The position numbers were made by a program, and so were the translations under genes. The notes below the pieces were generated by a model. The model saw only the letters and a program-made list of their open reading frames with translations. It was not told the DNA's origin and did not search any database. Positions 1-64,000 of a stretch of DNA of 64,000 nucleotides are shown one piece after another. The stretch lies in contig BOKX01000001.1 of assembly GCA_016861205.1 (NCBI GenBank), forward strand, positions 136,539-200,538, read 5' to 3'. The first letter of the stretch is position 1. Each line of letters starts with the position of its first letter. This DNA comes from Patescibacteria group bacterium (GTDB taxonomy: Bacteria; Patescibacteriota; Microgenomatia; UBA1400; PJMF01).

Positions 1-3000
1 TCGGCTTCTTCAGCATAGAACTCGGATAGGTCGGCGCCATTGGTCAGGTTTTTGATGTAGACCAGTTTTTCACCCGACAGTTTTTCCACCAACCGCAGCG
101 CTTTGGTCATGTCAGCGTTGATGGCTAGACCTCCCCGTTCTGAGTAGAAAGACCAAGCCAGGTCTTCGCTTTTGCCAGTCTCGATTTGGGAGAAGTTGTG
201 CGGTGACAAAGTGGTGACATTACCAGCTTCATCACGGACTTGGAGTTCGTGACTACCCGTCACGTCCACGGCAAAGAGCTGGACGCCGTCGGTGATGCTG
301 GTGGAAGGCGCGGTGGAACCGGCGATGGCCAGAGCTTTGGCGGCGGAGGTGCCAAAGGTGGTGGTGCCGATGCCGACGTTGCCTCCATCCGCAATCGCGA
401 ACACACTTGTGCTGCCGTCCTGAATATCGACGATAAGGGCGGCCCCGCCTAAGTGATTGATCTCAAATGGAGTAGCAGAACTGTTGCTAGAAATCAGATC
501 GAATGTTGATGAAGAAAGCATAAGTCTACTTGTTGAGCTGGTATAAATATCTAACGAGGTGCCGGGATTGGTAGTTCCAATGCCCAGATTTCCACCATTC
601 AAGTATGAGGCCCCGTTGCCGTCGAGCAATAAACTAGTTCCGTGAATGCTGTTAGCGCCAATTTCCATAGCGTAATCCTGGATGTCGGAGTCTGAGACAT
701 CAATGCCAATTTGGATACCAAAAGAGCTAGCCCCTGGAGTAACAGATGATATTTTCAAGCCTGCATCGCTGACTTCTGCAGTATTTTGATTGTCGATCAA
801 TAGCAAAGCGCTCATGCCCTTGTCACCAGCTGTGGTGTGTTGCAGGTTCATTAATACACCTGTATTCAAAGTGTCTGTTGAGTATCCACTAAATGATATG
901 CCAGGGACTGTGGAACTCGAGGAGATAGCGCTGGAAACATGCAACTTGGAGGTGGGGTTGGTAGTTCCTACTCCCACATTTCCTGACGATGCGATAACCA
1001 TCCTAGGATCAGTTGGGCCAAATGGTGTAAAGAATGCTGTATTGTAACTACTATTGTAGTACGGTTGAATCCAATTCTGGCCGTTATGGAAGATGTTCGC
1101 GCCCGCACCTTGCAGGTAGAGGTCTCCCTCTTGTCCCGCATAAATGCCTGCTGAGGTACCAGAGACCCTGATGTCACCGTGAACAGTTAGCAATGATGAT
1201 GGACTTGTGGTCCCGATACCCAAGTTACCTCCATTGGTTAAGACTAACTTTGTAGCTCCACTCGCGCTAGCACTCAAAATATTCCCCCCCAAAGTTTGGT
1301 TGACTGTGAAGGCATCATTAGCTCCGTAGCCGCCGTTGACGTGGAGAAGGGCTGTGGCAGTGGTAGTACCAATAGATATTTGGCCCCCACTGCTGATCCT
1401 CATCCGTTCATAACCTGAGGTTTGAGCATTGCCAGTAGTGAATGTCATGTAGCCAGCGATATCGCCACTTACTAATTGCAGTGCGGCAGTGTCTGTATAA
1501 ACAACACCAGTGTTGGCCCAGCCCGGGACAGTGGTCATTCCAGAAGACACAGCCTGCATTGATATCACTTTACTACTGGCTGTCTCGGCAGAAATTCCAG
1601 CTCTTCCATTGGTGCCACTAGTAGTATTTTTCACCAAAGCTATTGTTGGTGCATTTTGGTTCGATTCGACATGGAGGAGCTGCCCTGGAACAGTGGTGCC
1701 AATTCCTACGTACCCACTACTATCAATTCTGACTTTCTCGCCTGCATTTACCGTCAATCGCAAACTATTTTCACCGTGAGAATATGTAATACCACCTACA
1801 TCCTCATCGCCGCTGTCCCCTAGAAAGAGAGATGAATACCCGGCACTCGTCGTACCACCACGCAAATACAACTCGGCACGACCTGTTGTTCCTCCGGCCA
1901 AAACCTTAACTATGGCGTTGTTATCGTTGTGACCAGAACTATCAAACCGGACCAGTTCGCTGCCCGTGCCGTCAGTTGGGCCATATACATGAAGTTTGAC
2001 AGCTGGGCTTGATGTCCCAATTCCTAGATATCCAGATGCATTCACAGCTGACAAAACATTACTATTACTATCTTGCCACTCTTGCATATTGGCTGTATTT
2101 GATGCCGGTGGCCTTAAGACAAGCAATTTTGCCGTGGTTTTGCTGGTGGTAATGCGGACGATTTCAGATGCCTCAGTGCCGGCACTGTTAACTAACAAGG
2201 CAGTTGTACTCACAGGGACAGCGCCATATCCGATCGCTGTGTTACGCCACTGGCTTTTGATAATGCCAACTCCATCGTCTGATGACACTTGAAAACTGAA
2301 ATCGGTTTGATTGGGAGGAATTACTTGCAACATTGCACCAGGTATAGCGGTGCCGATTCCAACCCTGCCTCCATTACTGATCACAAACTTGGTCGCTCCA
2401 CTCGCACTGGCACTCAAGATATTGCCAGACAGTGTTTGATTAACGGTCAAAGCATCGTTGGCACCATAGCCACCATTGACGTGGAGCTTGGCAGTTGCAG
2501 TTTGTGTTGTGGTCCCAATGCCAACGTTATTTGTACTCGTATCGACTCGCATTATTTCTGTCACACCCCCTCCATAGAAAACTACGTCCCTTCCTGTAGC
2601 TGGGGTAAAGAATAAATCAGTTGTTCCGTAAGTCGAAATTTGTGCAATAGAATTTGTAGCATCTGTACCAAATCGAGAAACTAAAGCACCATTTTTGTAC
2701 AGATAAAAATTGCCACTGACATTAGTATCACTATTTACTTGAATGTTGCCATTTTTTACTTCTAACTTTTGACCTGGATCTGTCGTCCCAATCCCAAAAT
2801 TTCCAGTAGCTCTGTCAACCAAAAAGCCCGTCAAAGTTGGGTTAGCATCATTGATATCATTTCCAATATTCAGTAAGAAGTCATTATTAGCATCTACTCC
2901 CATTTTCCAAGTGTAGGTGGGGCCTGAGTACAGCACTGCTGCGCCACCGGCTTGATTGTTACCAATTGAGATCATACTTCGCTGCGGACTAACTCCACTG

Positions 3001-4946
3001 GCTCCCACAAATCGAGCTACGTACTGAGTAACAGCCGAAACATCAAGCTTGTAGGCGGGATTTGTGGTACCGATTCCGAGGTTGCCGGCATTGGTGAGCA
3101 CCATTTTAGTTGCCCCACTTGCGCTAGCGCTTAAGATGTTTCCGGAAAGGGTTTGGTTAACGGTAAAGGCATCAAAAGCATCATAGCCACCACTGATATG
3201 GAAAAATGAATTTGGTGCGGTTGTCCCGACACCCACTCGACCGGTTTCCATCACACTCATGGCCGTAGTGGATCCACCATTTGTTTTGAATCTAATGCCT
3301 TTCTCTCCTGCTCCAACTGTGTGTTGATTGAGCGTAATGTTTAAATCACTATGATAGGCTCCAATCAAACCTCCATTCATTAATACTCTTGAATCAAATT
3401 GCCAAACATCGTTTGTACTACCTCTAAAAGAAACTGCAGATGGTGTGCCATCATATGTAAAACCAATTAACTTATTTCCCCCCGAATTATAAAAACCTAT
3501 ACTAAGGCCATACGCTGATGTGCCATTGGCCAACGAAGCCCCAAATCTAGTTCCGAGCCAATTCAAAGAATCATTTGCAGAAACAAAGTTGGCTAATGTG
3601 GTCACTGCTGTTTGTCTGACGTCTAATGGGACACTCGGTGCGCTTGTCCCAATTCCCAACCGATTGTTAGTGTCGTCCCAAAAGAAGTTGGTGTTGTCTT
3701 GGGTTATCCCACTTGTTCCTTGGAACAGCACCGAGCCATTGGTCAGTCCTGGATTCAAACTTCCTGACACATTGGCCGCCCCATTAAACACGCCGCTGGC
3801 GTCGATGTAGCTCAACACTGAACCGGAAGAATCACGCCATTCGGTCAGGTTGGCAGTCTGGCCGGTGTAGCCTTGGATGATTTGGCCAATCTTGGTGGCC
3901 AAATTAGTGTAGACATGGAAGCGAGACACTGGGGTGGCAGTGGAAATACCCACCGAGCCGCCGTCATGGAATAGGTTGTTGCTAGCCGCCCAGTTGAGGC
4001 CGTTAAAGTACAGGGTCATGCCATTGGTGGCAGTAGGCAGCACTGCTTCGGCCGAAGGGGTAGCCGTGTCCCCGGTCTGGTCCTGGACCAGAATAATCTT
4101 GCCGCCGCTATCAACAGACAGCACTTTACCGCCACCGATGCCGGCGGCCGTGGAAGAAGTAATCCGTGTAAATGACACGCCACTGGCACCATCTGTGCCA
4201 GAGTCGATCTCGAGTTCGTTGGTGGGGGCAGAGGTGCCGATCCCAACATTATCCGTGCTGGACAACAGCACCACATTGGAACTGGAGGCTTTGTACCACC
4301 CAGATTGGTTGGCCGCGGTGACAGTTAATTTTTTGTCTGACGTATTGAGCGATAAACTTATACCGTCGCCGCTAGCAAACTCAAACGTATCGGTGTTAGA
4401 ACCAGCCTCAGCGGTATCACTGCCCACTTTGATTTTGCCAAAGATTTTCTGAGCGGAACCCCGATCGGTGTTAGTAATAGTCAAATCTTGGTCGCCACTG
4501 ACTTCGATTCCCCCTCCAGCAATCACTGAGTAAACCAGATTTGAAGCGGTAATTTCACCGGTGCCAACATCGATGTCAATGCCCTCAGCATTCAGATTGC
4601 CGAGTAACTGGGCGCCATTTTCTAGAACAACTTCATCCACAAACCGAGCTTGACCATTAAAAACTGACTGTTCTTCCACCACCAATGAGGCTAAAGTAAC
4701 TGCATCCGCAAACACTGCTGGAATGTTGACCTGGAACAAAGGAGACAAGATGGCGCTACCACTGGTTGAGTTCGTCGGCAGGAAACTAGTTCCGGTGGTA
4801 GGGGCTTGTGCAAGCAGAGTTGAGTCGCCGAGGACCTGCCCAAGTCGCTGATACCCCAAAACAGCACCGACACCACGCGCCGACAGTACGGCCAAGCCTA
4901 AAGAAGCGCACCACAGACCGATTATTTTTAAGCGTTTCGATCGCAT
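1..4946 (-). CDS. Giant exported repeat protein (fibre/adhesin-like, GIGTTxP repeats), 3' end outside window, >1648 aa
   Basis: Manual translation from ATG at 4946: MRSKRLKIIGLWCASLGLAVLSARGVGA (signal/TM). About 15 G(I/V)G(T)TxP repeats follow. The same frame reads ...RDEAGNVTTLSPHNFSQ...WSFYSER...GADLSEFYAEEA at the window edge. Its absence from the ORF track fits an ORF with no in-window stop. Confidence 0.9.
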   Translation of the reverse strand, partial: MRSKRLKIIGLWCASLGLAVLSARGVGAVLGYQRLGQVLGDSTLLAQAPTTGTSFLPTNSTSGSAILSPLFQVNIPAVFADAVTLASLVVEEQSVFNGQARFVDEVVLENGAQLLGNLNAEGIDIDVGTGEITASNLVYSVIAGGGIEVSGDQDLTITNTDRGSAQKIFGKIKVGSDTAEAGSNTDTFEFASGDGISLSLNTSDKKLTVTAANQSGWYKASSSNVVLLSSTDNVGIGTSAPTNELEIDSGTDGASGVSFTRITSSTAAGIGGGKVLSVDSGGKIILVQDQTGDTATPSAEAVLPTATNGMTLYFNGLNWAASNNLFHDGGSVGISTATPVSRFHVYTNLATKIGQIIQGYTGQTANLTEWRDSSGSVLSYIDASGVFNGAANVSGSLNPGLTNGSVLFQGTSGITQDNTNFFWDDTNNRLGIGTSAPSVPLDVRQTAVTTLANFVSANDSLNWLGTRFGASLANGTSAYGLSIGFYNSGGNKLIGFTYDGTPSAVSFRGSTNDVWQFDSRVLMNGGLIGAYHSDLNITLNQHTVGAGEKGIRFKTNGGSTTAMSVMETGRVGVGTTAPNSFFHISGGYDAFDAFTVNQTLSGNILSASASGATKMVLTNAGNLGIGTTNPAYKLDVSAVTQYVARFVGASGVSPQRSMISIGNNQAGGAAVLYSGPTYTWKMGVDANNDFLLNIGNDINDANPTLTGFLVDRATGNFGIGTTDPGQKLEVKNGNIQVNSDTNVSGNFYLYKNGALVSRFGTDATNSIAQISTYGTTDLFFTPATGRDVVFYGGGVTEIMRVDTSTNNVGIGTTTQTATAKLHVNGGYGANDALTVNQTLSGNILSASASGATKFVISNGGRVGIGTAIPGAMLQVIPPNQTDFSFQVSSDDGVGIIKSQWRNTAIGYGAVPVSTTALLVNSAGTEASEIVRITTSKTTAKLLVLRPPASNTANMQEWQDSNSNVLSAVNASGYLGIGTSSPAVKLHVYGPTDGTGSELVRFDSSGHNDNNAIVKVLAGGTTGRAELYLRGGTTSAGYSSLFLGDSGDEDVGGITYSHGENSLRLTVNAGEKVRIDSSGYVGIGTTVPGQLLHVESNQNAPTIALVKNTTSGTNGRAGISAETASSKVISMQAVSSGMTTVPGWANTGVVYTDTAALQLVSGDIAGYMTFTTGNAQTSGYERMRISSGGQISIGTTTATALLHVNGGYGANDAFTVNQTLGGNILSASASGATKLVLTNGGNLGIGTTSPSSLLTVHGDIRVSGTSAGIYAGQEGDLYLQGAGANIFHNGQNWIQPYYNSSYNTAFFTPFGPTDPRMVIASSGNVGVGTTNPTSKLHVSSAISSSSTVPGISFSGYSTDTLNTGVLMNLQHTTAGDKGMSALLLIDNQNTAEVSDAGLKISSVTPGASSFGIQIGIDVSDSDIQDYAMEIGANSIHGTSLLLDGNGASYLNGGNLGIGTTNPGTSLDIYTSSTSRLMLSSSTFDLISSNSSATPFEINHLGGAALIVDIQDGSTSVFAIADGGNVGIGTTTFGTSAAKALAIAGSTAPSTSITDGVQLFAVDVTGSHELQVRDEAGNVTTLSPHNFSQIETGKSEDLAWSFYSERGGLAINADMTKALRLVEKLSGEKLVYIKNLTNGADLSEFYAEEA

Positions 4947-4954
4947 TTTATTTA

Positions 4955-5042
4955 CAACACCACACACACCACTTAGTGCCTTTCCGACCTTGGGGGGAAA
5001 GGTTGACTGTGGTGTTGCACTATTAACACTGACGTTCAGTGT
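4955..5042 (-). promoter_or_regulatory. Structured 5' leader and divergent promoter region of the giant gene
   Basis: Stems caacaccaca (4955-4964)/tgtggtgttg (5008-5017) and cctttcc (4979-4985)/ggaaagg (4996-5002). Inverted repeat acactga-cgt-tcagtgt (5026-5042) overlaps a minus-strand TACACT -10-like box. Confidence 0.5.
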
Positions 5043-5136
5043 ACGCGATTTCGGTCAAGTACAATAGACGAAGAAAAGGCGTACATTTTGTACTCTATAG
5101 ACACCTCCCGCAGAACTTGCTATTCTGAATGTTAGT

Positions 5137-5952
5137 ATGAAAAACAGCTTGAGGTTTTTGGTGGTTTTGGGCTTAATAGCTCTTGGTGTTCGTCTGATAC
5201 CAGTCCAGTCAGTGATCGCACAAACTGCCGGTTTATCGTTGGGTATCGGTCAATCAATTAAGGTTTCAGGTGTCAGCACCGTGGCCAACGGTTCTATCAT
5301 TTCCTTTCAAAACAATCAGTATCAACTGAGTGCTGAATCGTACGATAAAAGTATGTTTGGGGTGAGTGCCACCAATCCGGCAATTGAAGTCACCGATAGT
5401 ACCACCAGAAATGAACCGGGAGTTACCTCGGTGCTCAGAAGTGGTCAAGTCCAAGTCCGAGTAAATGGTCGCAATGGGGCAATTATCAAAGGTGATCGGA
5501 TTACCAGCTCAGATCAGCCGGGTGTCGGTATGAAGGCCGTCAAAAGTGGTTTTGTGCTGGGGGTGGCGGAGGGCAGCTTTTCGCCGAGCTCAGAAACTGA
5601 TGAAGGCTTGATTCCCGTGACACTCGACATCAAGTTCACCTTTGCTGAAGACACACCTGGATCCGAGCGAATTGCAGCCCGTCTCAAAGATGTTGTTAGT
5701 TTAAGCACCGTTTCAATTGCTGAGGACCCACTCCAAACATTGCGCTATGTAGTGGCAGGCGTGGTGGTAATCGGAGCATTTACCTTTGCCTTCTTTACTT
5801 TTGGCCGATTGGCACACAACGGTATTGAGGCCTTGGGCCGCAACCCATTGGCCAGCCGGCCGATTGTGGCTGCGATGTTTTTTAATATCTTGGTAGCTCT
5901 AGGAATCATGTTGACCGGCTTGGTAGCTGCGTATCTGATAGTAACTTGGTAG
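5137..5952 (+). CDS. Signal-peptide protein: extracellular beta domain fused to a C-terminal ATP synthase subunit-c-like hairpin
   Basis: N-terminal signal peptide, then GQVQVRV..NGAIIKGDRITSSDQPGVGMKA domain, then two TM helices joined by GIEALGRNPLA (c-subunit EAxARNP/RQP loop). Lies directly upstream of the atpA-like gene. Confidence 0.75.
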   Translation: MKNSLRFLVVLGLIALGVRLIPVQSVIAQTAGLSLGIGQSIKVSGVSTVANGSIISFQNNQYQLSAESYDKSMFGVSATNPAIEVTDSTTRNEPGVTSVLRSGQVQVRVNGRNGAIIKGDRITSSDQPGVGMKAVKSGFVLGVAEGSFSPSSETDEGLIPVTLDIKFTFAEDTPGSERIAARLKDVVSLSTVSIAEDPLQTLRYVVAGVVVIGAFTFAFFTFGRLAHNGIEALGRNPLASRPIVAAMFFNILVALGIMLTGLVAAYLIVTW

Positions 5953-5972
5953 GAGTCCAAAGATCACAAACT

Positions 5973-7402
5973 ATGCCAAACACTGCGACTGTTGTCACTG
6001 TTAATCATCAACTGGTTACCATAGCGGGTTTGCCAGTCGTCAGGCCCGGGGCGGTGGTCGCTTTTGCTGACGATGGTTTGGGGTTGGTAACAGGTTTCAA
6101 TCAAGAATATGTCGAAGCGATCGTGTTCAATGAGCAACCTGTGCCAGTTGGGACGGCGGTCACGTTGTTGCAGCAAACTTTTGAAGTGCCTGTTTCGGGC
6201 TCATTATTGGGGCGTGTCATCAGCCCTTTAGGCAAAGCGCTCGATAGTAAACGGCTAGCTGAAAGTGAAGAAACTCGCCACTATAACACCCATCCCCTCC
6301 CCTTGCCGCAACGTTCACGCATCCAACAGCAATGTTTGACTGGTGTTGGTGTGGTAGATCTGCTCTTACCAATTGGAATGGGACAGCGGGAGCTGGTTGT
6401 TGGTGACCAAAAGGCCGGTAAGACGGCTTTTTTGGAACAGGCAGCTATTGCACAAGCACGCAGAGGGACAATTGTTATCTGGGCAGCTATCGGCCAAACA
6501 GCGGGTGAGATTAAACACCTGACACGCCAGTTGGATGCGGCCAAGATTTGGGATCAGACCATTGTGGTAGCGACTATGGCTCAAGAATCAGCAAGTCAAA
6601 TCTACTTAACACCATTCACAGCCTTAACCATGGCTGAGTACTTCCGGGATCAAGGACTTGATACCTTAGTTATCCTCGATGACTTGACCACTCACGCTCG
6701 AGCGTATCGCGAGTTGGCTCTATTAGCCAAACGTTTTCCAGGCCGTGATTCATATCCGGGCGATATGTTCTATATCCATGCGCGGCTGTTAGAGCGGGCT
6801 GGGAGTTTTACGCACCCGACCCTGCCAGACCAAACTGTGACAATTACTTGCCTGCCTGTAGCCGAGACGCATGAGAGTGATCTGACCAGTTATATTGTGT
6901 CAAACCTGATTAGTATCACCGATGGTCATTTGTTGTTTGATACCCAGCTCTTTAACCAGGGTCAGCGACCAGCTGTTAACATCGGTCTGTCGGTGACACG
7001 TGTCGGTAAACAGACGCAAACAAAGCTGCAGCGGGATTTGAGCCGTGAGCTGACCGCCTTTTTGGCAGAGTACTCGCAAACAGAAAAGCTCGTGCATTTT
7101 GGAGCGGAGCTGACTGATGCTACGCAGCAAGTAATCAAGAAAGGCCAGTCGTTACAAGCCTTTTTTAGTCAGGAACCAAGCACTACTATGAGTGCGGATG
7201 CGGTCGTGATTGGGGCGATGCTCATTTGGCTGGGTTGGTGGCAAACTGTCGAACGACTACAAATGTTGGCGCAACGTGATCACCTGGTGGCTCAGCTCAA
7301 GTTGCCGACGGGTCGCAAGTTGGCTGAGCAGTTGTTGGCTCAACCTGATTTGACTGCGTTAACAAATGCCATGCACGAACACCGGGCTGAGTTGGAGGAT
7401 TT

Positions 7403-7415
<13 letters not shown>
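5973..7415 (+). CDS. atpA: F1-like ATPase subunit alpha (divergent, N-terminally shortened)
   Basis: GQRELVVGDQKAGKT, DDLTTHARAYRE, PGRDSYPGDMFYIHARLLERA, ISITDG, RPAVNIGLSVTRVG. Confidence 0.95.
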
Positions 7416-10009
<2,594 letters not shown>

Positions 10010-10059
10010 AACTCCATTGTAGCAGTTTGGATTTGCTAAGTGACTGGGAACTGTCATCG

Positions 10060-10190
10060 CCCGCCGATGGCGGGGCGCTGTAGATCAGATTAAAGTGCTC
10101 CAAGGGGCTTGAAGGTGCAACCTCCCCGCCGATGGCGGGGCGCTCTAGGTCAGATTAAAGTGCTCCAAGCAGGACTTGAACCTGCAACCT
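10060..10190. repeat. Tandem ~64-bp imperfect direct repeat: GC palindrome plus tRNA-Arg 3' end
   Basis: cccgccgatggcggggcgct..agattaaagtgctccaag..cttgaa..tgcaacct at 10060-10123 and 10125-10190. Confidence 0.85.
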
Positions 10191-10234
10191 TCTGTTCCGA
10201 AGACAGACGCTCTATCCAATTGAGCTATTGGAGC
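10161..10234 (-). tRNA. tRNA-Arg(TCG)
   Basis: GCTCCAATAGCTCAATTGGATAGAGCG TCTGT-CT-TCG-GA-ACAGA AGGTTGCAGGTTCAAGTCCTGCTTGGAGCA. Confidence 0.95.
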
Positions 10235-10345
10235 ATAAAACACACGTGTTCAAGAGTAATTATACCATTCCATTTATGAGCGAAAGCCTGGAAGTATATA
10301 CTCCCTGCACATTGAGCTTACTAGATACTTGCGTATACTGGGCAG

Positions 10346-11068
10346 ATGGCGATCCACTACTACCCACTGATCAATAAAGTACTCCAGTCGCTCAAAATTC
10401 GAGACAGTTTGGGTGGGCTTGAAGTGCCAGATGTTGAAGCAGCTTTTGTCAAGCCATTTATTACTATTGCTCGCGAACCCGGCAGCGGTGGTGCCCCGAT
10501 TGCCAAAGCTGTAGCTGATAAGTTGGGTTTTACATTGATAAATGAGCAAATTGTTGATGATATCGCCAGTTCCACAAAACAGCGCAAGGAAATTATCAAA
10601 GCTGTTGATGAAAAACACCGGTCTCGACTGGAAGACATGGTGCACTCAATGTTGAACCCAGAGTACATTGATGATGTGAAGTACGTCACCGAACTAGCCA
10701 AGGTGATCTTGGCTTATGCCCTTAAAGGTCGAGTGGTAATTCTGGGCCGAGGGGCCAATTTCATTACCCCATTTGCTAAAGGGTTGCACGTAAGTATTAC
10801 TGCCCCCACGGCTGTCAGAGTTAAGCGGGCCATGGATTTTGAAGGTTTGTCAGAAGCGAAAGCCAAAGAGGTTATCGCCAAAATTGAGGCTGAACGAAGG
10901 TTGTTCGTGAAACAGTACTTTCGCAAGGAAATAACGAAGTCAAATGCGTACGATCTCACCCTGAATACCACTTACTTCCAAGTCAACGAAGCTCGAGATG
11001 TGATTGTTGAAGCCTTCTATCGCAAATTTTCACGGTCAGTCAGGTATGGAGCTATTTTCAAACGGTAA
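10346..11068 (+). CDS. Cytidylate kinase-like family protein
   Basis: ITIAREPGSGGAPIAKAVADKLG, VILGRGA, YDLTLNT. Confidence 0.85.
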   Translation: MAIHYYPLINKVLQSLKIRDSLGGLEVPDVEAAFVKPFITIAREPGSGGAPIAKAVADKLGFTLINEQIVDDIASSTKQRKEIIKAVDEKHRSRLEDMVHSMLNPEYIDDVKYVTELAKVILAYALKGRVVILGRGANFITPFAKGLHVSITAPTAVRVKRAMDFEGLSEAKAKEVIAKIEAERRLFVKQYFRKEITKSNAYDLTLNTTYFQVNEARDVIVEAFYRKFSRSVRYGAIFKR

Positions 11069-11127
11069 AGTTCACTCAGTTCGGAGTGCTAGTTAGTTCA
11101 GTTTGAAGTTGATGGTAAGATGGCGAC

Positions 11128-11775
11128 ATGATAATGCGTGAGGTGTTCGAGCACTATCGATTGCCAGTTGTACTGCAGCAGCACTTACTGCGGGTGGCTG
11201 GTGTAGCTGCAGTGTATCTTGATGGAACCACATTTGCCATGGATCGTGAGGCGGTGATCACCGCTTGTTTGCTTCATGATGCAGCTAACATTATCAAGTT
11301 TGACTTGACCAAGTTCCCTGAATTTCTTGAGCCAGAGGGCACGGGTTATTGGCAAAAGGTACAAGCTGAGTTTATCGCCAAGTATGGTGCCGAAGAGAAA
11401 ACTGCCCACGTGGCGATCGCGAAAGAGCTGGGAGTGTCCGAAAAAGTACAACAACTGATGGCTGCAGTCGGCTTTAGTGAAATTGCCCAGACACTCGCTG
11501 CTCACAATCCTGAAGAGATGTTGTGTGAGTATGCTGACATTCGCGTCACCCCTTGGGGAGTGGTTAGTTTGGATGAGCGACTAGAAGATTTGCGAGTACG
11601 TTACCAACACAACTATCCGGGTGAAGAGAATGAACGCAGGCGGCAAGGTTTTGTGGCAGCGGCCCACCAGTTGGAGACTGATCTGTTTGCCAAATCAAAC
11701 TTGCAACCCAGCGATATTACTGAGACTCGCGTGCAAGCTTATCAAGCAGAATTGCTAGCTTGGCCTATCCCCTAG
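11128..11775 (+). CDS. HD-domain phosphohydrolase
   Basis: HLLRVA...ACLLHD...YAD motif. Confidence 0.8.
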   Translation: MIMREVFEHYRLPVVLQQHLLRVAGVAAVYLDGTTFAMDREAVITACLLHDAANIIKFDLTKFPEFLEPEGTGYWQKVQAEFIAKYGAEEKTAHVAIAKELGVSEKVQQLMAAVGFSEIAQTLAAHNPEEMLCEYADIRVTPWGVVSLDERLEDLRVRYQHNYPGEENERRRQGFVAAAHQLETDLFAKSNLQPSDITETRVQAYQAELLAWPIP

Positions 11776-11807
11776 TTGGCCAAGTACATGATACAATAAC
11801 TGCCTGA

Positions 11808-11847
11808 GCCGATGTGGTAAATCGGTACGCCCCGCCAACGGCGGGGT
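11808..11847 (+). repeat. Degenerate copy of tRNA-Leu 5' end followed by GC palindrome
   Basis: gccgatgtggtaaatcggtac (cf. gccgatgtggcgaaattggtag at 11876), then ccccgccaacggcgggg. Confidence 0.7.
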
Positions 11848-11875
11848 GGGTACAACAACCGTGAGGTTACAACAA

Positions 11876-11962
11876 GCCGATGTGGCGAAATTGGTAGACG
11901 CGTACGCTTCAGGAGCGTATGGGAGCAATCCCTTGGAGGTTCGAGTCCTCTCATCGGCACCA
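11876..11962 (+). tRNA. tRNA-Leu(CAG)
   Basis: TACGC-TT-CAG-GA-GCGTA arm, long variable arm, GTTCGAGTC, encoded CCA. Confidence 0.95.
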
Positions 11963-12014
11963 GAACACAAGAAATCGTCAAGGAAGTAACTTGATGATTT
12001 ATAATACTGATCAT

Positions 12015-12096
12015 GCCCAGGTGGTGAAACTGGTATACACGTACGCTTGAGGTGCGTATGGCGCAAGCCGTGGAGGTTCAAGTCCTCTCCTGGGCA
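12015..12096 (+). tRNA. tRNA-Leu(GAG)
   Basis: GCCCAGG...TACGC-TT-GAG-GT-GCGTA...GTTCAAGTC...CCTGGGCA. Confidence 0.95.
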
Positions 12097-12201
12097 CACT
12101 ACACACGCTTTTTTTCTTTTCATAGTAATCATCTCCTGTTCCAGTCAAAAAAGGCTAAAGGGTGGGCATACTCTTGTTTTGGCTGTAGAATTTAATGCAT
12201 C

Positions 12202-13926
12202 ATGCAACGCACATCAGGTTTGGTATCAACATTGCAATCGCATCTTTGGTGGGTGGTGATTCTTTTCGCTGCGATCATCTTGAGAGTGTATAACTTGCCG
12301 AGCTTGCCGGCCGGTTTTCACAATGATGAAGCCTCTTTTTTCTACAATGCCTTAGCTATCAAAAATACCGGTTTTGATGAGGATGGCCAACGTTGGCCGC
12401 TGTTTCTACATTCCTACATTGATCCAAAACCGGCGTTGTTCTCATACTTACAGATTCCATTCGTAGCTGCATTTGGACCAACTGTCTGGGCTGCTCGTTT
12501 GCCGAGTGTGGCGTTGGGAGTGATTTCACTGGTGCTGCTTTACCGAGTGCTGTTGAACTATGAAGTGCCAAGTCGACGGGCTAAGATTGTCATTGGGTTA
12601 CTCACAATTTCTCCCTGGCACATCATGATTTCGCGGGCGACGCAAGAAGTGGTGTTGTCGTTTGCGCTGGGGCTGGCGAGTTTGTTGGCACTGCAACTGG
12701 CATTAAAAGCCAGCGGCCAAAAATCAACGTCCATGATGAAATTAGTTGGTTATCTGGTCACGTATGCCCTCTTGGCTGCCCTGGCTATGTACAGTTACCA
12801 CAGCCTCAAGATAGTGTTGCCAGTGTTAACTTTCTTGACGATTATGTTGCGACAGTTCGCAGTTCCCAAGCAAAGTTGGGGATTTGGACTCGGTATATTG
12901 CTGGTTATAGCCAGTTTGGCGGGATTAGTGACATTAGTGGGCACGGCCGGACTCGATAGATTTAGAGATATCAGTATTTTTGCCAAAGGTGACATGTATC
13001 TGATCATGAACGAGCAGATCATGACCGCCACTGGTCATGCCCCGCCCCTCGTGATCAGATTTTTTCATAATAAAGCCGTCAACACAGTCTTGGGTTTGGC
13101 TCAAAACTATGTCACGCACTTCAATCTAGAGTTCCTGTTTTTGCGGGGAGGTGAACCAACTCGGTATGTAGTACCTTTCCACGGGCTACTGTTTCACATT
13201 GAGTTGGTGCTGGTTGTCATCGGTTTACTTGTTGCCTTTCAAAAACCAAGTTTGATTAGCCCAAGTGGTAGACTGGCTTGGTTATTTTTGGGCTGGTGGT
13301 TAGTCTCGCCTGTTCCAGCCATGCTTACCACCCAAGAAGTCCCCAGCACCATTCGCAGCTTTTGGATGGTAGTTCCGTTGGTCTTTTTTGTGGCCACGGC
13401 CATCGAATGGGGCGTCACACACTCGGCTCGCTGGGTTCGGTTGGCAGCCTTCACCACCTTAGTACTCGGGTACGGTTGGGGGGTCAGTTACTTTTGGCAT
13501 CAGTTAACAGTTTTTCAACCACTTTACCACCCGTGGAATCGTAACTTGGCTGATACCGCTATGGCCGAGGTCTTGAAAACGAGGTACACCGAGTATGAAA
13601 CAGTGATGATTGGCAGATTTACTGGCCAACCTTATGTTTACTTGGCTTTGGCAGGTCTAATTCCCGAACAGACGCTTCAAAGCAGTTATCCGGCACGTAT
13701 GCAACCGGACTTTCAACTTGGTCGCTATTATTTCTCAGCTGATAGTTGTCCATTAGAGAAGAAACCAGGAGTGTTGTTTGTAATTCGAGAGAACTGTCCA
13801 CATCCATCGTACTATCGGGTGCTTGAGGAAGCGAACTACGCTGACGGCAATGATGGGTACTCGTTTGTGGTCTACGAACCAAGTTTAGATCTGGAATTCG
13901 CAACGCCTAGTGCCGTTACTCGCTAA
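12202..13926 (+). CDS. GT-C fold glycosyltransferase (ArnT/PMT, GT39-like)
   Basis: LRVYNL...FHNDEA, KPALFSY, ARLPS, SPWHI; many TM helices. Confidence 0.85.
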   Translation: MQRTSGLVSTLQSHLWWVVILFAAIILRVYNLPSLPAGFHNDEASFFYNALAIKNTGFDEDGQRWPLFLHSYIDPKPALFSYLQIPFVAAFGPTVWAARLPSVALGVISLVLLYRVLLNYEVPSRRAKIVIGLLTISPWHIMISRATQEVVLSFALGLASLLALQLALKASGQKSTSMMKLVGYLVTYALLAALAMYSYHSLKIVLPVLTFLTIMLRQFAVPKQSWGFGLGILLVIASLAGLVTLVGTAGLDRFRDISIFAKGDMYLIMNEQIMTATGHAPPLVIRFFHNKAVNTVLGLAQNYVTHFNLEFLFLRGGEPTRYVVPFHGLLFHIELVLVVIGLLVAFQKPSLISPSGRLAWLFLGWWLVSPVPAMLTTQEVPSTIRSFWMVVPLVFFVATAIEWGVTHSARWVRLAAFTTLVLGYGWGVSYFWHQLTVFQPLYHPWNRNLADTAMAEVLKTRYTEYETVMIGRFTGQPYVYLALAGLIPEQTLQSSYPARMQPDFQLGRYYFSADSCPLEKKPGVLFVIRENCPHPSYYRVLEEANYADGNDGYSFVVYEPSLDLEFATPSAVTR

Positions 13927-13992
13927 CTCAGCAAGCACCTTATCTGGTGGGGATTGGTATAAGTTGGAGAGCTTGGTACAATAAGCCCGCAC

Positions 13993-14067
13993 GGCCGTTT
14001 AGTCTCAGTTGGTTAGAGCGTCCGGTTTACATCCGGAAGGTCGCAGGTTCGAGCCCTGCAACGGCCA
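13993..14067 (+). tRNA. tRNA-Val(TAC)
   Basis: GGCCGTT...TCCGG-TT-TAC-AT-CCGGA...GTTCGAGCC...AACGGCCA; extra T in the D-stem. Confidence 0.9.
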
Positions 14068-14068
14068 C

Positions 14069-14395
14069 TCACATTTGTGGTTCATCACTTGATGACTGAA
14101 GAAGGGCAAACTCAATTGTTTCATCATTCCAGCCTTGTTGCTGAGCAATCTCAATCAGGGCGCACATGTCACAAATAGCGCTGAACGCCATCAGCTGATT
14201 GTTGGCGGCAAAGAAAACATCCGCCATCAGTCGAGTGGCGGTTAACATTTCAAGGGGCTCATCGCTGACACCCCTCTCAATTAAATTTGCTTTAGCCAGA
14301 GGAATTGAATTGATTACAACTGCGTCAAACTTTTCTGTTGCCTCATCAGTTTCACCACCATGTAGTAACACTAACCATTCTGCAGAACTGCGCAT
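14069..14395 (-). CDS. Hypothetical protein
   Basis: 108-aa ORF filling the gap downstream of the nuclease gene. Confidence 0.55.
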   Translation of the reverse strand: MRSSAEWLVLLHGGETDEATEKFDAVVINSIPLAKANLIERGVSDEPLEMLTATRLMADVFFAANNQLMAFSAICDMCALIEIAQQQGWNDETIEFALLQSSSDEPQM

Positions 14396-14414
14396 AGCAC
14401 TCCAGTTTTAACTA

Positions 14415-15017
14415 TTATTGTGGGCAAACACCAGGTTGCCACAAGCCGGATTGTAACTGCTGTGCGCGGCTTTGGGCAAGTAAATATTCAGCCCGGTAGC
14501 GATGGGGTGTATCGCTGTACAAAGCCTCTTGGGCGAGGCCTTCTTCTAGTAGTTGCTGGCCGACGTCGGTGCCGTCAGGCAAAAAAACAAATCTGAGCCA
14601 CCGACCGTACCGATCTTGGTCAGCCTGAGTAGGGTCGGTTTCCAGGCCAACTTCAGTGCCAGTTAACAGCTGCTTTAATCGATCAGAAGCGGCCTGGCCC
14701 ATGCACTCAACCGGCTTTCGAGGGTCAACGGTTTCAGGCGTGTTGATTCCGACCAGGCGAACTGTCTTGAGCTGGCCGCCGACTCGAACCTTGATCGTGT
14801 CACCGTCCACCACTTTCTCAACGATGTACGTTTTTGATGAGGTAGTCGCGGTAAGCGAGGTAGTTAGCTGGGTTGTGCCAGCAAGAACTTGAGGCAAAGG
14901 CGTAGCTGTTGGTGCAGTGGTGGTTGGTACCGATGATGAAGAAGACGTGGTGTTTTGCCAAATAGTCCACATCACCAAGATCAAAACTGCTAGGCCACTT
15001 AATGACTTTCGTGTCAT
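14415..15017 (-). CDS. Membrane-anchored thermonuclease (SNase family)
   Basis: VVDGDTI, VRLVGINTPE, DRYGRWL; N-terminal TM plus S/T linker. Confidence 0.92.
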   Translation of the reverse strand: MTRKSLSGLAVLILVMWTIWQNTTSSSSSVPTTTAPTATPLPQVLAGTTQLTTSLTATTSSKTYIVEKVVDGDTIKVRVGGQLKTVRLVGINTPETVDPRKPVECMGQAASDRLKQLLTGTEVGLETDPTQADQDRYGRWLRFVFLPDGTDVGQQLLEEGLAQEALYSDTPHRYRAEYLLAQSRAQQLQSGLWQPGVCPQ

Positions 15018-15064
15018 ATCCTGAGTATAGAGCCTATTTCAAACCTAGGCTATAATTCCCGCTA

Positions 15065-15937
15065 ATGCAGTCAAACGTCTTGGTCAGTATTATCGGTGGT
15101 TTAGGTGGCATGTTTGGCTGGGGCGTATCAGATTTTTTGGCTAATTTAGCTGCTGATAAAGTTGGTCACAACAAGACGTTATTTTGGTCACAAGTGGCTG
15201 GGCTTGTGACATTAGGTCTGGGATTGTGGTTGGTGGCACCCACCCTGGCCCTGTCCCCTTTTTTGATTTCGCTCGTAGTTTTTTGCGGCTTAGCGTACAC
15301 GTTCGGCTACTTGTTTTTTTATCGAGGTTTTGAAGTTGGAAATGTGTCAGTAGTGTCGGCTGTGATCAACAGTCAGAACCTGTTTGTTGTTGCGATCGGT
15401 TTGCTCCGCGGTCAGACACTGTCGCCCTTCCAAGTGGTAGCATTAGTCTTACTGTTCTTGGGTGTTTTCTTGGTGTCTGTCAATCTACCCGAACTGATGT
15501 CGGGTAAAATTTCTTTAACTAAAGGAGTTAAAGAAACCATAATTGCCTCGGTTCTGTTTGGCGTCTTTTATTGGCCATTGAACGAGTTCATTGTTGAGCA
15601 AGCTAACTGGTTGCTGATCGCTGCTTTGACCAAGGTGGTGGCTCTAGCCACACTGAGCTTTGTGTCACTGTGGCAACGAAAATCATTGGCAGTAGCCAAG
15701 TCTACCCCGAAAATGATGGCGTTACTGATTGGCGTGGGAGTACTGGAAGCCGTTGGTGTCATGGGGGCAAACTTTGGTGTGGCGTATGGTGATGGTGTCA
15801 TCGTCGCCCCAATTGCGTCATCTTTGACGATTGTAACTGTTGGCTTAGCGATGATTTTTCTGAAAGAACGGATTTCTCGAGTGCAAGTGGTGGGGATTGG
15901 ATTGACCATTGTGGGCATTGTGCTGGCAGCGTTTTAG
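15065..15937 (+). CDS. EamA/DMT family transporter
   Basis: ~10 TM helices, two EamA repeats, FLKERIS. Confidence 0.88.
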   Translation: MQSNVLVSIIGGLGGMFGWGVSDFLANLAADKVGHNKTLFWSQVAGLVTLGLGLWLVAPTLALSPFLISLVVFCGLAYTFGYLFFYRGFEVGNVSVVSAVINSQNLFVVAIGLLRGQTLSPFQVVALVLLFLGVFLVSVNLPELMSGKISLTKGVKETIIASVLFGVFYWPLNEFIVEQANWLLIAALTKVVALATLSFVSLWQRKSLAVAKSTPKMMALLIGVGVLEAVGVMGANFGVAYGDGVIVAPIASSLTIVTVGLAMIFLKERISRVQVVGIGLTIVGIVLAAF

Positions 15938-15999
15938 CACCAGCCACGCTTGTTGCCAGAAAAGATAGCTGTGGTTAAGTGATCAGGTATAATACCAGA

Positions 16000-16839
16000 G
16001 TGAGTAACTCACGATTTGTAGAACAATACGCTCTTTTGCATCGTGAACATCACGAGACTTTTTTTTGCACCTTTGCCCAGCAACAACCTCACAGCGCCGA
16101 GATACACATTACAGAAGCCCAAGAAGTAGATACTACCCGGTTTCCAGAGCTGACTTTACCTCTTGAGTTGGAGACCGAGTTGATGTCACTAGTTGGGAGT
16201 GGAAGTGCTCGGCGTGAGAACGTGGTCAAAGAACAGATCGCAGCCATGTTGCTTAGTTTCTTGCAGTCGCAACCCTTAGAAAATGCACAGCTGAGAAATG
16301 CGCTTCAAAATATCTCGCAAGTTGCCACTCGTTGTACCACCACCATATCTGATAGTCACTATGCAGGGATTAATTTTGAGGAAATGAGTGAACATGAACC
16401 ATCAGTGATTCACTTTAAAACCCATCCCGCCATTGTCCGGAACTTATCTCGTTTTGGGACAGAAGGTGGAGCTCAACAGGCATATCTTTTTCTGTCAACA
16501 CATGTACCACACATTCCGATTCACTACTGTCTCGGTAATATTCCATTTCTGCCAAGGCACATCTATATCTCTCTTTACGATCAAGCTAAATTAGATCAAT
16601 ATGTCGGGGCTGGTCAGTTGCGACACTCGAGGCGTAACGGTTACCTGTACTCTATTACTGATTCTGCAGCTATGAAAGATAGTTGGATTGGCACAGTGGT
16701 GTTGGTCAACCCCAGTGTGTCACCACTGAAAGAAGCAGCGCAAATATATGAATGGAATCAGCTTTTTTTAGCAACTCAAGTGCCGGCGTTCCACCAGCAA
16801 GTCTTAGGCGACCTAATTGTCAGTAATCAGGTTGTGTAG
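16000..16839 (+). CDS. Hypothetical protein
   Basis: Long ORF; GTG start after TATAAT. Confidence 0.65.
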   Translation: MSNSRFVEQYALLHREHHETFFCTFAQQQPHSAEIHITEAQEVDTTRFPELTLPLELETELMSLVGSGSARRENVVKEQIAAMLLSFLQSQPLENAQLRNALQNISQVATRCTTTISDSHYAGINFEEMSEHEPSVIHFKTHPAIVRNLSRFGTEGGAQQAYLFLSTHVPHIPIHYCLGNIPFLPRHIYISLYDQAKLDQYVGAGQLRHSRRNGYLYSITDSAAMKDSWIGTVVLVNPSVSPLKEAAQIYEWNQLFLATQVPAFHQQVLGDLIVSNQVV

Positions 16840-16973
16840 GCTTAGTTCACACATTTACTATCGAGATAGCGAAATTTTCCCGCTCCAAAACCTGTATTTT
16901 CTGGGTATAATAGGGATCTGTATTTTTAGTGTCGCCCGCAATTTTCTTGAGGAGAAGGGTGTGTGACCTACAA

Positions 16974-17046
16974 GCCAAGCTAGCCAAGGTGGTCACGGCG
17001 CGTGTCTGAAAAACACGAGATTGAGGTTCGACTCCTCAGCTTGGCA
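16974..17046 (+). tRNA. tRNA-Phe(GAA)
   Basis: GCCAAGC...CGTGT-CT-GAA-AA-ACACG...GTTCGACTC...GCTTGGCA. Confidence 0.93.
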
Positions 17047-17070
17047 CAGACTTGATATAATAGCCAGGTT

Positions 17071-17144
17071 GCGAGAATAGCTCAGTTGGCTAGAGCGTCT
17101 CCTTGCCAAGGAGAAGGTCGCGGGTTCGAGTCCCGTTTCTCGCT
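17071..17144 (+). tRNA. tRNA-Gly(GCC)
   Basis: GCGAGAA...TCTCC-TT-GCC-AA-GGAGA...GTTCGAGTC...TTCTCGCT. Confidence 0.95.
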
Positions 17145-17147
17145 CAG

Positions 17148-17450
17148 ATGCAGAAGCCGAAAGGTACCCTCAAGATCTGCAGCCGAGGTCATCGCTTTTA
17201 CAAAAGCAGTGACTGCCCAGTTTGTCCCCAGTGTTGGTCAGGTTACTATCGCACCAAAAACCAAAGTGATTTCCCGCCCAAGTTAGCCGCGCCGGCTTTG
17301 CGAGCCTTAGCCAACGCGAAACTAGCTAACTTGCGTGCCTTGACTAAGTTGACCGAGGCTGAGCTAGCTGCCTTGCATGGCATAGGCCCGCGTGCTATGG
17401 TTTTACTGAAACAAGCCCTCAAAGCCAAAAAACTACAGCTCAAGAAATAA
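17148..17450 (+). CDS. Small Zn-ribbon plus RNAP alpha-CTD-like (HhH) DNA-binding protein
   Basis: CSRGH..CPVCPQC followed by LAAPALRAL...ELAALHGIGPRA. Confidence 0.75.
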   Translation: MQKPKGTLKICSRGHRFYKSSDCPVCPQCWSGYYRTKNQSDFPPKLAAPALRALANAKLANLRALTKLTEAELAALHGIGPRAMVLLKQALKAKKLQLKK

Positions 17451-17463
17451 TGAGGATCAACGT

Positions 17464-17910
17464 ATGATTCAAACCATTGGTGAAAACGCGATTGATAATG
17501 AATCGAAGGTTGTCGATAGGAAAGCCAATGCCACCAAGAAAATGGCGATGTGGGTGGCCAGTTTTGTTAAAAATGGCACGAAACCAGTCTTTCCACCCTT
17601 TGGTGGCGCACTGGAGGTAAATCCGCTGCTTCAGCAGTACGCAAAAAAACTGTATGGGGCCGACGTGGACAATGCCTTTTTGTCCCCGTTAGCAAGTACT
17701 GTTGAGGCGATGGCCCGCTATACAGCAGCTGCTCAGCGAGGCGCATCAGAGACTGAGCTGGCTCAACTTGGCCAAGTGTTTGAAGAAAACTGGAATAATT
17801 TCTTGCATGATCGACAGAACTTTAAAGATAAGTATGGGTTTGATGAAGATGAGTTCTTGCCCGCCTTAGCTGAGTCAGTCGAGATGATTTTCAAAGATGA
17901 TCGAAACTAA
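17464..17910 (+). CDS. Hypothetical protein
   Basis: 148-aa ORF in operon-like run. Confidence 0.6.
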   Translation: MIQTIGENAIDNESKVVDRKANATKKMAMWVASFVKNGTKPVFPPFGGALEVNPLLQQYAKKLYGADVDNAFLSPLASTVEAMARYTAAAQRGASETELAQLGQVFEENWNNFLHDRQNFKDKYGFDEDEFLPALAESVEMIFKDDRN

Positions 17911-18601
17911 ACCAAGGCCGCCAGTGATCAAAAGTGTTATTGTAGTCGGGGCCTCGAGTGGTTTGGGTAAAGCAGTGGCAGAACAGCTCGCAACACAGGG
18001 GACCACAGTTTTTGCTCTGGCCCGCCACATTGAAGACACAACCATGCCACCGGGAGTGGTGAAAATTACCTGCAACATCCGTGATCTTGAAAGCATTGAC
18101 GCCACTTTTTCCAAGATTGATCAACAGACCGGGCAAATCGATGCCCTGATTAACTGTGCTGGTCGGGGTCTAGTTAAGCCTTTTGAGGACGTGACACGGG
18201 ATGAAATTATGGATGTCTTGGGCATTAATCTTAAAGGCAATATATATATGGCACTTGAAGCGTACAAACGGATGTTGCCCTTCAAAGCTGGTCAGATAGT
18301 TAACGTTGGTTCAACCTCGAGTCTCAAGGCCAGAGAGCTAGAGACAATCTACTGTGCGAGTAAATGGGGGCTCCGAGGTTTTACCGAGAGTTTGCGGTTG
18401 GCTGCTCAGCCACACGGCATTCGCGTTATCGGTGTCTACCCAGGTGGTATGAAGTCAGACCACTTTTGGCAAGTTGTCCCGGGCAAGGATTTGAGCGGAT
18501 ATCTGGAGCCAACCTTAGTTGCCAAACAGCTTATCCAAGTGTTGCAGAGTGATCTCAGTTTGGCTCCAGCGGAGCTAGTCCTTGAACGCGGGCAGAACTA
18601 A
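17897..18601 (+). CDS. SDR family oxidoreductase
   Basis: GASSGLG, NCAG, YCASK. Confidence 0.92.
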   Translation: MIETKPRPPVIKSVIVVGASSGLGKAVAEQLATQGTTVFALARHIEDTTMPPGVVKITCNIRDLESIDATFSKIDQQTGQIDALINCAGRGLVKPFEDVTRDEIMDVLGINLKGNIYMALEAYKRMLPFKAGQIVNVGSTSSLKARELETIYCASKWGLRGFTESLRLAAQPHGIRVIGVYPGGMKSDHFWQVVPGKDLSGYLEPTLVAKQLIQVLQSDLSLAPAELVLERGQN

Positions 18602-19204
18602 ACTTTTCCACAAAATCCGGGCGGCGTAGGTGCGGTACGGAGCCCAACTGGCGCTGATATGCAGCAATTTTTCTGGTGTACTTGATGCGAGTTGGTACCA
18701 TCGCTCGATGGCTTTGCGTAGGCCAAGATCGCCGGTTGAGAAAACATCGGCTCGACCCAAGCCAAACATTAAGAACATCTCAGCCGTCCAGCGACCGATG
18801 CCTTTGACTTGGGTGAGTTGGCGAATGATTTCTTCATTAGCCAGCTCTGGGAAACTTGCGAGTGGTAGCTGGCCAGAATTGACGGCTTCAGCAAAATTTT
18901 TCAGGTACTTAATTTTTGACCAAGAGGGGCCGGTGGCCCGAATGTGGTCATCGGCTAGATCGAGGACTGCTTGAGGTGTAACCTTCTGGTCAGGGAACAA
19001 GGCGACAAACCGGTTCCAGATCGTGCGGGCGGCTTTATCAGAAAGTTGTTGACCAACAATGGCCTCACAAATATCGACAAATAACTCATCGGTTGGTCGA
19101 CCCTTCACCACGATCTCCCCCTGCCCGGCTTGATCAAGCTGTTGCCAAACTTGGTGCAGAACTGGGTCAACTTTAGCAAAATGGGTAAGTATCTTGGGCT
19201 GCAT
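18575..19204 (-). CDS. alkA: DNA-3-methyladenine glycosylase II
   Basis: IVGQQLS, HhH LTQVKGIGRWTAEM, GDLGL, WAPYR. Confidence 0.9.
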   Translation of the reverse strand: MQPKILTHFAKVDPVLHQVWQQLDQAGQGEIVVKGRPTDELFVDICEAIVGQQLSDKAARTIWNRFVALFPDQKVTPQAVLDLADDHIRATGPSWSKIKYLKNFAEAVNSGQLPLASFPELANEEIIRQLTQVKGIGRWTAEMFLMFGLGRADVFSTGDLGLRKAIERWYQLASSTPEKLLHISASWAPYRTYAARILWKSLVLPAFKD

Positions 19205-19221
19205 GTTGGTAGAATACCACA

Positions 19222-20175
19222 GTGTTACCTGCTTGGCTCGAGCTACCACCTCAATTACAGACCAGAATGGCGGCGTTGTATCCACCAGATGAGCTTGACC
19301 AAATCCAGCTGGCTTGGCAAACTGGTCGGCCGAGTACTTTTCGGGTGAACACCCTCAAAGCTACGGCTGACGAAGTTAGTCAGCAGCTGAGGGCTGATGG
19401 CTTTGAGTTGGAGTCTGTGCCATGGTTGCCTGAGGCATTTATCCTGCGATCTCGCACGCTCGGTGAACTGACAGAGCATCCTCTTTATATGTCAGGTCAG
19501 ATTTATGTTCAAGGTTTATCAAGTATGGTGCCGGCACTGGTGCTTGATCCTCAACCGGAAGAACAAGTTTTGGATGTGGCTGCCGCTCCCGGGAGCAAGA
19601 CCACCCAAATGGCTGCCCAGATGCGCAATCAAGGGACAATTATTGCTAACGACACCAGTCGGGTGCGCCTGTATAAGTTGGCCGCCAACTTAAAGATGCA
19701 AGGCGTCGAGATCGTGACCACCATGCACTCACCTGGCGAATTGCTATGGCAAAAATTAGTTCCCGTGTTTGATAAAGCACTCGTGGATGTGCCATGCAGC
19801 ATGGAAGGTCGCATTCGTCTCGATCGCTTCAAAACCTACCAAAACTGGTCGCTTAAGAAAATCAAAGAGTTGGCTCACCGGCAGCGAGCTCTTCTCCACT
19901 CAGCCATTTCCTTGACCAAACCAGGCGGCGTCGTTGTGTACTCAACCTGTACCCTGGCCCCAGAGGAAAATGAGGGCGTGATTGACTGGGCCGTAACGAA
20001 GCTGGCTGGCCAAGTTGCTCTCGAACCAATAGCGATTCCCGACGTAACTTTGCAACCGGCTGTGACTGAGTGGGAAGGTCGGACCTACCGACCAGAGGTC
20101 AACCTGTGTGGCCGCGTCCGACCAACCGAGACTATGGAAGGTTTTTTCGTGGCTAAATTGCGTAAACTTGTGTAG
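19222..20175 (+). CDS. RsmB/RsmF/NOP2 family RNA m5C methyltransferase
   Basis: LDVAAAPGSKT, DVPCS, YSTCTLAPEENE. Confidence 0.92.
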   Translation: MLPAWLELPPQLQTRMAALYPPDELDQIQLAWQTGRPSTFRVNTLKATADEVSQQLRADGFELESVPWLPEAFILRSRTLGELTEHPLYMSGQIYVQGLSSMVPALVLDPQPEEQVLDVAAAPGSKTTQMAAQMRNQGTIIANDTSRVRLYKLAANLKMQGVEIVTTMHSPGELLWQKLVPVFDKALVDVPCSMEGRIRLDRFKTYQNWSLKKIKELAHRQRALLHSAISLTKPGGVVVYSTCTLAPEENEGVIDWAVTKLAGQVALEPIAIPDVTLQPAVTEWEGRTYRPEVNLCGRVRPTETMEGFFVAKLRKLV

Positions 20176-20205
20176 CAACGCTGCTGTCCAGTATACTGAT
20201 AGGTA

Positions 20206-21471
20206 ATGCCTCGTCGCACCTTCTATCGGCCATCAGCGCCGATCCTAGTTATTATCATCGGTACAGTGTTTTTAGTTCTAGCTACCTATGGGTGGTGGTG
20301 GTTGCGATCGTATCTGGTGCTCGATGGGTCTCAGATTGAGCCAGGTAAATTGGTCATAGTCAACCAGCTGGTCCCGACGAGTACTCCCTCTGCGTCACCA
20401 AACTCTAGGCGTCGCCAACCCAGCCCTTCACCACTTGATATGTCAACCGATTTTCGGCTCGAAGTAGTGGCAGAGAACCTCGAGGTTCCTTGGCGGGTGG
20501 TATTTACTTCTCCAACTCGCATGTTAGTGACTGAGCGAGCAGGTCGAGTCAGAGTTGTTGAGAATGGTCAACTCAAACCCGACCCAGTGGCAACCTTTCA
20601 AGTTTCAAACAACTCAGAAGAAGGTCTGATGGGTTTGGTTTTAGACCCGGCGTACGCCAATAATCAATTGCTCTATGTTTGTTATGCCTATGAAGTTGGC
20701 AAGGAACTCCGAGATCGCGTGGTCAGACTACAAGATAAAGGTGATCGTTTGGAAGTCATTGGCACAATTCTTGATGACATCCCAGCTGCTAAGTACCACG
20801 CGGGGTGTGACCTGAGCTTCGGTCCTGATGGCAAGCTGTACATCAGTACTGGCGATGCGACCCGTAAAGACCAAGCCCAAGAAAAGGCCAGCTTAGGAGG
20901 CAAGATTTTACGAGTCAACAGCAACGGCACGGTTCCCACTGACAATCCGGTGGCGGGTTCGCCGATTTATAGCCTAGGTCATCGCAACCCCCAAGGTTTG
21001 AGTTGGCACCCGATCACCAAACAGTTGTGGTCAACTGAGCACGGCCCGTCAGGTAATGATGGTCCTGGTGGTGGTGATGAGGTGAACGCGATTGTTGCTG
21101 GGGGTAATTACGGTTGGCCGCTTGTGTCACATCAGCGGTCGCAGCCAGGTTTGATCTCTCCACTGTTAGTTTTCACCCCTGCAGTGGCACCTGCGTCAGC
21201 ACACTTTTATAGTGGCCAGGTTTTTCCAGCTTGGAAAAACAACCTATTCTTCGGTGCTTTGCGTGGCGAAGGTTTATTCAGAGTGGTGGTGAGCGAGTCA
21301 CAACCAGCAACCGTTTTAAGTTTTGAGAAACTGCCTAATATTGATGTCGGTCGAGTTCGAGCCGTGACCGAAGGACCGGATGGAGTCTTGTACTTTACCA
21401 CCAGCAACCGAGATGGTCGTGGGAAGGTAAAAGATGGAGATGACAAGATTTATCGGCTAGTCAGAAAGTAA
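20206..21471 (+). CDS. PQQ-dependent sugar dehydrogenase (GSDH beta-propeller), membrane-anchored
   Basis: FGPDGKLYISTGD, GHRNPQG, TEHGP, GGNYGWP. Confidence 0.9.
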   Translation: MPRRTFYRPSAPILVIIIGTVFLVLATYGWWWLRSYLVLDGSQIEPGKLVIVNQLVPTSTPSASPNSRRRQPSPSPLDMSTDFRLEVVAENLEVPWRVVFTSPTRMLVTERAGRVRVVENGQLKPDPVATFQVSNNSEEGLMGLVLDPAYANNQLLYVCYAYEVGKELRDRVVRLQDKGDRLEVIGTILDDIPAAKYHAGCDLSFGPDGKLYISTGDATRKDQAQEKASLGGKILRVNSNGTVPTDNPVAGSPIYSLGHRNPQGLSWHPITKQLWSTEHGPSGNDGPGGGDEVNAIVAGGNYGWPLVSHQRSQPGLISPLLVFTPAVAPASAHFYSGQVFPAWKNNLFFGALRGEGLFRVVVSESQPATVLSFEKLPNIDVGRVRAVTEGPDGVLYFTTSNRDGRGKVKDGDDKIYRLVRK

Positions 21472-21474
21472 TTT

Positions 21475-22236
21475 ATGTTGTGGCCAATTGTTGCCTTAGC
21501 CAGTTTATTTCACCTAGCCTTTGGGTTGGCTGTCTGGCGACGTAACAACGGCTTAGCTGATGTGTTTTGGGGGTTGGGATTTATTACCGTTGCTATAACA
21601 GCCACGCTGGTGAGTGGTTCAACTTCTGTTCGAACTTGGCTCGTGTTACTGCTCGTGGTTTGCTGGGGAGTTAGGTTGGCTGTGCACATTGGCCGTCGTA
21701 ACTGGGGCAAAGGTGAAGATTATCGCTATCGGGAGTGGCGTGAACAGTGGGGGCGGTGGTGGCTACTCAGAACGTATCTGCAAGTGTTTGTACTGCAAGG
21801 CTGCTTGCTGGTGGCAATCGCCTTGCCGCTGTGGTGGTTACCTTTTCAGACTAGTGGCCAACTTGGCATTTGGGATGTGGTGGGTGCCATGATTTGGTTA
21901 GTGGGCTTCGGATTTGAAGCCGTAGGCGATTGGCAGCTGACCCAGTTCAAGAAGAACCCGGCCAACAAAGGCCAATTAATGACCGCTGGTTTGTGGAGAT
22001 ACACGCGTCATCCCAACTACTTTGGTGAGGCAACGATGTGGTGGGGTATCGCAGTGATTGCGTGGTCAGGTGGATTGGGTGTCTGGAGTTTAGTTAGTCC
22101 AGTCACGATCACTTGGCTGCTGACACAGGTGTCCGGCATTCCATTACTGGAAAAAAAGTATCTCGGTCGACCTGACTTTGAACGCTACCGGCAACAAACA
22201 AGTGCGTTTATCCCCTGGTTTCCTAAACAGCTCTAG
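21475..22236 (+). CDS. DUF1295 (steroid 5-alpha reductase-like) membrane protein
   Basis: EDYRY, GLWRYTRHPNYFGE. Confidence 0.9.
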   Translation: MLWPIVALASLFHLAFGLAVWRRNNGLADVFWGLGFITVAITATLVSGSTSVRTWLVLLLVVCWGVRLAVHIGRRNWGKGEDYRYREWREQWGRWWLLRTYLQVFVLQGCLLVAIALPLWWLPFQTSGQLGIWDVVGAMIWLVGFGFEAVGDWQLTQFKKNPANKGQLMTAGLWRYTRHPNYFGEATMWWGIAVIAWSGGLGVWSLVSPVTITWLLTQVSGIPLLEKKYLGRPDFERYRQQTSAFIPWFPKQL

Positions 22237-22549
22237 TTTTTCTTGCCTGGGCTAGCTGTTGTTCACCGAGTTCATCGAGAAGTTCAGCAAATTGGTGGCT
22301 GGTTAACAAGTGAAGTTCAGCGGCTGTCCGAATTGTGTCGATGAAGTAGTTAACATCTACCTGTGCTGCTTGCACCCGAGGTTCAAAGATCTTGGGGATG
22401 ACACTTTGTAAGAAATTAAAAACGAGCAGATAACTGACATCTGGTTTCTGACCTTCTTCGCAAGGTGCGTGGATAACCATTTCGGTGCCAGTTATCTGTG
22501 CAATAGTTTCAAAGCGGCGTCTCAACTCGGGATTGATAGTAGTGTTCAT
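22223..22549 (-). CDS. Hypothetical protein
   Basis: ORF downstream of Nudix pair. Confidence 0.55.
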   Translation of the reverse strand: MNTTINPELRRRFETIAQITGTEMVIHAPCEEGQKPDVSYLLVFNFLQSVIPKIFEPRVQAAQVDVNYFIDTIRTAAELHLLTSHQFAELLDELGEQQLAQARKTRAV

Positions 22550-22556
22550 AGACCTT

Positions 22557-23006
22557 TCACTTGGTTGGATACTTGATACTAACTGTCGGAGGTTCAACGT
22601 TGGTGAGGCAGTCTTTGGCGAGTGGAATTAACCAGTTCAAGTTGGGCATCACTTGTGGTGGCAAATTCGTTGTGGAGTACCAGGCTACAGGCTCGTCGGT
22701 TTTGGAGCTAAGGTCAGTAAGCAAGCCATCGTAACGAACAGCGAACACCTGCACGCGCCAATTTTTGAGCGAAATTTTACCAACTGACTGCCAAGCCTGA
22801 GTTGGAATGTGTAAGTTAGCTTCTTCAAAAACTTCTCGGCTTAAGCAAGTTCGCCATTTTTCTCGGGCTTCCACTTTGCCGCCCAGACCATTCAGCCTGC
22901 CATCTTGCCAGCGGGGTCGGTGCTTCTCAATCAAGATAACTTGTGACAGATCAGGTGTGAATACAAATCCCAAGGTTGCTTTGACAGAGCGAGTGATGAC
23001 AGCCAT
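22557..23006 (-). CDS. Nudix hydrolase
   Basis: GGKVEARE...CLSREVFEEANL. Confidence 0.85.
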   Translation of the reverse strand: MAVITRSVKATLGFVFTPDLSQVILIEKHRPRWQDGRLNGLGGKVEAREKWRTCLSREVFEEANLHIPTQAWQSVGKISLKNWRVQVFAVRYDGLLTDLSSKTDEPVAWYSTTNLPPQVMPNLNWLIPLAKDCLTNVEPPTVSIKYPTK

Positions 23007-23028
23007 GGCGGGATTCTAGCATTCACGC

Positions 23029-23454
23029 TTAAAGTAGGTCTGACAAACGAGGTTTGTCAGGGTCGAAGTAAAGCTCAAGTCCGGCTTCATGACCTGGTAA
23101 CACATTATCAGGTAAAGTGTCGACACTCACCCACTCCCAACCCTCACATTTATCAGGTTCCATCAGCTGAAGTTGGCCAGAGTACTGATCACAACTGAAA
23201 ATGAAGTGAATAAAACTACCAGCTTCTTGTTTCTCCCGAACAGTACCTACATAGACCAATTTTTGGGCTTCCAAACCAGTTTCTTCACGCAGCTCGCGGG
23301 CAGCCCCATCAATGAGAGACTCATTGGGTTCAACTCGACCTCCAGGCAGACCATAGGTACCAGCAAAGTACGAGTTCTTGCGTTTACCCAAGAGGATAGC
23401 ACGTTGTGTGGCGTTGAAAATGATAACAGCGGCGCCGATGAGTTGGTCAGACAT
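23029..23454 (-). CDS. Nudix hydrolase
   Basis: PGGRVEPNE...AARELREETGL, EPDKCEGWEW. Confidence 0.9.
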   Translation of the reverse strand: MSDQLIGAAVIIFNATQRAILLGKRKNSYFAGTYGLPGGRVEPNESLIDGAARELREETGLEAQKLVYVGTVREKQEAGSFIHFIFSCDQYSGQLQLMEPDKCEGWEWVSVDTLPDNVLPGHEAGLELYFDPDKPRLSDLL

Positions 23455-23539
23455 GAGGTGAGTATAACGAGGTAAGCGAGTAAGGTTAAGCGCAAATTTA
23501 TACATATCAAATGAGTATCAGTGCTATAATCCGACTCGT

Positions 23540-23764
23540 ATGAAAGAGTATTTTGCACAAGCCAAGACAGCTGTTCAAACATTAATTGATCAAGGAGCTT
23601 CACCTGAAGCTATTCACTCATGTATCGCAGAATGGATGATTGCTGGGGCACTTGAGGTGCTTCCAGAAATCGACTGGGAAGCACATGATGATTTTTGGGA
23701 TAGCTTGCTCATTCCTCCATTGACTCGAGTTGGTATGACTGAAGAGAACCGTTACACGCGGTAG
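23540..23764 (+). CDS. Small hypothetical protein
   Basis: ATG 9 nt after TATAAT. Confidence 0.55.
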   Translation: MKEYFAQAKTAVQTLIDQGASPEAIHSCIAEWMIAGALEVLPEIDWEAHDDFWDSLLIPPLTRVGMTEENRYTR

Positions 23765-23868
23765 GTGCTTAAGTTGGTGATATTTATCACAATTTTGGAG
23801 TATAATACCCAAGTTGTAAGAAGTATTTTCACCTCTCTATGGCACTGCTCTAAGTTCAACATCAACCA

Positions 23869-24639
23869 GTGGCTCCTGTTTTAGAATCAGGGTCTCGCCG
23901 CCGCCGAACGTCTCACACTCAGCCAGAATTGCCTTCTCATCCTGACTTGATCCTTAGCCACGGCGCTGATCATTTCAGCATGGCATTTGTTTTGTCGCTC
24001 ATTTTTGAGCCAAAAAAAACAAGTTTTGAACGGTGGTGGGAAGCCACGAGCCAAATCGCAGTGTTGAACTTGATGGCCGAAAGTTTAACTCGTCGGGATC
24101 TCGCTTTTTGTGAAGCTCGTCGGTCAGAGATTAAGATGATGTCCCCAGAGACAGCAGAGCCAGTTTGGAATCAATGCTTTGATGAGTTACAAGCATTTGA
24201 ACAACACTATGGACACCTCAGTGAGAGCGATCAGCAACGAGCGCTCAAGTTGGTTTTTGACACTATTCGCATTTGCCCAGGTGTTACTGTGCTCAGTGGT
24301 ACGCAGCGGTTGTTGCGGTTACAGAATGTCGGGCCAAAAGTTGCGACAGCTATTCTGGATGAAGTTGGCACCAGATGTTATCAATGGGGCGATTTGTGTG
24401 ACCAACGTCGTCACCGATATGGTGCCAAAACGGGCGTCGGTGATGCTCACGAACGATTGGATTCAGTCTTTGGTTTTAATCATCAATTGTTTGAACTGGA
24501 TCGAGAGTTAGGTCAAGAACTTGCTGCCCGTATTACGTTGCCTGAGCTAGCCATACTGGTGGGAGTTCCGGTCAGCACCTTGGTCTCATCTCGTGTGTAT
24601 CAGCCCGTGCTTGATTCGGTAGGCTTCCTCGCTGCCTAA
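23869..24639 (+). CDS. Hypothetical protein
   Basis: 256-aa ORF. Confidence 0.6.
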   Translation: MAPVLESGSRRRRTSHTQPELPSHPDLILSHGADHFSMAFVLSLIFEPKKTSFERWWEATSQIAVLNLMAESLTRRDLAFCEARRSEIKMMSPETAEPVWNQCFDELQAFEQHYGHLSESDQQRALKLVFDTIRICPGVTVLSGTQRLLRLQNVGPKVATAILDEVGTRCYQWGDLCDQRRHRYGAKTGVGDAHERLDSVFGFNHQLFELDRELGQELAARITLPELAILVGVPVSTLVSSRVYQPVLDSVGFLAA

Positions 24640-24702
24640 ACTTTTTTTCTCACCGAGTTTCCATCTTCCCTCTTTTCATAGACCGCTGATTTCTTTAAGC
24701 TG

Positions 24703-25293
24703 GTGAATGTGACCGGTCGCACCCACGATTTAGCTGCATTTACCGCCCTCGTTTTGGTAGCGACGGCTTTGCCAAGTCTGCCATCGATGTCGTACGCCAC
24801 GCTCATCTTGGCTTTTGGTGCCAACTTTGTGGGTGGTTTGTTTCCTGACATTGATCAAAAAACCAGTGATTTCTGGGACAACTTTCGCCTAGGGCCATTT
24901 GTGGCTAAAGTCGTCTGTCCGTTTTTGGGTGGGCATCGAAATGTATCTCACTCATTGGTGGGACTGGTTTTGATTGGTAGCCTCGCCCATTTTAGCTTGC
25001 AGTTACTCGTGAAGCTGGTGAATTTGGAGATCGATCCAAGTGTGGTGTGGTGGGCATTTATGATTGGGGTGGTATCGCACATTATCATGGACTTGCCCAC
25101 TAAGGCTGGCGTGCCTTTCTTGTGGCCGATGGATTGGAAGTTTGGGATTCCCCCATTTCGAGCCTTGCGGATGGAAAGTGGTAAGTTTGTAGAAAAGTGG
25201 GTGGTATTTCCGGGGTTGCTGGCGCTAACTGCCTGGACGCTGTTTTCGCACTATCAGTCAGTACTGACTTTTTTCAAACAGGGACTTCACTAG
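24703..25293 (+). CDS. YdjM/YbcI-like membrane metal-dependent hydrolase
   Basis: GRTH, PDID, HRNVSHS, SHIIMD..T..GVP. Confidence 0.88.
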   Translation: MNVTGRTHDLAAFTALVLVATALPSLPSMSYATLILAFGANFVGGLFPDIDQKTSDFWDNFRLGPFVAKVVCPFLGGHRNVSHSLVGLVLIGSLAHFSLQLLVKLVNLEIDPSVVWWAFMIGVVSHIIMDLPTKAGVPFLWPMDWKFGIPPFRALRMESGKFVEKWVVFPGLLALTAWTLFSHYQSVLTFFKQGLH

Positions 25294-25477
25294 CACGTTG
25301 TTTCCGGTATACTCACTCCGTGGCGTTACGATGTTGTGTCACCAGCTGTTGTTGTCAAACCAATGTTTAATTGGTTTGCAGCAGTCTGTCTTTTCCCCAT
25401 ATTTTTTAGCTAGCTGAGAACACAGAGTTTTGCAAATCAAAACTTCTTTTTGATTTGTTATTTGAAGGAAAAACTCT

Positions 25478-25720
25478 ATGTCAAAATTACCAGCGTTAAG
25501 CAGTTTTACATTTCGACTAGCCCACTACGTGGTTCAGGATGACCGCGGAAATGAAGGTGTGCTCAAGATAAATTATCAGGATAACACCTATGAGCTAGAG
25601 GCAGTCTCATCACACCTCAGTCCCAAGTTTGTCAAAACAATTGACGAGGTCGCCGCTAGTTTGTTGCGCCGCAAACATGGCCAAAACTTTGTGGACCGGG
25701 TGCTACGGGGTGAGGGGTGA
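25478..25720 (+). CDS. Small hypothetical protein with structured leader
   Basis: 80-aa ORF preceded by GAAGGA and hairpins. Confidence 0.65.
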   Translation: MSKLPALSSFTFRLAHYVVQDDRGNEGVLKINYQDNTYELEAVSSHLSPKFVKTIDEVAASLLRRKHGQNFVDRVLRGEG

Positions 25721-25735
25721 AGATAGAAAATTAAG

Positions 25736-26227
25736 CTAAACTCGTTTGCCCATTTCAATCACGCGTGGCACATAGCCGAGTTTGCGATACAGCTGTTGGG
25801 CTGACTCGTTAGTGGCGTGCACGTCATGGAGCCGAATCAATTGACAACCTTGCTGTTTGAAATGCTGCTCTAATGTTGTGATCAGCGCGGTAGCTACATG
25901 TTGACCGCGGTATGCTGGTAATACGAATAACTCGTAAAAAGTAGCTGATTTGACAACACATTTTTGAAGTTCTTTATCAGGTTTATCAACAGCGCCAAAT
26001 AAAAAGCCAACCGGTTGGTCATCAGCGTTGACCGCGACTAAGAACTTGCCAGTACCATTCCGGTGCTGAGCAGTCAGGCCCAACAAATAATTACGCAACA
26101 ACTTAACAGTGTAGCTTTCAAATCGGATTGGTTTCTGAATGGAGATATGAAACTCAATGGTTTGCACGATCATGTCCAAGATGGCTGACCAGTCACTGTT
26201 ACGGTAATCTCGAATGGTAGGTTTCAT
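25736..26227 (-). CDS. GNAT family acetyltransferase
   Basis: LFVLPAYRGQHVA, NESAQQLYRKLGY. Confidence 0.88.
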   Translation of the reverse strand: MKPTIRDYRNSDWSAILDMIVQTIEFHISIQKPIRFESYTVKLLRNYLLGLTAQHRNGTGKFLVAVNADDQPVGFLFGAVDKPDKELQKCVVKSATFYELFVLPAYRGQHVATALITTLEQHFKQQGCQLIRLHDVHATNESAQQLYRKLGYVPRVIEMGKRV

Positions 26228-26229
26228 TC

Positions 26230-26508
26230 TCACCAGAATCTCCTCTCTCTTAAGCATTTTTTGACCTCATAGTAACGGCGAGTTGGAATGAGGGATCGAT
26301 CGATCCCTAACACTTGGTATTCCTCATTTGTCAGGGTGACTAAGGCATCAAGATTTTTGAACTCACGCGCCACTTTCTCTTCACAGCGATCTTGAAAGTA
26401 ATCTTGAACCAGAATGCTCAAAAACCACAATACTGGGCTCAGTATGATCAAAATAAAAATAAGAAGTAAGGTGTTTTTAAGGTAAGGAAGTAGTGGTTTG
26501 GTCGTCAT
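26230..26508 (-). CDS. Small membrane protein
   Basis: N-terminal TM; in operon-like run. Confidence 0.6.
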   Translation of the reverse strand: MTTKPLLPYLKNTLLLIFILIILSPVLWFLSILVQDYFQDRCEEKVAREFKNLDALVTLTNEEYQVLGIDRSLIPTRRYYEVKKCLRERRFW

Positions 26509-27080
26509 AGTAGTGATCTTTTTTCTAACTCACGGTGTAGCTCAGGTAAAGATGTAAACTGAATCGAGTCGATACCCATCTTTTGCCCAGCTAGTACGTT
26601 ATCTTTTGTATCATCGATAAAAATTAATTCATGTGGTTTATGGCCACAAGTACTCAGCAGTAGGTTGAAGAACTCAACAGCGGGTTTTTTCATTTTATGC
26701 TCGGATGAAATGATTATTTCATCGAACAGCTCGTTTAGTTGATGTTTATGGAGAAGTTTACGCAGCAACTCACTTAGATGGTTTGAGAACAAAACAATCT
26801 GATATTTCTTTTTAAGTTGTTGAATGAGCGTAATCATTTCGCAATCAACCTGTGTTTTGTCAAAAAACACGTCCCAAATTTGCTCTGATTTAACACCAGT
26901 TGCAGTTTCAATACGATGATATGTTTCCCAGAGTCCAATCTGGCCCAAATCCCAAAGGTGGCTGCTTTCTTTAATGAGCTGGTATCGAGGATCGTCAGGA
27001 GTCAGTTTATCTCTCATCCAACTCATAATAGGGCCAGCTGAGATAACGCCTGTGTAATCAAAAACAATAGTTTTGATCAT
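26505..27080 (-). CDS. HAD family phosphatase
   Basis: IVFDYTGV, FSN, KKP, FIDD. Confidence 0.9.
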   Translation of the reverse strand: MIKTIVFDYTGVISAGPIMSWMRDKLTPDDPRYQLIKESSHLWDLGQIGLWETYHRIETATGVKSEQIWDVFFDKTQVDCEMITLIQQLKKKYQIVLFSNHLSELLRKLLHKHQLNELFDEIIISSEHKMKKPAVEFFNLLLSTCGHKPHELIFIDDTKDNVLAGQKMGIDSIQFTSLPELHRELEKRSLL

Positions 27081-27667
27081 TTTTTATCTGACCCATCAAT
27101 CGATGAGCGACTGTACTCTAATTCCAGCAGTTTCTCGAGCAATGGGAAATGAGTATAGGGCTGCCCAAAAGTGTTGGAGCCCATGTGGCCCTCGCTGTCT
27201 CTCAGAATCAAGGTGCCGCCCAGGTTTTGCCACATGTACAGACCCTCTTCGTGGTTACAGCCCCAAGGGTCATTGTTTGAGTTGAGGAAAATTAAATCGC
27301 GGACGTGTTGTTTAATTTTGGTCCAATCGTAACTGTCTTGCAAAATAGCTTCAGATTCTTTCTTTTCACCTTTTGGTCGAGCATAGCCAGATACTAAAAT
27401 GGCTTTGTGCACCTGGACTGATAGGTTTTCTAAGATACTTAAAATTAATGGCCCGCCGGCCGAGTGGCCAATGATGACCGTGTTTTCGTTAAAAGTTCCT
27501 TCAGACAAAACTGCTGACAACCATTTTTTGAGATCAGGATGATCTGCGTCTGGCAATTGAGGCGCCCAGACCGTGTAGCCCTGAGTTTCCAAAAAGCTCC
27601 GGATACTCGGCAGCCAAAATGCGTTAGGGGTATCGCCCGTGCCGTGTAACAAAATGGCGTTTTTCAT
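27077..27667 (-). CDS. RBBP9/YdeN-like alpha/beta hydrolase
   Basis: LLHG, GHSAGG, SNNDPW, GHMG. Confidence 0.88.
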   Translation of the reverse strand: MKNAILLHGTGDTPNAFWLPSIRSFLETQGYTVWAPQLPDADHPDLKKWLSAVLSEGTFNENTVIIGHSAGGPLILSILENLSVQVHKAILVSGYARPKGEKKESEAILQDSYDWTKIKQHVRDLIFLNSNNDPWGCNHEEGLYMWQNLGGTLILRDSEGHMGSNTFGQPYTHFPLLEKLLELEYSRSSIDGSDKK

Positions 27668-27715
27668 TAACAGATTATAGCAGGAGAACGTAGGGTGAAG
27701 AGTTTCGCTTGAGTG

Positions 27716-27786
27716 ATGCCCCGCTTGGATTCGAACCAAGATAAACAGCTTCAAAGGCTGCTGTCCTGCCATTAGACCACGGGGCA
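27716..27786 (-). tRNA. tRNA-Gln(TTG)
   Basis: TGCCCCG...GCAGC-CT-TTG-AA-GCTGT...GTTCGAATC...CGGGGCAT. Confidence 0.93.
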
Positions 27787-27868
27787 GACAATCTGGACAA
27801 ACGCAGTAATCACCGCAGACCAGAGGCTACTATTGTACCAAACTACCCGGCCAAGTGCCAGCATGTTG

Positions 27869-28645
27869 CTAGGCGGATGGTGAGACAGATTCAGATTCCC
27901 AAACCCAGTAGTGATTCAACTGGCCAGTTTGGCCATCAGCTTTGAAATCAGCCAGCAGACGCAACGGCAGATGGTCAGTTAGGTCTGCCATTTCAGTGGC
28001 GGTAACTAAGTGGCAGTAACGATACTGCGGTTGCGACGGATCACTACTCCAGCTCAAAAAGTAGTCGTTTGGTTCCAGATCGGTTTCAGGAAAGCCTAGC
28101 TTGACGCCAGCTACTTGTTTGGCCACTAATTTTGGACTGTCAGTAAACTGCCAAGCCGCTACGACCAGTTTCCCACCGGGTTTTAAAGATTCAGTGGCGA
28201 GCTTCAAGAATGTATGGCGCAACTCAAAACTTGGTACATGATGGATAAAACCAAACGCGACAACAAGATCTGCAGTTTGGGGACTAAAGTTCGGGACACG
28301 TTTGTTATTGAGCCAATTGTCAATGAGGTCAACGGTGAAGAGCTGATGTCGGACACCGATGCCGGTGAGTTTGGTTGCAGCTTTGGCTAGCAGCGAAGCT
28401 GTTACATCGTAACCAATGTACTGCCAATCCGAAGTTGGGGTGTGCTGGTGTACAAACTCAGCCCATCGAGCATTGCCACAGCCAATGTCGAGCACAACTG
28501 CACGCTCAGAGAGCGGCAAAATGTGTTGTGCAACTTCTTCCCACCCGGCCCAAGCAGTTTGGCGGGTTTGGTCAAAGTCATCGGCAGCTGTTTGGTAGCA
28601 ATCAATGTTGAGCTGATTGAGTTGCGAGATCGTGGTTTTTTGCAC
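27869..28645 (-). CDS. Class I SAM-dependent methyltransferase
   Basis: VLDIGCGNAR, FIHHVP, LKPGG. Confidence 0.88.
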   Translation of the reverse strand: MQKTTISQLNQLNIDCYQTAADDFDQTRQTAWAGWEEVAQHILPLSERAVVLDIGCGNARWAEFVHQHTPTSDWQYIGYDVTASLLAKAATKLTGIGVRHQLFTVDLIDNWLNNKRVPNFSPQTADLVVAFGFIHHVPSFELRHTFLKLATESLKPGGKLVVAAWQFTDSPKLVAKQVAGVKLGFPETDLEPNDYFLSWSSDPSQPQYRYCHLVTATEMADLTDHLPLRLLADFKADGQTGQLNHYWVWESESVSPSA

Positions 28646-28735
28646 AGTAAAAACTATATGAACTGAACGTCATTTTATCATGATGACAGCGGAGCACTGA
28701 GTGTTATACTTTGCACTGCTTGAAAGCATTACGCC

Positions 28736-29779
28736 ATGGTAAAAAGTTTTGAAACTGAAACCTATTTTGATGAAGATGAGGTAGATCCAAGTCTCGTAGT
28801 GGCGTTAGTATACTCTTCTGACAAAGATCTAAGGGAAACGGTTGAGTTGGAAGACGATGAAGCCGTTCCGACTGAAGCTGAATTAATGGCTGTTGATGCC
28901 GACGAGCCTGAACCACAAGGTGACGTCGATGGCTTAATTGATGAGGACGACCTCGTAGGTTTGTACTTGCTTGAAATTAGACAGTACCCGTTGTTGACAG
29001 AGGATGAAGAAAAAGACCTGCTCACCAAAATTAAAAATGGTGATACAGAGGCTCGAGATCGGTTGCTGAAGTCGAACACGCGATTGGCAATTTGGATGGC
29101 TAAGCGATACAAAGGCCGAGGAGTGAGCTTTTTAGATTTAATCCAAGCTGGCAACGATGGTTTGATGTATGCACTGTCGAAATACGACGAACGCTATGGC
29201 AACAGGTTTGCAACTTACGCCACGTATTGGGTCCGACAAAAAATTGTACGAGAACTTGCCTTACACAGTAGCGCCATTCGTCGACCTTTGCGTCACAATG
29301 GACACCTGCGGTTATACCTGGACACTGTTGATGCATTAGAGGATGAGCTTGGTCGGAAACCGACCAATAAGGAAGTGTCCCTGAAAAGTGGTCTCACCAT
29401 TAAAAATATTCAAAACCTGCGCACAAAAGCGCGAGTGCCGATTAGTCTCAACCAAGTTGCCTCACTCCATGATGACACTCAGCGAGAAATTGGTGAGCTG
29501 ATTGAAGATCCGAGTAATCCCCAACCTGCAATAGTGGCTGAATTGTTAGCAATGAGCGAGCTGGCTGAGCGGATGTTGAGTGTGTTGACAGATAGACAGC
29601 GTCAAGTGATGGAGATGTTGTATGGATTCTATAGCGATATTCCTAAAAAAAACTACACTGAAGTCGGTCGACGATTAGGTGTATCCCACACTCGTATCCA
29701 ACAGATCGAGAGAGACGCCATATTCAAAATCCACCGCAAATTTTATCCTGATCACTATCGTAGCATTCTTTCCGAGTAA
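28736..29779 (+). CDS. Sigma-70 family (RpoD/RpoS-like, no region 1.1) sigma factor
   Basis: YLLEIRQYPLLT, DLIQAGNDGL, RFATYATYWVRQ, region 4 HTH EVGRRLGVSHTRIQQIE. Confidence 0.9.
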   Translation: MVKSFETETYFDEDEVDPSLVVALVYSSDKDLRETVELEDDEAVPTEAELMAVDADEPEPQGDVDGLIDEDDLVGLYLLEIRQYPLLTEDEEKDLLTKIKNGDTEARDRLLKSNTRLAIWMAKRYKGRGVSFLDLIQAGNDGLMYALSKYDERYGNRFATYATYWVRQKIVRELALHSSAIRRPLRHNGHLRLYLDTVDALEDELGRKPTNKEVSLKSGLTIKNIQNLRTKARVPISLNQVASLHDDTQREIGELIEDPSNPQPAIVAELLAMSELAERMLSVLTDRQRQVMEMLYGFYSDIPKKNYTEVGRRLGVSHTRIQQIERDAIFKIHRKFYPDHYRSILSE

Positions 29780-29808
29780 ACTGGACTTGACCCTGTATAC
29801 TACCTATT

Positions 29809-31641
29809 GTGCCCGCATATCAGTTTGATTCAGCCAACTATTTAGACCAACTCGTGCCATTATTGCAAGAGTTGGATGCTATCGAGCAGCCAACTGCCAA
29901 AGACGTAAAAAACCTACTTAAAAAATATCGAAAACCAACCGGCGGCTACTTTGCGAAAGATGAGTTGGTTCAGGCCTATCGCCAACTGGCCGGCACCCAC
30001 GGTTTGCGGTCACTCCAAGCACACCTGCTGCACTTGTTGCAAATGAAACCCACGCGCACCATGTCCGGAGTCACACCCGTGACGGTTTTAACGAAGCCCT
30101 TCCCCTGTCCGGGTAAATGCATTTTTTGTCCGAATGATATTCGGATGCCGAAAAGTTACCTCAGCGACGAGCCGGGCGCACAGCGCGCTGAGCGCAACTG
30201 GTTTGATCCGTATCTGCAAACCTACAACCGCTTGCAGGCTTTTGCCAACATTGGCCACAGCGTGGATAAAGTTGAGCTGATTATTTTGGGTGGGACGTGG
30301 TCCTTTTATCCCGAACCATACCAGATTTGGTTTATTAAAGAGTGTTTCCGAGCATTGAATGATTTCGGAGCTGGACGGGATGGTCGTCCAGTAGTGAGTG
30401 AGCACTACCAACAGATGCAAGCCTCACTTGAAGCTAAGGGTGAGTTCGCACCGAGTGATGATCCCACGAAAAACCGAGCCGCGACCGCCAAGCAACAACT
30501 CAAAGGTGATGAGTTGCTGGAAAGTTACAACCAAGTAGTGTCAGAACTGTATGTGGCGCCCGAACGACGTGGTGGATTCGAGCAGTACCAATCGGCAGAG
30601 TGGTCAGCTTTGGAGGCTGAACAACGTGAGAATGAACTGGCCAAGGTTCGTAATGTTGGTTTGGTGATTGAAACGCGACCTGACAACGTTTCAGAGACTG
30701 AAGTCAAAAGAATTCGACGCTTAGGTTGTACCAAAACTCAGATCGGGGTCCAGTCTTTGCAAGATGCGGTACTGACTGCCAACCACCGTGGTCACGACGT
30801 GGCTGCTACGCGGCGAGCTTTTCAACTGTTGCGCCAGGCAGGTTTCAAAATTCATGCGCATTGGATGGCCAATTTACACGGTTCTTCTGTGACTGCCGAC
30901 CAAGCTGACTATGATCTACTATTTAGCGACCCAGATTTTAAACCCGATGAGTTAAAGATTTACCCGTGTTCGCTGATTGAAAGTGCAGAGCTGATGGCCT
31001 ACTACCAACGCGGCGAGTGGCGGCCCTACACACACCAGGAACTTTTGACCGTGCTCAAACACTGTCTGCTGGCTACGCCTGGTTACTGCCGTTTGACGCG
31101 GGTGATTCGTGATATTCCCTCCCCCGACATTGTGGTTGGCAATAAGTTAACCAACTTCCGCCAACTTGTTGAAAACGAACTGGAACAAGCTGGTCAGCGT
31201 TCACAAGACATTCGCAGTCGGGAGATCAAAAGCCAAGCTTTTGATCCTGATGCCGCCCAACTATCTGAAATTGTGTACGAGACAAGTGTGAGTCAGGAAC
31301 ACTTTCTCCAGTATCAAGTGAATGGCAAGCTAGCTGCCTTTTTGCGCTTAAGTTTGCCAACCAAACCGAGCTTAATAGATGAGCTGACGGATGCCGCCAT
31401 CATTCGCGAACTCCATGTGTATGGTCAAGCAGTAGAACTCGGTGCCCAGCGACAAGGCAAGGCACAGCATCAAGGTTTGGGCAAAAAACTGCTGGCAGCA
31501 GCTCAGGCCACTGCCGCCAAAGCTGGCTTTGCCAAGTTGGCAGTCATTTCAGCTATTGGTACTCGTGAGTACTACCGGCAACGTGGTTTCCAAGACGGTG
31601 AGTTGTATCAGAGCTGTATAATTGCTCCTCATGAAAAATGA
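29809..31641 (+). CDS. elp3: Elp3-family radical SAM/acetyltransferase (tRNA U34 modification)
   Basis: RTMSGVTPV, CPGKCIFCP, IETRPD, RVIRDIP, IRELHVYG, QHQGLG, ISAIGTREYY. Confidence 0.92.
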   Translation: MPAYQFDSANYLDQLVPLLQELDAIEQPTAKDVKNLLKKYRKPTGGYFAKDELVQAYRQLAGTHGLRSLQAHLLHLLQMKPTRTMSGVTPVTVLTKPFPCPGKCIFCPNDIRMPKSYLSDEPGAQRAERNWFDPYLQTYNRLQAFANIGHSVDKVELIILGGTWSFYPEPYQIWFIKECFRALNDFGAGRDGRPVVSEHYQQMQASLEAKGEFAPSDDPTKNRAATAKQQLKGDELLESYNQVVSELYVAPERRGGFEQYQSAEWSALEAEQRENELAKVRNVGLVIETRPDNVSETEVKRIRRLGCTKTQIGVQSLQDAVLTANHRGHDVAATRRAFQLLRQAGFKIHAHWMANLHGSSVTADQADYDLLFSDPDFKPDELKIYPCSLIESAELMAYYQRGEWRPYTHQELLTVLKHCLLATPGYCRLTRVIRDIPSPDIVVGNKLTNFRQLVENELEQAGQRSQDIRSREIKSQAFDPDAAQLSEIVYETSVSQEHFLQYQVNGKLAAFLRLSLPTKPSLIDELTDAAIIRELHVYGQAVELGAQRQGKAQHQGLGKKLLAAAQATAAKAGFAKLAVISAIGTREYYRQRGFQDGELYQSCIIAPHEK

Positions 31642-32134
31642 AGTAACCCCATCCCAATCAGCTGACGCTGAGTTTAATCGACGGTTTTTACGAGCAGTGA
31701 GCCATCCGTTGAGAGTTGACCTTGGTTTGTACCGGGAAAATATCAGTTCACTGCGTCAGCCGAGTTTGGAAAACACGCCCACAGCGTTTTTGCTCCTCTT
31801 TTTTCAAATTCTAGGCAACGTGACGATTGCGACTTGCCTAATCAAGCCAGAATTAATGATGGAGTCAGCGACTGTTTTTGCGGAACCACCAATTCCCATA
31901 CATGAACGCATGCTACGGATCGGTTTGTTGTCTGCTATCGCTCTCGACAATCGTAAAGCCGGCCAGCCAGCTGAGTCAGTGCCCAGTCCACTTAAAGTTT
32001 TATTGCGCTATCGCTACTATCAAGTCAATCGTTTACTGCAAGGTGCTTGGGACAGAGTTCCATTCAAAAAGCACACAGGTGCTGAATTTTTTGCCACCAG
32101 TTCTCCAACCAACCCTGACCAATTCCCGGAATAA
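31631..32134 (+). CDS. Hypothetical protein
   Basis: ORF overlapping elp3 end and recQ end. Confidence 0.5.
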   Translation: MKNEVTPSQSADAEFNRRFLRAVSHPLRVDLGLYRENISSLRQPSLENTPTAFLLLFFQILGNVTIATCLIKPELMMESATVFAEPPIPIHERMLRIGLLSAIALDNRKAGQPAESVPSPLKVLLRYRYYQVNRLLQGAWDRVPFKKHTGAEFFATSSPTNPDQFPE

Positions 32135-33449
32135 GTTTCGCCGCCGCTATGTGCTGAGGTTTGAGCAAGGTTAACCAACAGCACATGCTGGCTGGTAAAC
32201 CAAGTGCCCGAAATTGCTGATAGAGTTGCCGATCAGTTACCGACGCGGTTGATGACGATGACAAGCAGTTGTCACATTGGGTACAGCTGAACATTTTTGC
32301 AGGCTCGCCAAAGTAGTTCAGCACAAATTGGTGGCGACAGCGCTTGGTTCTGACATAACGTTGTAGTGCCTGCCAACTCGCCAACGCACCCGGATGTTCG
32401 GGATTGACCATGTTGGCTGAGATTTTCTCAGCTGGTCGATAGTCCAGTATTACACACTCTGCCGGTTGGCCGTCGCGACCAGCCCGACCGGCTTCTTGGT
32501 AGTACTCTTCGAGGCTGGTTGGCAAGTGAAAATGGATAACACAGCGCACATCAGCTTTATCAATCCCCATCCCAAAGGCGCTCGTGGCGACCAACACTTC
32601 CAGCTCACCAGCCACGAACTGGTCTTGCAGTCGCTGGCGAGTGTCTGCTGGCAAACCAGCATGATACGCAGCAACTCGCAGCGGTTGGCAACGTCGCTCT
32701 AAAAACTGAGCCAGCTGTTCGCCTCCACTTTGACTAGAGACATAAATAATGGCTGGCCACTGTCTTTTGGCTAACAACCAATAGGCAATCATGAACTCAC
32801 GCTGCCAGCTGGTTTGGCACCGGAAAATGTGCAGGTGTAAGTTGGTGCGTCTAAAACTGGTAAAAATGCGCCGTGGTGAGCGCAACTGCAGTGTGGACAC
32901 GATTTCATCCTGAACCCGTGGAGTGGCGGTGGCCGTGACGGCCATGATGGTTGGCCGGCGGGGTAGCTGCGTAATAAACTCGGCAATCTTTACGTAGGCA
33001 GGTCGAAAGTCGTGCCCCCACTGGGAGATACAGTGTGCTTCATCGACTGCCAGCAGCGGGATGTTCGCCGATTGGCAGGCCTGTAGCAAGCTCGTTTGGC
33101 CCAGACGTTCAGGAGCGACGTACACCAGCTGCCAGTGTCCTGCTGCCAACTGTGCGGTTCTCTCCGCTAGTTCTGCTGGACTGAGCGTGCTGTTTAGATA
33201 GGTGCTTCTGATCTGTCGGCGGGTCAGCTGTGCCACCTGATCTTGCATGAGGGAAATCAGCGGCGAGATAACTAAGGTGGTGCCACCTAAGATGAGGCTC
33301 GGGACCTGAAAACACACCGACTTTCCCCCACCGGTTGGCAGCACTGCTAGTGTATCCTGTCCCGCCAGGACACTCTGGATACTTTCCAGCTGGCCAGGGC
33401 GAAAACTGGAGTAGCCGTAGTACTTTTGGAGGATCGAAATCGGGTCCAT
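32064..33449 (-). CDS. recQ: RecQ family helicase (short)
   Basis: LPTGGGKS, VDEAHCISQWGHDFRP, QEAGRAGRDG, CR...CTQCDNC. Confidence 0.93.
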   Translation of the reverse strand: MDPISILQKYYGYSSFRPGQLESIQSVLAGQDTLAVLPTGGGKSVCFQVPSLILGGTTLVISPLISLMQDQVAQLTRRQIRSTYLNSTLSPAELAERTAQLAAGHWQLVYVAPERLGQTSLLQACQSANIPLLAVDEAHCISQWGHDFRPAYVKIAEFITQLPRRPTIMAVTATATPRVQDEIVSTLQLRSPRRIFTSFRRTNLHLHIFRCQTSWQREFMIAYWLLAKRQWPAIIYVSSQSGGEQLAQFLERRCQPLRVAAYHAGLPADTRQRLQDQFVAGELEVLVATSAFGMGIDKADVRCVIHFHLPTSLEEYYQEAGRAGRDGQPAECVILDYRPAEKISANMVNPEHPGALASWQALQRYVRTKRCRHQFVLNYFGEPAKMFSCTQCDNCLSSSSTASVTDRQLYQQFRALGLPASMCCWLTLLKPQHIAAAKLIPGIGQGWLENWWQKIQHLCAF

Positions 33450-33591
33450 ACTGTCAAGTTACACGCCAAACCTTGCTTTAGGCTTTAGCACCTACTTTGA
33501 TACTAAAAGACACAGAAAAGAGGCGAAGTATGAATTAGCAGACAAGATTGATCTCTGCTAATTTGATAAAAACCAAAATAGAATTGATTTA

Positions 33592-34794
33592 TCAATCTAA
33601 ATTGAGGTATTTTCTTGAGGAGAGCTTTTTAGGCAGCAAACTCGCGTCTCGAGGTGGATAAGGTTGATAACCCTGCCCGTACCCAAGCTTTTTCATAAAC
33701 TTGGTGGGTGCGTTGCGCAGTTCGAGCGGAATTGGCAGGTTGCCGTGTTTCTCAACATCTGCCAGGGCAGCAAAGTAGGCATCGTAAGCCGAGCGATTTT
33801 TCTTGGCCAAGCTCAAGTAGACCGCGCCATGAGCTAGGTTAATCTGGGCCTCAGGATAGCCAATCTTGGTGACGGCATCAAAAACTGCATTGGCGACCAC
33901 CAGAGCAGTGGGTTGAGCTACGCCGATGTCTTCACTGGCGAAGATGACCATTCGCCGAGCGATAAACTTGGGGTCTTCCCCAGCCGCCACCATGCGGGCT
34001 AAGTAGTACAAGGCCGCATCGGGGTTGGAAGCGCGCATCGATTTGATGAAAGCACTGATGGTGTTGTAGTGTTCTTCGCCGGTTTGATCGTAGCGCAAAT
34101 GTGGTGATTCGAGACTGGCTTGAAGATGCTCAAGGCTCAAGTCACCGTACAGTTGCCATGAGGTGTCGATGAGGGTCAACAACTGGCGGGCGTCGCCGTT
34201 GGCGAATTGGATGAGCCAAGAGCGAGTGGCCTCATCAACTGTGGCGGGCGCTGCATCGGTTGCAGGTTGTGTATCAGCGGCCAAAGCGGTGATGCTACGA
34301 TCGATCAGCGCGTTCAACCCTACTTCACTCAACGACTCCAGTACATAGACCCGAGAGCGTGATAACAAAGCTGGGATGACTTCAAAGCTGGGGTTTTCGG
34401 TGGTGGCGCCGATTAAAATGATGGTTCCCTGCTCTACAAAAGGGAGAAGGTAATCCTGCTGGGCTTTGTTGAAGCGGTGTATTTCGTCCAAGAACAAAAC
34501 GGGGGCGGTGGCAGTTGGTGATTGGGTGGTGTCAGCAATAATTTGTTTGACATCGGCTTTGCCGGCGCTGACGGCAGAGAGTTCGATGAACGGATGACCA
34601 GTTTGCGAAGCTAAGATGCGGGCCAAGGTAGTTTTGCCAACTCCCGGTGGTCCCCAAAAAATCATCGAAAAGAGTTGCTGGCGTTCCACTGCTAAGCGCA
34701 AAGGTTTGTCGGGGCCGATGAGGTGAGTTTGGCCGGCGACTTCATCCAAAGTTTGGGGGCGAAGTTGGACAGCCAACGGAGCGTGAGATGGCAT
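33592..34794 (-). CDS. rarA: Replication-associated recombination protein A
   Basis: [38 protein letters not shown]. Confidence 0.95.
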
Positions 34795-34815
34795 GCCAAC
34801 AGTGTAGCAGTGAGC

Positions 34816-35805
34816 TTAGCTTTGGGAAAGATTTGGATTTTGGCTCAAAATCGCTCGAACCCGAGCTTTGCTGGTTTCCGTCACGGTCAGTTGGACGATG
34901 CCTTGGTCGGGTTGTCCATAAAAAATATGATGATTGAGAGGCAACAACAGCACCAGTGCTACCGCCGCTAGATCTTCTTCCCCATTAACTCGTAAGTGTT
35001 GGTTGAGGGTGGAGGTGGCGATAGATTTTTGGAGGGCGGCCACTAAGTGATGAGAAATGCTGCCGGGTGGGTTGTCGACGCGTTCAGTGACTGGTAGCTG
35101 GTCGATGACATCGGAAGTGACCGTTTGGCGAGCGCGTTTGTGGTCAAAGACCCCCAAATGATATGGCCAGCCATTCTCAATAAATGTTTCCAGACTGTTG
35201 TCCCCGACTACATAGCACTGCTCAGCTGCTGGTGGAGTGAAGTTGTGAAAAGGTGTCACGATTGGACCTTGTGGCTCGGCTAAAGCTCGGCGCTGGTCAC
35301 TCGTAAATGTCACATCTTGGTCCAAGGTTTTGACCCAGAGCCGACCTTCTCGGTCGATAGTGCCGGCTCGAATGCGGTCAGAGTGAATCTCGCCACCGGC
35401 TTCGTCTTTGACCATTGAGCACTGCAAAATCGGCAGCGGCTGAAACCCGCGTTCTTGACGGACTTTGTTGATTAGGTCCGCGCCGGGCTTGGTTTCATAC
35501 GTCACCCAGAGTGCGTCAACTTGGGAGTCATCCAAGGTGGGGCCGTAGGGATCAGTTAACTCAACCAACGTGACGTTGAGGTGATGTTGCTGGCAAAAGG
35601 TTTCGACCGCCTGCCACCGTGTAGCCATCGGTTCCAAACTTTCTGGGTAGGGCTTGTGACGAATGAGCGCGTCGCTGGTGATACCAATCAGTAGCCGGTC
35701 AGCCTGCTCAGCTGCCCGAAGTAAAAACTGGGCGTGACCAGCGTGAAAATGATCAAAGCTGCCGCCCATGCCGAAACAGTGAAACTTGGAAGAAGTGTCT
35801 GCCAT
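34816..35805 (-). CDS. Archaeal/eukaryote-type phosphopantetheine adenylyltransferase fused to DUF359 (GTP-dependent dephospho-CoA kinase-like)
   Basis: GGSFDHFHAGH, DPYGPT, IHSDRIR; C-terminal VGD, VDNPPGSIS, VNGEEDLA, YGQPDQG. Confidence 0.85.
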   Translation of the reverse strand: MADTSSKFHCFGMGGSFDHFHAGHAQFLLRAAEQADRLLIGITSDALIRHKPYPESLEPMATRWQAVETFCQQHHLNVTLVELTDPYGPTLDDSQVDALWVTYETKPGADLINKVRQERGFQPLPILQCSMVKDEAGGEIHSDRIRAGTIDREGRLWVKTLDQDVTFTSDQRRALAEPQGPIVTPFHNFTPPAAEQCYVVGDNSLETFIENGWPYHLGVFDHKRARQTVTSDVIDQLPVTERVDNPPGSISHHLVAALQKSIATSTLNQHLRVNGEEDLAAVALVLLLPLNHHIFYGQPDQGIVQLTVTETSKARVRAILSQNPNLSQS

Positions 35806-35821
35806 AGGTATTTTGTGGAAG

Positions 35822-36652
35822 TCACCGGTCAACTAACTGCCAGTGGTGCTTCAAGTGATTATAGATGATTAAACCATCTTTGGTTAGGCCTTGGATGGCG
35901 TCTGCCAAGTGTGGTGAGGCCTGTGTTGTCGCAGCAAGTTCCTCATGACTAGCTGGTTGGTTGGTGAGGTGTTTTAAAATTTGGCCGCGAACCTGACGGC
36001 GGGAGCCTTGAAACTTGGATTGCGGGGTGTGATGACGGCTGCGTCGGCTGGGATTTGGGACCACTGTTTTTAAGTACGTGCCGTAGTCCATGAGAGCTGA
36101 GTACCAGTGACGAGGTTGGTCGGTATCGAGCGTGCTAGCTATCAAGGGTAGGAGGTCTTGATCGCTGACTTGGTCTTGACCAGGAAAAAAGTGGTAGAGA
36201 TACACGGTGCGAATGTTGGTTTCGATCACTAAACTGGGTTGATTGAAAGCAAACGCGGCGATAGCCGCAGCGGTGTAAGGACCAACCCCAGGCAAACGCT
36301 GGAGGTCTTTTTCTGAAGTTGGCAGTTGACCACCAAACTCAGCCATGACCATCTGAGCCGCCCGCTGCAAATTGAGGCCACGGCGGTTGTAGCCCAGACC
36401 TTGCCAAGCCGTGATGACTTGGGCTGGCGAGGCAGCCGCCAAACGAGCCAGATCAGGAAACTGTTGCAACCAGTTGGCAAACTTGGGTTTGACGCGTTCG
36501 ACTTGGGTTTGTTGGAGCATCAGTTCCGAGACTAATACGTGATATGGATCAAAAGTAGTTCGCCATGGCAAGTCGTGTCGTCCGTGTTGCGCAAAAAAAG
36601 CCAGCACCCAGCGTTGGAAAGCCGGCGTGTTAGGGGCTGAGTTGGTTGACAT
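35822..36652 (-). CDS. mutY: A/G-specific adenine glycosylase (short, lacks the Fe-S cysteine cluster)
   Basis: LPWR, VSELMLQQTQV, WQGLGYNRR, LPGVGPYTA. Confidence 0.9.
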   Translation of the reverse strand: MSTNSAPNTPAFQRWVLAFFAQHGRHDLPWRTTFDPYHVLVSELMLQQTQVERVKPKFANWLQQFPDLARLAAASPAQVITAWQGLGYNRRGLNLQRAAQMVMAEFGGQLPTSEKDLQRLPGVGPYTAAAIAAFAFNQPSLVIETNIRTVYLYHFFPGQDQVSDQDLLPLIASTLDTDQPRHWYSALMDYGTYLKTVVPNPSRRSRHHTPQSKFQGSRRQVRGQILKHLTNQPASHEELAATTQASPHLADAIQGLTKDGLIIYNHLKHHWQLVDR

Positions 36653-37991
36653 ACTCAATGTAAGCCTCGACGTTAAATTTACGGTTGGCGCCTGCGGCGT
36701 TCATGTATCTGATGGCCCCAAAAATAGGTCGCTCCACCCAGGGCCGATCGTGAACACCACCGATCGACCAGGCGATGCCAGTGTATCCATTCGGGTCTCG
36801 GCCATCAAGCTCATACGTGTCGTTTAAGTAAATGGCGATTTTTAGGGCGTCGGCTGGAGTACGCGTCCACTCCAAGATTTTTTTGGCCCAGTACATGCGC
36901 AAGTATCCGTGCATTTTGCCGCGGCGCACCATCTCCAGCTGGGCGGCGTTCCAGAGTGGGTCATGTGTTTGAGCAGCTTCAAACTCGGCTAAGGTGTAGT
37001 GATACTCGCGAGCGTCGCGGAGGTGTTTTTGCAAGGTGGTTTGCCCCCACTTTGGGAACCCAGTCACACTATCATACTCTGGCTGATACAGGCAAAAGTT
37101 ATCGGCCAGTTCACGCCGGACCAGCAGTTCTTCCAAGAAAGCAGCCCGGTCTTTGGCCGGAGCCGAGCTAGCTTGAACCTTGAGCGCGACTTGCTGAGCA
37201 CTGAGCTGTCCGAAGTGCAAGTAGGGCGACAAATCAGACTGGCCAAAGCGATTGGGGTCGTTGCGATGTTCGTCATAGCCGGCCAGTTTGGAAGACACAA
37301 ACTGCGACAAAGCAATGGTGGCAGCTGCAGAGCCAGGTGTGAGCCAAGTAACTGGTTTGACCACGCGGTTGAGGTGAAGTTTAGCTGCTACTGCGGTCCA
37401 GTTGGTTTTTTTGGTGGCTGGCAGGTCTTTGGTGCGTGGTTGATGTGGCACCTTGGGAAACTGTGTTAGAAAAGTTGGCCACAGGCGATGTAGTTTGGGC
37501 CGGATAGTTCTGGCTGCAAACTCTAGTTTGTCAGAAGCCAGCCAGGCCGGGACCACGTTGTGGGCATCCACTTCAATGACTGGAATGCTGAGCCGCTCGG
37601 CAATAGTTTCCCGCCATTTGCGGCCAACTTTGAGTGGTGAAAAATCACACACTACCCCGCCTATTTTATGTTTTTTGACAAAGGCTGGTAGTACCTTATG
37701 CGCTTCACCGATCAGAAGATAAAAAGGGATGTGGAGTTTGGCTAGTTCTGCTTCAACTTCAGCCAACCCTTGCAGCATGAAGTCATACTGTCGCCAGGTG
37801 GCACCTAAAAATCCTGGGCTTAAGCAAAACACCACTCCAAAACTGACCCCATGAGTTTGGGCGTTCGCCGCGGTGTGCAGTAAAGCCCAGTTTTGCTCAA
37901 CCCGTTGGTCCCGAGACATCCAGTACACCCACGGTCCGGTTTGGTATGGGTACTGGTTGAGTGGTCGCTGGCGACGAGGGTCGAGAGGCAT
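36630..37991 (-). CDS. phrB: Class II CPD DNA photolyase
   Basis: YWMSRDQRVEQNWAL, LSPYLHFGQ, MHGYLRMYWAKKILEW, DGRDPNGY. Confidence 0.95.
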   Translation of the reverse strand: MPLDPRRQRPLNQYPYQTGPWVYWMSRDQRVEQNWALLHTAANAQTHGVSFGVVFCLSPGFLGATWRQYDFMLQGLAEVEAELAKLHIPFYLLIGEAHKVLPAFVKKHKIGGVVCDFSPLKVGRKWRETIAERLSIPVIEVDAHNVVPAWLASDKLEFAARTIRPKLHRLWPTFLTQFPKVPHQPRTKDLPATKKTNWTAVAAKLHLNRVVKPVTWLTPGSAAATIALSQFVSSKLAGYDEHRNDPNRFGQSDLSPYLHFGQLSAQQVALKVQASSAPAKDRAAFLEELLVRRELADNFCLYQPEYDSVTGFPKWGQTTLQKHLRDAREYHYTLAEFEAAQTHDPLWNAAQLEMVRRGKMHGYLRMYWAKKILEWTRTPADALKIAIYLNDTYELDGRDPNGYTGIAWSIGGVHDRPWVERPIFGAIRYMNAAGANRKFNVEAYIEYVNQLSP

Positions 37992-38131
37992 GGACTAAGT
38001 GTACACGCAAACAGTGAACTCTGATCAACCGTTTGGTGATTGCAAATCGGTACTGTGTTAACTATGGTACGCATATCGCAGGTTGTGTCATTTAAAATCT
38101 CTCACCCAGATATAGGCACTTTTCGTGAAAA

Positions 38132-38617
38132 ATGAGAAAACGCACTTGGACAGAAAACCAGCTCCGCACAGCAGCTAGTCAGGTTTTTAGCATCCGACAA
38201 CTCCTGACGAAGCTGGGCTTGCGTGAAGCAGGTGGTAATTACAAACAAATAAAACACTATTTGCAGTTGTACGGAATCGATACAGTACATTTTCGTGGTC
38301 GTGCATGGAACAAAGGTCTGACTGGCTGTGGTCAGCCCAGTGTTTCGCTCGAAAAAATACTAATTAAAGGTAGTCATTTTCAAAGTTTTAAGCTGAAGAA
38401 ACGTCTTTTCCAAGCGGGGCTAAAGTTACCAGTTTGTGAGTTATGTGGCTGGTCAGAAAAGGCAAAAGACGGTAGAATACCCGTTGAGCTGGACCACATC
38501 AATGGTCAGCCGACAGATAACCGACTTGAGAATTTGAGAGTTTTGTGCCCCAATTGCCATAGCCTGCAAGCTACACATCGGGGTAGGAACATTAAGAAAA
38601 AGTCGGCTCGGTGGTGA
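38132..38617 (+). CDS. HNH endonuclease
   Basis: CELC...LDHINGQPTDNRLENLRVLCPNCH; stop codon lies inside tRNA-Leu. Confidence 0.9.
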   Translation: MRKRTWTENQLRTAASQVFSIRQLLTKLGLREAGGNYKQIKHYLQLYGIDTVHFRGRAWNKGLTGCGQPSVSLEKILIKGSHFQSFKLKKRLFQAGLKLPVCELCGWSEKAKDGRIPVELDHINGQPTDNRLENLRVLCPNCHSLQATHRGRNIKKKSARW

Positions 38618-38688
38618 AATTGGTAGACACGCAGCACTTAAAATGCTGTGCTCTTACGAGCATGTGGGTTCGATTCCCGCCCGGGCCA
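38605..38688 (+). tRNA. tRNA-Leu(TAA)
   Basis: GGCTCGG...CAGCA-CT-TAA-AA-TGCTG...GTTCGATTC...CCGGGCCA. Confidence 0.93.
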
Positions 38689-38700
38689 CTACGAGGGAAA

Positions 38701-38895
38701 ATGGACATGTTTTTCGAGAGTTCACACTCCCACCAGGGACAGATCGATCCCCTGCCTCGTCGATCGCGATTCGAACCAACTGTTGAAGCCAAGAAACCAG
38801 AGCCGAGTATCGCCTGGTTTTTGTTGATGATGATTTTTGTAACTCCCATGATGTTTGAATTTATTGAGTCTCTTGGACCGGTTTTACAAAAATAA
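38701..38895 (+). CDS. Possible small membrane protein
   Basis: 64-aa ORF with one hydrophobic segment. Confidence 0.35.
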   Translation: MDMFFESSHSHQGQIDPLPRRSRFEPTVEAKKPEPSIAWFLLMMIFVTPMMFEFIESLGPVLQK

Positions 38896-38899
38896 GCCT

Positions 38900-40024
38900 A
38901 TGGTTAATCCAGAAACCTCACCACCTGCCGGTACAGTACTGCGGGTGACCGATTTTTTGACGGGGTTAAGCCTGCTGCAAAGTATTCAAGATTCCAAGAC
39001 GAAGAATTGGTCAAAAGTACCAGTGCCAATTATCGATGGCAAAGTTGCGTTGCAGCCTGGCCAACATTATGAAGTTCGGGTTAAACCTGACATGCGCCTG
39101 GCCCAAACAGGATTGGAGCCATTGTTTTGTCATTTGTTGCACATAGTAGTTCATGATGAAGGTGCCGAGATTGAAGGTAAAGAGCAAGCGGTTCCACGCT
39201 GGCGAAAGTTAGCCACGAGTTTACTTTTCCATGTTAACGGTTACCCAACTGACAAGCAGAAAGTTTGGTTGGGCTTAGATCCGCAGCACAACCAGCAAGC
39301 TTTTGGGCACAGTTTTGAGTTGGAGTATCTGGGCCATCCTGAAACGAGCTTGCGGGCGTTGTTTGAACAGCCATTTAGTGAAGAAGTTTTCTCATTATTT
39401 TCACAACTTGAACTGCCAGGTCGACCGCTTCGCGTGACTCGAAAAACCAAGGAACAGACTATTGAAAGAGGCATCAAACGAACTGTTTTGGTTGCTACAC
39501 CACTATTACATCGGCGTCTGTACAGAGAGCGAGGCGTTGATTTGAGTGGTGGTCACTATCCCCGACGGCGTAGTCAGTTGCCGAACTTCTCGTATGAAGC
39601 CGAGGTGGTTTTGTTCGCAGAGTTGGAAACCACAGTCATCCGAAAAACGACAGCTAAAGACTGGTCAGAGCTGCGTCAGCCACGCGACGTAAGTTTAAAT
39701 GTGGTCGCCCGTGATGAGCAAGGTGTGGTGCGCGTGTATAAAGCGATTGGGCCAGAGTTCCTGCGAGAGCAGTACTATACGGTCGGCGATGATGGTTTGC
39801 CAAAGCTCAAAAGTCGTCCTCGGCCTGAATCGTTGAAAGATGTTCTAGCGGCGATGGCTGATTTGGTTTATCAAGCAGAGTGGCCGCCCATTGATGACTT
39901 AACCAAACAAATTAAAGCTCGGGAAAGTTACAGCCAACTAGTTGAAGACACCTATGCCCGCTTGGCAAAGCGCCTGAGAAGCAAAAAGCGCACGCACGAG
40001 CTCAAGGGGAAGAAACTCAAGTAG
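38900..40024 (+). CDS. Hypothetical protein
   Basis: 374-aa ORF, no motif recognised. Confidence 0.7.
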   Translation: MVNPETSPPAGTVLRVTDFLTGLSLLQSIQDSKTKNWSKVPVPIIDGKVALQPGQHYEVRVKPDMRLAQTGLEPLFCHLLHIVVHDEGAEIEGKEQAVPRWRKLATSLLFHVNGYPTDKQKVWLGLDPQHNQQAFGHSFELEYLGHPETSLRALFEQPFSEEVFSLFSQLELPGRPLRVTRKTKEQTIERGIKRTVLVATPLLHRRLYRERGVDLSGGHYPRRRSQLPNFSYEAEVVLFAELETTVIRKTTAKDWSELRQPRDVSLNVVARDEQGVVRVYKAIGPEFLREQYYTVGDDGLPKLKSRPRPESLKDVLAAMADLVYQAEWPPIDDLTKQIKARESYSQLVEDTYARLAKRLRSKKRTHELKGKKLK

Positions 40025-40074
40025 TTGCAGTTCAACCAGTCTGGTACAATATAGCCTGGTTTTCATAGCCACTT

Positions 40075-40151
40075 CGGGGAATAGCTCAGATGGCTAGAGC
40101 GCACGCTTTGGGAGCGTGAGGCCGCAGGTTCGAGTCCTGTTTCCCCGACCA
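40075..40151 (+). tRNA. tRNA-Pro(TGG)
   Basis: CGGGGAA...CACGC-TT-TGG-GA-GCGTG...GTTCGAGTC...TTCCCCGACCA. Confidence 0.95.
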
Positions 40152-41677
40152 TTTAAGACAAGAGGGTGTTTGAGTAGGGTGTCGAAGGGTTCTTTTAGCC
40201 TGTACAGCGTTACTTTTTCTTCATCAATCCATAAGTTCAAGAAAATAATTCGCACAATTTGGTCTTTAACTTCTGGTGTTCCCGCTTTAATGGATAATCC
40301 AGCGTTTTTCGACAAGTTCAAGAAGTCTTCCAGCGTCAGTACGTCTTGCTCTAAGTCAGGCATGGCTTCCTTGAGTTTGTTGATATCTTCTTCAAGTTGA
40401 GCTTTTTGCTTGTCCAGTTCTTTGACTCTTTCCTCACCAATCTGTCTTACGGTAGAACCTTGTTCTTGGCTTAAGACTTGCAGAGCAACGTTGCGTAACT
40501 CCGTTGTAGTAACTTTGAGTAGACCTTGTTTTGAATGTAGTTCTGCCTCGAGTTTGGTTTTCTGTTTGGTCAGCACGTCAGTCATTTCTTGCAGGTAAAT
40601 TTGGTAATCTTTTTCGGTAAAGTTGAGTCCATCTTTGAGGAATTCATACAACCAATCAAGCACGACTTTGACTCTGACAGACTTCTTGGCTCGCCTGCAT
40701 CCAGTGGTTTCACACCTGAAATTAAGGTATCGTTTCCCACTGCCACCAGTTGAGGGACCAACGGTCATATTGCTGTCACAGAAAGAACACAGGACAAATG
40801 CCTTGAAGGGATAAAAAGTGTAGCGGTGGGTGTTAATTGGCATGAGTCGTGTACCAGATTGTGCCTGAATCTGGAAAAACTCTGCCTCACTTACCGCAGG
40901 TGCAAAGTCATACTTGGTTCGCAAATCAATCTGGTCATCTGCCTGTACCAATACTCCATAGTAAAAGGAATCACGAAAGATAATACTCAAGATTCGCTTG
41001 TCCATGTCCACTTTGCGACCAGTTGATTTAATCACACGGTGGTAGCCAAGAGCGTTGATGGTGTCAGCAATCTTCTCTAGCGACTCACCTTTGAGCTTCA
41101 TCTGCCAGGCTTCTTTAATCAGTTCATGGTTCTTGCCGTCAGGTTGATATCTGCCGAACTCATCAATAGTGTAACCATGTTTGGGGATATGGCTTCTGCC
41201 TTCACTGGCTTTTCTGACCATGCCACGAGTCACATCAGCCGAGAGCTTGTCGGAGTATTGTTTGGAGAGGACAAAGGCAAGTCCGAGCATCATCAAGCCA
41301 TTGGCATCCCGAGTAAAGTGGTGGGTGACAAACTTTAAGTCCTTGATGATGTCCTCATCAATCATGTCAATGACCTCACCACCTTCCTTCATGTTGCGAG
41401 CTAATCGGTCAGGGTTCCAGCACAGTATTCCATCGTATTTACCAGCTTGAATATCTTTGAGCATCTGCCGAAAAACAGGTCTTTTACCAGGTTTCTTGGC
41501 AGACTTCTGTTCAGTCAGTGGAGAGCCAACAACAGTCAAATTGAGGCGTTTGGCAAGCTGGAGGCACTCGGCAATTTGGTCAGGAATAGACCGAGCTTGA
41601 CGCTCAGGGTCATCGGTGGATTTGCGAGCGTAGAGGACATATTTGAGCTTGGTGTGGTCAACTTCATACTCCATCAC
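40094..41677 (-). CDS. Large serine recombinase/integrase
   Basis: YARKST catalytic Ser, DRLARN, recombinase domain, CSFC...C...C Zn ribbon, coiled coil; C-terminus reads antisense into tRNA-Pro. Confidence 0.93.
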   Translation of the reverse strand: MMEYEVDHTKLKYVLYARKSTDDPERQARSIPDQIAECLQLAKRLNLTVVGSPLTEQKSAKKPGKRPVFRQMLKDIQAGKYDGILCWNPDRLARNMKEGGEVIDMIDEDIIKDLKFVTHHFTRDANGLMMLGLAFVLSKQYSDKLSADVTRGMVRKASEGRSHIPKHGYTIDEFGRYQPDGKNHELIKEAWQMKLKGESLEKIADTINALGYHRVIKSTGRKVDMDKRILSIIFRDSFYYGVLVQADDQIDLRTKYDFAPAVSEAEFFQIQAQSGTRLMPINTHRYTFYPFKAFVLCSFCDSNMTVGPSTGGSGKRYLNFRCETTGCRRAKKSVRVKVVLDWLYEFLKDGLNFTEKDYQIYLQEMTDVLTKQKTKLEAELHSKQGLLKVTTTELRNVALQVLSQEQGSTVRQIGEERVKELDKQKAQLEEDINKLKEAMPDLEQDVLTLEDFLNLSKNAGLSIKAGTPEVKDQIVRIIFLNLWIDEEKVTLYRLKEPFDTLLKHPLVLNGRGNRTRTCGLTLPKRAL

Positions 41678-41889
41678 ACCAGATTATCCCACGAAAAAAC
41701 AAAAACAGGAGTACATACCACGCTTTTCCTGTACTCTAACCAGCCTCCCTTGACCCACTCTCTGCCACAGCAGGGGTGGCACAGTAACCACGAAAACCTA
41801 ACAAAACATAACACATTAAAGGAAGCCTATAACTACAAAAAAGAGTCGAGGGTGATGCCATCTGAGTCATACCGTTATATAATACCCAC

Positions 41890-42336
41890 ATGGGAATCAA
41901 TGAGCGAACTACAATCATCGATATCAGGTCTTCAAAATTTGAAGACATACTCACAATGTATCCTGCTGAATCCTTAAAGTTACTGTTTCGTGGTGTTAGA
42001 AATGATGACTCACCATCTGGTGGCAACTGGTGGTCTGAAGATGCCTATTATGCCTTGGGTTGTACTAATGACGACAGGCTTTATGTAACGGCAGTACCTG
42101 TGGGGTTAATCGCTGAACTTCAAGAAACCAACCAATTGACTAACGAGAGTGACCACGAAGGAAACAAATGGCAATTTAGAAGATTCAACTTACCTCACCG
42201 ACAGGTTAATGATGACGAGCTAACGCAATTACTTTCTCAAGCCCGCATAACTAAGTTAGGGGCAACCCGAGCCATAAAAACCAGATTCGGCACTCAAGCA
42301 AGAATTGATTTCTCAAGAGATGTTATATTGAAATGA
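41890..42336 (+). CDS. Hypothetical protein, possible ADP-ribosyltransferase-like fold
   Basis: LLFRG...NWWSEDAYYA pattern; ATG after TATAAT. Confidence 0.6.
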   Translation: MGINERTTIIDIRSSKFEDILTMYPAESLKLLFRGVRNDDSPSGGNWWSEDAYYALGCTNDDRLYVTAVPVGLIAELQETNQLTNESDHEGNKWQFRRFNLPHRQVNDDELTQLLSQARITKLGATRAIKTRFGTQARIDFSRDVILK

Positions 42337-42345
42337 ACTTTGTAT

Positions 42346-42615
42346 TTACTTCTTAGTGAGTTCAAACACCTTCTTCTTGATATTACTGAAAAAGGCAAAG
42401 ATTGGGTTTTTCTTGATGAGAGTATAAAGAATCTCACGTCCCTGACTGTCCCGCATTGCTATTGCATTTCTGACACCATCCTCACCGAGCTTCTGTTGCT
42501 CGTCTATAGCTTTGAGTGCCATCATGATATCAGCACGATTGGCATGAGGTCGTTTGAGTTGTTCTGTCAGTAGTCGCTTATTGAGTGCTAGGTCTTCTTC
42601 AAAGGAAAGTGCCAT
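42346..42615 (-). CDS. Small hypothetical protein
   Basis: 89-aa ORF after a TACAAT box. Confidence 0.55.
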   Translation of the reverse strand: MALSFEEDLALNKRLLTEQLKRPHANRADIMMALKAIDEQQKLGEDGVRNAIAMRDSQGREILYTLIKKNPIFAFFSNIKKKVFELTKK

Positions 42616-42893
42616 AATTTGACCGCTATTGTATCTTTTTTACCCGAGAAAGCCTAGTACATGTACACTAGTCCCATCTTGTTTTCACCACGAGTGGAGT
42701 AATCATCAGAGATGTCTGATTGCGTAACAACCTGAAATGGCTTCCAGCATGATAAAATCACTTCTGTCAGGCGTTCAAAGTCTGTCGCCTTCACTCGACA
42801 CAAACCTTCCAGTCCCCACATCTTTACACCCACGCCGCGAGGAGTAAAATCGCACTCAACCCATGTCAGATGCGTGGGATAGAGAGGTGGTTC

Positions 42894-43592
42894 ATGCCAC
42901 GAGTTGAGGTTCATTCATTTCAAGTTGTTAGCAAGGTACCTGACGAATCGCGTCCCCTGAAGGGAGATGGTTTTTCTGTAGGCAGCAATTGTGAGCTGTA
43001 CGACAGTCCAGAGACAGCACTTAGGTGCGCCAGAGAGTATCAACAAAAAACGCAGCGGGATAATGCAGTGGCTATCACTGTGATCACTGAGCTGGCGACA
43101 CTATCTGACGCTGAGGTGGCGCAGTTGCCCACTGGCTTGGCTTGGGGTAGCGCCATTGATACGCAAACAATTCAATTGGTCGAAGTGGGTCGAACTACTT
43201 TTCAACTGGATGCCAGTCCTCAAACTGTTCAAAGTAGCGAGGAAAATTCAGAATCAGCTAAGATGTTACCAGAAGGCGACTGGAATAGCTCTGAAGTTTT
43301 TCCCACGCTTGAAGAAGCATCATTTTTTGAGTTCCCACGAATAATTGGTAGTGTCGCTACCTTGTATATAGTGGAAACTTTAGTCCGATATGGTTTTACT
43401 CCCGAGCCAGGCAAGATTAAGGCAGCCTATGTCTTTATTTCTGATGATGAAAAGACCAACGTCTATTTAGTCTATTTATTAGGTACTACAGCGTACAGCT
43501 GGTCCGATGTTAATCCAAAGGACTCGGATTACCAAACCATCCTTGAAAAAGAGCGCCAGATTGTGTCACCGGTAATTGGTTTTTATCGTTAA
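42894..43592 (+). CDS. Hypothetical protein
   Basis: ~230-aa acidic ORF. Confidence 0.6.
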   Translation: MPRVEVHSFQVVSKVPDESRPLKGDGFSVGSNCELYDSPETALRCAREYQQKTQRDNAVAITVITELATLSDAEVAQLPTGLAWGSAIDTQTIQLVEVGRTTFQLDASPQTVQSSEENSESAKMLPEGDWNSSEVFPTLEEASFFEFPRIIGSVATLYIVETLVRYGFTPEPGKIKAAYVFISDDEKTNVYLVYLLGTTAYSWSDVNPKDSDYQTILEKERQIVSPVIGFYR

Positions 43593-44311
43593 GACAAATG
43601 ACTGGTGATGTTCATTGCCAGTGACGAGATAAATGGGATCAGATCGGTCAATTTGGCTCGGTTGTGCTGGTATAGACTGCCCTCCGACCAGTCATCATAG
43701 ATTTCAACGTTATCTAAGTCAGTGATGACCAACCGGTAGCTGCCGTCTGTAGCCAGCACAAAAAAAGTGCTGTCACCTTTAATTCTAATGTGGGCTGAGG
43801 AAATTTCACGCGCGATCAACTCCACTCGCTGCTTAAAGTCCTCCTGCCAAGTTTCGTCAATGATGTCAAAGGTATCACGTACATTTTGGGCGAAGTCAGG
43901 GTCTCTTTGAGTAAGTTGCTGAGTTTGCCTAAGGATATCTTCGCGGAGGTCATTAGTTGACATGACTAGTTTGGTGCCGCCTTCGGTGAGATCGGTCATC
44001 AACAGCCCGCGCTCAGTGTAGCGCAGTGTGGGGACGGTGTACTCGCGTCCATGGGGCAAGCTCATCAGCCGTTGGTGAACAGCCATGGCGTCTTGGATGT
44101 GCTGGGTAGGCTGAGAGTGGGAGTCAAAAGTTTTGTAGGCCAAGTAAAGAGGCGCTTTGTTTTCACCTCGCGATAGTTTAAATCTCCTGACAGAACCCAT
44201 GTGTCCGCCACCGAGTTCAGCGCCTTTTTCCAGAACCAGCTGTAAGGCTTTGGCATCGCCGTCCCCATTTCGAATGGCTTCAACAACTTCGGTCGGTAAG
44301 TTCTCTGGCAT
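43589..44311 (-). CDS. Hypothetical protein, protein-kinase-like fold
   Basis: LGGGHMGSV, LAYK, LLMTDL, VITDLDNV. Confidence 0.65.
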   Translation of the reverse strand: MPENLPTEVVEAIRNGDGDAKALQLVLEKGAELGGGHMGSVRRFKLSRGENKAPLYLAYKTFDSHSQPTQHIQDAMAVHQRLMSLPHGREYTVPTLRYTERGLLMTDLTEGGTKLVMSTNDLREDILRQTQQLTQRDPDFAQNVRDTFDIIDETWQEDFKQRVELIAREISSAHIRIKGDSTFFVLATDGSYRLVITDLDNVEIYDDWSEGSLYQHNRAKLTDLIPFISSLAMNITSHLS

Positions 44312-44441
44312 AGGTTGAGTGTAAACCGCCCTAGGGCAGTTGTCACGTCAGTAACAGGTAAGTTTTTTGGACAGTGATTGACGGCTACCAAAACAGGAAT
44401 AGAATCGGTTTCAATACTAGGTGTACATACAGAAAGCATCT

Positions 44442-44915
44442 ATGGTATCTCCTGAATTTGGTATTGAGGACACAGCTCCTGAAAGCCCGGTCTCTTCTAC
44501 GCAGTTACTTTCTTTGATCGCAACAGAGGTGGTCACCGAGGCGGAGGCCCAGGACCACGATGAAGAACCTCTCTTTGATCGAGGTGAAGAATGGCCATCT
44601 TTTGATGAAACACCCTTGTTTGTAATTCCCCGGTGGATAGATGCTTTTCTGACTGTAGGTGCTATCGTGTCATACCTCAATCGGGCCTTTAATTTCAGAG
44701 CAGCCAGCGGAGTTAACAAGGCCGCATTCCTGATTTTCGAAAGTAACGATGGGCCACAACTGAGACACATTACTTTATGTGGTTCTCAGAATATTATGTA
44801 CCACATTCTTGCGCCCAGTGACCCAACTTGGAAGGAAGTCTTAAAGAAAGAACAACAGCTACCTGATCAACAAGCGACTTCTGGTTCTGAAGCCGGGTTA
44901 GAATATCAAACGTAA
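44442..44915 (+). CDS. Hypothetical protein
   Basis: Acidic ORF. Confidence 0.55.
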   Translation: MVSPEFGIEDTAPESPVSSTQLLSLIATEVVTEAEAQDHDEEPLFDRGEEWPSFDETPLFVIPRWIDAFLTVGAIVSYLNRAFNFRAASGVNKAAFLIFESNDGPQLRHITLCGSQNIMYHILAPSDPTWKEVLKKEQQLPDQQATSGSEAGLEYQT

Positions 44916-44930
44916 GACGTTTTAGACGTC

Positions 44931-45704
44931 TCAAAGTGACTGCAAAACTATCAGCTGTTTCCCGTCGCCTTCAATTTGTGAGTCTCGGTTACTGTCTGTG
45001 TCGAGCAGAAGCCATGGAGCGTGTTGCTCAGCAAACTGAGTGAAGCCGGGATACTTTCGATCAAACAAGAGTTTGCGAACTGGAATATTCAAAATTTGCG
45101 CGGTCAAAAGCTCTAAAGTACAACCGAGTGACGCGGCAAAATCAGGAAACATCACCATCCCAGCCAACGGGTTCACTTGGCACTGGTAATCTGCCAGAAA
45201 GTCTCGATACAGCTGGCTTAAGTGCAAGTAAACTTGGAGTCGTTCTTCTCGAGATTGGGCGAAGTTACTAAAGCAAGCACCGTCAAAAGCGTTGTCAGCT
45301 AAGTAGCTTAGGAACGTTTGGGCATCGCTAGGTTTGAGGCCACCATTATAGAGCAGCCAAAACAAGTTAAAGTGAATTTCATCAAAAGTCGGTCGAGGTG
45401 CAATGCGCGGTGGCAAGGTCACTTCTGGCGCACCGAAGACGGGAAAAGTGTGCGCGACTACCGCATCAGCATACTGGGCATTGGTCCGGATGCTTTGCAT
45501 GGCCAAGTCATGAGGGCTGAGGTCTGGTTGCTGTTGGCGAACATACTCGCGTGCGCCGCCGCCTGTCATGGGCAGACTGAGATAGACAGTTGAGCGAGGG
45601 TTTTCGCCAAAGCCTGTAAAGGTGCGAGTGTAGACGTCGAGCAAAGTTTCACCTGGTTCTGTCGTCGGAAATACCGTCACAATGGGGTGTTCTGGTGCTG
45701 TCAT
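44931..45704 (-). CDS. Hypothetical protein
   Basis: ~257-aa ORF after a TACAAT box. Confidence 0.65.
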   Translation of the reverse strand: MTAPEHPIVTVFPTTEPGETLLDVYTRTFTGFGENPRSTVYLSLPMTGGGAREYVRQQQPDLSPHDLAMQSIRTNAQYADAVVAHTFPVFGAPEVTLPPRIAPRPTFDEIHFNLFWLLYNGGLKPSDAQTFLSYLADNAFDGACFSNFAQSREERLQVYLHLSQLYRDFLADYQCQVNPLAGMVMFPDFAASLGCTLELLTAQILNIPVRKLLFDRKYPGFTQFAEQHAPWLLLDTDSNRDSQIEGDGKQLIVLQSL

Positions 45705-45811
45705 GCCAGGCATTGTACGCAGGTCACAAGGGGATGTACAGCCACAGCTGCTGTAGGATGAGCTAGTAAGTGCGAGTTTCGATTCGCCTTTCCTTCGTGC
45801 TAGCATGGGGC

Positions 45812-46057
45812 ATGTACCAAACAATTAGCGAAGGTATCGCGGTGCTCGGTAGCTACCGAGCGGGTCACTTTAAACCACTCCGATTTGCGTGGCGGCAGCG
45901 GACCTACCACATCGAAGAGATTACCTTGGTCAGCGAGAGTCGCAATGGTGGTGTGCGAGGTCGCACCTACAGTGTGTTAGTGAAAGGTACGGTGTATCGA
46001 CTGTTTTTTAACCGAGATACTGAGGAGTGGCGACTGGAGGAGGTGTGGTGTGAGTAG
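45812..46057 (+). CDS. Small beta-rich protein (DUF6504-like) coupled to dinB
   Basis: PLRFAWRQRTYHI...YRLFFNRDTEEWRLEEV; overlaps dinB start. Confidence 0.75.
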   Translation: MYQTISEGIAVLGSYRAGHFKPLRFAWRQRTYHIEEITLVSESRNGGVRGRTYSVLVKGTVYRLFFNRDTEEWRLEEVWCE

Positions 46058-47366
46058 CTTTGTGACTCGGCCAGTTTCCGCTCAATCATCGCCGAGCGCT
46101 CCAGCCTCTACTGAGCGCCCCATGCGCTGGGCGCACGTTGACATCAACTCGTACTTTGCCACCTTGCTGCAACAAGAAAATCCAGCTCTGCGCGGTAAAC
46201 CAGTGGGCGTGGTCAAAGATGTTGGTCGGACTTGTGTCATTGCTGCTTCGAAGGAAGCTAAAAAGCTGGGAATTCCCACGGGGTGTGGCTTGCGGGAGGC
46301 CCGCCAGAAAGCCCCCAACTTAATAGTCGTACCCGCGGCTTTTGACATGTACTTGTCGGCCACTCGACGGTTGTGTCAGATTTTTGCCAACTTATCGCCC
46401 GAGGTTCATGTTTTTTCGCTCGATGAGGCATTTATCAATCTAACTGGTTGCGAACGCCTCTACCCCACTGGTCAAGTTTTTGGGGAACTTGTGCAACAGC
46501 AAATCAAGGCTGAGCTGGGTGAGTGGGTGACGTGTAACGTGGGGTTGAGTCACACCCGGCTGCTAGCCAAGATGGCTGGTGAAATGGCCCCCAAGGGGAG
46601 CATTGTGGAGATCACTGAAGACAACAAAATCGAGTGGCTGGCGCGAGCGACTTTTGATCAGGTATGTGGGGTGGGTTTTCGGTTGGCGGCCAAACTGGAG
46701 CGCATTGGAGTAACACATCCTTGGCAGATTAACTTTGTGCCCGATGCAGACTTGGAAAAGTTGGTGGGACCATTTTGGGCGAGTGAACTGCGCAAAATTG
46801 GCCAGGGTGAAGAAACCCACTTTTTTACCCATCCGCCCAGTAAACCATATATGCAGTCGGTGGGTCGGTCACTAACTGGCTATCGGCTGTGTGATGATGA
46901 GCGGGTCATCCAGCGGGTGATGTACAACTTAATCATGGAAGTGATGCACAAAGTGCGCAAACTCAACTTGGCTGGTTATCGAGTCAGCTTGGGCTTGCGA
47001 GGTGGTCGAAGTGGCGATCCGCAGTATTGGTATCAAGAGCTACGCGTTGGTGAACCTATCAGGCGAGCTGAAGTTATGTTCGACCTGCTTTATCACCGCT
47101 TGTATCGATCTTGGCGGCGAACGTTCCCGATCATCAAGATCAGCGTTAGACTCAGCGACCTACACCCCTGGGAGACAACGCAGCCAGTGTTGTGGCCAGA
47201 ATGGCACCAGCGGGAGCGAGTGGCCACGGCGCTGGATAAGCTAACTGCTCGGTACGGTTTGTTTACTGTTCGGCCAGGTACATTATTAACGAAGCACCTG
47301 ATTCAGCCAGAAGTCACAGGCTATTTAGGTGATAAAAATTACCAGCTTGATAGCCGGTGGCAGTAA
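46050..47366 (+). CDS. dinB: Y-family DNA polymerase IV
   Basis: HVDINSYFA, AASKEAKKLG, FSLDEAF, LLAKMA. Confidence 0.92.
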   Translation: MSSFVTRPVSAQSSPSAPASTERPMRWAHVDINSYFATLLQQENPALRGKPVGVVKDVGRTCVIAASKEAKKLGIPTGCGLREARQKAPNLIVVPAAFDMYLSATRRLCQIFANLSPEVHVFSLDEAFINLTGCERLYPTGQVFGELVQQQIKAELGEWVTCNVGLSHTRLLAKMAGEMAPKGSIVEITEDNKIEWLARATFDQVCGVGFRLAAKLERIGVTHPWQINFVPDADLEKLVGPFWASELRKIGQGEETHFFTHPPSKPYMQSVGRSLTGYRLCDDERVIQRVMYNLIMEVMHKVRKLNLAGYRVSLGLRGGRSGDPQYWYQELRVGEPIRRAEVMFDLLYHRLYRSWRRTFPIIKISVRLSDLHPWETTQPVLWPEWHQRERVATALDKLTARYGLFTVRPGTLLTKHLIQPEVTGYLGDKNYQLDSRWQ

Positions 47367-47385
47367 CCAGTACAATCAATCTCTT

Positions 47386-48582
47386 ATGTCTCAGAGCCCT
47401 GCCCGCAAACCAAATATCTATGTTTTGATGTTGGTGATGATTGTGAATGCCTTAGCGTATGGCATTATTATTCCGCTGCTCTATCCCTATGCTGAGCGGT
47501 TTGGGATTACGGCGGTTGGTTTGAGTTTCTTGTTTGCCTCGTTCTCACTAGCACAGTTGATTGCAACCCCGATTCTGGGTCGGTTATCGGACAAGTATGG
47601 TCGTAAGCCGGTATTGCTGGTGTGTTTGGTGGGAACTGGTTTGTCACTGGCCATGTTCGCATCAGCCAAAAGCCTGGCTGTTTTATTTATTGCTCGCATG
47701 ATTGATGGTGTGACCGGTGGCAATAACTCAGTGGCCCAAGCTATGGTGGCCGACTCCACTACTGGTCCAGAGCGAGCTAAAGCGTTTGGTATGTTGGGAG
47801 CGGCCTTTGGGTTTGGTTTCTTGTTTGGCCCGGCGCTCGGTGGTTTTCTCAGTCAATATGGTTTGACCTTGCCGTTTTGGGCTGCGGCGGTATTAGCGAT
47901 GGTAGCTGCAGGCTTAGGATTTTTCTTCTTGCCCGAAACCCTGACCAAAGCTCACGCCCGAGAGGCGAAGCACGAGTCGCTGTTTACTCTGGAGTCACTG
48001 AAGCAGGCGTTGGTAGTGGGTCCGACAGCGATTGTGTTATGGGTGAGTTTCATTGTGTATATGGCACTGAATGCTTTCATCTTAGGTTTCCAAACCTTTA
48101 CCGTTGATGTGCTGCAAATGAGCTCGCGTGATATTGGTTTGCTGTTTACCGCCTTTGGGTTGGTCAGCATGCTGATGCAAATGGGTGGTATTAAGTACTT
48201 GCTGCAAATTCTGAAGTCCAAGAAAGTGGCTTTGAGCTTAACTTTGGTGGTTGCAGCGGTAGCGATGTGGCTGGTGTCAGGAACTACGACGGTGCTGTTA
48301 TTTGGCATCCTTCTGGTGCCATTCATGATTGCCAGTGCGCCCCACTATCCGATGTTGTCGGCGCTGATTTCTGAGCGCTCTCGGGCTGAAGACCAAGGGG
48401 GAATTTTAGGCATCAACCAAGCCGTGATGTCACTGGGGCAAATTGCTGGGCCGCTGGTGGCTGGGCAAGTGATCACCCGCTCAGTGCCTTTGGCCTTTGT
48501 GATCGCCGGTGGCCTCTACGCAGTGGCAGCATTGTTAACTATCCCGATGTATCGCCCAGTCAAACACAAAGCTGATTTGTAG
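47386..48582 (+). CDS. MFS transporter (TetA/DHA1-like)
   Basis: GRLSDKYGRKPVL motif A, 12 TM helices, GPALGG. Confidence 0.9.
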   Translation: MSQSPARKPNIYVLMLVMIVNALAYGIIIPLLYPYAERFGITAVGLSFLFASFSLAQLIATPILGRLSDKYGRKPVLLVCLVGTGLSLAMFASAKSLAVLFIARMIDGVTGGNNSVAQAMVADSTTGPERAKAFGMLGAAFGFGFLFGPALGGFLSQYGLTLPFWAAAVLAMVAAGLGFFFLPETLTKAHAREAKHESLFTLESLKQALVVGPTAIVLWVSFIVYMALNAFILGFQTFTVDVLQMSSRDIGLLFTAFGLVSMLMQMGGIKYLLQILKSKKVALSLTLVVAAVAMWLVSGTTTVLLFGILLVPFMIASAPHYPMLSALISERSRAEDQGGILGINQAVMSLGQIAGPLVAGQVITRSVPLAFVIAGGLYAVAALLTIPMYRPVKHKADL

Positions 48583-48638
48583 TTTTACAACTCACGCTAT
48601 CCGACTTGAGAGCCACAGCTGCATGATAGAATCGCCCC

Positions 48639-49118
48639 ATGCCAAAACCTGTTGACGTTTTGTTTAACGCCAGTACCTCGAAAGCAGATTTGATTCAAGC
48701 GTGGCAGCAGATGCCGGCTGATGAGTTGTATCGAGTGTGGGTGAGTATGATTTTCGATCCAACAGGCTACTACGAGACACGCAATGAATGGCAAGAAGCC
48801 AAACTGAAGGAACAGGCCGATAGAACAAGAGAAGTTCTGGAGTATATCCATGAGCACTCGGAGTTATTTCCGTCACTATCGCATATTCAGCTCGAAGTAT
48901 TTGAGTCGATGGGTAGCATTCACACAACCTTGAAAGCGAGTGAGTGTTTGATATTGCTGGCTTTGACGCAGGTAACTGGCGTTGGTCGTATTCAAGTGAT
49001 TAATCGAGAGACACCACCAAGTCGGCCGAGTAATACTGAGTCAGCTGCTTCGGATGGAACCGCGATTTCAGACTCCGGTGAGCCAATCACGCCCCTCGGG
49101 CCAGTGGTCTATCTGTAA
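48639..49118 (+). CDS. Hypothetical protein
   Basis: ATG after TAGAAT. Confidence 0.55.
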   Translation: MPKPVDVLFNASTSKADLIQAWQQMPADELYRVWVSMIFDPTGYYETRNEWQEAKLKEQADRTREVLEYIHEHSELFPSLSHIQLEVFESMGSIHTTLKASECLILLALTQVTGVGRIQVINRETPPSRPSNTESAASDGTAISDSGEPITPLGPVVYL

Positions 49119-49174
49119 CGTGAGTTGCGACTTGGTAATCTCGACCGGAATGATAAAATGAAGATCGTCACCGC

Positions 49175-49246
49175 GCGGGTGTAGCTCAACGGCTAGAGCT
49201 CCAGTTTTCCAAACTGGCGACGAGGGTTCGATTCCCTTCACCCGCT
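49175..49246 (+). tRNA. tRNA-Gly(TCC)
   Basis: GCGGGTG...CCAGT-TT-TCC-AA-ACTGG...GTTCGATTC...CACCCGCT. Confidence 0.95.
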
Positions 49247-49271
49247 CCCCAAAAAGAATCTCGTCCAAAGT

Positions 49272-49925
49272 ATGAACAAACTTGACCTCCTTGTAGAATT
49301 TGATCGTCAACTACAAAACTTGATTGACAAGGGATATCCACAGCTTACTCAACTGAGCGAAGCAGTATTTCGAGACACAGTTAATCCCTTACGCCGCACG
49401 TTAGAAACACTAGAGTTACCTGAGGTTGATCTAGAACAGGGTAAGTTGCCGTTCGTAATCGTTGTAAAAAGTGATTTTGTTCCAGCGGAACAAATGATGG
49501 AGCGTGTTCAGAAAGATGGTAAAAATGGTGTCACTATTTTGCGTCCACATACGTCAACATCATTCCAGGTGATAGGTGACGTGAAAATTCCTGATGGTAA
49601 TGCCTACCTTTTGGTTGATATTGATAGAGGCAAGGAAAGCATCAATATGCCACCAGCGGAAGCAATGCAACACATTAAGAATGCTAACCGATCCCCTCTG
49701 ACTATCGACGAAGGCATAGCGATAGTCACTCACTATCCACAGTTTTTGATGAAGAATAACTGCTTTTCACTATTGGCTTCCAGAACAGGCTCGGACCAGC
49801 GAGTGCCAGCGATTTGGATTAATGGCAAAAAAGAGCCAAACCTGGGCTGGTGCTGGGATGGCAATCCCCACACTTGGTTGGGTTCGGCTTCAGGTGGTCG
49901 TAGACTACCCCTCAACTTCGACTGA
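49272..49925 (+). CDS. DUF5701-like protein
   Basis: RSPLTIDEGIA, RVPAIWI, LGWCWDGNPHTWLGSAS. Confidence 0.75.
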   Translation: MNKLDLLVEFDRQLQNLIDKGYPQLTQLSEAVFRDTVNPLRRTLETLELPEVDLEQGKLPFVIVVKSDFVPAEQMMERVQKDGKNGVTILRPHTSTSFQVIGDVKIPDGNAYLLVDIDRGKESINMPPAEAMQHIKNANRSPLTIDEGIAIVTHYPQFLMKNNCFSLLASRTGSDQRVPAIWINGKKEPNLGWCWDGNPHTWLGSASGGRRLPLNFD

Positions 49926-50285
49926 AAACCCGCCGTAGGCCATTTGGTTGACGTCAAAAGGCATGCTCATATCTTTGGTCTCGTCATACTTCTCAGCCAT
50001 TTCTTTCATGACGTTGGCATTGACCTCATCACGATGAGCTTTGGACTTGAAAACAATGAATGAAAACCAGACGCTGTCGTTCTCACCAGCGTTGGCGAGC
50101 TTCACGAAGCTGAGTGGCTTCATACCGCCCATTTCCTTGGTTTCGAGGTCATTGCCCATACACTCGTAGTAGGCTAAGGCACCGTGGCGCATCCAGGTCT
50201 CTTTACCCTCAGCGGCCATTTTTTTGTAGTCTTCGACTTTGTCTTTGGGAACCACTAAGACGAAACCGTCAACGTATTTGGACAT
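49905..50285 (-). CDS. DUF1428 family protein
   Basis: YVDGFVLVVP, HRDEVNANVM, MPFD..MAYGGF. Confidence 0.88.
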   Translation of the reverse strand: MSKYVDGFVLVVPKDKVEDYKKMAAEGKETWMRHGALAYYECMGNDLETKEMGGMKPLSFVKLANAGENDSVWFSFIVFKSKAHRDEVNANVMKEMAEKYDETKDMSMPFDVNQMAYGGFSVEVEG

Positions 50286-50422
50286 AAAGCCTCCTGACTG
50301 TGGGCTAGTGGTAAGTTGTAATATAGATTACTAAATATCAGCCAGATTAACAACCGCAATTGGGAGCCAAAAAATGACAAAGAGTGGCCTTTTACCCGAC
50401 CAATCAGGTATACTGACAGGAC

Positions 50423-51652
50423 GTGTCCAGTTCAAAAACTGAACCCACCCGCTGGCTCAAGCACTTCCCCATCCGGGTTATCCTGAAAGTGGTGTTAGTG
50501 ATCGGCTTTTTGGTGGGATTGGCCATCGGAGCCTACGCCTTTTACCAAACCTACCAACAGCTCCAACACCAACGATCGAGTGCGGCTGGTTTATCGCAAG
50601 AACTCACCCAAGCCCGCCAGAAGCTAGCTCAAGTCGAGGCTGATTTGGTAGCGTTGCAAAACACTGACCAAGTTTTGATCAATAAACAACTCACTGCCGA
50701 GATCAATGATCTGCAGAAGGGTTTTAAAGACGCGACAGTGGCCTATGAAGCCCTGTTGTCACTCACTGATACCAGTGGCAAGAAGAGCACCTTCAGCGCC
50801 CAGTTGGTGCAAGCCTTAACCTTACTCAGTCAGCGCCAATATACCTCGGCCTCAGCCCGTCTGACTTTGTTGACTAAGAATATTCAGGTTGAGAATGAAC
50901 GCCTGGCGGCCCAAACCCCCACGATTGCCGCCAACTTACCTAAAAGTAATACCCCACCCGGGTCTGGTTCTCAGCGACAAGTGGTTGAGACCGACGTGGG
51001 TTCGTTTCAAGTGGATATCATCGCCGCCGATTTAAACTCCACCCGAGTGGTAGTCGAGACCGCTTCGCAAAGCACCTGTACCAACGACTGTCCTGTTAGC
51101 TCTCTATCGGACTTTGTCAGCCGAGCCGGTGGCTTTGCAGGTATCAATGGTCCTTATTTTTGCCCAGCTGAGTACCCCAGCTGTGCCGGCAAAACCAACT
51201 CATTCGACACCTTGTTGATGAATCGCCAAAAAACCTACTTCAACTCAGACAACAATGTCTACAGCAATGTGCCAGCGGTGATTTTCTCAGGTAGCTCAGC
51301 TCGTTTCGTCGGCCAGAGTTCTGAGTGGGGGCGGGATACGAGCCCCGACTCGGTGATTGCGTCGCAACCCTTGCTGTTGTCCGGCGGAGAGGTTCGCTTT
51401 GGCGGTGACGGTGATCCTAAAAAAGGTTCTCGCGGCAACCGCAGTTTTATTGGCACCAAAGGGAGTACAGTTTACATCGGAGTTGTCCGGACAGCCACCG
51501 TAGCCGAGACTGCGCGAGTGCTAAAAGCCGTGGGACTGGAAAATGCATTAAATCTCGACAGCGGTGGCTCGACGGCCCTGATGGCCAACGGTCGGTACTT
51601 AGCTGGTCCTGGTCGAAACACACCATTTGGGATAGTTTTAGTCAGAAAGTAG
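50423..51652 (+). CDS. Membrane-anchored coiled-coil protein with phosphodiester glycosidase (NAGPA/DUF2233) domain
   Basis: TM, coiled coil, GINGPYF, ALNLDSGGSTAL. Confidence 0.82.
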   Translation: MSSSKTEPTRWLKHFPIRVILKVVLVIGFLVGLAIGAYAFYQTYQQLQHQRSSAAGLSQELTQARQKLAQVEADLVALQNTDQVLINKQLTAEINDLQKGFKDATVAYEALLSLTDTSGKKSTFSAQLVQALTLLSQRQYTSASARLTLLTKNIQVENERLAAQTPTIAANLPKSNTPPGSGSQRQVVETDVGSFQVDIIAADLNSTRVVVETASQSTCTNDCPVSSLSDFVSRAGGFAGINGPYFCPAEYPSCAGKTNSFDTLLMNRQKTYFNSDNNVYSNVPAVIFSGSSARFVGQSSEWGRDTSPDSVIASQPLLLSGGEVRFGGDGDPKKGSRGNRSFIGTKGSTVYIGVVRTATVAETARVLKAVGLENALNLDSGGSTALMANGRYLAGPGRNTPFGIVLVRK

Positions 51653-51658
51653 TTTGCT

Positions 51659-52015
51659 ATGCCTATGAAAACCTACGCCTCCATCGACGAGTACATCAGC
51701 AACTTTCCGCCAGAAGTGCAAAAAGTACTCACTAAAATTCGCCAAACCATCCAGCGGGCCGCGCCGGAAGCAACCGAAGCAATTCGCTATGGTATTCCTA
51801 CCTTTCAGCTTAAAGGCAACTTAGTTCACTTTGCGGCGTACCAAAAACACTACGGTTTCTACCCCGGAGCGGCGGCTATCAGTGACTTTGCTGCTGAGCT
51901 GAAAGGTTACGAAACCAGCAAAGGGACAGTTCAGTTCCCCATCGATCAACCGGTACCATTTGAGTTGATTACCAAAATCACCAAAGCTCGGGTAAAAGCT
52001 AATTTAGCAAAGTAA
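51659..52015 (+). CDS. DUF1801/YdhG-like protein
   Basis: IDEYI, EAIRYGIPTF, HYGFYPG, SKGTVQFP. Confidence 0.88.
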   Translation: MPMKTYASIDEYISNFPPEVQKVLTKIRQTIQRAAPEATEAIRYGIPTFQLKGNLVHFAAYQKHYGFYPGAAAISDFAAELKGYETSKGTVQFPIDQPVPFELITKITKARVKANLAK

Positions 52016-52147
52016 GTGGCAAAATGCCTGCCGATGTGCAGCAATCAGTGTCGTTGTCACACCAAGGTGAGTTTCTGAGTTGGTATCAAGATGTGACAGT
52101 CGTCATGGACGAACTGCTCATAGACACTATTCATAAAACACTGTTAG

Positions 52148-52375
52148 ATGAAAGTGTTGATGAAAAAGAAGACCCCCAAACGTTGGCACTTCAACCTCAG
52201 AACACTGGTGGAAGTGATAGCAGTGGTGATGGTGTGGCGGGGAGTTTGGATACTGCTTGATCATTTTTTATTGCCTGCTCATCCTCTATTGAGTGGGACG
52301 GTCAGTCTTTGCTTGGGCCTAGTGGTGCTGTTGGTAGATGATTTTTTGCTCAAAGAAATTGACGCTAGGTTATAG
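52148..52375 (+). CDS. Small two-TM membrane protein
   Basis: VMVWRGVWILLD motif. Confidence 0.6.
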   Translation: MKVLMKKKTPKRWHFNLRTLVEVIAVVMVWRGVWILLDHFLLPAHPLLSGTVSLCLGLVVLLVDDFLLKEIDARL

Positions 52376-52401
52376 TACAAACACTCACATAAGGAGGTCC
52401 G

Positions 52402-53007
52402 ATGCGCAAACTGGTCGCGGTGTTGGGATTGGGTGTGATGTTGTCGGGTTGCAGTTGGCAATCGACAGCTGTACAAGACAGTTCCCCAGCGCCGCGGTTT
52501 GTGTGGCGAACCGACCATCAAGATAGTACTCCGCAAGTTTTAGCTACGACCTCTGCCGAAGGTGCACAGCTAGTGCCGGTAACCGACTTGTACCAAACGA
52601 TTAGCTCTTCACCACAGCACACCCAACTCAAACGTGCAGTCGAGGCTGCTGGTCTCATTGACTTGTGGCAAGGACCGGGTCCCTACACAGTGTTGGCCCC
52701 TATCGATGAGGCGTATGCTGATTTCCCCGTTGGCACATTTGCCGAGTTGTTTTCGCCCAATCGACAAAAAGATTTAATCAAAGTTGTGCAGTATCAAATG
52801 ATTCCAGGTCGTTACACGACTCGTGATTTAGTCGAAGGTTTGATTCTGAAAACTGTGCAAGGGCAGCCGGTGACAGTTCGTTTTAATGAAGGCAGCTGGT
52901 ACATTCAAGATGCAGTCGGTAACTATAGCCGCGTTCTAGAGACGAACATTGTGGCCGATAACGGAATAATCTTGGTTCTAGATAGACCAATCGTGCCGTG
53001 GTTTTAA
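52402..53007 (+). CDS. Fasciclin-domain lipoprotein
   Basis: LSGC lipobox, GPYTVLAPIDEAY, ADNGIILVLDRPI. Confidence 0.88.
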   Translation: MRKLVAVLGLGVMLSGCSWQSTAVQDSSPAPRFVWRTDHQDSTPQVLATTSAEGAQLVPVTDLYQTISSSPQHTQLKRAVEAAGLIDLWQGPGPYTVLAPIDEAYADFPVGTFAELFSPNRQKDLIKVVQYQMIPGRYTTRDLVEGLILKTVQGQPVTVRFNEGSWYIQDAVGNYSRVLETNIVADNGIILVLDRPIVPWF

Positions 53008-53022
53008 CTGAATTTCGAGAAG

Positions 53023-53394
53023 TTATTTTTTAGCGCTGAGCTGACACTGGTGGCAGTAGCCATAGATGGTCAGATGGTGGTGATCGACTGCAAAGTTTTT
53101 ACCGACTTTTGCAGGGAGATTAACTTGGCAGGTAGTCATTTCAACTTTGCCACAGTTACTGCACACCAAGTGATCATGATGGTGGGTGCGCAGCTCGAAG
53201 ACTAACTCATTATCGTGTAAGTTTTGTCGACAGATCAAACCATCTGCGAGTAAGCGATCTAAAGCACGGTAAACACTGGTTTTGTTGTACCGATGGCCTT
53301 GGGCAGCTAAAAACTTGACCATCTCTGGGGCTGTTAAGTAGTGTCGCTCTTTAAGCAGGCTGATGAGCTGGTCAGTTAGGTTGGCTTCAGACAT
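53023..53394 (-). CDS. Fur/Zur family regulator
   Basis: TSVYRAL, HHHDHLVCSNCG, GYCHQC. Confidence 0.9.
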   Translation of the reverse strand: MSEANLTDQLISLLKERHYLTAPEMVKFLAAQGHRYNKTSVYRALDRLLADGLICRQNLHDNELVFELRTHHHDHLVCSNCGKVEMTTCQVNLPAKVGKNFAVDHHHLTIYGYCHQCQLSAKK

Positions 53395-53487
53395 ATCTCT
53401 ATTGTAATCCATCGGTGCAACTCAGACGGAGACTATGAACTATTGTGGATTGTTTGCAGATTACCTAAACATAGGTACAATCGAAGT

Positions 53488-54603
53488 ATGTCGAGACTTC
53501 ATAATTTTTTCTTAGTAGTGGTGGGTGTTTGTTTGTTTCTGATGGCGAGTACCTCCCCCATTCAAGCCCAAGCCACCGCTGAGCCTGAGTACTCGCGTGC
53601 GAGAGTGGTTGAAATCTTAGGTGAACGTGAACTCGAGCAAACAGGTGCTGCAAACGGTTTTATTCAAGAAATCAAACTTGAGCGAATCGATACAAAGGAA
53701 ACCGTGGTGCTGACAGTTGGGAGTGAGTTTCAGCCCCTAACACCCCAACAGCGGCTCAGTGAAGGTCGTGACGTGATTCTAGCCAAACAAAGTTTGGGTG
53801 ACGGCAGTTCCCAGTATGTAGTTGCTGATGTTTACCGCCTGCCAATTTTGGCTTGGTTGTTATTTGGGTTTTTAGCCTTAGTCGTGATTGTGGCCAGCTG
53901 GCAGGGTTTGCTGTCTATTGCGGGTATGGGGATAAGTTTATTGGTCTTGTCGGGCTACATTGTGCCACAGATTTTAGCTGGCAGTTCGCCGATGGTGATC
54001 AGTCTGATCGGTGGTGCCATGATTGCTGCCTTGACAGTGTATTTGTGTCATGGTTGGTCGGCTCAATCTCACGTGGCATTGGGATCGATGGTGGCGACCT
54101 TAGTAGCTGTGACTGTTTTATCGTACATGGCAGTTAGGTTGGCTCAACTGGTTGGTTTGGGGAGTGAAGAGGCCTACTTTTTGCAGTTTGGACAGACAGC
54201 CAGAGTTAACTTACAAGGTTTGTTGCTGGGTGGAATTGTGTTGGGTGCCTTGGGTATTTTAGACGACATTACGGTGGCCCAAGCCTCAACGATCAAGCAG
54301 CTCAAGGCAGTCAACAAAAAAATTGGTGTTAAAGAGTTGTACGAACGAGGTTTAGCTGTAGGTAAAGACCACGTTGCGTCATTGGTAAACACGCTCGTGC
54401 TCGCATACGCTGGTGCCAATTTACCGTTGTTCCTACTCTTCAGTGTGAATCAACAAATTCCTTTTTGGGTAACATTGAACAACGAAATCATTGCCGAAGA
54501 AGTGGTGCGGACGTTAGTTGGCTCGATCGGATTAGTTTTAGCGGTACCAATCAGTACGTTACTGGCAGTAATGGTGTTCAGTCGCCAACCCGTTCGCGAA
54601 TAG
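53488..54603 (+). CDS. YibE/F family membrane protein
   Basis: LGILDDITVAQ, VNTLVLAYAG, RTLVGSIG. Confidence 0.9.
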   Translation: MSRLHNFFLVVVGVCLFLMASTSPIQAQATAEPEYSRARVVEILGERELEQTGAANGFIQEIKLERIDTKETVVLTVGSEFQPLTPQQRLSEGRDVILAKQSLGDGSSQYVVADVYRLPILAWLLFGFLALVVIVASWQGLLSIAGMGISLLVLSGYIVPQILAGSSPMVISLIGGAMIAALTVYLCHGWSAQSHVALGSMVATLVAVTVLSYMAVRLAQLVGLGSEEAYFLQFGQTARVNLQGLLLGGIVLGALGILDDITVAQASTIKQLKAVNKKIGVKELYERGLAVGKDHVASLVNTLVLAYAGANLPLFLLFSVNQQIPFWVTLNNEIIAEEVVRTLVGSIGLVLAVPISTLLAVMVFSRQPVRE

Positions 54604-55312
54604 TGGCTGGGTCGAGAAGCAGCGATTGTCGATCCCCTAACTCAGCGAGTGTGAACGGTCCGAACTGAGTGCGGATGAGGGTCAGGACGTCATACCCTGC
54701 TCGTTGCAGCATACGACGTACGTGGTGATTTTTGCCTTCGTGAATGGTAATTTCCAACCAATGAAATCCTGGTGTTCGGTCAAGCACTTCGACCGATTCT
54801 GGTTTGCTAAAACCATCTTTCAACTTTACCCCTTTGCGTAAAAATTCGAGTGCGGCATCTGAGATAGCTCGATCAAGTTCAACTTGGTAGGTTTTAGAAA
54901 AACCAAATTTGGGATGGGTGAGCCGATACGCTAAATCACCATCGTTGGTAATAAGCACCAATCCCTGACTATCTTGATCCAAGCGTCCAACTGGGTAGAG
55001 GCGATACTGCCGTGCAGAAGCAGGGAGCAAATCGAGCACTGTCCGACGATGAAGCTCGTCGTTGGTTGTGGTTACAACATGGCGTGGTTTGTTAAGCAGA
55101 TAGTACTGCAAATCTTGCGACGTTGCGCGGATGATCTGGTTGCGAAATCGAATTTCATCAGTGGCTGGGTTGATACGTTGACCGACCATGGCCGTAGCAC
55201 CATTTACTTTGACCAAACCTTGGGCAACAGCGGCTTCCATAGTTCGCCGGGAGCCCAGCCCTTGTGAGGCCAAAAATGCATGAACTTTAACGGTGTCTGC
55301 AGTACTTGTCAT
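54578..55312 (-). CDS. RsuA/RluB family pseudouridine synthase
   Basis: S4 domain, NKP, VGRLDQDSQGL, EGKNHHVRRM. Confidence 0.92.
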   Translation of the reverse strand: MTSTADTVKVHAFLASQGLGSRRTMEAAVAQGLVKVNGATAMVGQRINPATDEIRFRNQIIRATSQDLQYYLLNKPRHVVTTTNDELHRRTVLDLLPASARQYRLYPVGRLDQDSQGLVLITNDGDLAYRLTHPKFGFSKTYQVELDRAISDAALEFLRKGVKLKDGFSKPESVEVLDRTPGFHWLEITIHEGKNHHVRRMLQRAGYDVLTLIRTQFGPFTLAELGDRQSLLLDPATIRERVGD

Positions 55313-56400
55313 GGTGTTGCTACTCCATAATCACTATACGTCACTTTTTTGCCTTCAAAAGTCTCAGTTTGGTAGGTGTGATCATTGAGTTGTTCAAGCC
55401 ACATCACTGGCACTTTGCCGAACCCACCTGGCAGATCGAGTACATACTCAGGCAAAGCTACGGTGCTAAGGTGTCCACGCAGCGACTGATACAGCTTCTG
55501 ACCTTCAGCTATGGAAAGTCGAAAATGATGTGTGCCCAAAGCGCGATCAAGATGATGTAAGTAGTACGGTTTTACACCGACTTTCACCAAGCTTCTAAAA
55601 AGTTCGGCTAGAGTTTGGGTGTTGTCGTTGACGTTTTTTAACAGAACTGTTTGAGAAAGCAACATGATGTTGCGATCTAAACAGTGGTTGATGAACGCAG
55701 TTGTTTCTGATGTCAGCTCTCGCGGGTGGTCAATATGAATGACAATGATCGGTTTGAAGCGATGTTTCTCGGCCAGATTGGTAAGTGTTTCTAGCCAGCT
55801 GATACCCACGCTCTCTGGGTCAACAGCCGGCACTCTCGTATGAAATCGCCACTGATGAATATGTTCAATTGGACCAAGTTGTTGTCCCATTGCCATCAAA
55901 AAACCAACGGGAAAAGTCAGCGGGTCGCCGCCCGAAAAGATAAGTTCATGAACTTCTTGATGGTTTGTTAGGTAAGCACGAATAGCGGCAAAATCGACTG
56001 GTCGGACTTCCCCCACGACATCTTTACGGAAACAAAAGCGACAGTGTACTAAGCAGTACGTTGTTAACAACAGTAAGCATCGGTCAGGATAGCGATGAAT
56101 TAAGCCAGGTACTACTTCACGGTCGTGATCGCCGATCGGATCAGGTAGCTCGTATGGTTGCTGGTCGGCCTCAACCAGTGGCGGTAGCACCAGTTTGCGC
56201 AGTGGGTCATGCGGGTTTTTCCAATCGATAAGATCAGCATAGTGTTGAGGAATGCGAATCGGGAAAGTTTGGTGCAACTTTTGCAGTTGTTCATGACTGG
56301 GTAAGCTCGTAGCTGCCCAATCTATGCCCCTTGTTTGCAAGTATGCAGCGAGGTCGTCGACAGATCGGATGGAGTTTGTATGAGTAATTACTGGTAACAT
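55309..56400 (-). CDS. KamA/EpmB family radical SAM protein
   Basis: HRYPDR, CLVHCRFCFRK, SGGDPL, QTVLLKNVND, PYYLH, PGGFGK. Confidence 0.9.
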   Translation of the reverse strand: MLPVITHTNSIRSVDDLAAYLQTRGIDWAATSLPSHEQLQKLHQTFPIRIPQHYADLIDWKNPHDPLRKLVLPPLVEADQQPYELPDPIGDHDREVVPGLIHRYPDRCLLLLTTYCLVHCRFCFRKDVVGEVRPVDFAAIRAYLTNHQEVHELIFSGGDPLTFPVGFLMAMGQQLGPIEHIHQWRFHTRVPAVDPESVGISWLETLTNLAEKHRFKPIIVIHIDHPRELTSETTAFINHCLDRNIMLLSQTVLLKNVNDNTQTLAELFRSLVKVGVKPYYLHHLDRALGTHHFRLSIAEGQKLYQSLRGHLSTVALPEYVLDLPGGFGKVPVMWLEQLNDHTYQTETFEGKKVTYSDYGVATP

Positions 56401-56460
56401 CAGGATTGATTATACCCGCTGAATCCGCCATACTGACATTCACTTTATAAAAGGAGTCAG

Positions 56461-56883
56461 ATGTTAACCACCTCGTTGCTACTTTCACCATTCCTTGCCA
56501 TGGTCGCCAGTATGGTGGTCGGGATGGCATGGTACTCACCGTTCATGTTTGGTAATCAATGGATCAAGCTGATGGGTTTGAACGCCAAGAAGATGTCAGC
56601 CATGAAGAAGTCGATGGGTACGATGTACGCATTGAATGCTGTCGGTGCGTTTGTGCAAGCGTTTATTTTGAAGGTGATGGCGGATCTGACGTTGGCCTGG
56701 AGTGTGCAGTCAGTGATCGAGTTGGGTTTTTGGTTGTGGCTAGGTTTCATTGTGCCGACGCTCTTTTTGCAAGTGGCTTTCGCGGGCAAATCACCAAAAT
56801 TGTTTGTTCTGGATGCTGGTTATCAGCTGGCTTCAGTGATTGTGATGGCAGCGGTTTTGGGTGGTTTAAGTTACCGCATGTAG
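56461..56883 (+). CDS. DUF1761 membrane protein
   Basis: GMAWYSPFMFGNQW, DAGYQL. Confidence 0.85.
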   Translation: MLTTSLLLSPFLAMVASMVVGMAWYSPFMFGNQWIKLMGLNAKKMSAMKKSMGTMYALNAVGAFVQAFILKVMADLTLAWSVQSVIELGFWLWLGFIVPTLFLQVAFAGKSPKLFVLDAGYQLASVIVMAAVLGGLSYRM

Positions 56884-56903
56884 CTGGTGTTCACACAACG
56901 TTT

Positions 56904-57788
56904 CTAGAGAACTTGACTGTCTGCAGTCTCACCTGAGGGTGAGCTAGGGTTGAGGATGTAGATGTCTGTCCGGTATTCATTGGTACCGACCAGTTCAGCC
57001 TCACCACGAAGTACTGCCTCCAGCGGTCGGCAGGCAAAACAGCCACCTTCACCTTTTGGACACTTCATGACTTGGAGTTTGCGAGCAACCTTAATTTTTT
57101 TGGCAACGTCGAGGACTTGGCGGTGTGCTTCATGCAAATCTGGCAATTCCTGCGGTGTGAGCTGGTTATCACGATCGAGGTACCAGTAAAAGGCTCCTTC
57201 TACGGCGCGTTTTTGGGTGTTAGCGACCAATAGCCGGTAAATAGGCAGCTGGAGCGAGTTGCTGTCCTCTTCCCCTTTACCGGTTTTGAAGTCGATGATC
57301 GACACAGAGTCAGTATCAGGATGGTACTCGAGCCAGTCAATTTTGCCACAGAGAATAATTTCATCTTCTGGTGATAACCAGTAATGAGGCAAGTCTTGGT
57401 TAATTTTAACGGCTAAATTTTTGACGGGACCAGGATACTGCATGACCCGGCGTAGCATTGCCGCTCCGCGTTCTTTGTACTCGTGTTCTTGACTAGTTGA
57501 TCGGAAGCCGCCTAGTTTGCCACTGACCTTTGGCCAGACCTGCTCGTAGCGTTCAATGAGTGAGGTTTTGAAACGATCGTTGGTGGGTATAGTGGATAAA
57601 CTTTCGATAACTTCATGCACGGCCTGTCCCAGAGCTAAAGCCGGACCCATGATAGTGATCTTGTGGCGGGTCTTGGGATCTTTGTAAACATTTTTAAGAA
57701 AGTATGCGCGAGGGCACTTTAAAAAATCACTCATGGATGAGTGAGAAACCCAAGTGGCGCTGTAAGGATCACTAACCATAACCGTCAT
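56904..57788 (-). CDS. PD-(D/E)XK nuclease (RecB/AddB-like)
   Basis: SHSSMSDFLKCP, GQAVH, GKID, IIDFKTG, QLPIY. Confidence 0.88.
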   Translation of the reverse strand: MTVMVSDPYSATWVSHSSMSDFLKCPRAYFLKNVYKDPKTRHKITIMGPALALGQAVHEVIESLSTIPTNDRFKTSLIERYEQVWPKVSGKLGGFRSTSQEHEYKERGAAMLRRVMQYPGPVKNLAVKINQDLPHYWLSPEDEIILCGKIDWLEYHPDTDSVSIIDFKTGKGEEDSNSLQLPIYRLLVANTQKRAVEGAFYWYLDRDNQLTPQELPDLHEAHRQVLDVAKKIKVARKLQVMKCPKGEGGCFACRPLEAVLRGEAELVGTNEYRTDIYILNPSSPSGETADSQVL

Positions 57789-57808
57789 TATACCCGACTA
57801 CCGGGTAG

Positions 57809-58363
57809 TTACTCCGTAGCACTTTCTGGTAGGTTGAGCTCTGGAATTAATGTCTCAAACAGATAGAGTGCCAAGATGCCCGCAGCATCTTCCGAAGTCT
57901 TACCTTGTTCATAGAGGTACTGCTTATACTTGGTTAAATCGAGGTACTGATTGATTTCGTCTGACAAAATGAGACCGGTGATGAAATCTTGCGCATCGAG
58001 GCCAGTTTGGGGGTTAAGCTCTTTTAAGAGGCTGATCAATGCGGGTAGCTTAGCCTTAATTTGATCCGCTAAACCAGGTTCGATGATGAACCTTCGAAAC
58101 TCTGGTCTGAGGACGATGGGGCTGTGTGCTTGCCCATACTTATTCGCCACACTTTGCTGAAACTGGAGTTGATATTTATTGCGTAAAACGCCTTGTAACT
58201 CCACCACGCACTTTTCAATTTCATCAGTTCGATCTTTAACCTGCGACAACCGTCGATTGATGAGCGTGTAAAGCACATATCCCACAACCACCAGAGGTGT
58301 CACACTTTCGGGCGTGAAGCCGTAGTAGCTCAGAAAACCAACAAGCTCAGACCAGGATGGCAT
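57809..58363 (-). CDS. Hypothetical membrane-anchored protein
   Basis: N-terminal hydrophobic segment plus coiled coil. Confidence 0.6.
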   Translation of the reverse strand: MPSWSELVGFLSYYGFTPESVTPLVVVGYVLYTLINRRLSQVKDRTDEIEKCVVELQGVLRNKYQLQFQQSVANKYGQAHSPIVLRPEFRRFIIEPGLADQIKAKLPALISLLKELNPQTGLDAQDFITGLILSDEINQYLDLTKYKQYLYEQGKTSEDAAGILALYLFETLIPELNLPESATE

Positions 58364-58372
58364 AGCTGGGTT

Positions 58373-59038
58373 CTAACATATATGTCCTAGCTGTCGCAAG
58401 CTGCGCCAACCGTCTTTTGCGATGATCAAGTGATCAAACAAAGGGATATCCAAAACCTCTCCTGCTGCAGTTAGTTTGTCAGTGGCTTCCAGATCTTCAG
58501 CCGATGGGTCGGGGTTGCCCGAGGGATGATTGTGGATAATGATTACCCCACTTGCGCGTGTTTCCAAAGCCAATGCATATACTTCCCTTGGGTGAAGCAG
58601 GCTACTGTCAACAGTTCCTACCGTAATAGTTTGCCGCTGCAACAGTTGGTGCCGGGCATCAAGATACAGCCCTATCACGTGTTCTTGGCGTTTTGTGATG
58701 AGATCGTGACAGAGTTTGATGGCATCCTCAGGTTGATGAATAGTTTGCCGCGGTGTGGGTTGGGACAGTAACTGGGCGAGATAAAAAGCTGTTTTGATGG
58801 TGGCGGCTCTCGACGGACCTACACCCTTGAGTTTCGCGAGATCCGGCAGTGGTAATTCGGCCAACTCAGTCAGAGTGAAGCGTTGTAAGAGTTTCTCAGC
58901 CACTTGAATGGCGTTTTGACCCCGATAACCAGTGCGTAACAGAATAGCCAGCAGTTCAGCGGTTCTCAAGCCGTCTCCCCCAGTGAGTGACAATTTCTCT
59001 CGTGGTCGAGCAAAGGCGGGGAGATCGTGGAGGTGCAT
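58373..59038 (-). CDS. radC: RadC/JAB domain protein
   Basis: PREKL, ELLAILLRTG, HPREV, HNHPSG, DHLII. Confidence 0.95.
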   Translation of the reverse strand: MHLHDLPAFARPREKLSLTGGDGLRTAELLAILLRTGYRGQNAIQVAEKLLQRFTLTELAELPLPDLAKLKGVGPSRAATIKTAFYLAQLLSQPTPRQTIHQPEDAIKLCHDLITKRQEHVIGLYLDARHQLLQRQTITVGTVDSSLLHPREVYALALETRASGVIIIHNHPSGNPDPSAEDLEATDKLTAAGEVLDIPLFDHLIIAKDGWRSLRQLGHIC

Positions 59039-59096
59039 AAACGTAGTTAAACACCCTTAGCTTGCTTCAAACCGTATTTTTCGATACAATATCCGG

Positions 59097-60923
59097 ATGC
59101 TAACAACTGCTCAATTGCGAAATATCGCAATTATCGCCCACGTCGACCACGGCAAAACTACCTTGGTTGATGGTCTGCTCAAACAGGCCCATGTGTTTGC
59201 GGCGCACCAAAGTGAGATGACCCAGACAACTATTCTGGATCGTAACGACTTGGAGCGTGAGCGTGGCGTGACTATTTTAGCCAAGAACACCGCCGTCGAG
59301 TGGAATGGTTACAAGGTCAACATTCTCGACACCCCTGGTCACTCAGACTTTAGTGGTGAAGTAGAACGTGTTCTCAACATGGCCGATGGCTGTTTGTTGC
59401 TGGTCGACGCTTCTGAAGGTGTGTTGTCACAAACCCGTTACGTTTTACACTTGGCACTGTCGATTGGTTTGCGCCCGATTGTGGTGATCAACAAAGTAGA
59501 TCGCAAAGACCAACGTGTCAACGAAGTTTTGGAAGAAGTGAATGATTTGTTTTTGGAGCTGGCCCACACGGAAGATCAGCTCGACTTTCCAGTTATCTAC
59601 GCAGTCGGTCGTTCTGGCGTTGCAGGTTATCAGCTCGAACCACAAGCTGATCAATCATTGAAAATAACTGATAGTGAAAGTTTACAGCCATTATTTGAGG
59701 CTATCATTAAACACATTCCCGCACCCACTGGTACTTTGGAAGGTGGTTTCCAGTTTCAAGTCACTAGTTTAGATGCCGATGACTACAAGGGTAAGTACGT
59801 GATTGGTCGGGTTCAGCGCGGCAAAGTGACCAAGGGGCAGCCTTTGGCAATTTTGCACAACCATGCAATGGTAGGTCAGGCTCGGGCAGATTACGTTTTT
59901 GTGCACCAGGGTCTAGGTCGAGTTGAAGTCAGCGAAGCTGGCGTTGGTGATATCGTGGCTTTGACTGGTTTTGGCGCTGCCAAAATTGGTGACACACTGA
60001 CATCGTTAGATCAACAAGATGCTTTGCCACCTCTGCCGATTGCCGAACCTACAGTTCAGATGCAGTTTGCTGTTTCGAACTCACCGTTTGTGGGCCGAGA
60101 TGGTCAGTACAGCACCTCTCGACAAATTTTAGAACGCTTGCAAAAGGAACTTGAAACTAACGTTGGTCTCCGCTTGCAACCAGGTGCGAGTGCCGACAGT
60201 TTCATTGTGTCAGGTCGTGGTGAGTTGCATCTTTCAATTTTGATTGAGACGATGCGTCGCGAAGGTTTTGAGTTCTCAGTTTCACGTCCTGAAGTTATTT
60301 TCAAAGATGGTGCCGAAGGTGTTGAAGAACCATGGGAAGCCATCACCATTGAGGTGCCGGAAGAGTTTACAGGTGTAGTGACCACTGAGATGGGTCAACG
60401 CAAGGCAATTTTCAAAAACATGAAGCCACAAAAAACCGGCATGCGATTTGAGTACGAGATTGCCACTCGTCACTTAATCGGTTTCCGTAGTCAATTTTTG
60501 ACCCAAACTTCTGGTATGGGAGTGGTGCACAGCTTGCCACTTGGATATCGGCCAAAGGGTGACGACATTCCATGGATGCGCAACGGTGTATTGGTAGCTG
60601 CTGAAACTGGAGCCGCTTTGAGTTATGGTTTGCAGAAAGCCCAAGAGCGTGGCGTAACGTTTATTGAACCAGGTACCGAAGTGTACATGGGTATGATCGT
60701 CGGTCAAAACGCAAAAAAAGAAGATATTTTCATGAACGTGACGAAGGGCAAGAAACTCACCAACATGCGCGCAAGTTCGGCTGATGCGACTATTCGAATG
60801 ACTCCCCCAGTTAAAATGTCACTGGAGCAGTGCTTAACATTCTTGGCTCCAGATGAATTGTTGGAAGTGACGCCGCTTAACTTGCGACTGCGCAAGCGTG
60901 ATCTCTCAGTCGCTCAGCGCTAG
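59097..60923 (+). CDS. typA: Translational GTPase TypA/BipA
   Basis: AHVDHGKTT, DTPGHSDF, NKVD, GRGELHL, KKLTNMRA. Confidence 0.96.
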   Translation: MLTTAQLRNIAIIAHVDHGKTTLVDGLLKQAHVFAAHQSEMTQTTILDRNDLERERGVTILAKNTAVEWNGYKVNILDTPGHSDFSGEVERVLNMADGCLLLVDASEGVLSQTRYVLHLALSIGLRPIVVINKVDRKDQRVNEVLEEVNDLFLELAHTEDQLDFPVIYAVGRSGVAGYQLEPQADQSLKITDSESLQPLFEAIIKHIPAPTGTLEGGFQFQVTSLDADDYKGKYVIGRVQRGKVTKGQPLAILHNHAMVGQARADYVFVHQGLGRVEVSEAGVGDIVALTGFGAAKIGDTLTSLDQQDALPPLPIAEPTVQMQFAVSNSPFVGRDGQYSTSRQILERLQKELETNVGLRLQPGASADSFIVSGRGELHLSILIETMRREGFEFSVSRPEVIFKDGAEGVEEPWEAITIEVPEEFTGVVTTEMGQRKAIFKNMKPQKTGMRFEYEIATRHLIGFRSQFLTQTSGMGVVHSLPLGYRPKGDDIPWMRNGVLVAAETGAALSYGLQKAQERGVTFIEPGTEVYMGMIVGQNAKKEDIFMNVTKGKKLTNMRASSADATIRMTPPVKMSLEQCLTFLAPDELLEVTPLNLRLRKRDLSVAQR

Positions 60924-60960
60924 TTCCCAACCCAGCCACATGGTCTGATAGAATCGGTGG

Positions 60961-61431
60961 ATGAACGATTTTTCCAATCGAACTTTTGTTGATGCTCATC
61001 ACCAAGTCATTCCCTATGATGGTTCGCCGGTGAAGTGGCGTGTGTCCGCGTATGCAGTGGTGATTCGAGATAATCAGTTACTAGTCGTCAAACATAACTG
61101 GCAAACATACTATGATGTTCCTGGTGGTGGTGTCGAACTTGGCGAAACTTTGACTGAGACAGTTGAACGAGAAGGTTTGGAAGAAGCCGGAGCCAAGTTC
61201 AGACTAGGTGATGTTTTTGGGATAAAACAAGATTGGTTTTTTCACCAAGCTGAACACCAGTTTTATCAGGCGTTACAGGTTTTTTATAAAGCGGAACTTC
61301 AAGGTGAGTTGTTGCCACCCACCCAAGCAGACATCGTAGAAGTGACTTGGTTGTCACTCACCGAAAATAGTTTGTCTCAACTGCAGCCAAATGTAGTTGA
61401 ATTGCTTCGAAATGCACACCATGTTACATGA
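60961..61431 (+). CDS. Nudix hydrolase
   Basis: PGGGVELGE...VEREGLEEAG. Confidence 0.85.
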   Translation: MNDFSNRTFVDAHHQVIPYDGSPVKWRVSAYAVVIRDNQLLVVKHNWQTYYDVPGGGVELGETLTETVEREGLEEAGAKFRLGDVFGIKQDWFFHQAEHQFYQALQVFYKAELQGELLPPTQADIVEVTWLSLTENSLSQLQPNVVELLRNAHHVT

Positions 61432-61879
61432 GGTTGCTTCGCCCACTCGTTTCCAAGCTTTAGTTGCGGTGCATTTATTTTTATTTAAGGGTGAGCAAGT
61501 TTTATTGGCTCGACGTTTCCAAACGGGGTATGAAGATGGCAAGTTTTCAGTGCCGGCCGGACATTTGGACGGCAACGAAACTGTCACAACCGCTATGCTT
61601 CGAGAAGCCCGCGAAGAAATCGGTCTTGAGTTGTTGCCGAGCCAGCTGCACTGTAGTCACGTTATGCACCGGTTGGGAAGCGATGAACGCATCGATTTTT
61701 TTATGAGTTGCCATGATTGGACTGGTGAACCAATCATCGGTGAGCCACACAAGTGCAATGAGTTGCGCTGGAGCAGCATTGACGAGCTACCTGACAACAT
61801 AATCCCCTACGTCAAAGCGGCGCTGTTATCAGTTCAAAAAGGCGAGTTTTACTCGGAATTCGGCTGGTTAGACAGGTAG
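61421..61879 (+). CDS. Nudix hydrolase
   Basis: PAGHLDGNE...MLREAREEIG, EPHKC. Confidence 0.9.
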   Translation: MLHEVASPTRFQALVAVHLFLFKGEQVLLARRFQTGYEDGKFSVPAGHLDGNETVTTAMLREAREEIGLELLPSQLHCSHVMHRLGSDERIDFFMSCHDWTGEPIIGEPHKCNELRWSSIDELPDNIIPYVKAALLSVQKGEFYSEFGWLDR

Positions 61880-62800
61880 TTTTAACGAAGCAGTTGCTCG
61901 CCTCCACTGGCGATGCCACCAACTTTCTTTCTCGATGCTGAGGTTGGCTACCACGGTAGCTAAGATAATTAACACTCCGCCCAACAATTCATTTGGCAAA
62001 GCTTGTTCGCCGAAGAATAGCAAGCTGAAGAGTGACGCAAAGAAAATTTCGGACGATAAAACCACGGTCCCTAAGTTAAGATCAAAGTTTTGAAATCCGA
62101 TCAGCGTCAGATAGGAAATCGCCACGATTGAAAAGCCAAAAATAGTACCCACTACCCAGGATAAAGGTGAGATGTTGGGAAGGGTTAGTTGCTGAGTGAG
62201 TACGAGAAAGCTGCCCGCTACAGCGATGCCGCCAATCATTTGTAAAACCACTAAAACCATACGGTCAACTTTGCCAGCCAGGTATTTCCGGAAACTGTTC
62301 GCCACTGCATCCATAGCTCCCGATAAAAAGCCCAGCAAAAAGCCTAGTGATAAAATGCCGCCTTCAAATGGGTATGCGTACACAATGAAACCGATTGTGA
62401 CTAACAACAAGCTCGCTACTTTGAAGTTGGTGATTTTTTCTTTAAAGAAGACTATTCCTAAAAGCAGCGATCCGAGCAAGCCGCCCATGTAGAGTGCGAA
62501 AATGGCGGTAACAATTTTGGTGGAAAGCACGGCCAGAGTGTAGAGTACAACTGTTATTGGAAAAGACACCATATACGCTAGTACAAACTTGGTCGGAATC
62601 TTTTTGATTGACGCAAAAGATTGCCGTGTGAATAGCACCAAACTCGCTGCGATTGCGGCGCCAATTACATTGCGAAAAGCGATTTGTTGGTAGGCGGTAA
62701 AGTCATGGTTTAAAAAGCGAACGAAGATGCCAAAAATCCCAAACAGCACTGCACATGCTAAAAGTGCTAGAAAGCCTTTGAGTTGGGGGGAGATGGACAT
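61868..62800 (-). CDS. EamA/DMT family transporter
   Basis: ~10 TM helices, FFKEKI, FFGE. Confidence 0.85.
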   Translation of the reverse strand: MSISPQLKGFLALLACAVLFGIFGIFVRFLNHDFTAYQQIAFRNVIGAAIAASLVLFTRQSFASIKKIPTKFVLAYMVSFPITVVLYTLAVLSTKIVTAIFALYMGGLLGSLLLGIVFFKEKITNFKVASLLLVTIGFIVYAYPFEGGILSLGFLLGFLSGAMDAVANSFRKYLAGKVDRMVLVVLQMIGGIAVAGSFLVLTQQLTLPNISPLSWVVGTIFGFSIVAISYLTLIGFQNFDLNLGTVVLSSEIFFASLFSLLFFGEQALPNELLGGVLIILATVVANLSIEKESWWHRQWRRATASLKLPV

Positions 62801-62814
62801 AGGCGTTATGGCTA

Positions 62815-63144
62815 CTATGAATGATACGGGTCTGTCATAGCAAAAAATTCAATCCCGGGTTCTTCGTAAGGATGAGCAGCTTTAACTGCTTCGTAAACTG
62901 CTGTGACGTGTTCAGCTTCACACTCCATCTCAATCTTAGCTTCATTCACGAGACTGACCTCGCCAACTTTGCCAATATGTGGGTGGGCATTTGGTCCAGG
63001 CAGCCAAGTACCTTGTCCGCGGTTAATAAAAGCTGTTTGAGTGTAGTCCCCCATCACGCCGGCTCCAGCCTCACTCGCTACCGTGATTAACTTTTGAATC
63101 AGTGCTTGATCATCTGGGCAAAAAATAAAAACTTTATACTTCAT
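62815..63144 (-). CDS. Nif3/YqfO PII-like-domain small protein
   Basis: AGAGVMGDY, PHIG, AHPYEEP. Confidence 0.82.
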   Translation of the reverse strand: MKYKVFIFCPDDQALIQKLITVASEAGAGVMGDYTQTAFINRGQGTWLPGPNAHPHIGKVGEVSLVNEAKIEMECEAEHVTAVYEAVKAAHPYEEPGIEFFAMTDPYHS

Positions 63145-63602
63145 GCGCCTCGGCCTCGCTGTTGCAAAATAACGATATCGTCTTGGGTAACTTTGGAGAG
63201 TGGCAACTCAGCTGCCTCACTAATACTAAACCAAGCCAGCCGTTCACATTTCTCAGGTTCCTTAACGGTTGGTGTGCCGGAAACAATTTTGCAGATGTAT
63301 GTCGGTGACACCCAATGCTGACCTTCATCGGGTAAAATGTGATCGCAAACCTGGAGCAGTTCCAAAACTTCAATCTCGACCCCAATTTCCTCTTTGATCT
63401 CGCGCTGTAAAGCCTCGGCCAGTTTCTCGCCAAACTCAACTGCTCCACCGGGGATTTCCCATTTGCCGACCTCATTTTTGGCTCGACGGCCACGCAGCGC
63501 TAGCAGGACTTTGCCTTCGTCATTGAAAATAGCGGCTCCGACCCCGACTCCGATCACATCTTTGCCAATGCGATCTTTTGGGAACTGGGGGGTTACTGCC
63601 AT
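63141..63602 (-). CDS. Nudix hydrolase
   Basis: PGGAVEFGE...LQREIKEEIG, EPEKC. Confidence 0.9.
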   Translation of the reverse strand: MAVTPQFPKDRIGKDVIGVGVGAAIFNDEGKVLLALRGRRAKNEVGKWEIPGGAVEFGEKLAEALQREIKEEIGVEIEVLELLQVCDHILPDEGQHWVSPTYICKIVSGTPTVKEPEKCERLAWFSISEAAELPLSKVTQDDIVILQQRGRGA

Positions 63603-64000
63603 TCCAGGATTATACCCTGTTCGGCTAGTGCCCAACAGAGTTGTTGACACATGGCTCGCCGGTGGGTAACAGTTTGAAAGGTGGTGTGATCGAGGTCAAC
63701 CACGTCCACAACCCGGAATGCTTGGTCTTGATGTGCGGCTCCGTAGCGCCGGCGCAACTCAACAAACTCGCTCAGGTTTTCCACTGGCACAATGTGGTGT
63801 TGTTTCAGTATGTGCGCTAGCTGGTCGGGTTGAATGTGCGTCGGAACCTTGTCACGATAACTACCGTCGGGTCGGCGCATCCAGACGGCGCACACCAGGG
63901 CACCTTGCGAACGGGTTTGTTCGGTGACCTTCAGAAGTGTATCCAGTTTGTCATCGATAATCAGAAAGATAGGTGGTTTGTTATTTTCAGCTAAATTCAA
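63593..64000 (-). CDS. Partial CDS (5' end probably outside window), possibly HAD-like
   Basis: FLIIDDK motif; open to the window edge. Confidence 0.5.
   Translation of the reverse strand: MNLAENNKPPIFLIIDDKLDTLLKVTEQTRSQGALVCAVWMRRPDGSYRDKVPTHIQPDQLAHILKQHHIVPVENLSEFVELRRRYGAAHQDQAFRVVDVVDLDHTTFQTVTHRRAMCQQLCWALAEQGIILEWQ

Follow-up and report, generated by a model that had tools for sequence, protein, structure and literature searches.

A subunit c homologue lacking the ion-binding carboxylate is fused to an autochaperone-like domain in an F1-like operon of Patescibacteria

Introduction

What can a rotary ATPase accomplish if its ring subunit carries no ion-binding residue? This question is raised by a gene, which we designated c*, that precedes a set of F1-like genes in a Patescibacteria group bacterium. 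The gene lies within a stretch of 64,000 nucleotides (contig BOKX01000001.1, positions 136,539 to 200,538), referred to here as the window, and coordinates are window positions unless a locus or genome is named. The initial annotation dealt with the C-terminal hairpin of the c* protein; the autochaperone-like domain fused to the hairpin and the lack of subunit a in the operon were not mentioned.

Results

c* encodes a subunit c homologue without the ion-binding carboxylate

The c* gene and the parts of its product are arranged as follows.

5137..5952, + strand: c* fusion gene (ORF P0001, 271 aa), encoding a signal peptide, beta domain, linker helix and subunit-c-like hairpin
5137..5220, + strand: predicted Sec signal peptide, residues 1-28, with predicted cleavage after V-I-A and before Q
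5242..5640, + strand: predicted exported beta domain, residues 36-168, with the fold of the phi29 gp12 C-terminal autochaperone and of capsid cement proteins
5671..5724, + strand: linker helix ahead of the first membrane helix in the structural model, residues 179-196
5728..5952, + strand: subunit-c-like hairpin, residues 198-271
5836..5847, + strand: invariant G-R-N-P loop, the F1-docking loop of subunit c, net positive and predicted to be cytoplasmic
5884..5886, + strand: conserved Asn250, five residues ahead of Leu255
5899..5901, + strand: Leu255, at the Pro+18 position, replacing the ion-binding Glu/Asp

When c* was scanned as a single sequence, no Pfam family was found at E ≤ 1 and no NCBIfam family at E ≤ 0.01, and in the ESM Atlas it fell into unnamed clusters only. 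A profile of 68 sequences (P0001 and 67 homologues) was compared with PDB sequences, and all seven matches at E ≤ 10, including 4BEM, were subunit c (best E 0.013). PF00137 matched 16 of the 68 family members at E ≤ 0.1 (best 4.4e-4), and hhalign comparison with 15 canonical Patescibacteria c subunits gave a probability of 96.8% (E 2.7e-10) across 61 columns. In a structure search of 48,161 chains, the best matches to the hairpin were subunit c chains (ranks 4-11, Z 9.8-10.5, rmsd 1.4-3.0), a match that is weak on its own because unrelated helical hairpins reach Z 9.5. Profile and structure comparisons both matched subunit c, and the descent from subunit c proposed in the initial annotation is confirmed beyond chance.

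The loop G234-R235-N236-P237 was unchanged in all 68 homologues and was the most conserved part of the protein (0.76, versus 0.50-0.56 for the helices), which bears out the earlier reading that the RNP loop and its F1-docking surface are kept. Selection of this strength implies that the loop would still dock to gamma and epsilon. Neither Asp nor Glu was present at Pro+18, the position of Leu255, in three overlapping sets of homologues (0 of 68, 0 of 146 and 0 of 81), in keeping with the Leu that the annotation had noted in this one sequence; a single Asp was found eight places beyond Pro+18 in one of the 146. The canonical Patescibacteria c subunits carried a carboxylate in the same part of the alignment in 15 of 15 cases, and exactly at Pro+18 in 14 of them. 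The claim that helix 1 has bulky Phe in place of the GxGxGxG packing motif was correct in part. Most of the glycines are gone (2.0-2.3 per helix, versus 5.8 in canonical c) and Phe replaces a motif Gly in 196 of 227 homologues, but one motif Gly (Pro-14) survives in 178 of the 227. The mean volume of helix 1 was 139, versus 118 in canonical c. Three polar residues recurred in the hairpin, namely Asn at Pro+13 (Asn250 in c*; 208/227), Tyr at Pro-33 (215/227) and Ser at Pro-23 (158/227). Both helices are otherwise hydrophobic, with conserved Phe and no charge.

The AlphaFold model of the c* monomer (pLDDT 89.7) has a hydrophobic helix at residues 2-20, and 55 of the 68 homologues show a loose A-x-A-like pattern at the end of the signal peptide. 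The loop carried a mean charge of +2.7 across 214 homologues. Together, the signal peptide and the net-positive loop place residues 29-197 outside the cell and the G-R-N-P loop inside, as in subunit c; c* is thus predicted to be exported, with its N-terminal domain outside.

The c* operon encodes F1-like subunits but no subunit a

Genes for alpha, gamma and beta follow 3' of c* in that order, and epsilon lies on the opposite strand.

5973..7415, + strand: alpha-like subunit, arginine finger kept
7403..8293, + strand: gamma-like subunit (PF00231, E 1.8e-17)
8319..9710, + strand: beta-like subunit, with Walker A, catalytic Glu and Walker B intact
9707..10057, - strand: epsilon-like subunit consisting of the beta-sandwich only (PF02823, E 4e-10), inverted and convergent on beta

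The window epsilon lacks the C-terminal helical domain, and no subunit a was found in the window operon. A contig from another study runs uninterrupted across the complete operon, differing by 69 substitutions but without a gap, which rules out misassembly as the source of the gene order. Among the 11 changed codons listed for c* in this comparison, eight were silent and none lay in the hairpin. A scan for promoters and terminators gave counts not above those in shuffled sequence (5 versus 5.2; 9 versus 6.0). Inversion of epsilon relative to beta was also observed in loci L013, L014, L016, L105, L165, L166, L167 and L168, and in L167 a 1,431-aa gene lies between epsilon and beta. The interval separating epsilon from the neighbouring tRNA-Arg gene (10055-10234) contains a short direct repeat that looks like the end of the tRNA gene and is possibly an integration scar.

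Relatives were sought in 185,579 genomes; 398 were confirmed, and the best 80 of these 398 loci were analysed. The usual order was c*, b-like, delta-like, alpha, gamma, beta and a short epsilon, which is the atp order without a. The catalytic residues of beta (Walker A Lys/Thr, catalytic Glu, Arg and Walker B Asp) were kept in 61 of 61 variant betas and the arginine finger of alpha in 67 of 67. Epsilon measured 79-152 aa, mostly less than 110, and was without the helical domain, while the DELSEED motif of beta was reduced to (S/A/G)-E-L-S-x-(E/D)-D. In a tree that included 50 of 63 betas (13 were left out), a 100/99 branch set the 24 variant betas apart from all the others, the canonical and N-type betas among them. 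One Listeria beta and one mycoplasma type 3 beta adjoined the variants and were parted from the N-type and canonical betas by a 95/93 branch, subject to a long-branch caveat.

Two candidates for a hidden subunit a were rejected. Genes upstream of the operon in a distant group appeared to be housekeeping genes when identified by eye from their sequences, and a 560-aa gene found inside some operons is phosphoglycerate mutase. The latter gene, gpmI, lies between c* and the b-like gene (L171:7268-8950, the one tested), and similar-sized genes occur in L169, L170, L172 and L175. This placement recalls the glycolytic enzyme of the gliding ATPase of Mycoplasma mobile.

The numbers of beta and subunit a were assessed in 40 genomes chosen because c* was present. 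Fifteen had one beta and no a, 24 had two betas (23 of these with exactly one a), and one had neither; in 38 of the 39 c* genomes with a beta, there was one a fewer than betas. The c*-linked set was therefore the only F1 in 15 of the 40. PF00119, the subunit a family, gave nothing above cut-off in these 15 one-beta genomes, and no canonical c was found in four of the five that were tested, the fifth having only a 188-aa double hairpin. These counts strengthen the earlier proposal that carboxylate-based ion translocation is lost, since the system also lacks subunit a.

Ion movement could persist in another form, either as a gated leak or by chemistry involving Asn250, Ser214 and Tyr204 together with an a-like partner that has escaped recognition. 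The conservation of these three residues speaks for such chemistry. However, the helices are uncharged, PF00119 was silent in the one-beta genomes, and among 1,204 clustered neighbours no recurrent multi-pass membrane protein was present except a site-2-protease-like gene in a housekeeping block. We consider this explanation very unlikely.

The genome of the window also contains a full canonical atp operon, and c* might mix into the canonical c-ring and tune or uncouple the normal ATP synthase. Mixed rings containing site-less hairpins are known from Acetobacterium. Against this, c* is accompanied by its own alpha, gamma, beta and epsilon, 15 of the 40 genomes have neither a nor a second beta, and most of those tested lack a canonical c to mix with; we regard a mixed ring as extremely improbable. 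The canonical operon has peculiarities of its own: its delta is only 74 aa, and about 80 acidic, low-complexity residues are inserted in its subunit a (L001:747-971 and 1723-2709).

Other arrangements of the variant genes were also observed. Locus L054 (688-2700, end approximate) contains c*, gamma and epsilon only, without alpha, beta, b or delta, so that the rotor genes are kept together. Two variant alpha/beta sets besides the canonical one seem to be present in one genome (G305:C1:1346015-1349028 and 1460266-1463410), and likewise in G303. In the distant group, stand-alone c* paralogues lie among genes for proteins of 600-2,000 aa, away from F1 genes (L097, L098, L101, L103 and L092), and are possibly interchangeable adaptors; in L097, L098, L101 and L103 these neighbours measure 900-2,000 aa.

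The predicted exported domain of c* is shared with giant fibre-like proteins

To the structure of c* residues 36-164, the best match among the 48,161 chains was the phi29 gp12 autochaperone (3GQH; Z 14.6, rmsd 2.2, 117 residues), beginning at gp12 residue 692, and the next-best structures were trimeric capsid cement proteins. In gp12 this domain aids folding and trimerisation of the spike and is then cleaved off, according to the available text of two reports (PMC3357383, PMC4690869). The beta domain of c* is also present in giant Patescibacteria proteins (iE down to 5e-32), mostly 200-550 residues before the C-terminal end; tail-fibre parts occur in these giants as well, frequently with a MerR-type or integrase SAM-like domain at the N-terminus. 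The beta domain is more widespread than c* and is present in many genomes that lack c*: in a draw of 301 genomes from the phylum, any match was present in 161 and c* in about 41 among the matches listed. Several of the c* genomes in this draw had no second match to the domain among those listed.

A D-x-x-E motif was present at the start of 15 of 17 giant-protein domains and of none of the 68 c* domains. The Glu of this motif is presumably catalytic for self-cleavage, and the original gp12 structure paper reportedly described ATP-dependent release and a catalytic Glu. Because the motif is gone, c* presents a non-cleaving copy of the domain. The mature N-terminus of c* would fall where the released autochaperone fragment would start.

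A giant gene adjoins c* in the window.

3..4967, - strand: giant secreted-fibre-like gene, divergent from c*, about 1,850 aa and running off the window; the first of three tandem giants, without the shared beta domain

The shared domain was absent from all three giants adjoining c*. The only domain-bearing giant found in this genome is a 4,477-aa protein encoded 800 kb away (L123:3038-16471; G000:C1:946040-959479), which also has an N-terminal integrase SAM-like domain and carries the shared domain at about residues 3,810-3,960. Across the relatives, 47 loci had at least 3.6 kb of flank, and in 30 of these a gene of at least 700 aa lay within 1.5 kb upstream of c*, nearly always divergent; 29 of the 47 qualified at a threshold of at least 1,000 aa, and 17 had no such large gene upstream. 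In the genome of the window, genes of at least 700 aa made up 110 of 870 (12.6%) and those of at least 1,000 aa 2.7%, although the excess at c* is overstated because kin share gene order. The giants near c* often start with MerR-type HTH or integrase SAM-like domains.

The proximity of giants to c* and the bulkier helix 1 would fit a ring with the wider pore that the annotation had raised as a possibility, in this case one that exports the giants, with F1 serving as an unfoldase in the manner of a type III export ATPase. A protein-translocase ancestry of rotary ATPases has been argued, as far as the accessible part of that preprint goes (bioRxiv 10.64898/2026.10.01.756066). The gene content and the proteins themselves speak against such a pore. 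The system retains gamma and epsilon, which would cap the ring; the two helices are hydrophobic, and their conserved Phe could as well fill the lumen; and the giant beside c* begins with a hydrophobic leader of its own. Capping of the c-ring by gamma and epsilon is established for F-ATPases. We judge an exporting pore to be distinctly unlikely.

Stator genes are usually kept but are missing from the window operon

Of the 68 relative loci in which c* and alpha are neighbours, 66 have b-like and delta-like genes between the two (65 called automatically, and L039). The delta-like proteins matched PF00213 in three of four tested, and the b-like proteins were called from position, shape and a profile match to canonical b at E 5e-5. 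Neither gene is present in the window operon, and a profile search of the genome found the canonical b and delta only. The N-terminal extension of the window alpha is short, with 5 residues from the ATG, or 14 if a TTG at 5946 is used. The same reduction occurs in L010, L015, G318, G319 and G245. The G245 genome, a single contig that is 99% complete, has one beta; a, b, delta and canonical c were all sought there without success. Borrowing of stator subunits is thus no explanation in G245, unless diverged copies were missed. The idea that the N-terminal helix of alpha is lost whenever b and delta are lost fits the data poorly, as L108 keeps 16 residues without them and L014 has 9 with them.

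Retention of b-like and delta-like genes in most operons implies a stator and a turning ring. Where both are missing, the head has no known stator, which is hard to reconcile with steady torque. The ring could instead be a fixed membrane anchor, pinned from outside by its exported domain, while the alpha3beta3 head turns or ratchets on a cytoplasmic partner such as the foot of a giant fibre, or dissipates ATP. Operons without b and delta, including that of G245, are consistent with this arrangement, as are the MerR-type HTH or integrase SAM-like starts of giants near c*, and the available text of a preprint predicts that alpha of mycoplasma type 3 has no delta-binding helix (bioRxiv 10.64898/2025.12.04.692339). 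A fixed ring with a working head suits the stalk-less copies better than a turning ring does. However, b and delta are kept in most operons, and their loss tracks the shortening of alpha poorly; we regard the fixed anchor as rather unlikely.

Discussion

An ion-uncoupled ATPase is proposed as the best explanation for c*

The absence of both the carboxylate and subunit a excludes H+- or Na+-coupled synthesis on established knowledge of Fo, and intact catalytic sites together with a short epsilon make hydrolysis the expected direction. The explanation that we favour, and to which we give an even chance, is an ion-uncoupled ATPase in which c* forms an ion-blind rotor ring and ATP hydrolysis is converted to mechanical work on giant surface fibres. 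In such a machine, 8-20 copies of c* would form a ring docking gamma and epsilon, and the enzyme could only hydrolyse ATP. The crown of non-cleaving chaperone-like domains would bind trimeric fibres, either by their matching domain or by the stalk. The ring would then turn or pull the fibres for assembly, release, tension or repositioning during host attachment. In operons devoid of b and delta, such as that of the window, the counter-torque would need another anchor. The simplest use of an ion-free turning ring is to move the exported domain fused to it, whose relatives handle trimeric fibres. The link to fibres draws on the domain shared with giant proteins, on the frequent adjacency of a large gene and on the stand-alone c* paralogues among large genes. 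A trimer-type domain on a c-type ring is only a loose fit, which counts against a fibre motor. A strict partnership with the giants is also opposed by the 17 of 47 loci that have no large gene upstream, by the absence of the shared domain from the three giants beside c* and by the wider distribution of that domain. Mycoplasma F1-like ATPases serve surface functions, according to the accessible portions of two sources (bioRxiv 10.64898/2025.12.04.692339; PMC3369863).

A bolder form of this explanation holds that an F-type ATP synthase has become a rotary appendage motor, in which an autochaperone-crowned, ion-blind ring takes hold of giant tail-fibre-like adhesins to spin or reel them. We offer it tentatively and consider it on balance improbable. 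If true, it would join the flagellum and the archaellum as a third type of rotary appendage motor, with a minimal set of five genes in the window (c*, alpha, gamma, beta and epsilon).

The c* family has several further consequences. The two jobs of subunit c, F1 docking and ion carrying, are separated in a natural and widespread family, and c* is a candidate rotor for the "non-respiratory" F-type ATPases of host-dependent bacteria. In the 15 of 40 genomes whose only F1 genes belong to the c* system, the cells likely lack an ATP synthase despite annotation of atpA and atpD, so that metabolic readings of c* genomes change. The system also suggests a testable energy source for giant Patescibacteria surface fibres, and provides a living example for those debating whether a rotary ATPase can act on proteins rather than ions.

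Comparison with known systems

Canonical F-type subunit c (PF00137; PDB 2WIE, 4V1F, 6YNW) shares with c* the hairpin fold, the R-N-P loop and the predicted N-out/C-out topology, and in the canonical atp operon c precedes b-delta-alpha-gamma-beta-epsilon, as c* does. In contrast, c* has no Glu/Asp at the ion site, a single remaining motif Gly and an exported extension of 170 residues, and its system has no a, an epsilon without the C-terminal domain, an altered DELSEED and a beta on a separate long branch. The gp12 autochaperone (PDB 3GQH/3SUC; Pfam PF11962) and capsid cement proteins resemble residues 36-164 in fold. The c* domain starts at the same point as the released gp12 fragment; unlike gp12, it has no D-x-x-E (0/68) and no fibre ahead of the domain, and its membrane tether is a c hairpin.

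The c* system is not a member of the ion-translocating F-ATPases, the N-ATPases or mycoplasma types 2/3, and most likely works like the last of these. N-ATPases are likewise extra F-type enzymes beside a main one, but they keep a and a carboxylate-bearing c, in the order beta-epsilon-x-x-a-c-b-alpha-gamma given in the accessible text of PMC11738941. The c* set differs from them in gene order and beta clade and falls below the TIGR03305 and TIGR03324 cut-offs. An N-type operon with a 182-aa c subunit was observed on a haloarchaeal plasmid (L155:6836-13648, NZ_CP100463.1). The ProAD resource includes 20 F/N enzymes whose c lacks the acid, subunit a being required for inclusion in the portion of the paper available (PMC11738941).

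Mycoplasma type 2 (G1, gliding) and type 3 (MIB-MIP) F1-like X0 ATPases resemble the c* system in their alpha, beta, gamma and epsilon, in having no a, in their uncharged membrane segments and in a tie to a surface function, as described in the available parts of PMC3369863 and bioRxiv 10.64898/2025.12.04.692339. Their membrane proteins are stated there to be non-homologous to Fo subunits, whereas c* can be recognised as a c, and most c* operons retain b/delta. The window alpha and beta scored below four NCBIfam cut-offs for types 2/3, and no neighbours of c* operons resembled the mycoplasma 12-helix protein 1 or protein 5.

Within the Patescibacteria, Southlakia epibionticum is annotated with one canonical operon in the seven rows available from supplement 1 of PMC10633639, and is thus probably no model for the c* system. 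Truncated operons are mentioned and CPR beta neighbourhoods examined in the accessible part of a recent preprint (bioRxiv 10.64898/2026.10.01.756066). In the literature searched, leaving aside the supplements of that preprint, PMC10066038 and PMC11738941, no rotor made from a fusion of c with an autochaperone was described.

In Omnitrophota, "symbiotic" non-respiratory F-type ATPases have betas that cluster with Saccharimonadia betas (Seymour et al. 2023, PMC10066038, in its accessible text). As with c*, these are a second, non-respiratory F-type cluster in small host-dependent bacteria. The Saccharimonadia betas of that study, matched by description only, are likely the distant group of c* operons. 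The Omnitrophota clusters adjoin type-4a pilus genes, unlike the c* operons, among whose 30 commonest neighbour clusters no pilus family was found by eye. The available part of the Omnitrophota description contains no membrane part, missing carboxylate or c-fusion (PMC10066038).

A close design parallel to the c* system is the second atp cluster of Listeria monocytogenes, lmo0086-lmo0094, named an "ATP synthase-like operon" in the available text of PMC13082608. It encodes c, a delta-like protein, alpha, gamma, beta and a short epsilon, with no a (L152:2117-16257, NZ_LR134402.1), and is preceded by large unknown genes of 1,959 and 768 aa. Val occupies the carboxylate position in its c, which is likewise without the acid. 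This c differs from c* in being a stand-alone protein of 80 aa with a Gly-rich helix 1 and no exported domain, and the cluster has a 343-aa delta-containing protein and a beta outside the Patescibacteria variant clade. Related "non-respiratory" F-ATPases have thus already been published, and the c* set is a variant of these with a recognisable, ion-blind rotor.
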